Positions 1 to 64,000 of a stretch of 64,000 bases of DNA are shown piece by piece. A model generated the notes under the pieces. It saw only the letters and a list, made by a program, of their open reading frames with translations, searched no databases and was not told where the DNA came from. The position numbers and the translations under genes are program-made. The stretch is from the human T2T-CHM13v2.0 reference genome, Homo sapiens, in assembly GCF_009914755.1 (NCBI RefSeq), contig NC_060930.1; one strand, 5' to 3'. Positions within the stretch are counted from its first letter, which is position 1. Each line of letters starts with the position of its first letter.

Positions 1-694
1 GGTCCAGGCAAGGTTCAGTTTGCCTGGGAAGATAAGAGATACAGGAGGGCCATTCAGTGAGCCTCTGGGATGGCCAGTGGCTCTGTGCTTGGGAAGGTGT
101 TTTCCTAGGAGAAGTTAGCAGGTCCAGCATAGAGGCACTGGGGACCCCTGAGTGTTCTAGCAGGAAAGGTGGGCTCTTTCCTCATCTATCCACCTTCCCG
201 ATTCCTCAGCCGAGGGCACATGCTCTAGAAAAGCAACTCAATTCAACCATTATTGGATGCCTACAGTGAACCAGCAGCCAAGCTAGACTTTGGGGTCACA
301 ACAAACCAGACACAGATCCTGCCTAGAAAGCCTCAAAATCGAAGCCGGGAGTAGACAGACATGAATAGACAATTGGAAAGTTAGCGACCCCCTCGAAGAT
401 TTCTCTGCAAGGATGTTCACCTCAGTATTATTTATAATGGCAAAAATCTAGAAATGGATGGATGACCAACAGGTGATGACTGATAAAATGATATGCCTTA
501 TGCCCAAAGACAGAGCACTATACAGTCATTTTAAATTATGTTGGAGAAGAATATGTCATGACCTGGGGAAAAAGTTATCAATATTTTATTTAATAAAAAT
601 ATTAGTTGACAAAATGGTGATGTATTCATGATTCCATGATCTTGTTTCTGAATTTTTAAAGACATGTGTACATTAAACATGTAACAAAAAGTTA

Positions 695-795
695 CATATA
701 TGTGTATGTAAATGTGTGAGTGCGTGTGAGTGTATATTTGTGAATATATGTGTGTGAATGTGTGTGTCCATGTGAGTGTGTGTAAATGTGTGTTT
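695..795. repeat. Imperfect (TG)n/(TA)n low-complexity tract
   Basis: tgtgtatgtaaatgtgtgagtgcgtgtgagtgt... Confidence 0.8.
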
Positions 796-909
796 GAGAG
801 TCAGCTTAAAAAAAACTAGGAGATACACTAAAGTCGTACCATGGTTATCTCTGGGTGGGAAGATTATGGCTGATCTTTATTTCCTTTTTTATGCTTTTCT
901 GTATTTTCC

Positions 910-1207
910 TTTTTTTTTTTTTTTTTTTGAGATGGAGTCTCACTCTGTCACCTAGGCTGGAGTGCAGTGGCTGGATCTTGGCTCACTGCAACCTCTGCCG
1001 CCCAGGTTCAAGCGATTCTCCTGCTCAGCCTCCCGAGTAGCTGGGATTACAGGCACCTGCCACCACGCCTGGCTAATTTTTATAGCTTTAGCAAAGACGG
1101 GGTTTCACCATCTTGGCCAGGCTAGTTTTGAACTCCTGACCTCATGATCCACGCGCCTCAGCCTCCCAAAGTGCTGGGATTACAGGCATGAGCCACCATG
1201 CCTGGCC
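910..1207 (-). mobile_element. AluS, full length
   Basis: Poly-T then Alu body; TSD TGTATTTTCC at 900-909 and 1208-1217. Confidence 0.95.
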
Positions 1208-2379
1208 TGTATTTTCCATTTTTTTAAACAATAAATATACATAACTTCTATTAACAGAACAAAAAGAAAAGAAAAGGTGTTTTTAAAATTCTAGAACCAG
1301 GCCCCTAGAGATAAAATCCCCAATAAGGTGCTCCTCACACACTTCTGCAGGGACCGGGCCTCCTTGCCTAAGGCTTTCCCCCACAAATCAGACCCAGCAA
1401 AGCTTTTCCCCAATTACCAGAACCCCATCCTAGGTTCTCATTCCCCTCCCCCTACAACACTCTCCCCATCCCCAGCCTGCTGGCCAGGGTGTCCAGAGAT
1501 AGGGACACCCAAGCAGGGCTGCAGGGTGGGCCAGGGGAGCAGGCCCTGCAGCCTGGGATGTGGATGCCAGGAACTCCTTCTCTTTGGTTCCCAGGTGGAC
1601 CTTTAAGGTAGCACCACTGCCTTCAGCATCATATTTGGACTCACATGCAGGCCACCAGCTATCGAGGGCTAGGAAAGGGTCTCTCATTCACTGGGGCCCC
1701 AGTAGCTGGCTGGACCTCAGCAACTCTTTGCTAAGCTGAATATCAACAGTGGATAGTTATGGAGTAACTGCTCATCATTACAACTCTAAGGTACATATTA
1801 CTATCTCATTTCACAGACCCTGCAGCTAAGGTCCAGAGAGGCTAATTGACTGGCTCCAAGGCACATAGGTGATCAGTCACAGAGCTGGAACCCAACCCCA
1901 GGGATGATCTGCCTCCAGGTTTGTACTCTCTGTGCCTGTTTCTTCCCTTGCCAGGTCCAGAAAACCCAGGTACAAGTGGAGTCTCCCTGAATGGCTAGGG
2001 TTTCTAGAATAGACTCCATTCTGGGAAGGTCACCATGAAAAACTGCATCTTTTCATGGTCTTGGCACCCCTGGCTTGCCCTTGGCAGGGCTGGAAGAGTT
2101 ACCCCTAGTTAAAGTGGGAACTTTGGAGAAAGCCTGGCTGGGATGGGGGCTTCTAGAAAATGCATCCTCTCTGCCTCTCACCAGATACATCCTTAACTCA
2201 CTCACCTGGCAAATGGGAGCTCTGTTCCATACCCCTAATTCACTTCTCTACCCCTGCCCAGTCTCAGCTTCCAAAATCAGATTTCCACACCCCTTCCCCC
2301 AGGAAGCTTTCAGCCAAGTCACTTCAAATTGCCACACTTATTCCTGTACTCTGCCTCAATAATAAATAAAGCTACCCTA

Positions 2380-2600
2380 TGGCGTATGTCTTCTGTCCTC
2401 CATGGCAGGCCCTATGCCAAGCACTTCGCACGTGTCCACTCCCTCTATCTTCCTGACAAGTTTATGAGGAGGTGCTATGATTTTATCCCACTGAGGCATA
2501 GAAAGTTAGCCAGCTTGCCCAATGTGACATAGCAAATCAGTGGCAGAGCCAAAAGGTGACCCCTTGCAGTCTGAAACCAGAAGCCACATTCTTCACTACC
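2380..2600. mobile_element. MIR
   Basis: actgaggcatagaaagttagccagcttgcccaatgtgacatagc MIR core. Confidence 0.7.
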
Positions 2601-4789
2601 ACACCAATGGCAATGCAAGGATATGAGGTTTCACTGGAATTGTGGTGCACTGGATGACCTGGAAATCAGTAGCCCATTTGGCTGGACTCTTGTGACATGT
2701 CAATGATGAGGCAGGTTGGGGTAATGGTCTTTCCCCAGAACAGGGGATCTTGCATGTGTAGACAGGTGGAAACAGGCTCACCTCCTCTCTGGAGGTAGAC
2801 TGCATCTGCTTCATTGAGCTGGGAGCCTCTCAGGGCAAGGTCAATTGTGTTCTCACTGGTCCTGCCACCCACACTCAGGACATGAGGGAGGGTTCCGGGG
2901 TGGGGGTCGGGGGGCGACTGGCTGCTCCACTGGCTGGCGGACCAGCTATAGGGACAGGTATAGGGGAAGGGTCCCAGGTAAGGGCCATCTGTGCCTCTGC
3001 CCCATCCCTGGCTGAGCCCCAAGACCCAGAGGAGGCCTGACTTTCTCTTCCCTCCACCTCCCTCCACCCCCATACCAGCCCTTCTCCACCTCCCCCCTGT
3101 CCTTCCCTCCACCTCCCCACCTCATCCCTGCCCACTTCCCTCCCCGCCCAGTTTCCCAGAGCCAGAACAAACAAGAAGACAAACCCAGCCGCAGCGGCAG
3201 CGGTGGCAGCGAGGGGAGCAGGGAACTTGCCTTCATTTCCCTGGCTTCCCTGATCCCGACCTTAATCCCCGCTCAGCATCCTGTCAGCCGGGTTGTTCTC
3301 AAGCTGACATTGCTGCAGGCGCCTTCTTGGCAGCCTTTCCTCAGATCTGCCTCCTCCGGGGACTTCTAAAGAGGAGCCTGAGGTTTCTCTGTTACAGCCG
3401 GCTTCACTTGCTGCCCTCAAGCAAAGCCTGGGCTCCCAGGGGGCCGTAGGGAGCGGGGGCTGAGCGGGGGCAGTGCCAGGCCTGACGTTTGGGAAGAAGA
3501 GAGGAGAATGGAGGTGGCTGGACCCCAGAGGCTTCCACAGTGGGGGTCAGGCCTGGAGCAGGAGCCCAACCAGTGCTGTGGGTCTGCTCAAAGCAGGGAG
3601 GGACTTGCTCAGGTGTGCAGGCCTAAGAAACTCAGGGGAAACTGAGGCTGGAGCCCAGAGAATTCAGGCTGGCGCTAGTTCTGGCTGTAGAGGAAGCCAA
3701 GTGGTCTGCAAGTTTCTGAGCCTGCAGGGAGATCACAGCTCAGAGTGGGTTTGGAGAGAGGGGCAGCTGGAGCCTGCACTGTGTGTGAAAGAAAACACAG
3801 ACATACACATTCATCAGTGGACGTGCTGAACACCTGCTGGGTCCTGGGAGCCAGACGGGAAAAGCAGCCTGGTGAGAGGGACGCGGGTGAGCTCCCCAAC
3901 AGACAGACCCCAGTCCCCACTCTGCCGTGGGGTCGCTGTGTGGCCTCAGACCGGTCACTTGGCTTTTCTGAAGCCCATTTTTCTCATCTATAAGGTGTGT
4001 GGTGGGTAGGGGGAGGTCATCAGGGAAAGCATCCTTGCAGGATCGATGTGAAGTTTAGAGTCAGCGTGTGCAGAGCACCTGGGGTTGAGGATGATTTTTA
4101 CCATTCATGTCACTGTCCACAGGGACATTAGTCTGGAGCTTTGTCTGGGTTTTCACAAGTGGAACTCTGTGTGGAGGGGAGTCGCATGAGGGCACGCGTG
4201 TGTGCAAGTAAGCAAGTGAGTGTCCATGTGGGAGTCTGGGCAGGACTCCCATGAAGCTGCCACACATCTGAAATCAGGCTCAGCCCACAGCCTGAACAAA
4301 CATCTGGGACCATAGGTCTGGCCAGCTCTGCCGTCCCCATACACCCCCACCCTCCAGTTGTGATACACCCATTCTGCCAAGGGGATAGGGATGTAAGAGG
4401 CTCCTGGAAGCCCAGGAAAGGTGCTCCTTAAGCTCCCCCACCTCTTTCAGCCCCCCTCCGGGGACTCCCTCAGAGCCATAAGTGCTCCAGGGACTGAATT
4501 GGAAGGGAGTGCCTGAGACCCCAGGTGCTCAGCTTCTTGGGAGAGAGCTCAGGGTGCAAGCTGGGTGGGCTGTATGAGAGTCCATAGGGTCCCAAAGGCA
4601 GAGGGGTTGAGTGAGTGGCAGAGAGGGTGCCTCTCCATCCACCTCTCCATTCCAGAGTGGGAGGGAGGGAGTCCTGGAGAGGGGGCTATAAAGCAGGATC
4701 TGGATTCAGTCCCTCTACCTCCCTAATAGGGCCTCTCCCTGGATCAGTAAAAAAACAAAAGCACCAGCTCTTCCTGTTGCCAGGGTTGA

Positions 4790-4960
4790 TGTAGCCGGGT
4801 GGCCTTAGGCAAGTGACTAAACCTCTCTGACCCTTGCTGTCCTCATCAGTAAAATGGGAATAGTATTGCCTGTCGGTGTTGCGGTGCAGTGAAAAACAAA
4901 GCAGTACATGCAAAGCACAATGCCTGGCATGTGGTAGATGCTCCAAGGTGTGCACAACAT
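4790..4960. mobile_element. MIR
   Basis: ccttaggcaagtgactaaacctctctga...cctcatcagtaaaatgggaatag. Confidence 0.7.
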
Positions 4961-5116
4961 CCCAGCTGACACAAAGTTTTGACTCGGGCTGTGGCGGGTA
5001 TGTCTGTATGAGCATTACTTGGTAATAAGAAATAGAATGTTGACAGCGTTTTAGGTTCCAAAAATGGATATGAATGTCAAAAAGTCAAAGCAGCCAGGTA
5101 AAAATGTCGTGTAACA

Positions 5117-5300
5117 GCCAGGCATGGTGGCATGCACCTGTAGTCCCAGCTACTCGGAAGGCTGAGGCAGGAGAATCGCTTGAGCCCAGGAATTCGAGGC
5201 TGCAGTGTGCTATGATTTGATTGTGCCACTGCACTCCAGCCTGGGCCACATAGCAAGACCCTGTCTCTGAAAAACAAAAGCACAAAGCAAAACGAAAAGC
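5117..5300 (+). mobile_element. Alu right monomer (FRAM/AluJ-type)
   Basis: Single arm with gagcccagga...gaggctgcagtg and an A-rich tail. Confidence 0.85.
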
Positions 5301-7731
5301 ATCATGTAACAGCTTGGCACATATAGGTATTGGTAAATTATATTTTCCTTCCTCTCTTCCTCCCTCCCTTCCTTCGGACCAAATAAATTTTATCATTCTC
5401 CAACCAAATCATTCTCACTCTTTGGGGGAAGTCAAATTCCCTCCTGACCTAACCATGATGCTTGCATCTCATCTTTATGCGTTGGGCAGGGGGGTTGCCT
5501 CCAGGGCCCACATAGGGCACTGTTGTCTCCCAGTCTTTGGGAAACCACCAGTCCAAGAACTCTCAGGAACTTGCTAACCATGCTGATTCCTGCCCCCCAC
5601 CCCCCCGACCTGCTGAATCAACGCCAGGAAAGGAGCCTGGGGATCCGCATTTAATAAGCTCCCCTGTGAATCTGACACCCACTAAATTAGAAAACCGCCT
5701 CCTTAGCACTTTTTCTCTTTTGCCCTTGGCCCATATGTGCTCTTGTTTGTCAGACCGTGTTTAAAGTCCTTGTCTTGGGAAGGTGGCTGCTTCACCCCGC
5801 AGCCAGGAGATTCCTGTGGGATGCTCCCTGCAGGAACCCCGAGGTCACTGGGCAGGATTCTGCCCTGCACCTTAATCCCATGGCACCTGTATATATTCAT
5901 CCCCCACAGTCTGCAGGAGTTGGGGGCTTCTGGGCCCATTTTCCATAGTGGATGCTATATTCCTCAAAAGTCAGAACCTCTGGGTCCCCCCAGCAGGTGG
6001 CCTGGGATACAACCAGGGCTCCATGTCAAACAAAGACATTGTCTCCCTGCCCTGGCACTCAAAAAGACAGGCTCAGGTGGGGGCAGGTGCCCTTCCAGCT
6101 TCCCAAGAGCCTCCCTGCACTGGGGGTTGGGGAGCAGGGCAGCCTTCTGCTGCTTCTTCCTTCCCTGGCTTGTCACCCAAAGGAGGCTCACCTTAATGTT
6201 TAGGAAAGGGTGGAGAAGGGGACACTTCTCAGACCTCTGATGACTCACCATTCCCCAAATTCCAACCCCCACACCCTTATAACTACTCCCATCACCTTAG
6301 AATGAGTGAGGGCAACCAGAACTTTACCAAGGGAGGCATCCTTGGGAGGAGGAGGCAGTGGGGTGTGTGAGGCTCTTCTGGACTCAGAGGCCTGAGTGTG
6401 AAGTTCTGGCTCCTCATCAGCCAGTTGCACAGACCATGGCAAGCCCTCCTCCAGTTCTCTCACCTGGGAAGCAGCCATTAAAAGTTGTGAGGCCTCAGAG
6501 AGACCACGGGGATGAAAGTGCTAAGTGAACATGAGGTATGGATCTTTTTTTTTCTTATTTTATAGAATTAATCCTTTTGCATCCTCCCCCAACAACAGGT
6601 GCAGGCTACCTAGGAAGACCCTGTCCAACTGCCTCCTTTCTGGGAGTCCAGCCTCAAGCTGTCTGGCTCTTAAAACAAGCCCATCTGTCTGGGAGGTTTC
6701 AGAGGCAGCTGGGAGGGGCCCCCAACCACCCCAGCCCATTCCAAGTAGGTGGAGTGGGAGAACCTGGTTCTGAGGCAGCCTCTAGCCATGATGCCCACCC
6801 CGGGGATGTCAGGGGAGGCGAGGAGAGGAGGCACCAGGGGAAGAGGACTCTGGGAGCCAGATTCTGAAACTCCTATGGGCGTGAGATCAGAAACCCAAAC
6901 CCTGCCCCCCACCTCCCCACCCCTTAAGCCACCGTCCGGAAAAAATAAACTATTTCCTGCAACCAGCTCCGAAACAAAGTCTGTGAATGCACAGTGACAC
7001 ATATTACATAAATAGAAGCCACAGAGGGGAAAAGCCTGTTTTCTCTTTCATTATTTATCACTCTCTAACCATCTCCAGCTGGGTGAGTAAACAGGCGCAT
7101 TGGCCCATAATGAGGAACAGACTGCTGCCGTGGGGCTGCCGGAGGGGCGCGTGTGTGAGCATGAGAGTGTGTGGATGTTTCTGTCTGTCTGTCCCTGAGA
7201 GGGAAGCGTGGGAACCTGAAAAGGCAGGCTTGTGGGGGCATCAGATTCCAGAGGACAAGGGGGGTGCCACCTGGTGCCCCCGCTGGAGTGGAACAGAGCC
7301 AGTCTGTTGCCTCCTTGCCATGAGGGTTGGTGCGGGAACTGGTGAGCTGGGCGGAGGAGTCAGAGGGGAGAGACTGTGTGGGTGGGAGAGGATGTGAGAT
7401 GTATGAGCCAAGTGCGAGGCTGCAAATGTGCCGGGTCTCTGAGCATGACCTCCACAGGGTGGCCTCTGGGAGTGAGGCGGGGGCAGGAGGGTGTGCGAAG
7501 GGGTGTGACTGGAGGGGGTGTGTAGGGCTGTAAGACTGGGAAACTAAAGGAGTGTGTATGTGATGACCTCGCCATGTGTGTGTATGCGTGCATGTGGGGG
7601 GACCATGGGAGTGTCTGATCCTGAAAGTGTATATGGGAGTGTGTGATTTTTGTGACTATGGGATTGTGTGTTTTATATCTGTGTCACTATGGCAGTATGG
7701 CCTATGTATGTGAGATTTTATGGCTGTAGGT

Positions 7732-8145
7732 GGTATTTTGGGTTGAATTGTGCTCCTCCCCAAAAAAGATATATTGAAGTCCTAACCCCAGAACCTCCGA
7801 ATATGATTTTATTTGGAACCAGTATCATTGCAGATGTAATCAGTTAGGATGAGTCCCTACTGGAATAGAGTGGCCCTCATGCATTATGACTAGTGTCCTT
7901 ATAAGATGTCCATGTGAAGACACAGAGACAGATGGAGGCAGAGGCTGGAGTGATGCACCTCCAAACCGAAGAATACCTGGGGCTACCAGAAGCCAGCAAA
8001 GGCAAGGAAAGGCCCTTCCCCACAAGTCTCAGAAGGAACCTTGCTTTTGGACTTCTGGCCTCCAAAACTGATACAATAAATTCCTGTTGTTTTAAGCTAC
8101 CCAGTGTGTGATACTTTGTTGTGGCAGTCCCAGGAAACTAATAGA
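7732..8145 (+). mobile_element. MaLR solo LTR (MLT1B/C-like)
   Basis: gaattgtg...ccccaaaa..atattgaagtcctaacccc start and aataaattcctgttgttttaagc...ggaaactaata end. Confidence 0.85.
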
Positions 8146-8219
8146 GGTATGTATGAACATGTTGTGCATATGAATATGTTGTGCAAGCTTGAGAGTGCAT
8201 GAAAAAATGTGAGAAGCCA

Positions 8220-8666
<447 letters not shown>

Positions 8667-8940
8667 TCAGTACCCACAAATCATCATCCTGGAAAGGAAC
8701 TCAGCATCTGTCCTTCACATCTGATTGCCTCCACCCACCCTCCCTGACCTTGGGCAGCCCTACCTGAGGCAAGGTAAGCCTGGAGGAGGGCTGCCCACAG
8801 CCTGCCCACAGGACACAGGATGCAGGCTTGCTCCTCAGGAACCCAGATGAGGCCAGGCATTGAAGGCTGCAGGCAGTGAGGTAGAGGGTCAAAATCTTTG
8901 TTTGTGGGGCTGGGCATTATTGCCTGAAGTCTGATTTCTA

Positions 8941-9572
<632 letters not shown>

Positions 9573-10110
9573 CTATGCTGGTATCCCCAGTCCTGCATAG
9601 GGAGACAGGCCTATGCTCAGAGAACCTTGAAGCCACACTGGGTTCCTAGGCACCATGCTGACCAGCCCCATTCCTGGAGACCACTGGATGTCACAGAGCC
9701 AGCTGGAAACTTAGCCTTCCAGACCATGTTCAGACCAGCCTGTCCCTCTGCAGGCTCAGCCTGTCTTCCAACCAGGAGACACCATAATTGTTCAATTACT
9801 CAACAAAGCACATGTTCCAAGGCCCATGTCTTAGCATCCTCAAAGGTGTCCCAGAGAGGCTTTGCTATGAAACTTCAGACAAGCCACTTCTCTCTGAGCC
9901 TCAGTCTCCTCTCTGAAGAGTGTACAACCATCCTTACCCTGCCTACCCTCATGGAATTGTTGTCAGGATTAAGGAGCTCAATGGACATGAACTTGCCTTA
10001 TAAAGAAATGCCTTATAAGATGCCTCCCACAGACCTATGGGGTCAGTATCATCTCCAGCATCAGCTTCCCACTGTCTCTTCCCTTAGCTCTGTAATGCTT
10101 TGATTTAATT

Positions 10111-10602
10111 CAGGAGTCTGCAAACTGTGGCTCACAGACAAAATCCTGCCTGGTTTTGTATGGTCTGTTAGCTAAGTGGTTTTCACAGATGAACATTGGT
10201 GGTCACTTTGATAATAGGGAGCGTTAACTTTGAACCCCAACCAAGCAAAATGTTATCCCCTTTCCCCAAATTTCATTCTTCTTATTAGAAGACCTGTAGT
10301 ACAAAAAAAAGTTCTCAATTATTATTGTCATTCTAATTTCATCAATAAAAGTTTTGTGGAAATTTGTTTTCTCTCTTGTTATGTAAATCCCTGCATCATA
10401 TTCTCAATTTTGCCTCATAGCCTGTAGAGGTTAAAATACAGCAAAATTTGCTGGTCTTTGCCTCCACTGCCCAACTCTGCCCCGGTCACACAAAAACAGC
10501 CACAGATGATACGTAAGCAAATGAGTATGACTGTGCTCCAATACAACTTTATTTCCAGAAACAAGTGGTAAGCAGGATTTGGCCATAATCCACCAACCCC
10601 TG
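10111..10602. mobile_element. hAT-Charlie DNA transposon remnants (MER58 family)
   Basis: caggagtctgcaaactgtggc start, ccaacccctg end, MER58A-like tgtgctccaatacaactttattt. Confidence 0.7.
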
Positions 10603-10689
10603 AAGTAGAACACTGTAAGCCCTTGGCCATTTTGATGGGTTTGGAGAAGGGCAAGTCAATCCCTAGTCAAGTCCAAATAAGCTAAGTGT

Positions 10690-10955
10690 TGGCTTGAACA
10701 ATTCACTGGACTGAAGTGGGCTGGATGTGAGTCTGAAGCTGATGGGACTCCCTCCAAGGACTCTAAGAATAAAGCCCACCCAGGAAAAGGCAGAGTTAAG
10801 CAATGGGAGCACCCAAGGGCATCATTTTAAGCCCCTGGATCACACATCATCTGCAGCGAGTCCTGCTCCCTTGACTTTCAGTTACAAGAGTCAGTCAATT
10901 TTCATTGTTATTTAAGCCCATTTGAAGTGGATTTTCTGATGTTTGCACTGATACA
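10690..10955 (+). mobile_element. Old MaLR LTR fragment (MLT1J/K-like)
   Basis: gcccctggatc...ttgactttcagttaca...ttaagcccatttgaagtggattttctg. Confidence 0.55.
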
Positions 10956-10959
10956 AGAA

Positions 10960-12030
10960 CACAAAAGAAGAGTGTCTAATCCAGCCTGGGGCATTCAGGG
11001 AAGACTTCCAAGAAGAGGTGCCATCTGAGCTGGGTCTTAGTCAGCAGTGAAAGCATATGGGAGAAAAGATATTCCAAACAGAGGACACAGTCTGAGAGGA
11101 AGCCTAGCTACATGGAAGAGCATAGCACATGCCACAAGTCCCAGGTGGCAGAGCTGGGAGTGGCCAGGGATAGAACCAGAGGTTCAAGAAAGGATACCTT
11201 GTACCCTGTGCACCCAACCAAGGTGCTTGAATTTTGAATGCATCTTAAGCAGGGCATGACAAGTTCAGGCTGGAATTGTATTTATTTAATTTTTATTAAA
11301 GATGGGGTTTTGCCATGTCGTCCAGGCTGGTCTTGAACTCCTGGCCTCAAGCAATCCATCTGCCTCAGCCTCCCAAAGTGCTGAGATTACAGGCATGAGC
11401 TACCACACCCAGCCTGGGCTGGTATGTTAGATAGAACTTTTTCACCACTGTGGAGGATGCACTGAAAGGAGGCTCCGGAAGAGGACAAGGCTGGAAGTGG
11501 GGAGGCCAGGTAGGAAGCTATTGGAATACTCCAGATGGGGGATGATGAAGGTCCTGCCCTGACCAATAGTAGGAGAAGTGGAGGTAAAGAGGAGGGAATG
11601 ACTCTGAGAAATGCCTTGGAAGCCACAGGACTTGGTGACTGGATGTGAAGAGGAAGGGATAAGGAGAACCAAGGGATGATTCTAGTTTCTAGAGTGACTG
11701 GGTAGATTATGGTGCCACCAATGGGGAGAAAATGCAGAGGTGGAGCATGTTATGGATACAGAAGATGGCTTGGGCTGGGGACATGTTGAGTGTGCCATCC
11801 CTGGAGGCCCACAAACACGCACATGGGATCCAGGTCCCACACAGGATAGTAGTGGGAGCCACCATCTCAAAAGTGGAAGGTAAAACCATGAGAGTAGATG
11901 GGCTTGTCCGAGAGCACAGATGACGAGGACAGAGTGGGGCAACGCCCAGTGCTTCAGACAGGACAGAGGGAGATGAGATGAGCCCACAAAGACTCATGAA
12001 AAGGAAAAGTTAAGCAGGAGAACAGACCGG
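10960..12030. mobile_element. L2 fragment containing a FLAM insertion
   Basis: cagggaagacttccaagaagaggtgccatctgagctgggtctt and other L2-typical purine-rich blocks. Confidence 0.7.
11278..11414 (-). mobile_element. FLAM (Alu left monomer)
   Basis: Single left arm with ctcaagcaatcc. Confidence 0.85.
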
Positions 12031-12039
12031 CAGAGTGTG

Positions 12040-12488
12040 GCAGGCACTGGCGCCCTGCCCATCTCTCTCAGTGTTCGCCTCTAAAGGTAGAAGCCTGCTT
12101 ACTGCCAACACCTGCTGTTTGCCTGAGGCTTTTTTCCTGGCCGTGGAAACACCCTTGGCTCCAGCCCAGAGCAGGCCGGAAGTGCTGGAGAGTGAATGCG
12201 CCTAGAAGGAGGACGCAGCCCACGATGAAGGGGAAGTTGGTGGATGAGTACCCTAAGGCCTGCGTCCGTGGGCTGGCTTGTGTGCGGTGTGTGTTACGCA
12301 CGCTCAAGTCCTCAGTGGGACTGCACTCCTCTTGCTGACAGTGGGTTAACACTCCCTTTATTGGCTGCCTTCCCTTCATTCTCCCTGCCCTGCTCCCCCA
12401 CTGGTATTTCTGGGACCACCTCCCAAATAAACCACTTATGCTTGAATCACTGTCAGAGTCTGCTTCAGGGAGAACCTAAACTAAGACA
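12040..12488 (+). mobile_element. ERVL solo LTR (LTR16-like)
   Basis: ctcccaaataaaccactt...gtctgcttcagggagaacctaaactaagaca terminus. Confidence 0.75.
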
Positions 12489-12696
12489 AACATGTCATGA
12501 AAACCAAACAAATAGAAAACATGAAGGTGTTCTCACCAGGTAACTTTTGTCTCTGGAGGGATCAGGTCTTTCCTGTCCCAAGGGGCCCACCTCCACTCTC
12601 ATAAAAGAGGCCAATTTCTTGTCTGGTCCGAAGGTTCTCAGCAGGGGACTTTCCACATTCCCTGGCTGAGCAAACTCTAACATCAAGAAATCCTTT

Positions 12697-12840
12697 TGTA
12701 GTCCCAGCTACTCAGAGGCTAAGGCAGGAGGATCTCTTGAGCCCAGGAATTCAAGGCTGCAGCGAGCTATGGTCATGTCACTGCACTCTAGCCTGGGTGT
12801 CAAAGTGAGATCCTGACTCTAAAATAAGACAGAAAAAAAT
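12697..12840 (+). mobile_element. 5'-truncated Alu right arm (AluJ/FRAM)
   Basis: tgtagtcccagctactc...; flanking aaatccttt duplicated. Confidence 0.85.
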
Positions 12841-13398
12841 AAATCCTTTCCTGTCTCTCATCTCATTCCTTCTGTTTTTGCAGGAGCTGCTGTGTACTGC
12901 AAATGCTCAGAAAGATTCCTAAGCCCCGAGCCCGCCCTCGCCTTGTACCCCTGATTCAGTACTCTTCTTTTCCAGCACTCCAGGTGGCTTTCACTTCTTT
13001 CTATTCATCATATCTCCAGCCCCGTAGGTGTTCTCTGCTTCTCTGTCTGCCTGCAATCCAGAGACTGGCTATGACTGCTTGCCAGTGTCCCACAGGGAGA
13101 CGGGGGGCTAGGTGGGCTGGAAATACTCCCAGTGTACCCCTGACCCACCCTGCTCCCCACCTCCTACCTCTCAAGGCAGGAGGCCAAGGGGAATCGCCTT
13201 GAACCAGTCTTCTTGAGAGGGAAAGGGCCCTCAAGAAGCCGTATATAGAGCAATGAGGTGATCACTCTGGTGTGTAACAAGCCAGGGTATGAAGACAGGT
13301 GCTGTACTTACATAATTGTGGAACCGTGTATGAATTTCAACCTTTCTGAGCTTTAGTCTTGTCATTTATAGAATGAAGATAATAATACTATCAACCTG

Positions 13399-13850
13399 AT
13401 TTAGGCTGGGTTCCCACATAAGCAGCCCCTGAGACACTATTCCATTGCGAATGGTTGATTTAGGAGGTGAAGGAAATACCAGTAGAAAAGTGGGGAAGTA
13501 AGACAAGGAAAGGAGGCAACAAAGTATATGTTACCAAGCCAGCTACAGGATGGGCTCAGTCCCACAGAGGAAACCCTGGGAGTATGCATGGCACACATGA
13601 CTCGGAGTTATCCCACAAGGGGAGTAAGGGAGTAGGGGTATTTATATACCAGTTCCCATCAGTTATGGGTGGAGGGCTCCCCCAGGAAGTGTTAGTTCCC
13701 TGGCACTTCTGGTCTCCCACACAGTGGAAAAGTGGGCTCTAATTCCCAAAGGAAACCCTTAGGCTAGGAAAGTCAGGCACTAGTGATTGGAAGCCTTAGG
13801 GGTGAAAAGTCACAGTGCACCAGACAGGGCACCAACAAGTATCTGTTGCA
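13399..13850 (-). mobile_element. ERVL solo LTR (LTR16-like), opposite orientation
   Basis: ttaggctgggttcccacataagcagcccctgagaca is the reverse-complement LTR16 terminus. Confidence 0.65.
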
Positions 13851-15356
13851 TCATCTTAGAGGACTGTTGGGAGGTGAAATGAGGTCATGTGTGGAGCGTG
13901 CTTAGCACAGTGTCTGATGCATGGGTGGTTCTTCTTTAAGCAAGACCCAGCTTCAGTTTGCCTTCAGCTGCCTGGCTCCAGGGACTTCCTGCTGCCTAAC
14001 AACCTTGAGAGAGGTCCTGGGGGCTGGAGAGCCATGGCTCAAGAGCAGAGGGGACTGGAGGAGAGAAGACCCTAGGGCACATGGTGAAGACCAGAAAGAA
14101 GAGGGGGTGCAGGAGAACCAGGAAGGAGCTGGGGCCTGGGGCCCAGGCCTGGCATAGAATTACAAGGATGAGGAAGTGTGTGAGCCCCACTCCATGGACC
14201 CAGCCAGATGCCACACACAATAAGGGATGTATAAAGACACTCTTATCTTCACTTATTTCTACTCTACATTCATTGCCTCTGACATTTGGAGCACTGCTTT
14301 CTCTCAAAAACAAAATAGGACTGTTGTGGGAATCAGAGATACATATTAAAAGTGCCTGGTGAACAGTTGATGCTCAACAGGTGGCAGCTATTTTCAATGT
14401 GAGTCTACCTGGGCTTTAACTTCCCTCCTTCATATCCCACCTCACCCTCCAGTGCCAGCAGCTGAGACTCCAAGCCCCAGGTCTTCCAGGTTCCATGGGG
14501 AAGGAATACATCCTCTGCTAAGCACAGAGTTCTGAAGACATCCTAAGTCAACAAGCAGAAAGGGAGCCAGAGTAGAGATGAGAAGAATGGGGAGCACAGC
14601 CCTCTGAGAGAAGGGGATGGCTCTGAGGGAATGAGAGTCTTCCTTGTCCCATTTTCTACCCAGGTTTCCCCCTTGACCCTAGCTAGCTCTTTCCTTGCGA
14701 TCACTGAAGACACAGTTATTACATATGTCCTACAACATGCAGCTGATACCTGCAGGACACCAACTTGCCCTAAAGCGTTAGGCTATTTTTTGTTTTTTAA
14801 ACTTTGCTCTAAAGTATCAAATCATAATCAAATCAATATGCATGTACTGTGCAGCTACCTTGCAAAAGAAATTAAGCTGGATGCAATGAGAAATCCCCAA
14901 ATGACTGAAATTGTGGGTCCCTAAATTAAGGAGTTTATTATCTAGTTGGAGAAATGAGGCATAAAATGGCTAAACAGTTAACAAACAATAGGGTTTGTTA
15001 AAAGTTACTGGGAGCTTATTAAATAAGTTAGCTAACAACACATTATAACATCAATGACATAGGAGTGCTAAAGAGCACCTGGAAAGAGGCAGAAGTGGGC
15101 TGGGTTAATCAAGAAAGAATAACAGTAGCTATAGTCTATCCAATGCCTAAACTGAGAAGAATCCTACATGAGCCATACTTGTCCTCACGACCTCTCTGCC
15201 AGAGTCTCATTTTTCTTCCCATCTTGCAGTTGAGTAAACTAAGGTTAAGCCCCTTGCTTCAGGATTTGGGGCTAGAAAAGTGACAGAATTGAGACTTAAA
15301 TCCAAAAGTCTTCAAGTGGATGGAAAATGTGGGATAGCTCTTAAAAGATAAGGAAG

Positions 15357-15642
15357 GGCCGGACGAGGTGGCTTGCACCTGCAATCCCAGCACTTTGGGA
15401 GGCTGAGGCAGGAGAATTATTTGAGTCCAGGAGTTTGAGACGAACCTGCGCAACACAGAGACCCCTTCTCTACCCGGGCATGGTAGCTCACACCTGTGGT
15501 CACAGTTAATCGGAAGGCTGAAGTGGGAGGATCAGTTGAGCCCAGGAGGTTGATCACAGTGAGCTGTGATTGCACCTCTGCACGCCAGCCTGGGCAACAA
15601 CGCGGAAGCTCCGTGTCCAAAAAAAAAAAAAAAAAAAAAAAA
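15357..15642 (+). mobile_element. AluJ-like with shortened linker
   Basis: TSD aaaagat(a/g)aggaag; long A tail. Confidence 0.9.
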
Positions 15643-16989
15643 GATGAGGAAGAACTAAATGAAGGAAAAAGGAATTCTTTTCTCTGTGCCCACTCCTGGG
15701 GCTTCTGCTACCCTCATGCATCCTCCACCCCATCCCCACCCCCATGGGTGGGGTGCATGGGGGAGGGATAAGGCACTGGGTCTGCTCTCTTGGCCCCTCT
15801 CTGTGTGTCCTGCTCTCTTCCTGCACAGAAATCCCTCCATGTAGGGATCTCATTTGACCTAAAGATGCTGTGTTCCAACTAGTGGGAAATTGCTCACTGC
15901 TTGTCAAGCTATCGCTTATTTCCTGATCTTTAATGACTGATTTTCCACCAATCAGCCCAAAGTCCCATGCCCACCACCTTTTGGACAAGGCCTGAGTCTC
16001 TGACTCCCTAAACGTCCCAGAAGGAACTCCAAATACCTCCAAGGGCCCAGGCACCCGGTCAGCCTGGCACCTAGAAGGACAAGCCAGCCTCGCCCCAGTC
16101 CTGGGGGCCCTCTCCTCCACAGCCCCTGGCACAGCTACCCACACTACCATGGTCATCTACTTGGGGCAATATGGTAAACTGATAAGCCTCCCCCAGAGGT
16201 AGGAGCCCCGCTTAAAACCGAGGAAGCCTAGAGAGTGCCTTGAAGGTTCCTGGCACGGTTCATTAAGATGTCAACCCCTAATGAAATATTTCTTTCTTTA
16301 AATCATCATTGATCTTGGGGAAGAGGAGCCTTTGTGGAAAAGGAAAAGGCTGTCCCTCTCCTATCCCTCCCTCACCTCCAATCGGCACAGATCCTAGGTC
16401 TTTCCCAGTCAGAAAGATTGGGAAGCAGGGAATGGAGGAACAGTGGGGAGATGGGAAAGGGAAAAGATTATGGAGCAGAAGAACCACAGGGGGAAGGAGA
16501 GGCACAGTGGGGAGGGAGGTCACAGAAGGAAGCCTACTGCAGCAAGGAGACCATAATACCCAAATATCCACTACAATCGAACTGCCCCATCAGTGGGAGG
16601 CTGGGTAACAAAACAAGATGGGACACACTGATATGGTAGAATCCTCTCCAGCAGCCTCTTAAGTAAGTGACCTAGAGACACACACAACACATGCAACAAA
16701 CATGTAGACATTCATCTCGGCAGCATGAAGTTCAGCAAAACACAAGTAAAAACAAGGAGCAGGCTACCTTTCATTTAAAATTTTAATTGCTTGATACTTT
16801 ACTATGCCCCAAAAGTGAATAAAAATAAATAACTAAAACAAAAGAAAATTTTGAGATACCCAAGCAATACCAAAGGAGTAAGAGTAGAAAACTTACTTGG
16901 GAAGGCCAACTTCAGAAAACCACAAGGGAAGGATGGAGAATGGGAAAGAAGGAGAGTCACAGAAAGGCCTATATTAGCAATGATTTTTA

Positions 16990-17841
<852 letters not shown>

Positions 17842-17843
17842 TA

Positions 17844-18213
<370 letters not shown>

Positions 18214-19709
18214 CTAGATGTACACACCACTACCACCCCAACCTACTCCTGAGTATCAGGCCTGCTGCTAGGAACAAGCTCATCCATCAGCCCACTTCAC
18301 CTCCACAATAGGGTGGCGGCTGACCTTGGGAAAGGGCGTCTGCTTCAAAGCAGGAGACCTGGGAGCAAGTCCTCGCCACACTACTTCCTAGCTATGTGAA
18401 CTGAGCAAGTCATTTGACCTCTCTTAGCTTCACCTGCAGAAGAGTCACCATTGCTGGGGTGATAAGCTGAACAGCACGTTATTCGACTGCCTGGCAAGCA
18501 TTTAATAAGTGGCAACTCATGATTTGCAGTTTTGTGAGGTCAGCATTCGTCATTTTAAGTGAGGACCCTGGAGCTCATCAAGGGGAAAATAAGTAATTAT
18601 GGAAAGCATGTGAGGAACACATTACCAGGCTAGAAGTTTTGCCCATCCTCCCTCCCAAACACCCAAGGAGGCCTCCCAACCTCCCAATTGATGAGTGAGG
18701 TGATGAGTGAGTTAACTGAGACTCAAACATCATGTAACTTGCCTGGGTCACACACTGGTTAAGTGACAGACGCTGAAGTTCAACCCAAGGCTGCCTGACT
18801 CTAGCCCCTGTGCTCTTAACTATGGCCCCCCTGGAGGGGCCAAGCCATGAGCCTTGGTTCCGGCCACCGCCAAAGCACCTGCACCTGCCCTGAGTCCTGT
18901 GAAGGAACAAGGACAGAAAGAGGACCCTCCTGCCTGCTCCTGGTCACTCCCACTTTGGAGCCAAGGGCTACTCTTTTCAACCTTCTTAACGAAGCTCTTG
19001 CACCAGGAAGAAGGGCTTTGGACTGGCTTCTTTGATTTCGGGGCATTTGTTCTGTATCTTTCTTTGGGGAGGCTTTGTCTTCCTCGCTAAAATGCCCTTT
19101 AGGTGAAGACAAGACAGGGTCTTTTGATGCCTTGAGCCCCCACTGTAGCTCACAGGGAGCTGGGAACTGAACTGGCCTGGAGATGAGGGGTAAACTGAAC
19201 TGAAAGTGAAGCATTTCCCAGGGCAATCCCTCTGGGCAAGTGAGCCTATGTGTAAGGTACAAGGGCTGCTGCAGGAAGGGGATGGGAAAAACATTCAGTG
19301 AACCAGCCAGAAAAGGGCTGGAGAAGCCCCTCGGAGGTCACCTCATTCAATACCCCCCTACAGAAATTCTCTCTTTTGTCTCCAAAGCCCCTAGTTCTCA
19401 CCCCACCCTCAGCCTTTGCTGCAAGAAGGATAGGAAGGAGAACTGAGGACATAGTCACTGGCCCAGCTGGTCTGACACAAGGACTTGCCACTCCAGGCTT
19501 GGCCTAGGGCTGTCCACACACCATGATTTCCACCAGAGCTGGGCCTCAACAGAAGGTAAATCAGATAGTACTACCAAGGGCTTTCTTTCTCCCAGAATAT
19601 CCTTCCCCTCAGCTAACCCACAAGCAGGCAGTGTCGCTTCAGAGACCACCATGAGCTTCTTTCTTGTCCTCACTGAAGTGGCTCTAGTTGGAATCTGGCT
19701 CATCACTGA

Positions 19710-19870
19710 CCAGCAGCTGTGTAAGCCTGGGCAAGTTACTTGATCTCTTTGTGCCTCATTTTCCTCTTCTATAAAATGGAGATAATACAAATATCTCCCT
19801 CCTGGGGTTACTGTGAAGATTAAATGGCTGGTGGGTGGTACGACTCAGATGTTAGCTGTTATTTTATTCT
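19710..19870. mobile_element. MIR
   Basis: ctgggcaagttacttgatctctttgtgcctcattttcctcttctataaaatggagataata. Confidence 0.75.
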
Positions 19871-21708
19871 TATGGCTATGGTTATCTCAGTTGCCACACT
19901 GGAAAGGACACTGAGATATCCACATAAATGGCACTTAGAGTCTTCCCTGCACAATTTCACACCTAGAAATCTAAAACCCTCCAGCAGGACCTAAGTATGC
20001 CTGTCCCACCTGCCCAAAAAGGCAAATACATAAAATGTGGACCTGTGCAGGTGTCACTAACATTGCAGAAAAGGGACAGAAGTGATGAAAAACAACCCAA
20101 GAGGGTGCCTCCTCTCTGAGGTCCCCTTTTCTTTCAAGGACCACTGGAACGGCCAAGAAATCCCCTCCCCCCAGGCAACTAAGCATCAATCCTTGCAGCT
20201 CCGACCCCACACCTCAGGCTTCCAGCTCCCACTCCACAGGGGCTCACATACTATGCCAGCCTCTTGTCCACCTGCCTGAGGATTTAGGGCCAGGAGAGGC
20301 TTCAAGAGCCACTGTCTTCTTGTCCTGATCCCACAACAGGATCCTCCCTTGGTCATGGGGACCCGGCATCACTGAGCTGGGTTGGGGTACTTCATGAGGA
20401 CCCCTGAGGCCTCCTTCACTTCTCCCCACCCCCAACACATGCAGACAGATGGGAGATGTTTCCGGCGTGTGTGGGGCGGGGAGGGGGACGGGTATTGAGA
20501 TTTCCACGGGACTCTGAGTGGTGCGTCTGCTAACAACACAGCCCTCCCCCTTGGGCCGTGGGCATTTCCTCACCCAGACCTCCCCCTCCCAACCCAAACA
20601 CACCATCGCCGCCACCACCACAATCCCTCCAGTCCCCCTGGGCAAAAGCGATGTTCAGAGACGCGGGGTTTTGTTTACAATCTAATTTGTCCGGATAATT
20701 GCCTCAACTTTGCACTTCACTTTGCCCGCATGGCTCTGGCCTTGGGCCCCTTCTTCACTGGTTCGCAGAGCACTTTACGGGAAATTCCCTTTCCGCAGAG
20801 GGAGGCAGTGCGCGCCAGGGGGTGACCGTTCACAAAGCCCTGAAGGGGCCTCCCCACCTTCTACCCTCGGCTCAGGAAGCCCACCCCCAGCCCCCACGCA
20901 GTGGGGAGCAGGAGGGAGGCCAGACAGGGCCCGGGCCTGACACTGGCTCCGTCTCTGGGCCCCCGGCCACTCCCCGCGCCGAGCGCAGCCCGCCGGGAAC
21001 CAGTGAACCGTGTGGGATCAGGACTTGGCCGTACCTCCAGACTCCAGGGGATGGCCGGGGTTTGCAAGCGCCCCATAGGATTAGTCCGAGGCCAGGGTGA
21101 ATCCCTGGGGTCCCTCCACCTACCATCTTTTTCAGATCTGCCGCCTCACGTCTTCTCCCCACGTTCCCATTTTTCCTCCCCTAAAGTTTGGTGCACGTGG
21201 TTTTCTCTCGCTCTCAGCGGGCTGCCAGGCGGGGTGAAAGTTGCTGCACCTGCTTTAGGCGAATTATGGTAGCACTAGAAGTTGGTCTCCCCTCCCTCCG
21301 CCGCTTGCTCTCTCGCTCCCTCCTCCCTCGCTCTCCGCGCGCTCCCTCCTTCCCTCTCCACCCTCCTCCTCCCCCGCCCCCTCCCGCCCCGCCCGCGCGC
21401 CGCCCGCTCGCAGCCACTCGCAGCCCAGGCTCAGTCGCAGCCCCTCGGAGTCCGGAGCCCGCCGTCCCTGCGGACCGGACAGTGCGGCCGGCGGCCGGCG
21501 GCCGGGACGGAGCCCCCAGCCCGCGAGGAGGGCGCGGCGCAGGCGGCGGCGGCGCGGCGGGGAGGAGCCCGGGCCGGAACCAGGGCTGGGCCGGGGGCGG
21601 GGACGCCGGGGTCCGGGAGCCCGGGAGCCGGAGCGAGCTGACGAGCGTCGCGGAAGGACCGGGAAGGAGGAGCGGAGCCGGAGCGAGCCAAGCAGCCCAC
21701 AAAGTGCG

Positions 21709-21726
21709 ATGCCCCGGCGGGGTTGA
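21709..21726 (+). other. uORF1 in the FOXP4 5'UTR, MPRRG*
   Basis: ATG CCC CGG CGG GGT TGA; G at -3. Confidence 0.7.
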
Positions 21727-21847
21727 GGCGCGCGGCGGTCGGCCCGGCGCGCTGGGAGGACGCCCGGGAGCTGCGCGACGCGGGGCGGCGCGGAAGGGCA
21801 GCCCCGGCGGGCGGCGGCGGGCCCGGGCTGCGACCGGAGCGAGCCCC

Positions 21848-21865
21848 ATGCCCCGCGCGGGCTGA
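21848..21865 (+). other. uORF2 in the FOXP4 5'UTR, MPRAG*
   Basis: ATG CCC CGC GCG GGC TGA; weak context (C at -3). Confidence 0.7.
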
Positions 21866-24800
21866 CGGGCCGGAGCCCGCACGGAGCGGCCGGGCGGGAC
21901 AGGTAGGTGGCGGGTCGGGCCCAGGGACGTGGGTGGGGGCTGGGCGGGCGACCAGACCAACTCCCTCGCTCGCGCACTCTCTCGCCCGCTCGCTGGCTCA
22001 CTTTGTGTTTGCAAACTGCCCGCCCGAGACGCGCTGGGCGCCGGGCGCCAGGAGGAGCCGGGCCCGGGCCGGCGCACTTTGTTCCAGCCAGGGCCGGCCG
22101 TGGCGCACTGACCCCGCGCAGCCGCGACATTCCGCCCCTGGCCCGGGCCCCAGCGGGCCGGAGCTGCCTCGGGAACAGGTGGGGGCTGTGGCGCGGCGGG
22201 AGTGGGGGCAGCCGGAGGCCGGGGCGGGGAGGGGGGCGGCCGGAGAGGCCACCGAGGCCCGCCCTTCCCCAAGAATCTGGGCCCCGCCCCCTCCCCGCCG
22301 GGCCTCTGGGAATGGGGTGTACGGGGGCGCGACCCCCTCCCCGCCCCGAGTCAGACAAAGAATACTTCCCGGCCCAGACTTTCCAGAGCTGGGAAGGGAA
22401 GTGGCTCCCCCCAACTCTAGTCGGTACCGGACTCCCCAGGACGCGCCGGAGACAGATGAAAATGGGGGCAAGAGAGCGGGGGATCGCGGTCCTACCCGCC
22501 GTGTCGTCTCTGGTGAAGAGAGGACTTGTCTTGCTGAGGTCGCACCTCGGAAGTGCCAGGGCCAGTCAGCCCCTTTTCCATCGCTCGGTCAGCTCGGGGA
22601 TAGAGCGGAAAACTTCTTGGGGACTTGAGAGCGTCTGGAAATGGCCCCTGTGATTTGTGCGCCGGAGGTGGAGGGTGGGGAAACGATCTGGCTGACACCT
22701 CTACTCACCCGCTGTGGAGAGAGCTCCCGCTTCACCACTTAAGGGGGGAAGAGAGGGCGGCCACGGGGGCCCGGAGGCCACCAGGGAAGGAGCCCGGAGT
22801 GACCGAGCAGGACCCCCCCCCGCCCCAACTGAGGAGTCTGGTATCTCCCCTGGACAACCCCAGCACCTCTCTGACCGGCGGCGCTTCAGCCTCGGGCTCC
22901 TCATCCACGCCAAACAAACTTCCTTGGGCTGCGTCAGAGCACAGCCAGTGGCGCTAGAATGCGACCTGGGGTCCCGGCCGCCCCCATAAAGGACCGGGTA
23001 ATTTCGCGGAATGCGGATTTTGAGACAGGCCCAGACGGCGGCGGATTCCCTGTGTCCCCCAACTGGGGCGATCTCGTGAACACACCTGCGTCCCACCCCG
23101 ATCCTAGGTTGGGGGGAAAGGGTATGGGAACCCTGAGCCCAGAGCGCGCCCCGCTCTTTCCTTTGCTCCCCGGCTTCCCTGGCCAGCCCCCTCCCGGCTG
23201 GTTTCCTCGCTCACTCGGCGCCTGGCGTTTCGGGCGTCTGGAGATCACCGCGTGTCTGGCACCCCAACGTCTAGTCTCCCCGCAGGTTGACCGCGGCGCC
23301 TGGAGCCGGGAATAGGGGTGGGGAGTCCGGAGAACCAAACCCGAGCCTGAAGTTGCCATTCGGGTGACTCCCGAGAAAGCCCGGGAGCATTTTGGCCAAT
23401 GCGGGTTTTTACCTGAACTTCAGCATCTTCACCCCGGTTTCGGAGACCTGCCTAGATTCGTCCCAGCACGCACTGTTTCGGGTTCGGGATTGAGGGTTAG
23501 GGCAGCACACACAGCTTGAGGGGCAATTGTTAGGACTGGCCCGAGTGCCCGCAGAAAGAAAGAGCAGCGGGGTTGTCGTATGGCCTGTAGCTGCGGGAAG
23601 GTCTGTGCCGGTCCCACTGTCGAACCCAGAAGCTCACTTTCCACAGAGAACCAGGGCTGAAGGGCCCCCTGACCGCCATGCCCTGCGGGCACCGGGCATT
23701 TTGAGCTCTCCCCCACCCCCTCCCCCTGCTGCGAACCAGCCGGTAGGTGCAGGGGCCGAAGGCCAGGCCCAGTGGACCCAGCCGCCTGAAGGGGAGCCAC
23801 GGCCTCAGAAAACCTCTGCCCGCCCCCGCGGAAAACCGCTGTGGGGAAGTCTGAAGGCCTTTTTTTTTTTTTTTTTCAACTTGAGAAACTTTTGCCTCGG
23901 GGTTTTGGGGCTCTGTTACCTGGTGGCTGGAGGGAGGATACTGGGGCTCTGCTCTTGGTACCTGGACAGCTTGTTGGCTCCCATGGTGCCCTTTCGATCT
24001 GAAACTCAAAAAACTGTGAGTTGGGGGAGTCACTCACACTCTAGTCAGTGGGGCAAGGTGGCAAGGGGAAGAGGTGGTTTTGTGGTTGCCCCCTCTCAGC
24101 CTCCACACCCAGGGCCAGGGTGAGCGCTGAATCTCTCCTGCGGGACGGGACCCTCAGGACCCACTTTATCCTGGCTCCAGCCTTGCTACTAAGTTTGGGA
24201 GACCATGGGAGCCTTCTCTCCTGGCACCAAGGGCTGGGCGCCTGGGTGGAGTTTTCTGTCCTTCTCCCTGTCCTGGACAGGTTTCCCAGGAGTTACGGAG
24301 TTGGGGAACCCCTGAGCCCTGGAGAGAGAAAGACCTGACCCCAGTGCTGGAGAACGCCAGGGCCAGAGCATTTGCAAAGGGTCCCACTTGCAAAGGGACC
24401 TGCTCCTGTCCCTTTCTGTGTAGGGATCTTCCTCACACCTAGACGCCCCCAGCCCCCTTCCTCTGCCTTTAGAGCCGAAAACTTCCGTTCTGGCTGTAGG
24501 CAGGTAGGTCCCTTCTTGCCAGGAATGTGCATATCCTGCTGGGCCCCTACCCCAAACATACCTCTTCCTTGGTGGGAGGGAAGCAGAGGGACTGGGAGAG
24601 GAAGGCTTGCTTTTGATCCAGTAATTCCCCCAAATGTTTGCTGAGCCCCTACTCTGCCTGGGCAGGTCCCAGGCTGAGTACTGGGGTACCCAAGCAGTGA
24701 AGGCTGGGGTCTGCTGTCTGGACCTCAGATTGTTGGGGTAGGAGAGACAGATATCACATGGTGGGGGGGAGGGTGGGGGGGAGAAGAATGGGAACAGGGT

Positions 24801-27800
24801 GTCTGTTTCAGAGGAGAGTTGTGAGGTGCAAGGGGAGGGAAGGGTTGTCTCCCCAGAAAGCCTTCCCTGCATCTTAACCCTTCCTACCCCACTGCCTTGG
24901 CGGTTTCCTGTCTCTCCAGCCACAGTGCAAGCCCCCCAGTCCCATCCTAAGCAGGCACAATGTCTTTATTTTTTGAATAGCCTAAACTGTGTGAAATAAT
25001 AATTTCTTCCATCCAAGAAACTCCTCACAGTTTCCCTTCTCACAGATCTTACCACGCTCCAGCTTCCCTAGACCAAGGCAGGGCAGGTACTATTTTTGAC
25101 AGGACTCTCAGGCTCCGTTGGCTGGAATGACCTCCTCAGATTTGGTTCCAGAACTCTGGAACCCAGAGCAAGGAACTGAGGCCTCCCCAGGGCAGAACAT
25201 GTGTCAGAGTGGAAAAGGCTTTGGAACTTGGCATTAGAGATGGGACTCTGGAGAACTTAATTAAGCTCTTCGAACCTCAATTTTCTTACATTGTAAAGTA
25301 GGTCATAATACCCACCTTAGAGATTCTGTTTGGGAGTTAGATGAGAGAGCAGATGTCAAGTACCTTGCACGGTGCCGGGTGCATGGTAGTACTGATCAAG
25401 GGATGGCGTTTATTATTAATTTGCTAGCACTGCCAGGCCACATGTTGGTTGAATATGGAAATACTGAAGTATTAATCTTCATTTTATGGGTTGGGAAAAC
25501 GAAGTCCAGAGAGAAGAGGCAACTTGTCCAAGGTTACACAGCTACATGGTAGCACAGCTGGAACTAAAATATGGGGCCCTCGACTCCCAGTATAACCAGT
25601 AGGGCTTGAGCGTGTGCTGTGGTGAAGGGAGAAAGGAAGGGATGGGAGGAGCTGCCATTCCTCCCTCCTTCCTCCATAAGCTTGGCCTAGGCCGCCTGCC
25701 TTCTAGTGTGAATACTTTCTCTTTTCCCTTTAAGTGGAGAGGGGGACTGTAGGTGCAGAATCTGGTGTTTCCACCTGCACACAACCCTGGAGCATTCCCC
25801 AGGCACTCCTAAGGTTCTTGTGAGACACACATAAATGGGAGAGAGAATTCCCCAGAATGCAGAGGAGGAAAAATGACTGATAACCCCTCTCTCCAGAAAG
25901 GGAGATTTCTAGGGTTTGGAAACCCTAGCCTACACGTCCTTATGGAAGATTTTGGCAGCAAGTCTCAGACCAGTTTGGGACCTATCACTGAATGGATCAT
26001 CTCAAAGAAGCAAAAGGAAACTCCCCTTGAGCCTGAAGTTATTGGCTCCCTTCAGCGTTGCCTCCCAGGATTCTCTGTGGAAATACACACCTTCAGTCCG
26101 CTGCCAGTTCCACCAAGCCGGGATCACAGCGGGAACCCTCTTTCCTCTGAATTCTGCCACTTTGGATGCTGTGGTCTTGTGAGATGTTGCTCCTGGGCCC
26201 TTGCAGAGCCTGGACGCAGGGCACACCTGCCTGATCTAGAAAACAAGAGCTCCTGGCACAAAAGGTACACATCTGGACAGGGCCGCAGGTGTTGGACCGT
26301 GGAGTCACTGTTGCTGTGGTGTGTCGCCCGGGCTGGACATGCCTGGGCCTGGCGAATGCCCTCCTTGCCTTGATCCTGGTCCCAGGATCCCTCTTGAGAT
26401 CAGGGTCTTTTCCCGGCTGTCCCTCTGGCACAGCCCTGCACCTTCCTTCTCTCCTGTCTGGATGGTAGCCATACAGCCGCCTGTTCCCTGAATCCCAGCT
26501 GCTCTGCCCACCTCCCTGGGCCCCATGCTCTGGCCAACTGGAGCCTCCACAGCCAGGCCTGATGGTGGGTGGAGCCAGTTGATAGTGCAAGATAGAGGTA
26601 AATGGTGTTTCCTTTCCTGCTGCAGTTCTGATGGTCTGTGACCCAGGCTACCATGTAAATGGAAAATGGGGCGACATAGTGGGTTTTCCTCAGACTAACA
26701 GTATGTAGAATAGAGACCATCCGGCATTTGTTCAAGGTAGGCAGGACTGGTGGGAGCAGAAGTTACTCAAGTAGCAGCAAAGGGGTGGCAAAATGATGGC
26801 GACTTGAAGGTAGGATGGCTTAGGGAATGGAGCCAGGGACTCAGTAGTTGTATCCATCCTACGAACACACTGTGGAGCGCCTACTGTGTGCTGGAGGCCA
26901 GGCTGGTGAAGGGCAGCAGGAGGGACCCGGAGAAGGGGTGGCTCACGTGCAACTTGGAAAATCAGAAATAGAACAAGGGCCGGAGCACAGATCTGTGGGC
27001 ACTGGCCACCTGAGCCAGCGTGGGTCCTGAAACCCCCAGCTGAGACAGGACATGTGTGCCACCCAGAGAGCCCTTAGGAGGGCCTCCCCGTGTGAAATGA
27101 AACCAGGGGGTGGGAGGTTGGGGTAGCTTCCGTTCTCATCTCCTCAGCGGGGCTTCCTTGGATTCCATTCCCGGCTGGCTTTACGTTTCTAGGAGAACAT
27201 TTCTATGGAGACCCAGGCCTAAAGAAGTTGCTTCAAAAGAGGGTGGCGGTGTACTTCCTCCTTTCCTTTGGGGTTCCCCTGCAGATGCACATCCGCATCC
27301 TGGAAGGAAGGGGTACACTAGGGAGAGTTTTGGGGAGATATGAAACATCAGGATTTGTGGGAGACCCAGCGAGAGGCTGCGGCTGTAAGCACTCAGGGAG
27401 CAAAGCGCCAGGCTTTTTGAGGCTGCGTCTCTGGATGGGAGCTGGAGAAGCTGGATGGTCAGGCCATGCTGAGGGTGTAGAGTTGGTCCACTGAGAGAAT
27501 CCCTCCTTCAGGAAGCCTCTGAGCTTTCTTTCCCAGAGAGCCAGAGCTACCTGTTTCCCCTCCCCAGCTGAGCGCTCGCTTTGGATTGTTCCCTCAGTGA
27601 GTTTTTACCTTTTTAACTGAGCGCATCAGTTCCAGTTGCTGGAAGCTCCTGCATGTCTGAGACCTGAGCACAGGGATATAACACAAGGGGTTTTCGGCAC
27701 TCACCAGACGCAGAGAAAAGAACTGCAGCTGGGCTAGCTCGGGCCGGCAGCTGGGGATCCGGAAACACTGGAAGAGGGGACGGCTCAGGCAGCATGGCAG

Positions 27801-29274
27801 TGTTTAGCCACAGAGAAAGCTGCCCACCGATTGTGCTCAGAGATGATTTTGTGGGTCTAGGCCTAAACAGTCTGTACCCACATGGGTACATGATGAGGGT
27901 CCCCGGTAAGCCCACTGCTGCCAACTTCCTAACTCACTCTTCGGCCTTAGGCATGACCCGTCTTCTCTCTGGGCCTCAGTTTTCCTAACTGTACAGTGGG
28001 TGAAGAGGACACCTGCAGCCCCACATCCTCGGGCTCACCATCCTGAAGCTGTGGGTTGGGAGCCAGGCAAGAAGAGACCTGAAGGTCTCAACGTACACCC
28101 TCTTTGTTCCAAGGGCATCGGGAGCCTACTTCCATGGGTCCTTCTTGAAAGGGGTGCTGTGGAGCTCGGGGCAGAGGACACTACGACCCATGCAAGTCTC
28201 CTCCTTCCCAATTAGGCAGTGGAGCCTGATTAAAAGGGGTGCTGCCTGCCCCCTCCCACCCGATCCCCATCGACGAGATTTCCCTTCATCAGAATCTCAC
28301 ATTCTCCAGAAATTAATTTGATGCCTCATGTTATCAATTAATTGAATCTCGTTGGGAGAGAGAGAGCTCTGCGAGGTGAGGCGAGCTTCAGCTTGGCCCT
28401 TGTGCGCCGCCATCCCCCCTCCCCCTCACACCAGGGCAGCCTTCTCCTCCCCCATTCCTTTTTTTCTGCCTTTCTTTTAATTGCACTTATTTTCTAAAAT
28501 AAAACCACTGCTCTGTGCCCCTTTGCCCAGTTTGGCTTGGATGGATACCCATGGACTGGGTACTGGCTGGGATTTGCCCTTTCAGAGGTGGGGGCAGGAG
28601 GACTTCCCCTCCCCTGGACCCTGTCTGATCTCTCCTTAAGTAAACAGAATCTCACCCTTTGGGAATTTGGCCGTGATCCTGTGTGCTCCAGGGGCTTCTG
28701 GTGAGAAACTTAGGAGGACTAGGGGAGGGAGGAAGAGCTGGGAACAGACTGCACCCTAGTTGGGGACAGAGGAGGTAGAGAAGGACCAAGCTAGGGACCT
28801 TTTAACCCTCAGGATTTTGTCATTCAGAAGCTGCTGCCCCTGCCAGAACTGATCCATTAAAACACAGGGCAGAGGGCATAGGTGTGTGGTACCTCCAAGC
28901 CTCCCAACAGTCAGGTCAGATATCTGCAGGAACAAGCCCTCAGCATTTTCAAGGACACTTGGAAGCCCTTGCTCTGCCCCCTGCATGGAAGATGGGGGAA
29001 GGAAGTTCTAATAGGACATCCCTATTAGGAAACCTGGGAGGTTGTTGTGGCAGGTAGAGCTAGGTAGTCACCAGGCCCTGACTGAGGAACTGTGCTTTGC
29101 CGTTTCACATACCTCCTTGTTCTTATCCCCACAACAACCCTGAAAGATTCTCCAGGCAGTGGTAATTATCACTCTCATTTGATAGGTGAAGTACCCAGGC
29201 CCAGAGAGGTTACCTGACTTGCCCCGAGTCACAGTTAACTGGAACTTGCCTTTCTGAAATGCTGGCCATAAGGG

Positions 29275-29530
29275 CTGAGGTCACAAGTGGACTAACTTCA
29301 TCCCTGCTGAGTTTTGTTGACCCACACACAGTTCATTACAATGGTAAATTTCACATAAATATCCCCACTTCTGCTCCTTTTGAAAAACCTAAGCCCTGTC
29401 AACACTGAGCCTGCATTTCTGTGTGGAAAGGATGGACTGGGATTGAGTGGCAGCTGCCTCCTCGTGCCCTCCTCACCTGGCCTCCTAAGTGACCAGCCTA
29501 GCCCCTGAAGGCATTTTGGTTAGCAGCTTT
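29275..29530. mobile_element. hAT DNA transposon remnant (MER102-like)
   Basis: gcccctgaaggcatttt terminus-proximal motif. Confidence 0.5.
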
Positions 29531-29610
29531 GACATGGAGATTCACCTGTCCCCAGTATTCCTCAAGGAGAATCTAGTGTGGGACAGTGTCTGAAGGACTC
29601 TGCAGGGTCT

Positions 29611-29987
<377 letters not shown>

Positions 29988-30003
29988 TTAATAACTGATG
30001 GTG

Positions 30004-30289
30004 GGATGGGCGCAGTGGCTCATGCCTGTAATCCCAGCACTTGGGAGGCCAAAGTGGGAGGATCAGTTGAGCTCAGTTTGAGACCAGCCTGGGCAATATG
30101 GTGAAACCCCCTCTCTACAAAAAATACAAAAATTAGGGTGTGGTGGCATGTGACTGTAGTCCCAGCTACTCGGGAGGCTGAGACCAGAGGATCACTTAAG
30201 CCAAGGAGGAAAGGTTGCAGTGAGTGAGCCGAGCTACTGCACTCCAGTCTGAGCGACACAGAGTGAGACCCTGTCTCAAAAAAAAAAAG
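30004..30289 (+). mobile_element. AluJ-like
   Basis: Diverged dimer; TSD aactgatggt. Confidence 0.9.
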
Positions 30290-30679
30290 AACTGATGGTT
30301 GTGGGTGATTCTTTTTGCCTTCTTTCTACCACAGAGGTTAGGTCTTTGTACCATAAGGCCTTGTGTCTCCGGGGGCCTGTTTCAAGATGAAATCAGCGCA
30401 TCCCTGCCAGGGTGAGCCCCTCTATGATAAAGTCATCACTTGCCCCCTACATCTGAGGAAATGAAGGGAGGGGCCAAGGCATGTCGGGGCAGGCTGGGCA
30501 GAACAGCCAGGGGCCCAGAAATGGCCATACTCAGTGGTTTGTCCCAGGCCCTCTAGAGCCCCTCCTGTGCCCAAAGGAAACCCTGGTGCCAAAGGCACCA
30601 CCAGAACCAGGCTCCAGATGGCCATTCAGGCCCTGGGCGAATTGCCCCTACCCCTTAACCAGCAGGCCCCCCACATAAG

Positions 30680-30945
30680 ACGTCACTATTTAATTAGCCG
30701 TCTCTGATTAACCAAACTTGGCATTCGGCTCCTCTTGCCCTCATCTTTCCCAGCTCCGAATCAATGGCTTTGATATGCTAATTAGGGAGTAATTTAATTT
30801 CAAAAGGCCGCAATTAACAAGGGTGTTGTGGACATGCTGTAGTTAAGCGGAGTAATCTAATTTGCATTAGTAACAAGCAGGGACTAATTAGAAGCTTAAT
30901 TAGACACTTAGATGGCTCTTATGTTTACTTTCTTAATGAGATGGA
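30680..30945. promoter_or_regulatory. Candidate conserved developmental enhancer in intron 1
   Basis: Four TAATTA, octamer ATTTGCAT, CTTTGAT and TGTTTAC within 265 bp. Confidence 0.7.
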
Positions 30946-31324
30946 GTGGGATCTTTGGTTCTCTTTCTTTTTTTCCCCCTGTATTGTTAATTCTTTTTTT
31001 TGGTCTGTGTAGTAGGAAGGGGTATTGAGGGAGGCCACCTTGCCAGGGCCTGTGGGAGCGTTTCAGGGATGGAGCCAGTAAAAGGTAAGGTGGAGGGTGG
31101 TGGTAGGGGTAAGGGAAGGCTTGGATTCCAGAGTGACTCGGGGAGTTAGGACGCGGGGAGGAGCACTGGTTTAGGAGTCAGGAGAGCCACCTGGTTTCAG
31201 TTTGGCTCAGTCACTTAGCAGTCAGGTAACCTTGTCAAGTCTTTGGCATCTTTGAAGTGTGGTTCCATCCTCTGTCAAAATGAGCGCAAAATTGCATGGG
31301 GGAGAGAGGAGGGAGGGGCTATAG

Positions 31325-31649
<325 letters not shown>

Positions 31650-31833
31650 AAGCGAATGGTTTTTAACAATAAAATATATTCACAAATTGTGTGCCGAGGC
31701 CTTGCTGCGTCATGGCTCAGCTCAGAAGCCACCTCCTACAGAAAGCCTTCCCAGAGCACCCCTTACTCCCTCCAGGCTCCATGGTCCCCAGTGTCTAACA
31801 TAACATTTGTAAAGCTGTGTGTGTTGTGTAAGA

Positions 31834-32005
31834 CAGAAGTTCTCAATCCTGGCTGCACTGGGAATTTAGAATGCTTGGAAAGCTTTTTAAAATATCCACG
31901 CCTGGGTCCAGTTCCCTGAAGAGTGCGATTTAATTGACTTAGGGTGTGCCATAGGTATGGGTTGGTTGGTTTTTTAAAGCTCCCCAGATGATTCCGATGT
32001 TCAGA
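31834..32005. mobile_element. MER5-type DNA transposon
   Basis: gttctcaatcctggctgcac...tttttaaagctccccagatgattc. Confidence 0.75.
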
Positions 32006-32329
32006 AGGAAAACTTACCTGCCCATTAGTCTTTCTCCTCTCTCCATTTCAAGCCCGGCAAAAGCAAGGATTACGTTTTGCTCACCTCCATTTGCCCCAAC
32101 CCCAGTGCCCACTGTGCTCAGTATCAGCTGCAGGTGAAGGCTCCCTACCCCACTCTGACCTTAGGGAACTCACCCAGATTCGACAGGGCCTGTAGTGTTG
32201 AGTTGCAAATGCCTTATTCAGGCTCTGAGAATCTCCTGGAGAAGGAGCTGAGGAGAATTGAGGGAAATCACTAAAGAGGTTAGGGCCCGAGAGTCTTATG
32301 AGATGTGACTGCTTGCTAAAGAAGAACTG

Positions 32330-32880
32330 GGCAAAATTGGTATGAATTTTATGGGCATCAGTTTGGGAATGAATATATCAAGAACCTTAAAAATATGCAG
32401 TTCCACCTTCTAAACATGTATCCTATGCAACTAGTCAAAAATGTAGAGTATCCTGTTCCCATAGAGTATCCTGTTCCCATTTACTGCAGAGTCATAGTAA
32501 AACATAGCTAACAGCCTAGATGTCCAACTCTAGGGGATTGGCTCAATACATTCTGGAACATGCGGCCCATTCAAGCAACTGTGTGACCATTAGAAACTGT
32601 TGCTTAAAATATTTGACAGCATGTGGAAATGCTTATGATAGTAAGTGGTGAGTGGAAAAAGACGAAAATTGAAACCATGTATAGATTATGACCCAAATTT
32701 CACTTTTTAAATGTTTATATGCCAAAAGAGAGTGAGAATGGATTGACCAGAAAGGCTATATATCCCAAAGGGCTAGATCTCTGTAGGGTAGGATTATGAG
32801 TACTCTATTTTTTTTTCTTTTTTTCAAAATTTTCTACCAGGATGTCTCTTACTTTTAGGATTCAGAAATAAAGTTATTTG
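32330..32880 (+). mobile_element. Old L1 (L1ME-like) fragment
   Basis: AT-rich; tatatcaagaaccttaaaaatatgc...aacagcctagatgtccaac. Confidence 0.6.
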
Positions 32881-34789
32881 GAACTTGGGAGAGGACCTGG
32901 AACAGACAGCACAGGACGGCAGATTCACCTTACAAATCGAAGGCTTTGGTGGAGCCTTTCAGATAGGAATGTCTTTGCCCTGCCACTTGTACTGATCTCC
33001 TCCGAGCACCCAAGTGTTGTGCTAAGAGGCCTTGAATGGTCCCTAGAGTTGGGGTAGGCAGCTTCTAGGATGTCACAGTCATTGAGGGAGACTCCCAGGC
33101 CAGGAACTCAGGCAGAGATGGGGGTACAGAGGGAAGTCCAGCGTGCCAGCCTCTGACCCACACAATGAGGAGTGCCCAAGGAGGGCAGGGGCTTGGAGAG
33201 GGATTAAGCCTACTCTCGAACTCACAGAGCCCCATGTGTTTGGGGAGGGAAACTGCTGGCACGATCAGGGAGCCAAGCAGTGCGTGACTCACATCACCCA
33301 CCTCTGGCTTCAGGACCTATTCTGGAGCTATAGCCACATTTTAACCCATGGGTCTTGACTCACTTTCTTCAAGTGCTGAACCAAGGGCTGGGAGAGGGGG
33401 GTGGGATCAATTTTTAAACCATAGCCCACTCAGGTGGGTTGTAGCAAGACTTTCTGGACTCCTGTAATTATAGTCACTACCCTTCTCTAAACATCTTCCT
33501 CATGCAGTGTGTCTTATTTGATACCACTGCAACCCTGGAAGGAAGGTGTACTGGCATTGGCCCCACATTACAGATAAGGAAACCAGGGCTCAGACTGGTG
33601 ACCTCATTCCTCAATGTCACAAAGGTAGTAAGAGGCCAGGAAGGGTTAGCAGTTCATCTGGCAAATGAGTGGCTGGCTAAGTAAGCCAGAGGCCCAAAGT
33701 GGCCACTGCCCTGAAGCCCTCCCCTTACCTGGAGCCTGAAGCCAGAAGCCAGTGGGCCTCTGGGGCCAGGGCTGAATGGGGGAGGCTGGTCCCTGGGACT
33801 TTGGATTGGGAAGCATCCTGCAGTTACTTGTAGGGCCAGGGCTCGTTGCTCTGAAAAGCCCTCTGTTTTATATCTCTTGACACAAGTAAGATATAGCAGG
33901 ATAGCTAGAAACAAACAAATAGAGAAAGAAGGAACTAGAAGACATCCTTGTGCTCTGGTATCCACATGTGTATCTTTTTATATAATCTAGAAATGTATGT
34001 ATTTCAAAGGTTTTTCATTCTGGAAAAGTCTGAAACCGACGACCCTTCTTTTGTAAAATAAAGGCCTTTGCGTATGTTCTTTGCCCTGCATTCATTGTAT
34101 ACTTTGCCTGGCCAGTACCTACTCAGCCTTCATATCTAAGCATAAATGCCCTTTCCTGGCAAAAGGAGGCTTTCCCTGCCCCTCTCCACTTACCTTAGAT
34201 CCCCATTTATTTCCTGTACTCACACTTGATAGAATGTATCTGACTTGGGCTTCTCCATTTACTTGTGTATTTAGTTAACATTTGTACACTCTTCATGGGA
34301 ACATAAGCTTCACAAGAGCAAGCCTGTGTCCTGCTCTGCTGGAGTCTGCATACACAGAGCCTGGCACACTGTAGGTACTTAAACATTGGTCGCACCAATG
34401 AATGGATGAAGGGTCATTGCTGGTGAAACATGCTCCTGGCCAACCACTGGAGGAGAGAGAAGCATGACTTTGTTCATGGCTAAAGCCCCACTGGTTTTTA
34501 GGAAACTTGTTTTGAGGAAAAACAAGTGCCAGGTTTATCTAGAAAAAAAAGAGAAGGGGCTAGGACCTCCATTATTACCAGTCGCCCTTGCTGAGTCCTT
34601 TACCTGCAGCTCTCAGAGCATCTAAGGACACTGCTGCACTGCCTTGTTCAGTAGCGTCCACATTTCACTTTCCTTCAGGTAGATCCCCAGTGCTTAGCTT
34701 AATGGGGCCCTAAATACATGTTGAATGATTGAATGGCTTTTGCAGATATATCATCTAGTTTTGCCCAGCAGGAAACTCATAACTAAAGT

Positions 34790-34979
34790 TAGTGTTCATC
34801 ATTGGAGCCCCATTGCCTGGGACAACCACCATCAGCATCACCTAGGAACTTCTTAGAAATACAGATTCCCAGGCCCACTCCAGACCTGTTGGGTTAGCAA
34901 CTTCTGTTGGGGCCCAGTAATCTGTGTTTTAACAAACTCTCCAAGGTAACTTTGATGCACTCAGGTCTGCAACCCCCTG
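34790..34979. mobile_element. MER5A
   Basis: catcagcatcacctaggaacttcttagaaatacagattcccaggccc...aatctgtgttttaacaa. Confidence 0.85.
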
Positions 34980-35176
34980 ATTTAACCTTGTGGTCCGTCA
35001 TTCTCATCTTCTACTCCGTGCTATTGTATTTTAAGAAATCTTACCTCTTATTGCAATCTGCTTCCTAATCTTTGTTGGAATTATAAATTATAAAAGAGAT
35101 GGCTACATCTAGTCCAGTTCTCCCCATTATACAGAGAAGAAAAGAGGAGAATCAACTTGCTCCAAGTCACTCTAGT

Positions 35177-35318
35177 AGGCCAGATGCAGCGTCTCAGGCC
35201 AGTAATCCCAGCACTTTGGGAGACTGAGGAGGGAGGATCACTTGAGCCCAGGAGTTGGAAACCAGCCTGGGCAACAAAGTGAGACTCTCCCCCGCACCAC
35301 CACCACTCTGAAAAAAAC
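35177..35318 (+). mobile_element. FLAM (Alu left monomer)
   Basis: Single arm; flanking caagtca duplicated. Confidence 0.85.
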
Positions 35319-35509
35319 AAGTCATTCAGTAGTAAATTGGTGTTAGCGCTGGGGCTAGACACCAACTTACAGGGTCAGGCTGTCAGCTGGGCCACGTCCT
35401 GCTGTCTCCCAGACTATATTATAGGTTTCTGGAGAACTGGAAACGATATCTTATTTAAATTCCAACCGCCACCATTGCTCTGGGTACAGGCTACCTGTGG
35501 TCATTCCCC

Positions 35510-36250
35510 ACCCGTGTCTCCCTTAAGAACTGGGGCCTCATCTCCACTCCAGCTGCGCGTGCACGTGTGCTCCCGGCAGGACGCGCGCCCAGGAGCGCGC
35601 TGGGGGCTGCCCCGCCCCTCTCTCCCTCCCCCGCGGGTAAACTCCGGGCATCCATCAGTCTGTTAATTGCACTAATTAGAGATCGCAGAGGTGTTAATTG
35701 GAAAACCCTGGTATTGTGCCTGTTTGGGGGAAGAAAACGTCAATAAAAATTAATTGATGAGTTGGCAGGGCGGGCGGTGCGGGTTCGCGGCGAGGCGCAG
35801 GGTGTCATGGCAAATGTTACGGCTCAGATTAAGCGATTGTTAATTAAAAAGCGACGGTAATTAATACTCGCTACGCCATATGGGCCCGTGAAAAGGCACA
35901 AAAGGTTTCTCCGCATGTGGGGTTCCCCTTCTCTTTTCTCCTTCCACAAAAGCACCCCAGCCCGTGGGTCCCCCCTTTGGCCCCAAGGTAGGTGGAACTC
36001 GTCACTTCCGGCCAGGGAGGGGATGGGGCGGTCTCCGGCGAGTTCCAAGGGCGTCCCTCGTTGCGCACTCGCCCGCCCAGGTTCTTTGAAGAGCCAGGAG
36101 CCTCCGGGGAAGTGGGAGCCCCCAGCGGCCCGCAGACTGCCTCAGAGCGGAAGAGGCAGCCGCGGCTTTGACCCAGCTTCCTTCCGACGGCATCTGCAGG
36201 AGCCTCTAGGCCTGACATAGGCTCCGAGGTGCCCTGGCTCCCCCACGGGG
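35510..36250. promoter_or_regulatory. Intronic CpG island with an AT-rich homeodomain-motif core (candidate enhancer)
   Basis: CpG-dense, repeat-free stretch with repeated TAATT motifs at 35661-35865. Confidence 0.7.
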
Positions 36251-38787
36251 AATGCTGAGGGTTGGGCCACTAGGTCCTGCCTAAGTGCAGGACCTGAGCC
36301 TCAGACAAATCCTGGACCTGCCAAAATAACTCGGCCTCCGGTGCTATCTCCATTTGCCCCCAACATGTGGTAGGAGAGGCATATGGAAAGTCTGGGGTGG
36401 GGGATAAGAGCCCAGTATTAGCGAACCTTAGACCCCTGGCCAATCCCTACCTTATTGTATGGAGGCAGAAAGAGCACCCCAGTGACTTGCCCAAGGTCAC
36501 ACAGCTGAGCCTAGAAACCAGATGGTCTAATTCTCAGAGCCTCTGCCTTCCTGTTCCGCAGGTGTTCAGCTGCTCCTTGCTGAGGACCTTGGTGGCTGGG
36601 GGAGGAGCATGGATTGGGAAGATAGGGGTGTGTAGAGAAGAAAGGAGGACCTCTTGGAGCTTGCCCCTCATTACCAGAGGAAGCAGCTCAGATCTACACT
36701 GGGTGGAGTCCACTGTGAAAGGGACCCGGCTGTGACTCCAGCAGACCGACCATCAGTGCCTACCAGTATTCACTTAAGTACTGTGGTTTCATGTCCACAT
36801 GCCAGACTGAGAGTGAGAAGAGACCTTCAGGACCACCTATTTGTATAGAGACAGGGAAGTAGAGGCTCAGAGAAAAGGGAAGGCAGAGGATTCACAATGG
36901 TGTGTGGCTGAGCCCAGGCCCCTGCCTGCTCCCCTAGCCAGGGTTCAGGCTCCTGTGGACACTGACTTCTCCTCCATACCCCACACCCTTGTAGTTACAG
37001 GGGACTGATAATCAAGGCCTCCCGCCAGCACCCTTCCCCATCCTGTCTTTAGCTGACTGGGTCCCAGGCACCCAGAGCCTGCTCACCCACAGTGCAGGGA
37101 GCACACCGGTGCTGTCGCGGCGCCCTGTGGAGAGGTGGGCAGGAGACATGAGGCTGCTGGTGTGCTCATCCTTGGCGGGCAGGTATCCCAGGGCAGAGGT
37201 GAGAATTCAGAAAGCACTTCGGAGTGCCTGTCATGCAGGTTTGGGGGGTATGTTGTTAGGTGGGCGGGAGCATGGAAGGAGGTGTATGGGTGTGTGTCAG
37301 TGGGGTAAAGACCCTGGAGGGGGCAGAGCATGCCACATGGGAATTAATGCCATTCACACACCCTGCGGAAATGACTTTTCAAATGCATATAATCTCAAGC
37401 ATGCAAATGAGAGGCTTGCTTCACCCTGTTTAATATGAATGATCGGCCCCTGAATAGCTATTATTATACACCACATTGCAGCAATTATGTTGTTCACTGG
37501 GTGTTACTCTGTATGCCCCCCCCATAAAAAGAAAAGAAAGGAGCACCTCTGTCTGCATCCTCCTCCTTCCTTCTTTCTCTTTTTCCAAACTTACTGTCTG
37601 ATCTGCAACTTTATGATACTCCTTGAGTGTTGGAAGGGGGCCACTCTCCCTAACCCCAGGGAAGTAACTGCCAGATTCTCTTTCCTTTCTCCTTTGCATG
37701 CATACACCCCTGAGGCTCTGGTCTTTGTCCCTTGGGGCCCAGGAGTTCTCAGATCTCAGAGAAGCTAGACTTGGAATCAGAGCAGGCAGCTGCTTTCCAC
37801 CACCAGCAGAGCCAGGGTTGGGGGAGAGGCCCCCCTCCCTCCTGTCTCCCCATCCCCCTCATGTAACTGAGGCCCAGGCCCAAGTGGGGGAAGGTGCTGC
37901 TGGCTGGGTGGTTTCAGGGGAGGGTGATGGAGCCCTGTGCTGTGGCAAGTGGAGGATGGTGCCCAGCCCATCCATCATTTCACCGCCACTAGCCCTCAGG
38001 CTGACATGGCCATTAAGGCCTGAGACCGAGTGCTCAATCTCTTCCGAACCATCACTCCCATCCTGCCCTTACTCCAGCCCAGCTCCTCTCAGAACTTAGG
38101 AGTGGAGCAGTGGCTGGGTTGGGGGAAGAGCAAGCCCTTGGGAACATACAGAGAAATTCACAAATACAGGGCACCCAGGAGGCCACTCAGACTTACTGGG
38201 ACAGTGACACCCAGAGTCACAGATGAAGAGGGGCCACAGGAACAGGGATGTGGCTTCTGTGGACCCCTTGCTGTTCTCTATCTCCTCCCGACTCTGCTTC
38301 CAGCCAGGATGAAAGCTGAGCAAATGGCTTGGTAGAGTGAGGGAGAAGAGTTCTTCTGGAGTGAAAGGAGAGAATTTGGGAGTGGGAGGGAAATGCTTTG
38401 GGGAGCTGCTGCCTTGGGGAAGGAACTAGAGAAATCACAGTCCAGTCTCTTTCCGCAGTTTCTCATTGTTACCTACAAGGCCCTCATCTGTCAGTCGGGT
38501 CAGGGAGACCATGTGGTTATAGGGTGTGCCTAGGCCAAAAGAGATCGAATTGGGAGGAAAGAAACTGGCTGGCTTCCACGGGCCTTGCTAAATGCTCATG
38601 TGGCTTCTATCCCTCGATGATCTCTGTGCAATCTGGGCCAAGTCCTTGACCTCTTTGGGTCTCAATGTCCTCACCCTTACAATTATGGTGGGTGGAGAAG
38701 GCGCTGATCAATATTGGGGGCTTGCTCTGTCAGGTGCCATGTGCATGTTTATTTTCTCCTCAAAAGACTTGGAGGCTGGGATGAAAT

Positions 38788-39010
38788 ATACTTGGCTCTC
38801 TTTATCCGCAGGTTCCACATCCGTGGATTCAATCCACCACAGATGGAAAATACTGTACAGTATTTGCAGTGTGCAGGACCCACAGATAGGGAGGGCCAAC
38901 TTTTGTATCCATAGGTCCTGCAGGACAAACTGGGAGGCTTGAGCATCTGGAAATTATGGTATCCACAGGGATCCTGGAACCAATCCCCCATAGGTGCCAA
39001 GAAACATTGT
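38788..39010 (-). mobile_element. TcMar-Tigger remnant (MER2-like)
   Basis: Reverse complement reads gggggattggttccaggatccctgtggatacc...gatgctcaag. Confidence 0.75.
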
Positions 39011-39197
39011 CCTACCACAGACAAGGAATCTGAGGGTTGGGGAGTTTAAGATGGATCAAAAATCAGTAGTGGATGCCAACCATGGTCTGACCTGTTTGAC
39101 TGAAATCCATGTTCCTCTCAAGGGACTGTGACTCGGGGGTAGTTGGGGAGCCCCCAGAATTTTAGAACAGCTTTTCATACTAAAGATATTGGAACCT

Positions 39198-39483
<286 letters not shown>

Positions 39484-40096
39484 AAAGCTATTGGAACCTC
39501 TATGAGTTATAAGAAGAAGCTTAGGCCTCCACCTCCTCCTTACTGTCCTGACCATCCCAAACACATACCCTCTCTTTCTAGGGGGATGTTTCAGCCACTC
39601 CTTGAGAGGCATTTCTGGGGTCAGGGGATCCAGACCTTGACTCTTTGCCTTGGGTATGTAACCTAACTCTCTGGACCTTCGGTTTTTCCATCTGTAAAAT
39701 TGGCGTGATAACTCTCTCCCACAGTTCTCATGAGGAGAAATCATGGTTCCTATGGAGAGTGAGTTAACCTTACTGAGTGTCTACTTTTGACCAGGTGCTA
39801 GGCTGAGGGCTTTAAAATGGAAGATGGAAGGTGGAACCAGGGCTTCCTTCACTGCACACCTCCATGACGAAGCCCAGTGTCTGGCTCCCAGTAGGTGCTG
39901 GGCAAGTGGCAGCCTTTTTTATGGAAGAATAATTGTTGCTTTGGACCTTCTGTGGCCTGGGGAAGGTCATTTGCCCTGGGATGGGAGCAAACACAAAGTC
40001 CATTTCAGGTGGGGGTAGGAAGGCAATAATATGATAGGTTCCTAGTGAATAACTTTTGTCTTTGCTTTGTTGGTGTAGGTTTAAGACCCAGACGGG

Positions 40097-40413
40097 GGCT
40101 AGGCACTGTGGCTCATGCCTATAATCGCAGCATTTTGGGAGGCTGAGGCAGGCAGATCACCTGAGGTCAGGAGTTCGAGACCAGCCTGGCCGACATGGTG
40201 AAACCCCTTCTCTACTAAAAATACACACACAAAAATTTAGCTGGTCGTGGTGGCAGGCACCTGTAATCCTAGCTACTCAGGAGGCTGAGGTAGAAGAATC
40301 GCTCAAACTCGGGAGGCGGAGGCTGCAGTGAGCTGAGATCGCACCACTGCACTCTAGCCTGGGCAATAGAGCGAGACTGTGTCTCAAAAACAAACAAACA
40401 AACAAACAAAAAA
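40097..40413 (+). mobile_element. AluSx-like with (CAAA)n tail
   Basis: Full dimer about 360 nt upstream of exon 2. Confidence 0.95.
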
Positions 40414-40780
40414 CCTAAAATAGCCCTTCTTCATGTCATTATTATAAACAGTGCAAAACCTCAACTGGGGCAAAAAATCCTCACCCAGAGGGGCAGTGCA
40501 AGGGCTTTGTCTCCTCCCTTCCCCACCCCAGCACGAGGTCTCCTAGAAGTCAAGAAAACATGGTTGGGGGTGTGGAGCCACCCCTCACCTGGGGGGACAT
40601 CGGGAGGAGCCACATTCCATCAGGCATCCCAGGAGCAGCCTCTGGGAAGTTGAGGAGAAGTAGATGCCCAGCTACTCCTGTGGCGATGGTTATGTTTTTG
40701 GGGGTCAGCAGTCACTGCCCTTTCAGCCTTCAGCCTCAGCCTCTCCCCTGTGTCTCTCTTCCTCCTCCAGGTACCGCTAG

Positions 40781-41197
<417 letters not shown>

Positions 41198-44100
41198 TAG
41201 AAGTGGGACTCGGAGGTCTGAGATCATGAAGCTTGAAACTGTCCCAGAAATGCCAATAAGAAGAGACAGACACACAACTGGGCAGCAGGCTTGAGATTGG
41301 CATGTTGGATTGGTGGGCACTCCACTCTTCACCTGCACACTGGCTAGGAAACTGGCTAAATGAACAGGGTTAAGAGGGTGCTGTGCACACAGGGGGATCT
41401 TCACATTATTTCTGTTGCAAAACATTATCTGCCTCCGAGTCAGCTTGGGCCTCCATTTCCAGCAGTGAAGAGAGGCCCAGGCAGCTGGGTAAAGGCCAAG
41501 AGAGGTAAGCAAAGACAGGCCTCCATTTTTAGGGCTCAAACTGGGAATCCCTGTCTGTGTCTTATATTTCCTCTTCCACCCTAAAGTGCAGAGTTCGGGA
41601 GTTTAAGACCAACCTCTCTGAGGATCTAGAGGCACTAGGATGGGTCTAGATCTGGTTGGGTGATGACAGAGCAGGGGTCTCATGTCCTGGTCCCACCTGG
41701 GGAAAAAGGGAGAGTCATGCTCAACAAGTTGAGGAGAACCTTCCCAGCCAACAGCCCTGGCCTTGGGATTCTCTTTCTCTGATTTGACTCTGCTCCTGGA
41801 ATCACTGCTGGTGGTGCCGGCCCTTGAGTGGGGCAGGGGGCGGGGTATGCTAGGAACATGGAGAAGCAGGGCTCTGTGTGTACCTCCCTGCTCAGTAGCC
41901 CACTCCTGCCTCATGCGTGCACACGTGTGTGTACCACAGTACCCTCATGTGCTCCTCCATGGCCCTGCTGTCTCTCCCAAGTTCACCCTGGGACTCTGCA
42001 CTCCTTCTCCCACAGCCCAACTTCATAACCCTTAAGGGGCCTTTTCCCATCATATTCCTTGGAGCCAGAAGTCAGACTGGAAGCAACACCATCAGAAGCC
42101 TGACTCCCCTGCACAGAGCTGGTCAGCCAGCGCTAAAGCAGGAATGGAAGAAACCTGGTTTAAGTCCCAGCCAGCCCATTAACCAGTGGCATGACCTTGA
42201 CCAAGTCATGAGCCTGCCTGAGCCCTGGCCTCCTTGGCACCTAAAGTACAGAGTTGTTAGGATCAGGTGCAATTTGGGTGTGCAACACATGCAGCTCATT
42301 TGTTGATGTGGATGTGAGTGGAACAGAGGACTTCAAAAATCACTTTCTCTTGCCAGCAGTGGAGACTGGAGCAGGGAAGGGCCTGACTCCCTTCCCTAGG
42401 GAGATATTCTTCAGGAGTTTGCTGGCATCTCCCAAGCCTTCCTAAGCACGTTCTCTGGGGAAGAGACCCACAGAGTCTGTGCCATTTGCTGGGGACAGAA
42501 GGTTAAAGGGCAATATCCTAACCTTTACCAACATAATAGCAAAACACACCCCACCAGAAATCTCCAAGGCCACCCATTTTATATGGCCAGCTCTTCCATC
42601 TCTGTGACTGTGCAGACAGAGTTATGAAGAATTTTAAATGTAGGGGTTGGGGAGTACTGAAACTGGGAAGTTTCTTTTAAAAAATTTCTGAAAATGAAGA
42701 ACGGACACAGTTCTCTGGATAACTGGGGAAATGTTTAGGGTGGGGAAAGACAGAACTGTCTGTACTGATCAGGTTTCTTGGTTCTGCGTTGCACATGAGC
42801 CATGTTTTCCCATCTATATTCCACATTCCAGTTATTCCTGTTTGTTTTGGGGAATATCCCACAGTCCTGGAAAATCCTATATCTGTTTCACAAATAAACT
42901 GGGGTGGGGAGTTGGAGGCAGGCAGAGGGCTGTTTTATCCATTTGGGCTCACTATGGGCAGAGTGCCCAGGGCCAAGGAACATATTTGAGACTTAAAAAA
43001 GGTTTTGTTGGCTCCAAACTATGAAAAGAACCTTGCAAAATTAAAATTACAAGATTTCCAATTAAAATGAAATAGTCCATGGGCTATTCCTCTGCCCTGA
43101 ATGTGTGAACGAGGCTTTTGGGGGAGCTTCAAGGGTAACATTTTCTGGTCCCCAACAACAAATGTTCCTACTTGTAGGATAAACAAGTATGGGAAAGAGA
43201 GCCTGGCCCTTTGGGTTCCTGCTCCTTCTCAACCTCAACCTGAAAGGACTTAGAGGACAAACCAATGCCTTTCGTCTCTGGTGCTTTGGGGTCTTCACAT
43301 ATGCTGTGTTGTTATCTCACCATCCCTGCAAGGTGGATATTATTATTCCAGTTTCACAGATGAGACAGCCAGAGGTAGGCACTGAGTTGTCAAGACGGCA
43401 CAATAAAGGCTGCGTAGACCTCACTCTCCCAGTTCCTAGTTCAGGGCTCAGCACACCTGCCCCTTTGCTGCTTCTCCATCACACAGTCGCTGTGGGAAAT
43501 GGAGGCAGCGAGGCCTCGAGCATAGTGGATGCTAAGGAAATGTCTGTTGATGAGTAAATTAGAGCATTTCATTTCCAACCTGAAAGGGTTCTGTGATAGA
43601 AAAGCAACGCTGCCCGCTGGCCCTAAGTAGCCACTCTAGTGCCATCTGCAAACTCGATAGGAAGTGGGGTAGGAGAGGGTCTGTGGACCACACGCTGGTC
43701 CCATTCTCCTCGTATTCTCTGTGGCTCTCCAAGCTCCTCTGCCTTTGTCTGTCTGTTGGTCCTTGTCCCTCTGCTCTCAGTAAACAAGCCCTGGAAATGC
43801 AATCCTGGCCTTTGGGAGTAATGAGTTGACAGAGAGGAGAGAGATAAACAGGGCGAGTCAGAAGTCAGGCCTGTGACAGGACTTTAGGCTGAAACAAACA
43901 GTGCTGAAGAGGGTGGCCACGTCACTTTGGAACAAGAGCAGGCACTTGTTTCCATGCAACGAGCAGGCTGGGAGCTTGTTTAAACAGAGGCTGGGGGGTG
44001 ACCTGGCTTGGCTGCCAGGCCAGGTCTGACTAGAGGGAGAGGGTCCTTGGCTGGCTGCCCCATTTCAGCCCTCAAGGCCCAGCTTCCACCTCCTTCATCC

Positions 44101-45104
44101 CAGCCTGGTCATTGGTGAGTGACAGAGCCATATCACCTCCACGCTGTCTTTGGGGCTTTCACCAAGTCTGCAGTCTTATGCCCTATGGGGAATCTGTCTA
44201 CCCTGAGGAGAAGGTGCAGGAAGTACAGTAGGCTCTGGAGCAGTCAGTCAAGCTGCAAACACACCTTCAGTCTTACTTTGCACTGGGCTCCGTGCCGGCC
44301 AGCTGGCATTGGTGATCCCCAGCTGCTGTTAAAGAATACCCTAGACCATAGACACACCCGTGGCCCATCCGTCCCCTCCCTCGCCAAGGCAAATGCTTCT
44401 ACCACAGTGCCCCTCCCTGCATTTTACCCTATGGGATGGCTCTTTTCTTCGAAAGTTGCCCTTGTGTTTTATTCTAATCTGATTTCACTTGTATGAAAAT
44501 GTTCCCAGTGTGGGGATTTTCTCAGGGACCCCACAAATACCCTTAGGACTCTCTCTGATAGGGGCCATGAAGCCTAGGAGAAGTGTGTGCCAGATTTTGG
44601 GAGGGGAGGTCTTGGGGGCTGGTCTGGGTGCGCTGGCCAAGTTGGGGCCAGGAGGGCCGAGCTGGTGGGGTGGAGGCAGGCAGAGCCGCTGGCGGCGGTG
44701 CTGAGGCCACGCTGAAAGGCGTCCTGGGCCTCTGGAGTGCGCACTCCCATTGTCCATGGGTTGCGGGGGTGACAGGTCAGCGAGGGTCACGGGAGGGTTG
44801 CCTAGCGTCTGGGAACTCCCACTGCAGTTGCCGTGGCAACTGGGCCAAATCCCATCCCGTTCACATCCTGTGAGGAGATTCAAAAGGGTTGGGGGGCTTT
44901 GCACATTAATGGGCTTTTACCTCACCCCCCCTTCAAAGAGATGGGGGGAATGTCAGGCAGTTGGGGGAGGGGAGAAGAAGAATGGGAGAGATTTTTCTTT
45001 CCTTTTCCTCCCCCATCTGGGCCTCCTCTGCCCAAGCTACTTAGAGGGATGACAGCAGGGGAAGGGGAGGATTCAGAGGGTGAATTTGCCCCCCACCACC
45101 CCCT

Positions 45105-45105
<1 letters not shown>

Positions 45106-45151
<46 letters not shown>
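45106..45151. repeat. (AC)23 microsatellite
   Basis: Perfect dinucleotide run. Confidence 0.98.
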
Positions 45152-45154
<3 letters not shown>

Positions 45155-48100
45155 GTCAACAGTTGTCTTTGGTCTGCAGGTCCAGGGCCCATTTCTCTTC
45201 AGGACTGCTGGCTGTGTGCCCCAGATTCTACTGTTTCCTGTCTGATCCCACACCTTCTGCATTCTCCTTTTTCTTCTGGAGAATGAGCCCCTCCCGTGGA
45301 GGAGCCATGGCATGGAGGGAGAGTTGGGGCCCGCACTCTCCAGAGGGGAGGCTTACGGACATCACACCAGTTCATACCAGCTGCTGGGGAATGCTCAGAA
45401 ACTGCCCTTTCCTCCTTGGCCTGACACAGTGAGAGAAGGACAGGTGGGAGGTGGGAGGAGCTGGGGAGTGCTGTGGCTGGGAGAGGGCCTTAACCATCCC
45501 CCTTGTTGTACCCCTCCCAGGTCCCTGAGAGCCAAAGACCGCCCTGTTTCCTATGTTGGAAAATTCCCCTAGGAGGGCAGAGGGCGGGGCTGGGGCCTGG
45601 AGGAGGGATCTGCAGACCCCTGCTTTCTTGGGACTAAAAGGAGCCAGCCCACTCTACCAGCAGGAGAGCCCCCAGCTTCCCTCCTAATATGGAATTCTGA
45701 AATCCCTCTTCTTCCCTCCCTCACCTCCCCTTCATGGCAGAATTCTTTTCCCTGCTGATTAGAACTGGGGATACAGAGGAGAATTTGGGGAAGGGAGATG
45801 AATGTTCCTTCTGAGAAAGGATTTATCTTGAGGATTGAAGCGGGGAAGGCTGCATCCTAGGGTCACCTCATCAGGGCAGAACTTGGCCTGGAACCCTCAG
45901 TGGGAGAGCTGGCTTTTCCCCTGGGGGAGCACCTTTATTCTGAGAAGGCCCAGTAGGAATCTTCAGGACGAGAACTGCATCCCCCACCACCACTGCCCCC
46001 ACTCCAACCCTACATTGCAGAGGTGGCTAGAGTGAAGCGGCTCAGAACCCAAACCCCAGCACAGACCCACTTCCAGAGAACTCCACAGATACTGGTGGGA
46101 GGGATGTATGTCTGGTAGCCACCTCCAAATGCCACCAAGAATGAGGAAAGTGATCACGGGAACTTTTGCATCACTGCCACTCGGTCACCCACCACCACCT
46201 TGGTGATTTCACCTCCTTGCTGGAGGTCAGAGAGTTCCTTCCAGGCACTGAGGACTCTCCCCCTCATGACACCCTGCAGAGCTGGTTTTGGCTGCAGGAG
46301 CTGGATGAGCCCTGGGCTGCATCATTGCTAGAAGCAGGCAGAGGCCGGGCACTGCTGGTGCGAAGCCTGCCTGAGTTTGAGAGCAGTGGTTCAGGGAATG
46401 GAGAGAATGAAGGAGCCTTTTGAAGGATCGCAGTTCCTCATCCACGCTGTTGAGTTCAGCTGTAAATTCTCATCTCTCTGAGGCCAGAAACTAGTTCCTT
46501 ATAGAGAGGAGGCATTTTCAAGGCACTTGGTAGGGAAGGCGTCCTGAAATCGGGGCTGTACACCCAGGATGTGAGTCGTCTCCCACCCACGTGGGCCTGT
46601 CTGTGTCTGTGCGTTGCTGGTTTTCATTTTAATGGTTCTAATTTGAGAATGCGCCGATGTCATTTTTACGAGGTTGGTGTAAAAAAATTTACAGCCTTTT
46701 CCAAAAAGCTTTTTTTTCCCAAGGGAAAAAAGTGCGGAATAACTTCAGGGGTTTTATGGTCTCCTCTCCCCACCTTCCTTGTCCCCCCTCTCTGTGTAAT
46801 TTCATTTTTATGTCTCTTTGCTGGAGGACAAAGCCTGGCTGGTCAAGAACTTTCCTCCCCCCAGGTCAGTTCCCTCAGTGGTCAGGACCACTAATCTCTA
46901 ACTCCTCCTTCTTGTACCCCTTTCTTCCACCCTCTGGTCCCTGAGGAGTTGCATTTTGAGGGGTAGATGAAGCGATATTCCTTCTTTACTTTGAACCAGT
47001 GAGTGCTTATTAGGCATCCATTGTTTACCAGCAGTAAGTATCTACCCCGAAAGACTGTATCACTTCCTACTCAAAATCCTTCAGCGATTTTTCAAGTGTA
47101 TAATGAAATAAAAAATCATTGTCCCTGTGTAATCTGGCACCTGCACACCTCTGGGACTTCTTCTCAGGCCACTCTTCTCTTGGCCACACTGGCTTTTCAA
47201 TTCATAATGCACCCAGCTTTTCCCACGGCAGGGCCTCGCACCATGTGTTCCCTCCACCTCAGATACTCTCCCTTGGAAGAGTTGCCTCCTCCTGATGTTG
47301 TGTCTCCTCAGAGAGGCCTTCCCTGGCCACACACCCTAGAGCCAGCCAGCCAGCCAGCCTCCATGGGACACTCGCCACCAGCTCAGAGTTTGCATGTCTC
47401 TTTGTGTAGTGTCTGTCTCGGCCCATTAGAACGTGAGCCCCGTTAAAGATGCTGAGTCCCCAGTACTGAGGACACTGTGAGTGCCCTGTGGGGCTTAATA
47501 ACCACTCATTAAATTGTTAAATTAATAGTCATGCTGTGGTTCTGGAGGTAAAGGTAATAGGCTTTCCTGGGGATGCTTTTCTGGCTCAGAATGGGGCGAG
47601 GTGGGCCAGCACCCTCAAATACCCTTCTAGTCCCTTCTTTTCCTAAATCCAGCCAGTTCCCAGTGAAAATTAATTATGGAGACAATTTAGATAAGATTGA
47701 ATCCCAGTTTTGCCAAAACCAGCCAGAGGCAGACAAAGGAAGTTTGGAGTTTGTTTGTTTTGGCTGCCCCTCACCACAATCCAAATTAAACCAGAATTTG
47801 CTAGTACCTCCTCCATCCTGCCCAGCCAGCGCTTGGTTTCTCTTCCCTGTGCAGAGCCCAGTTTCAGGTCTGGTACATTCAGGTTCTGCTTTTGCCACTG
47901 TGTCCCGTTGGGCAAATCATTGCCCATCTCTGGATCTCTGTTTCTCCATCTATCAGTGAACTAGAAAATACCTATTTTTTGACCCACTAAATTGATATTA
48001 TGACCCACTACTGGGCCATGAGCAGCAATTTGAAAAATACTGGACTAGATACCCTCTAACACTTGCAGCTCTCCAGGGGTTGTGGCCCAAGCTCTTCGAC

Positions 48101-48689
48101 TTCTCATTCTCAACAGCCTTTCAAGCTTGTCTCCCTGATTATCACGTCCCTGCCCTCCTGCACACACAGAGAATAAGGCTGGCACCCCAACACAGATCTG
48201 GGATCCTCCAGCCTGCTGAAAGGACTGGTAAATAGCCCCGCACCTGGCTTCCTGAGAGAGAATGACCCCTCTCCCACCCCCCACTCCACCAACCCCGAAT
48301 TCCCAGAACCAGAAATGGGAGTGTGGTCCTATCCTGGAGGGGAGAGAGAGACCCCATAGCACCGAGACTTGTTTTTCTATTCATAGCAGCTCCCTGTTGC
48401 CCTCAAAGCTACAGCTTCATTCTCCACCATCCCAACCGCCCTCCCTGGATGCCATCCGTTATAAGCCATTTGTTCCTAATTGCGGAGATCCTGCTAATGA
48501 CTTCTGAATGGGGGATGGGGGGAGGAGAGTTCAGCTTCATTAGCGAGACTGAGTTCTTAAGCTTGAGGGGGAATGGGGGCTGGGCTGGAAGAGGGTTTGG
48601 TTAGCAAGGCCTTCTGGGTGGCACCAGGCAAGTGACCAGGAGCTGCTGGTGAAAGATCAATCATCATAATAGCGTTCGTCCAGGACCTA

Positions 48690-48870
48690 CTGGGTGCCTG
48701 GCAGTGTGCTAAGTACTCCATGTGCACAGTCCCACATGCTGTTCCCAGGAACCCCATGAAGAAAGTATGGGGTTGTTCCAGTTTTGCAGAGGAAGAAACG
48801 GAGGCTCAAAGAGATGGTGACTTGCCCAAGGTTACCCAGCATACGGTGGAGCCAGAACTTGGATCCAGAT
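48690..48870. mobile_element. MIR
   Basis: ttttgcagaggaagaaacggaggctcaaagagatggtgacttgcccaaggttac. Confidence 0.75.
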
Positions 48871-49980
48871 CTCTCTTGACGTCCATGCATGAATGGACAG
48901 TACACCTCCCTTAGAGGAAAACTGGACATCATCCCCAAACCACAGAGCTGGACATTTGGTTTTCAGTCCAAGGGGTAGAAGGAGGAAAAAAATGAGGTTC
49001 AAGAGGCCAAATGGCTCCCAGTTTTCCACTCTGCCTAAGCCCCCTCTTCCTCCTCCCCTAGGTTTTCCATAATGGCTTCTTCCTGGTGTGGGTATCTGAA
49101 CACCTTTCTCACCCAGGGCTGTGTTTGGGTATCTCTTGCCCTTAGGGAAGGGAAACTGAGCCCAGTTTTCCCCTGGAGTTTCCTTTCTTGGTCTTCTTCC
49201 TCCACCTCCACCATCTTCACTTCCCCTTCTCACTGGAGGGCTGAACACATGCAGATTAGGGGGAAGGCAGATTTGAAGGCCTCGCTGGACTGTGCATGGG
49301 ATCATGGAGACCCCTCAGTGGAGTAAGCCCTGAGCAGTCAGAGGTGTTTGGACTCTGCCACTTCCTAGCTGTGGAACTTCAGGCCTCAGTTTCCTTGTCT
49401 GTAAAATAGGGATATCAATACCTGCTCCACCTAGCTCAATGTTGTGAAGCTTCAATTAAATGTTTGAAAAAGTGCTTTGAAAACTGCAAGGCAAATGTTA
49501 GCTGTTAAGCTTAGTGTCAGCCTGTGCCAGCCTCCCGTATTCAGCCTAGACTAAAATGAGTTTTGTGAGTGGGTATCACATGTCTGCTGTGTGCTGGTGG
49601 TTGGAGATGGGGGTTCACAGCTACAGTTGACAACATCTGTGCTTTCAAGGAGGCCCCAGTCTGGTTGGCATATTCAAAGAAAGTGGGGCTGGGGATCTGC
49701 CGGAGTTAGGACTCATTATTTCCCACGTCTCTCTGAGGTGGGCAGTCCAGTGATCTCCAGGCCGCAGTGCCAGCAGGCAGTGTGAACACATCTGGTGCAG
49801 CAGCGTGGTCGATGTGACCCTCCTCGTTCACCGTGTTAACTCGCCCTTCAGATGGCGAGACTCCAGTTAGTGCTGCCACCACCTCTGGGAAGCCTTCCGA
49901 GACTTCCCCAGGTAGAAGAAAGCCTTCTCTGACCCCTGGCACTCACCCCCACTTCAGGCTGACTAGTTTCTTATCATTCG

Positions 49981-50300
49981 TGTTTTGTTTTGTTTTGTGT
50001 TTTGTTTTGTTTTGTTTTTTGAGATGGAGTCTTGCTCTGTTGCTCAGGCTGGAGTGCAGTGGTGCCACCTCGGCTCACTGCAAGCTCCACCTCCCGGGTT
50101 CACGCCATCATTCTGCCTCAGCCTCTGGAGTAGCTGGCACTGCGGGCTCCCACCACCACGCCTGGCTAATTTTTTGTATTTTTAGTAGAGACGGGGTTTC
50201 ACCATGTTAGCCAGGATTGTCTTGATCTCCTGACCTCATGATCCGCCTGCCTTGGCTTCCCAAAGTGCTAGGATTACAGGCATGAGCCACTGCGCCTGGC
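49981..50300 (-). mobile_element. AluY-like with (GTTTT)n tail
   Basis: gcaagctcc, ttcacgccat, ttagccaggat diagnostics; TSD tatcattc. Confidence 0.93.
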
Positions 50301-52479
50301 TATCATTCTTTATATTAGAGGCTATCATCACAGAACCTGAGCTGTGAGCCCTGGGGGGGCAGAGGCCACATTCTGTTTCTGTGTATCCCCAGCCCCTAGC
50401 CTGGTCCCTGGCACGCAGCAGGTACTTCATAGATGTGAGAAGAGTGGTGAGTGAGGACCCATGTATGAGAAGGAATGGTGGGAAGCTGAGGGAGGGGAGC
50501 CTTGGCCAGACCTAAGGTCTTACCTGGCTCTCATCTGGCCTGGTCTTGGCAGGAAGAAGGAAAGGGGTTGTGGGTAGGGGGTGTAGGGGGAGGAAGGGCC
50601 TGTCACAGGGAGGGGGAGGTCTCAGGAATGAGACTGCAAGGCCTTGCCATTTTTTTCCTGTAAATCATGTAATTTCATGCTCCAGGGGACCACAAAGTAA
50701 GAGAGTCAGTGGGGAGTCAACTCCCCTGGCCACCCCCCACCCCACCCCAGGAGACTGAGCAGGGCTCTGCCCCCAACTGCCCCCAGGAGCCCCTCCCTGC
50801 TGTTCCCTCCTGTCCCCCGGGGATCTGGAGTGTGTCATCTCCCCACCCCAACCAGTGTCCCTTTTGGGTCGCCTGGGCTGGCCAGCCTCTCTGAGCCATC
50901 TTCTTCCCCTACCCTTGTGCCCTGGCCTCTGACCCCTGTACCCCCTCAACCCTACTCTACCTCCACCTTTGGAGGACAAAGAGCACTTGTCAGTAGACCT
51001 GGAGGAGTTTGTAAAAGCAAGGTAGTAGAGGCAGGGGCTCCTTCCTAATGACCACCTGACTCCCTGCCCTTCCTCACCCGCAACCCCCACCCCCACCCTT
51101 CCTCCTCTTTCCGCAGAGCCTTTTGACTTAGAAAGGTCAGATTTCTGCTTTCTGAAGTGAATCTGGAAGAGGAGAAACATCCTGTCCCCCTCTGGAAGCC
51201 CAGGGCACTTCTCTGGGTGTGACATCCAGGGAAGGAGGTGGGGTGGGGGTGGCCTGTGAGGAGCACACCAATCTGAGCTCCAGGTTTGCTGCAGGACACC
51301 TTCCCGTCAATAGGCCAGTGCATATTTAGTTGCCCTCCTAGGGTAAACTAGATTTAAAGCCTCAGGAGGCTCGGCTGTTTGCACTGATGATGAACGGACG
51401 CGAAGGTGGTTGTGTGTATATGCTTGGTACACAGTGGTCACTCTCTTTGCTTGTTGAGCGATGATGGGTGGTGCAGCCATATCCCACCTTAAAAGGTTTT
51501 GCCTTGAAGGTGCTTGTGGTGGGGTAGGAGAATAGGGGCCCATACAGAAAAAACAAGTGTATGTGTGGACAGATGTGAGAGAGAGCCACAGGCGGGCGCA
51601 TTTCGTCTAATAAGTGCGCAGGGCACGAGGCTATGTTGGGGAGAGGCTGGAGGAGGTGAAGTGGAGAATTGTGGAGAGATTAATGAGAGCCGAAGGGAGT
51701 GAATACTTCCCGAATGCCAACTGGATGCCAAACATTGGTCCTTTAATCCCCCTAGTAATTTGGAGATGGGTAGTTTCCCAGTTTTGCAGGTAAGGAGACT
51801 GAAGTGCAGAGAACTGGAATAACTTGCCCAAGGTCGCAGCTGGCAGGCCGCACAGCTGGGATTCAGACCCAGGACTGCCTAAGGTTGGAGCCCTGTGTCA
51901 AGGGCTTAGACACACCTGCACTGGCTCCCAAGGGGGTCTTGAGCAATCTGGAAGCAGATAAATTTTGTGCTGCTGAAATGTGGATTCAGAACTTGCCTTC
52001 AAACCTCCCACTGAAGCATAGTGAGGACATAGAGGGCTTGACTGGCCTCATAGATAATTTCCTGGGCCCTCCTGACCCCTCACTCCTACCAGACGTCTCA
52101 CTGCCCATCAGTTTACCTTCCGGGCCCCTCCTACTCCTTGACTGTCACACTGACCCACTGGAGTGATTCCTCCAGCAATCTCCATATGCCTCCCACTCGT
52201 ATGACCCCTCTGGCTCAGTTCAGTCTAAGCCACTGTGGCCACCAAGCCCACAGCACGATGGTCCATGCATCTCTGCTGATAGTATACCTTTCAGAACTTA
52301 ATCTAATTCCTCCAGCAGCATGCATGTACAATCCTTGAACTCAGAAAGTCACACGGTACTCAGACCTTGTGCCACTGACCCCAGGGCTCTTCCCTCATCC
52401 TCCCAACTGTGTGCTCTGGCTCCACAGTGAATGCTACTTTTTAGCCCCCAGACTGACCACCCAGTAAGGCAGTTGGCCT

Positions 52480-52690
52480 TGGAGCCAGGCTTCCTGGGCT
52501 CAAATCTTGGCTCTGATGCCGCCTAGCTGTATGATCCTGGGTAAGTTACTTAACCTCCTGGAGACTCCGTTTCCTCATCTGCAAAATGGGGCAATAATCC
52601 CTACCTTACAGCCTTACAGAGGAAGATTAAATAAGCTCTTGCCTGTACAGTGCCTGACCCATAGTAGATGCTCAACAAATAGTACTGATT
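52480..52690. mobile_element. MIR
   Basis: ctgggtaagttacttaacctc...gtttcctcatctgcaaaatggggcaataat. Confidence 0.8.
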
Positions 52691-52929
52691 TACTAATGCC
52701 CTGAGTCAACCCCCTTTATTTTCCTCTAAGAGTCCCTTTTTGACCATGGGCCCTTCCATTTGCTGTCCCCATTGAGTCCTAACAAAACTTCACTGGGTCC
52801 CAGGCTGAGTCTGTAGAGGCTCTGATCCCTGAACCCCAACAGCTCTTCTCAGTGACTTCTACTACCCTTACCCCAAGCCCTTATGGACCCATGACCCTCT
52901 CACCCCCAAGACCTTCCACCTTACCCTGA

Positions 52930-53304
<375 letters not shown>

Positions 53305-54859
53305 TGATCAGCCAGACCTTCCGCTAGCTTAGCCTCTTTGTCCCTGTCACTCAAAGTTTGTCTGCAGCTCTCCCTGTCTCTTTGTACCTCTCTCACTGTT
53401 TGTTCTCCCCTGCCTCTTCCCTTCAGGGTCTCTCTTGGTCACTTCTCATGTTTCTGCGTCCCTGTCGGTCACTCCCTCTGTCCCTCTGTGTTCCTGTGTC
53501 TGGGGCTCAGCCCCTCCCAGGCCATCTCTGTTGCTGCAGTCACGTCACCAAGTCCCCCCTTCTCTTATCCTCCCCCCTTATCCCTCATCCACCAGCTCTC
53601 TCGCAGTCTCTCCATGCTTCCTGTCTCTTGATGTCTCTCTGTCTCTTTTGTTTTCCTTTGCACAATCTGCCCTTTTTTCCCCTTCTCCCTTCCCTCCAGC
53701 TTGCCAGCCCATCTGGCTGGCTGGGGGAGGGGAGATCTGTGGGGGGTGGGCGGGGGGTGGGGGAGCCAGGCCTTCTGTTTACCTTTTGTGTCACAAAGAA
53801 CTTGGGAGAATTGCAGTCTGAGTCCGGGTTGGGTCACTACTCGGGCAGCCACTCCCCTCCCCCTCTGCCCAGCAGCCCGGGATCCATGCTCCCCCCACCC
53901 CTCCCCCAGCAGAGGGAGGCTCAGAATTGGGGAAGGGATTAAGCCAGGCTTTGAAAGGAAGTTTATCTAAGGGAAGAAGGGTGAGTATGGTTGGTTCTGA
54001 GCTGGAGGTGCTCTGGAGTCTGGGGCTGGGTGCTGAGGGAAGTGAAGAGGAGGGTGGGGTGGGTGCAGGGTGCTCAGAGAAGGACCCAGGACCAGGCTTT
54101 GTCCTGGGTGGAGATTCCAGTGCTCTGACAAAGTCTGAGTTTTATGTAAAACAAGTTTATGTTTGGAAAAAGTTCAAGGTGCCCAACAGATGTGCAGCCT
54201 TAACAGTAACCCTCTTAAAATTCTTGACCCTAAGGAGACAACCCTCAAAGGGGAGGAGCTGGGCAAAGATCAGGGCGTGGCCTGGGGTGGAGGAGGGGAA
54301 GACACAATCTGGAAAGTCAATAAAGAGAGGAAGAGAAAGATCTCATCAGAATGAGATCTAAAAGGTTCTCATACCCATGCTGGTCAGGATTGGGCCTCTT
54401 TAAATTAATGATCCCCACATACAATCCCAGGGTTTGAAGTGGTCCTTGGGCTTCCACTCTGAATCCTGCCCGCCCTGGACCCAGCTTAGAACAGGAAGGA
54501 GTAGGCTGGACAACAGCAAACGTTCCCCCAAACCAGAAAGGGGCTGCTGACCCAGGGGTAGGAGGGTAGGAGCTTGATGGTAGTGGGAGGGACTGGGGTA
54601 AGACATCCAGAAGGACTGCTCAGCTGGGGATTAAGGGTCACAGATCTGAAATAATTGAGAGCTGAAGGGAGACTATGGAATCTTCCTTAGGAAACTCCCT
54701 CCCTCCAAAATAAGAGAGGCCTAGAGGTTTCAGAGTCAGAAAGACAGATAAAATGATGTTTTTCTCAGGCCTTCTCTCTCCTTGTCTCATTACTTCCAAA
54801 AATTCATTGATTGATTCATTCATTCATTCAACAAATACTTACTGAGTACATCCCAAACT

Positions 54860-55410
<551 letters not shown>

Positions 55411-57249
55411 AGTAGAACTCACACTTTTAATCTCTGCATTGTGACGATCCCTTGTGCTTGGCACAATATTGGTAATAATGCCAATATTTCCCTGGTGTAG
55501 AAGCCTAGGCCAGATGGTTCTCAGGGTCTCAGGGATATGGGGGTTCTTGGGGCCATGGAGCCATGCTTCCCCAGGAGCCTGGATTCCCTACCTATATCGA
55601 TCCCTCTATTTCTTCTCCAACCCTGAATACCTTCCTTGCCTTCTGCCCCTATTCCTAAGTTTATTATCTCCAAGGAGGTCAGATCCTTGTCCTGAAGTAG
55701 GGCCCAGGGCCTTGAAATGTTCTTCTGTGAGCTCAAGATTGGTGAGGGGATAGGGGAGAGCAAGGACTGGGCTCCCCACCCGAGCAGAAGAGTGCATCTT
55801 GAGCCTGAGTGCAGTGGATAATGAAGGGAGATCAAGGGCAGCTCCTTTCCCAGGGCTCCCCACAGAACGCTGCTCTGCTCCCCAGCAGGATTTTCTGCCC
55901 ACGCACCTCCCAGCCACGTTCACCATCCCTCTCCTCCAGAGCCAGCTTCAGAAGAGTTTCCAAAACTTTTGTCAGGTCTCCAGCTCCAGCCTAGTGAGGG
56001 GCCCTCCTTCCAGGCCTGGACCCCACCAGGGAGAGGCCTATCATAGAAGGCGGCACAGGTGGCCGAGAGTTGAGGACATGATGGGGGCAAAGGTGGCTGG
56101 GGCCTTGGCTTCGTCCATCCCCATCTGGCATTTTCAGAAGTTCTTCTTTATATCTCACTGCTATCTTTCCTTGCTGCAGCTGCAGCCCAGGATTAGTTTG
56201 AGGACTTCTGGTCATTTGCAGGAGAGTTTAAGCCAAACCAAACTCTGGCCTGATCTCCCCACATTGCCCCCCACTCACAGGGACCCCATACTCAAGAGAC
56301 AATTTGGGTTCTTGACCCTGGCACCAAATTGCATTCGTTCCCACTCTCAGCCCTCAAATAAGCTTCCTGTGTGTCAGGCACTGTCCCTGTTCCTTCCAGT
56401 CAGATCGTCCAGCCGAGCACGCTGTATTCATGGGTGGGTGCAGGGTCCCTGAGGGAGGGGCTGGAGGCAGCTGCCGGCGTTTGGCCCAGGGCTCACACTG
56501 CCAGGGCTTAAGTTAGCACTTAGCTGCCCAGCTACTCTCCAGATGGTGACTCATGGGCCCTGCTGAGCCTGCTAGCTGCAGAGCGCCCATCCTGAGGCAT
56601 CTGAGCCTGGCAAGGGGCCAGCGGGACACCAGAGGAGCTCCAGCTCAGTTCTCAGACCCCCAAGGGGCACAAGGAGAGGTGGATGAGGTCAACCAACTCA
56701 GGAGATCAGCATGCGGCAGCCACTTCCCAGACCCTTTGTGACCCCAGTGGGCCACCTCGAGACGAGTGCACACCATGTAATCCATCCAGATCTCTGTAGC
56801 AGCCTCCATAGGCAGCTGCTCAGCCAAGTGGCAGGAAAAGCAAGTGCCAAGGAGGCCTTCCAAGGTCATCTCTTCCATTCCCCTGCTTCCAAGGAAGAAA
56901 GGCCCGAGGAAGGAAAGGCCACATCCTTTTTTCACATGCTCCTGTCAGTGACTCACAGTCCTGGTGCCTGGAAAGATCTTCTGAGTGTCTGGTCTCAGTC
57001 TTTCCTGTTGCGGGCCACGTTCGTCTCTAGTTCAGCTCTCACAGCAGTGAGAATGAGTGGCCTAGTGCCTTGGTCCTCAGTGACCTTTGTCAGGCAGCAC
57101 CCTAAGGCACACCAGGGGAGGAGACAGAGAAGGAGGGGAAAGGGAAAATCCAGAATGTTTTAAAAAGTGATTTTCTTCACGTTTACATAGAATTTAATGG
57201 CGTACAAGTCACTTTCACCCCTGCTCCCACTGTCCCTTCCGGGTCGGGG

Positions 57250-57420
57250 TCAGGGCAGGTTATTTAACCTCTCTGGGCCTCAGTTTTCCCATCTCATCTG
57301 TGAGATGTTAATGATGATGGCACCATCCTCACAGGGTTGCCGTGAAGATTCCATGAGATACACGTGTAAAGGGCTTAGCCAAGTGCCGTGCTGGGCACAT
57401 AATAAGCAGTCAGCAACGTC
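57250..57420. mobile_element. MIR
   Basis: gggcaggttatttaacctctctgggcctcagttttcc. Confidence 0.75.
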
Positions 57421-59489
57421 TGCTAATGATGCAGGGAGGGCAGGTGCCCCAAATCCCAGTTAGCCGACCGGGAAAGTGAGGCTTGGTGATTTCAAGGCTA
57501 GTAAATATCAGGGACAAAAACCAAGGTCACCTGACCCAGAAATCTAGGGCTCTGAGCTCACCTGCACCAAGATGCCTCTCTTTGTTGGGCACCCCCTTGG
57601 GAGGAGGAAAGAAAGGACAGTGGTACTTGTTCCATGTCTTTGGATGGCAAAACCCACCTTCTTTGAGCAGCCTCCCCAGCTGCCTCTGGAACACCCAACA
57701 ACAGACTTAGGGGCTGGCTCTGGAGTTGGGTCTATGCCGTTGTCTGCCTCCAACCCCAGGCCCCCACATCCACCCCTGCAGCCTGGCTTTCAGAGAGTCC
57801 TTCTAGGATACAACCGTAGAGTAGGAAGTTAGCCTTTGGGATCTCAGCCTCATCAGCCCCCTCAGCCTCCGGACGTCCCACCTCCACATTCTCTCCCTAA
57901 CCCTTCCCAAGACCTGCCCTGCGGTGGGGCAGGCAGCATAGGATGTGAAAACCCTGGGAGCTATGGAGTATGCAGACCTCAGCTTACATCCCAACCCTGC
58001 CACTTAAGGCCACCAGACTTTCCTGGTCTCCTCATTGGTAAAAATGAGGTTAAAAAACAACAACAACAACAAAGAACAAAAAACACTCCTAAGGGCATAT
58101 CCCCCACTGGCTTAGAGGTCTCTTGGAGCCTTCATTCACATGGTATGCCCATGACTAAAGAGCTAGGTGTTACCCCTCCCAGGCCCATGTGGATAGAGAT
58201 GGGCTGGGATAGGGGAGTAAAGCCCAGGGGCAGGGACAGCCGCCAGTGATGGGGTGAGCGAGAGGTGTTGGGAGCCATGGGATTCCCCAATGTCCTTGGA
58301 TTCACTGTACCTCCCTGGTTGCTTCTCTGCCTGGGGATTTCCTAATCCATGGCTTAAGGGGGGTTCAAGGCTGAGTCCTGCCTCTGCCAGGCATTGAAAA
58401 GAGATCCAACTCCTCCTCCCCTACCCCACAGGTGAGGCTGAGGCTTGGGAGAGGGTCCCCTGAGGACCTAGCCTGTCACAGCCTAGGACAAGTCCCTACA
58501 CAGCACTCCTCTCTGACTGGGCTAGCCCTGTAACCTTCCCTTCCTGCTTCCGGGCTGGCAGAGGGGCCTCTGAGGTGCCAGGGAAGGCATTTCAGCTCAG
58601 GGGGGCTAACACTTAGTGTACCTACCATGTGCCAGGCACTCTGCCACAACTTGGGAGTGAGAGAGGAAATTAGAGAAGAGTCCTGTATGCATGGGGTCAC
58701 AGAGTGGAGGGGGCGGCAGACAGCCCCATCAGAGCACCTGTCCTGCTAATACAGGAACAAGACAAAATAGCAGCTGAGACCTGCCTGTCCATGACTGCAC
58801 AAGCCTGGGGGGTTCAGGGGAGGTGGGGCTGGGAAGAGAATGATGTCATTGCTTTTCTCTGAATCTTTTCCCTGTAGCTGGATTCTTTGGGCCTTCTATA
58901 GAGGCCTGACCCAGGGCAGGGGGTAGAAAGCTGTTCTACTTTGAGAATCCTGAATGTTCCAGCCTAGAAGGAATCATCTCTTACAGCATAGTCTCTTATG
59001 TTTTATGTTTGAGGAAACCGAAACATAAGAGAGGGCAAGTGACTTGCTAGAGTCACACAGCCAGCTCAGTGCAGAGTTAGGAGCGGAAGCCTGCCCTGCT
59101 AACTCCCTGCCTGCCATTCTTCCCACCCCACCCTAGACATAGCTACACACATGCACACACATTAGGACCAGGATGGCACCAAGAGCGCTCTGTGGGCTTC
59201 ACCTCTGGCCACTGTGTGTGCCGTCCAGGCAGGTGTGCCGGGGTGTGTGAGAGGAGACAAAGTGCAGGTCCTCGTGCAAGGTGGGCCACGTTTTGAATCC
59301 TTCCCATGCTGTAGACTGCCCTCCCAGCCAGGCCCACCTTGCAGGAAGTGGTCTCAAAATAGACTGCGTGAGACTATGGGTGGCCTGGTATGCTGCCCCT
59401 CCCCATTACTGGGGGGAACCAGCCAAAGCATGGGTTCTACTGACCAGTGTCACTACAGCCTAATCTTCCTGCTCTAAGGACAGCCCGTC

Positions 59490-60047
<558 letters not shown>

Positions 60048-60424
60048 TGATCTGCATTCCTCTAGGGTAGTGGGGAGAGGTCAAAGGTCAGGCATCTCTT
60101 ATGGTGGCCCTGCCCCCACAATACTCCCCGGTCCTCCCTCCCTGCATGCTGGCCCCACTTCTATCTCCTGAACAGGGAAGGGCAAAGTACTGGAACATTC
60201 TGGCACGTTGTCCCCTGTGACCTGCTCAGGAGATCCACCAAAAGCAGGGAGGGTTCAGAGCTGTGGGAATGAAACTCCTCCATCCCTTGCTCCCTCCCTC
60301 CGCACCCAGACCCTGCTCAGGGCCCCTCCAGGCTGACTGGGGAAAGCCAGACCATGTTTTAGGGAAACTCCCTTCTCCTGCCCCCAGGAGCCCAGATGGG
60401 ACAGGGCTGGGGTTGTGGGGATAG

Positions 60425-60655
<231 letters not shown>

Positions 60656-61570
60656 TAGAAAAGGCTGAGGAAGGGGACCAAGGATCAGTGTGGGGGAAAT
60701 GGGGATGGTGGTTCTTACGTGTCTCCATCTCCCCTCATCCCCATTCATTCTTTCTCTCCTTGCCTCGTGTTGTTGTCTCTGTGCACATGGGTGTAGACAG
60801 GTGTGTACGTGTCACCCCCGTGTGTGGTGTCTGCCGGGCCACGCTCATGTGCCTTGTGGTCGCACCATCTTCCTGCCCCCTTGTCTCTTTGTGACCCAGC
60901 ACCTCAGCCCTCCCCTCCTTGTCCTGCGAATCTCTGAGTCCCTCAGCAAACCACCTCCCCTTACCTCAGCCTGCCCCCAGCTTCTTCCCCTTCTTCTTAT
61001 GACTTGCCCAGCCACCCCTCGGTCTCCTCTCAGAGCTCCCCAGCCTACATCCCCTACCCCATCGGAGCTTCTATACCAGGCCCTGGAGGCCCTTCTCCCC
61101 TGGGTCCCAGACCTGTGCATCTCTCCTGCTGCCCAACCGCAGCCCCAAGCTCTAAGTTTCCTCTTCCCAGAAGGCTGCCCTGACACCCAGGAATTCTCCA
61201 GCACCCCCAGTCTCCCCCTCAGCAGTCTTGTAATTGCTGTGTTATCAGCAGGTAAATCTCTAGGCTAAGTTTATCCTGTGTCTCTCTATTGAATAGCCAG
61301 CCCCCACCCTACCCCATGCTTCCCACCCCCAGCAGGCAGGCAGAGACATCTCTGCCTCTCAACCCACCCAGGACATGCTTGGCTCATGGGGCTCAAGAGA
61401 GACTTGCTGACAGCCTGACTTGTCAGTGCCTGTGTGAAGAACTGAATGGGTGGGGGTAGGTAGAGTGGGTGAGCCAGCGAGTACAGGGCGCCTGGGCAGT
61501 GGTGATGTGACTGTTCTCCGAGCCTGGGTCCCAGTGAGTCCCGTCAGACTCCTTGATTCTCTGTATCTAA

Positions 61571-62931
<1,361 letters not shown>

Positions 62932-63674
62932 TAGGTGTCACCCCCAGCCCCTCCCCCAGCAGCCTTTCCCCACAGGGCCTCTCCCCCAACCCTGCCCACT
63001 AGCTTGCCCCTTCTGGGAGCCCTCCTCACTAGCTGTACTACTGTCCTCACTCCAGAGGGTTCTAGTTCTTTCTCTGCCCCCCACGGACTCCCTGATCACC
63101 CACTCCCTACCCTGTCTATATTTCTGGGCCTGCATTCCCCTGACTCCATCCCCAGCACAGGGTGCGGGTAGGAGAAGGAGAGGACAAACATAAGCATTAC
63201 TCCTCCCCCCACCCTCCCCTGCTCCCCTCCAGCCTCAGCCCCGGGGAGTGATGGCGAGTGACAGGCTGAGGGCCGCAGACAGGCAGGGCGGGAGGTGGAC
63301 GGGCGGCTGGCAGCAGGCGGCCAGCTGCCACAGCCGTGCCGGGCTCTGTCACTGACTGATTAACTCCGCTGTCTCCCAGACCCTTGCAGAATCAGGGTCA
63401 AACAAATTGTTTTCACGCTTCGTCAGAGGTTTACTTAATTAGTTCATTTGCAATTAGATCTCTCTGTAGCTGGGATTTTAGCAAAGACATCAAAGGAGGC
63501 TGACGAGAAGGGAGAAGCCTTCCTCCATTGCCCCGTTTTTCCACCTCTTTCTCTTCTTTGTATCTCTTGGTCTGTCTGCTTTTCAGGCCATGGGTGGGAT
63601 TAGAGGATAGGATGGGAGGATGGTGGCAGCAGGGAAACCGGAGCCAACTTTCTCTCCTCCTCTCTTCCCCTTGA

Positions 63675-63827
<153 letters not shown>

Positions 63828-64000
63828 TGACTTGCTAGGTGGGCTCTGTTGGGAGGGTCTCATGGAAGGGTCCTATGGTCAAAGCCACCATCTTATGCTT
63901 TCTAGGTCCTAATGACCATGGTTGTGAGGTGAGGACAGCTGGATTCTGAGGGGTAAACCAAGGTTGGGGGCGTCTCTGCTGGGAGGTCCAGAAGAGACTC

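What the first reader, a model, noticed from the sequence alone, without database searches (positions are those of the whole stretch)
21709..21865. Twin pentapeptide uORFs, MPRRG* and MPRAG*, are the only AUGs in FOXP4 exon 1
Seen: the roughly 490-nt exon 1 contains exactly two ATGs (21709, 21848). Both read ATG CCC CGN NNN GGY TGA, giving M-P-R-x-G-stop, with the same length, the same stop and synonymous differences at codons 3 and 5. In a stop-poor GC-rich leader, two AUGs both ending after exactly five codons with 4/5 identical residues looks non-random. An 11-mer CCGGAGCGAGC precedes each (21678, 21834), with a third copy at 21628. Established: short sequence-dependent uORFs (e.g. AMD1 MAGDIS) regulate downstream translation, and FOXP genes are dosage sensitive. 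Inference: a duplicated, peptide-dependent stalling or reinitiation module that sets FOXP4 dosage. I know of no description of it. Caveat: Pro, Arg, Ala and Gly are all favoured by GC-rich sequence.
Basis: partly seen in the sequence, partly recalled or inferred. Interest (0 to 1): 0.85.

Follow-up and report, generated by a model that had tools for sequence, protein, structure and literature searches.

The report
Two look-alike mini-uORFs in FOXP4 leader
The FOXP4 messenger RNA leader really does carry two near-identical five-codon upstream reading frames, but they look like ordinary tolerated mini-uORFs built from a locally repeated GC-rich word, not a special peptide-sensing switch.

Summary
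FOXP4 exon 1 (21416-21902, 487 nt, 82% GC) has exactly two ATGs, reading MPRRG* (21709-21726) and MPRAG* (21848-21865). They are the only upstream AUGs in the 503-nt MANE leader. The 11-mer occurs three times.

Against a composition null the pair is not chance. In 20,000 dinucleotide shuffles, 4 had two ATGs both closed within 5 codons, and none had a twin pair.

That null overstates the surprise. In 50 real chr6 leaders with GC of at least 70%, 13 of 69 uATGs open ORFs of 5 codons or fewer, against 6.3% in shuffles.

The peptide likeness is the rarer part: random 4-codon windows of the exon match at 3 or more of 4 residues 1.1% of the time. It sits in recurring GC-rich words of a repetitive exon.

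Nothing supports peptide dependence. Start contexts are moderate and weak. The shared 12-mer is read in different frames. No other protein-coding gene has such an ORF near its 5' end.

Conservation, ribosome footprints and TSS usage could not be tested. Most likely these are peptide-independent, mildly repressive mini-uORFs working by leaky scanning and reinitiation.

The parts
21416..21902 (+). FOXP4 exon 1, all 5' leader (487 nt, 82% GC, only 22 T)
   Evidence: RefSeq rows read; composition
21709..21726 (+). uORF1, MPRRG-stop. The AUG is at mRNA position 294 with context -3G/+4C. It is in the CDS frame. Its TGA is the only frame-2 stop in exon 1.
21848..21865 (+). uORF2, MPRAG-stop. The AUG is at mRNA position 433 with context -3C/+4C. 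It is in frame 0. Its stop lies 53 nt before the main AUG. Its body CCCGCGCGGG is the only 10-nt perfect palindrome in the exon.
21628..21638 (+). First copy of the 11-mer CCGGAGCGAGC, followed directly by the frame-1 TGA at 21639-21641
21678..21689 (+). 12-mer CCGGAGCGAGCC, with 19 nt between it and uAUG1
21834..21845 (+). 12-mer CCGGAGCGAGCC, with 2 nt between it and uAUG2
21802..21811 (+). Second copy of CCCCGGCGGG, the body word of uORF1. This copy has no ATG and no stop.
21717..21729 (+). 5' arm of a predicted helix, covering the 3' half of uORF1 and its stop. It pairs with 21843-21856.
   Evidence: pair probability up to 0.88; duplex -32.4 kcal/mol, top 2.3% of window pairs. Not above shuffles as a domain.
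21843..21856 (+). 3' arm of the same predicted helix, covering uAUG2 and the 5' half of uORF2
40771..40789 (+). Last 16 nt of the leader in exon 2, followed by the main start ATG at 40787 (ATGATGG). There is an in-frame TAG at 40778-40780.

Best explanation
These are two genuine but ordinary AUG-initiated mini-uORFs in the long, GC-rich, T-poor CpG-island leader of FOXP4.

Their likeness most likely comes from local repetition of GC-rich words: a micro-duplication, or recurrent slippage, of a unit made of CCGGAGCGAGCC plus a CCCCG...GGG word. GC-driven codon bias (Pro, Arg, Ala, Gly) adds to the likeness.

Their shortness is what purifying selection leaves behind. Upstream AUGs are tolerated when a stop follows at once. 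Long or CDS-overlapping upstream ORFs are removed.

Inferred mechanism:
- Most scanning 43S complexes leak past both AUGs, because the contexts are moderate (uAUG1) and weak (uAUG2).
- The minority that translate a five-codon uORF largely resume scanning and reinitiate.
- uORF1 is followed by 121 nt before uAUG2 and 192 nt before the main AUG, so it costs little.
- uORF2 ends only 53 nt before the main AUG. It is therefore the more repressive per initiation event.

The net effect would be a modest dampening of FOXP4 translation that does not depend on the peptide sequence. The sequence anatomy and the statistics are shown by tool results. Translation of the uORFs, the size of any effect and the origin by duplication are inferred.
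For: Anatomy.

Short uORFs are common in real GC-rich leaders. They made up 13 of 69 uATGs (19%) in 50 chr6 leaders with GC of at least 0.70, against 6.3% in shuffles. For GC of at least 0.75 the figures were 5 of 31 (16%) against 4.5%. On length alone, two such uORFs in one leader is roughly a 3% event.

Local repetitiveness:
- The 11-mer occurs three times; 17 of 3,000 shuffles reach that.
- The 12-mer lies upstream of both AUGs.
- CCCCGGCGGG occurs again at 21802 without an ATG or a stop.
- GCTGACG surrounds two of the three stops.

The 12-mer is read in different frames before the two AUGs (31 versus 14 nt). This fits a DNA-level repeat.

No peptide family exists. Only the FOXP4 pair, of 75 genomic M-P-R-x-G-stop sites, lies near a protein-coding 5' end.

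Literature, passages read:
- PMC7253449: uAUGs that create overlapping ORFs are selected against more strongly than those creating contained uORFs.
- PMC13338717: hundreds of human genes carry start-stop or 9-nt uORFs, and elements near the main AUG repress about 50% more than 5'-proximal ones.
Against: The twin likeness is not trivially explained.
- 0 of 20,000 shuffles gave a twin pair.
- Only 1.1% of random 4-codon window pairs from this exon match at 3 or more of 4 residues.
- 0 of 8 same-length uORF pairs in 110 real leaders were similar.
- By my rough product (inference), the chance is of order 1e-4 per two-uAUG GC-rich leader. That is at most about one expected genome-wide.

A duplication is not demonstrated.
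- Local alignment of the two neighbourhoods scores no better than shuffles: 31 against a mean of 30, with 796 of 2,000 shuffles as good.
- 3.1% of 31-nt window pairs in the exon share an 11-mer anyway.

The sample of real leaders is small (110), comes from chr6 only, favours long leaders and leaves out the MHC.

No evidence on translation, conservation or TSS usage was obtainable.
Confidence: 0.55

Rival explanations
1. GCN4/ATF4-like delayed reinitiation. Ribosomes translate uORF1, resume scanning and, when ternary complex is plentiful, reinitiate at uORF2. That uORF ends too close to the main AUG (53 nt) for efficient reinitiation. Under eIF2-alpha phosphorylation they bypass uAUG2 and reach the main AUG, so FOXP4 translation resists stress or is induced by it. 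The peptide plays no part.
For: - There are two contained uORFs of five codons. The spacings are 121 nt (uORF1 stop to uAUG2) and 53 nt (uORF2 stop to main AUG).
[quoted passage not shown] That is the position of the GCG that Bohlen et al. link to DENR dependence in ATF4 uORF2 (PMC7494916, passages).
- Repression by mini-uORFs depends on position (PMC13338717, passages).
Against: - uORF2 does not overlap the CDS, unlike the inhibitory uORF of ATF4.
- uAUG2 has a weak context (-3C/+4C) and uAUG1 only a moderate one, so few ribosomes would enter the relay.
- No paper in the library links FOXP4 to uORFs, the ISR, DENR or eIF4A. Target lists in supplements were closed.
Confidence: 0.12
2. MPRRG and MPRAG act as nascent peptides that stall the ribosome at termination, perhaps sensing arginine, polyamines or eIF5A. 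The duplicated module sets FOXP4 dosage.
For: - Both uORFs have the same length and the same stop, and 4 of 5 residues match. The differences at codons 3 and 5 are synonymous.
- The arrangement is non-random against composition.
- Both peptides end in Gly-UGA.
Against: - With only 18 nt each, two synonymous differences carry no statistical weight.
- Five residues is shorter than any eukaryotic arrest peptide I can recall. MAGDIS has 6 residues (recalled, not tested).
- The start contexts are weak or moderate.
- The residues are those favoured by the exon's composition: G 20%, R 20%, A 18% and P 12% of all triplets.
- No such ORF lies near another protein-coding 5' end.
- For short uORFs, the effects in the literature passages I read are at the codon or tRNA level (PMC7494916).
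Confidence: 0.04
3. An RNA-structure coupling. The two uORFs are mutually complementary because each is nearly palindromic. They form the base of a hairpin of about 150 nt (21711-21862) that hides uAUG2. Termination at uORF1, or scanning helicases, would open it. The likeness would be a by-product of selection for the stem.
For: - Pairs between 21717-21729 and 21843-21856 have probability up to 0.88 in the ensemble of exon 1.
- The duplex energy is -32.4 kcal/mol, in the top 2.3% of 5,356 window pairs of the exon.
- The same hairpin is both the MFE and the centroid of the local fold.
Against: - The local domain is not more stable than shuffles: z = -1.19, and 27 of 200 shuffles fold as well.
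- The whole exon folds less well than shuffles: z = +2.33, and 99 of 100 shuffles fold at least as well.
- In 82% GC RNA, strong pairings are everywhere; the best window pairs reach -45.6 kcal/mol.
- There was no Rfam match.
- No covariation test is possible without orthologues.
Confidence: 0.05
4. The uORFs are largely irrelevant because most FOXP4 transcripts start downstream of one or both of them. CpG-island promoters initiate over a broad zone, so the uORFs are seldom present in the mRNA.
For: - The exon lies in an 80-85% GC CpG island with no sharp promoter feature. GC skew flips sign around 21400-21500.
- RefSeq gives a single start at 21416 for all curated transcripts. That is a convention, not a measurement.
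Against: All 6 NM_ transcripts, 6 of the 7 XM_ models and both XR_ models listed start at 21416. No data on actual TSS usage was available either way.
Confidence: 0.1

Closest known systems
Ordinary short contained uORFs and start-stop or 9-nt uORFs of human leaders (PMC13338717; PMC7253449)
   Same: An AUG in the leader with an in-frame stop a few codons later. The ORF is contained in the UTR and sits in a long GC-rich leader. The expected action is capture of some scanning ribosomes followed by reinitiation, with more repression the closer the element lies to the main AUG.
   Different: Here there are two of them with the same length and 4 of 5 identical residues, each preceded by the same 12-mer. 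Their translation and conservation were not tested.
GCN4 (yeast) and ATF4 (mammals) delayed-reinitiation leaders
   Same: Several very short uORFs lie in series, and the spacing between them is in the range where reacquisition of ternary complex matters.
   Different: The last FOXP4 uORF does not overlap the CDS. The start contexts are weak or moderate. No stress response is known for FOXP4 translation.
AMD1 MAGDIS uORF and other arrest-peptide uORFs (recalled from general knowledge)
   Same: A very short uORF upstream of a dosage-sensitive gene.
   Different: MAGDIS acts through its amino-acid sequence and is conserved as a peptide. For FOXP4 neither property was shown. The peptides are one residue shorter and are made of the residues that the base composition favours.
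DENR-MCTS1-dependent short uORFs (PMC7494916)
   Same: A short uORF is followed by reinitiation. uORF2 has GCG as its third-to-last codon, as ATF4 uORF2 does.
   Different: The penultimate codons are GGT and GGC. They are not among ATG, CTG and GCG, the codons named in the passages I read. The start contexts are not strong.

Membership tests
Contained AUG uORF of an annotated mRNA leader | An AUG upstream of the main AUG within the annotated 5'UTR | tested here: met
   The ATGs at 21709 and 21848 lie in exon 1 of NM_001012426.2. The main ATG is at 40787.
Contained AUG uORF of an annotated mRNA leader | An in-frame stop before the main AUG, with no overlap of the CDS | tested here: met
   The TGAs at 21724 and 21863 lie 192 and 53 nt before the main AUG.
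Contained AUG uORF of an annotated mRNA leader | Evidence that ribosomes initiate there (Ribo-seq or TI-seq) | not testable with these tools
   No footprint data are available here. No paper in the library treats a FOXP4 uORF. Supplements were closed.
Conserved-peptide or arrest-peptide uORF (AMD1 MAGDIS type) | The amino-acid sequence is conserved among orthologues beyond nucleotide conservation | not testable with these tools
   No vertebrate genomes are reachable. Exon 1 has no second copy or processed pseudogene in the human reference.
Conserved-peptide or arrest-peptide uORF (AMD1 MAGDIS type) | The effect depends on the peptide: missense changes abolish it and synonymous changes do not | not testable with these tools
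   This needs reporter experiments.
Conserved-peptide or arrest-peptide uORF (AMD1 MAGDIS type) | The likeness of the two copies lies at the peptide level rather than the DNA level | tested here: inconclusive
   Inside the ORFs, 2 of the 3 differing codons are synonymous. With 18 nt this has no power. The shared 12-mer upstream is read in different frames (31 versus 14 nt before the AUG). The residues match the exon's composition bias.
GCN4/ATF4 delayed reinitiation | A short 5' uORF followed, at a distance, by a second uORF | tested here: met
   There are two five-codon uORFs 121 nt apart.
GCN4/ATF4 delayed reinitiation | The last uORF is inhibitory because it overlaps the CDS (ATF4 type) | tested here: not met
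   uORF2 ends 53 nt upstream of the main AUG.
GCN4/ATF4 delayed reinitiation | Main-ORF translation is induced or spared when eIF2-alpha is phosphorylated | not testable with these tools
   The search of FOXP4 with eIF4A, translation efficiency, ISR and DENR gave no FOXP4 paper among the 15 listed.
DENR-MCTS1-dependent short uORF | The penultimate codon is among those named as DENR-dependent (ATG, CTG, GCG) | tested here: not met
   The penultimate codons are GGT and GGC. [quoted passage not shown] The codon list comes from passages of PMC7494916. The full codon table is in a supplement I could not see.
Local tandem or segmental duplication | The two copies align over their flanks better than chance | tested here: not met
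   The local alignment score was 31 against a shuffle mean of 30.0 (sd 5.3). 796 of 2,000 shuffles scored as high.
Local tandem or segmental duplication | Collinear shared blocks: the 12-mer, then the ORF | tested here: inconclusive
   An exact 12-mer lies before both AUGs, with a 17-nt length difference between the copies. 3.1% of 31-nt window pairs of the exon share an 11-mer. The ORFs are 14 of 18 nt identical.

The most novel reading that the evidence does not exclude
The pair is a selected, duplicated translational control module. Either the M-P-R-x-G-stop peptides stall termination, or the two mutually complementary uORFs form a translation-sensitive hairpin, so that termination at uORF1 exposes uAUG2. 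Either way it would tune the dosage of a dosage-sensitive forkhead factor. In the first case it would be the shortest eukaryotic arrest peptide I know of. My evidence does not exclude this reading, because conservation, footprints and reporters could not be examined. The twin likeness is itself unexplained by composition (0 of 20,000 shuffles).
Probability: 0.05. Interest if true: 0.65.

Novelty: new member of a known kind. Interest (0 to 1): 0.25.

Why it matters
FOXP4 is a developmental transcription factor, so its 5' leader is a place where non-coding variants could change protein dosage.

Three facts give a concrete frame for interpreting 5'UTR variants:
- The MANE leader holds exactly two upstream AUGs.
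- Each is closed after five codons by the only stop available in its frame within exon 1.
- uORF2 ends 53 nt before the main AUG.

Loss of the uORF2 stop would extend that ORF to the TGA at 40788-40790, which overlaps the main start codon. PMC7253449 reports overlapping ORFs as the uORF variant class under the strongest selection.

Beyond that the finding is ordinary unless conservation or footprint data show otherwise.

The side result may be useful as a base rate for future scans: real GC-rich leaders carry about three times more uORFs of 5 codons or fewer than composition predicts.

Tried and rejected
Pure chance under composition: rejected.

Extended tandem duplication: not supported by alignment. 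TRF found only short-period GC repeats and none with a period of 139-156 nt.

A processed pseudogene or second genomic copy of exon 1, to use as an older snapshot: none. The only other hit was a 74-nt, 79% identical GC-rich stretch.

A genome-wide family of MPRxG-stop uORFs:
- The strict motif has 7 sites, against 2 for the reversed control.
- The broad motif has 75 sites, against 29 for the control.
- Only the FOXP4 pair is near a protein-coding 5' end.
- Caveats: gene 5' ends are the outermost annotated ones. AGR arginine codons and TAG stops were not included.

A known RNA family: no Rfam match at E of 1 or below in 21000-22400.

An unusually stable structure: rejected.

N-terminal extension of FOXP4 from uORF1's frame: rejected, because an in-frame TAG lies at 40778.

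Longer CUG or ACG-initiated ORFs as the real units: noted but not pursued. The peptides upstream of the AUGs are unrelated because of the frame difference.

Literature. These searches found nothing on a FOXP4 uORF in main texts:
- FOXP4 + uORF: 3 papers, all unrelated on reading passages.
- FOXP4 + 'upstream open reading frame': the same 3 papers.
- FOXP4 + ribosome profiling / 5 UTR.
- FOXP4 + eIF4A / translation efficiency / ISR / DENR.
- The two peptide strings and the two ORF strings: only MRI 'MPRAG' typos.

Supplementary tables were closed and may hold relevant rows. These include Ribo-seq ORF lists, DENR targets, and the gene lists of PMC7253449 and PMC7494916.

Not done:
- FOXP1, FOXP2 and FOXP3 leaders were not examined.
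- No orthologue comparison was made, because no vertebrate genomes are in the tools.

Full report
WHAT IS THERE

FOXP4 exon 1 (window 21416-21902, + strand) is 487 nt with A64 C168 G233 T22, which is 82% GC. It contains exactly two ATGs.
- The first, at 21709, reads ATG CCC CGG CGG GGT TGA (MPRRG-stop).
- The second, at 21848, reads ATG CCC CGC GCG GGC TGA (MPRAG-stop).
- The two ORFs are identical at 14 of 18 nt. Codons 3 and 5 differ synonymously, and codon 4 is Arg versus Ala.

The 11-mer CCGGAGCGAGC occurs at 21628, 21678 and 21834 and nowhere else in the 64-kb window. The last two copies are an exact 12-mer.

In the MANE Select transcript NM_001012426.2, exon 1 is spliced to 40771 and the CDS starts at 40787. 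The leader is 503 nt. Its last 16 nt hold no ATG, so the two uAUGs are the only ones in the whole leader.

Exon 1 has only three stop triplets, one per reading frame: 21639, 21724 and 21863. Two of them are the uORF stops.

uORF1 is in the CDS frame, but an in-frame TAG at 40778 closes that frame before the main AUG. uORF2 is in frame 0.

Spacings:
- uORF1 stop to uAUG2: 121 nt.
- uORF1 stop to main AUG: 192 nt.
- uORF2 stop to main AUG: 53 nt.

Start contexts are -3G/+4C for uAUG1 and -3C/+4C for uAUG2. These are 'moderate' and 'weak' by the definition used in PMC7253449 (passages read).

The FOXP4-AS1 exons listed by RefSeq do not overlap the uORFs.

IS IT MORE THAN CHANCE?

Against base composition, clearly yes. 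Results from 20,000 dinucleotide-preserving shuffles of exon 1:
- 5,672 had two ATGs.
- Of all 21,749 shuffled ATGs, only 2.3% opened an ORF of 5 codons or fewer, and 0.58% opened one of exactly 5. The median was 78 codons.
- In 4 shuffles both ORFs were 5 codons or shorter.
- In 0 shuffles was there a same-length pair at least 80% identical.
- In 0 shuffles did the motif itself appear.

Genome-wide, the strict motif ATGCCCCGNNNNGGYTGA has 7 sites on both strands, against 2 for the reversed control. Two of the seven are these.

The composition null is too generous to the finding, however. I assembled 110 complete MANE 5'UTRs from chr6. They were at least 100 nt long, long ones were favoured, and 28-34 Mb was left out. 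Results:
- In the 50 leaders with GC of at least 0.70, 13 of 69 uATGs (19%) open ORFs of 5 codons or fewer, against 6.3% in their own shuffles.
- In the 28 leaders with GC of at least 0.75, the figures are 5 of 31 (16%) against 4.5%.
- Real GC-rich leaders are thus about threefold enriched for mini-uORFs.

This fits the report in PMC7253449 that uAUGs creating CDS-overlapping ORFs are under stronger negative selection than those creating contained uORFs (passages). On length alone, two mini-uORFs in one two-uAUG leader is roughly a 3% event (inference from those rates).

In the sample itself:
- 1 of 50 GC-rich leaders had two mini-uORFs. This was SLC22A23 (MSRGG, MGAA), which also has a third uATG.
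- 0 of 19 leaders with two or more uATGs had all of them at 5 codons or fewer.

The peptide likeness is the rarer feature.
- Two random 4-codon windows of exon 1 match at 3 or more of 4 residues in 1.1% of pairs.
- P-R-x-G is read at only 3 of 476 positions of the exon, and two of those follow the ATGs.
- None of 8 same-length uORF pairs in the 110 real leaders was at least 60% identical.

My rough product is of order 1e-4 per two-uAUG GC-rich leader. That means at most about one such case expected in the genome by independent chance (inference). The pair is unusual, but not far beyond what a whole-genome scan should turn up once.

WHERE THE LIKENESS PROBABLY COMES FROM

The exon is locally repetitive.
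- The 11-mer in three non-overlapping copies is matched or exceeded in 17 of 3,000 shuffles.
- CCGGAGC occurs five times in the exon.
- The body word of uORF1, CCCCGGCGGG, recurs at 21802 with neither ATG nor stop.
- GCTGACG surrounds two of the three stops.

The 12-mer lies 19 nt before uAUG1 but 2 nt before uAUG2. The 17-nt difference means it is read in different frames. The repeat is therefore a DNA repeat and not a peptide repeat.

This points to a micro-duplication or recurrent slippage of GC-rich words, but I could not prove it.
- Local alignment of the two neighbourhoods scores 31 against a shuffle mean of 30.0, and 796 of 2,000 shuffles are as good.
- 3.1% of 31-nt window pairs in the exon share an 11-mer anyway.
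- TRF finds no repeat with the 139-156-nt period.
- Exon 1 has no other copy in the human reference.

STRUCTURE

Both ORF bodies are inverted repeats: CCCCG-G-CGGGG, and CCCGCGCGGG, which is the only 10-nt perfect palindrome of the exon. They are therefore also complementary to each other.

In the predicted ensemble of exon 1, 21717-21729 pairs with 21843-21856 with probability up to 0.88. The first arm covers the 3' half of uORF1 and its stop. The second covers uAUG2 and the 5' half of uORF2. The duplex energy of -32.4 kcal/mol is in the top 2.3% of 5,356 window pairs.

The enclosing domain is nonetheless not more stable than shuffles: -113.3 against -108.2 ± 4.3 kcal/mol, z = -1.19, with 27 of 200 shuffles as good. 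The whole exon folds worse than its shuffles: -283.9 against -297.5 kcal/mol, z = +2.33. There is no Rfam match. I keep this as a minor rival.

HOW IT MOST LIKELY WORKS

From established knowledge of scanning and reinitiation, uORFs this short are generally permissive for reinitiation. The effects found so far for them depend on the codon or tRNA at the end of the uORF, not on the peptide (PMC7494916, passages). Repression grows as the element nears the main AUG (PMC13338717, passages).

With a moderate and a weak start context, most ribosomes should leak past both AUGs. Those translating uORF1 have 192 nt in which to become competent again. Those translating uORF2 have only 53 nt.

I therefore expect a modest, peptide-independent dampening, with uORF2 the more costly per event. 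All of this is inference; no translation data were available.

A GCN4/ATF4-like stress relay is possible from the spacing. It lacks the overlapping or non-permissive last uORF and strong starts.

The peptide-stalling model has no support.
- The residues are those the composition favours: G, R, A and P make up 70% of all triplet translations of the exon.
- The two synonymous differences have no statistical power.
- Of 75 genomic sites reading M-P-R(CGN)-x-G-TGA/TAA, only the FOXP4 pair lies within 2 kb downstream of a same-strand protein-coding gene 5' end.

COMPARISON WITH WHAT IS KNOWN, AND NOVELTY

The pair belongs to the known kind 'short contained uORFs'. It is not described for FOXP4 in the main text of any paper in the library (searches; passages of the three co-mention papers). 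Supplements were closed and might list it.

It does not meet the ATF4-type overlap criterion. Its penultimate codons are not among those named for DENR dependence. Membership in the arrest-peptide class could not be tested.

VERDICT

Its distinctive claim of peptide dependence is unsupported.

Interest is low to moderate (0.25). It would rise sharply only if orthologue alignment showed peptide-level conservation or if footprints showed stalling.

Noticed in passing
window 21300-21800: GC skew flips from -0.39 (21300-21499) to +0.25 (21500-21799) at the annotated TSS. AT skew reaches +0.78. The sense strand of exon 1 has only 22 T in 487 nt. This strand asymmetry by itself makes ATG and all stop codons scarce.
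   Followed up: partly
window 21286-21405: A C/T-rich, strand-pure repeat tract lies just upstream of the TSS. It has CCCT-like units and a 23-nt period with 4 copies.
   Followed up: no
window 21583-21602: There is one canonical G-quadruplex-type motif (four G-runs of 3 or more with short loops) in the leader, upstream of uORF1.
   Followed up: no
window 21507, 21586, 21752: Three near-cognate starts have -3G/+4G context: ACG at 21507, CTG at 21586 and CTG at 21752. They open ORFs of 44, 46 and 37 codons. Each ends at one of the exon's three stops, so each AUG uORF is the tail of a possible CUG-initiated ORF.
   Followed up: partly
window 40778-40790: The main start is ATGATGG. An in-frame TAG lies 9 nt upstream, and a frame-0 TGA (40788-40790) overlaps the start codon. 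If the uORF2 stop were lost, that ORF would end on the main AUG itself.
   Followed up: partly
window 21717-21729 with 21843-21856: uORF1's 3' half and stop are predicted to pair with uAUG2 and the 5' half of uORF2, with pair probability up to 0.88. This forms the base of a hairpin of about 150 nt that is not more stable than shuffles.
   Followed up: yes
L065 (G000:C6:3325244-3325795), SLC22A23 leader: This is the only other GC-rich leader, of 50 sampled, with two mini-uORFs (MSRGG and MGAA; GC 0.82; a third uATG is present). The peptides are again rich in Arg, Gly and Ala.
   Followed up: no
110 chr6 MANE 5'UTRs (L003-L102): Real leaders carry more very short uORFs than their dinucleotide shuffles in every GC class. 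For example, the fractions at 5 codons or fewer are 30% against 19% below 0.60 GC, and 19% against 6.3% at 0.70 GC or above.
   Followed up: partly
L002 (G000:C6:44057634-44057704): This is the only other genomic match to exon 1: 74 nt at 79% identity to the GGC-rich part (query 131-204). It looks like low-complexity resemblance.
   Followed up: no
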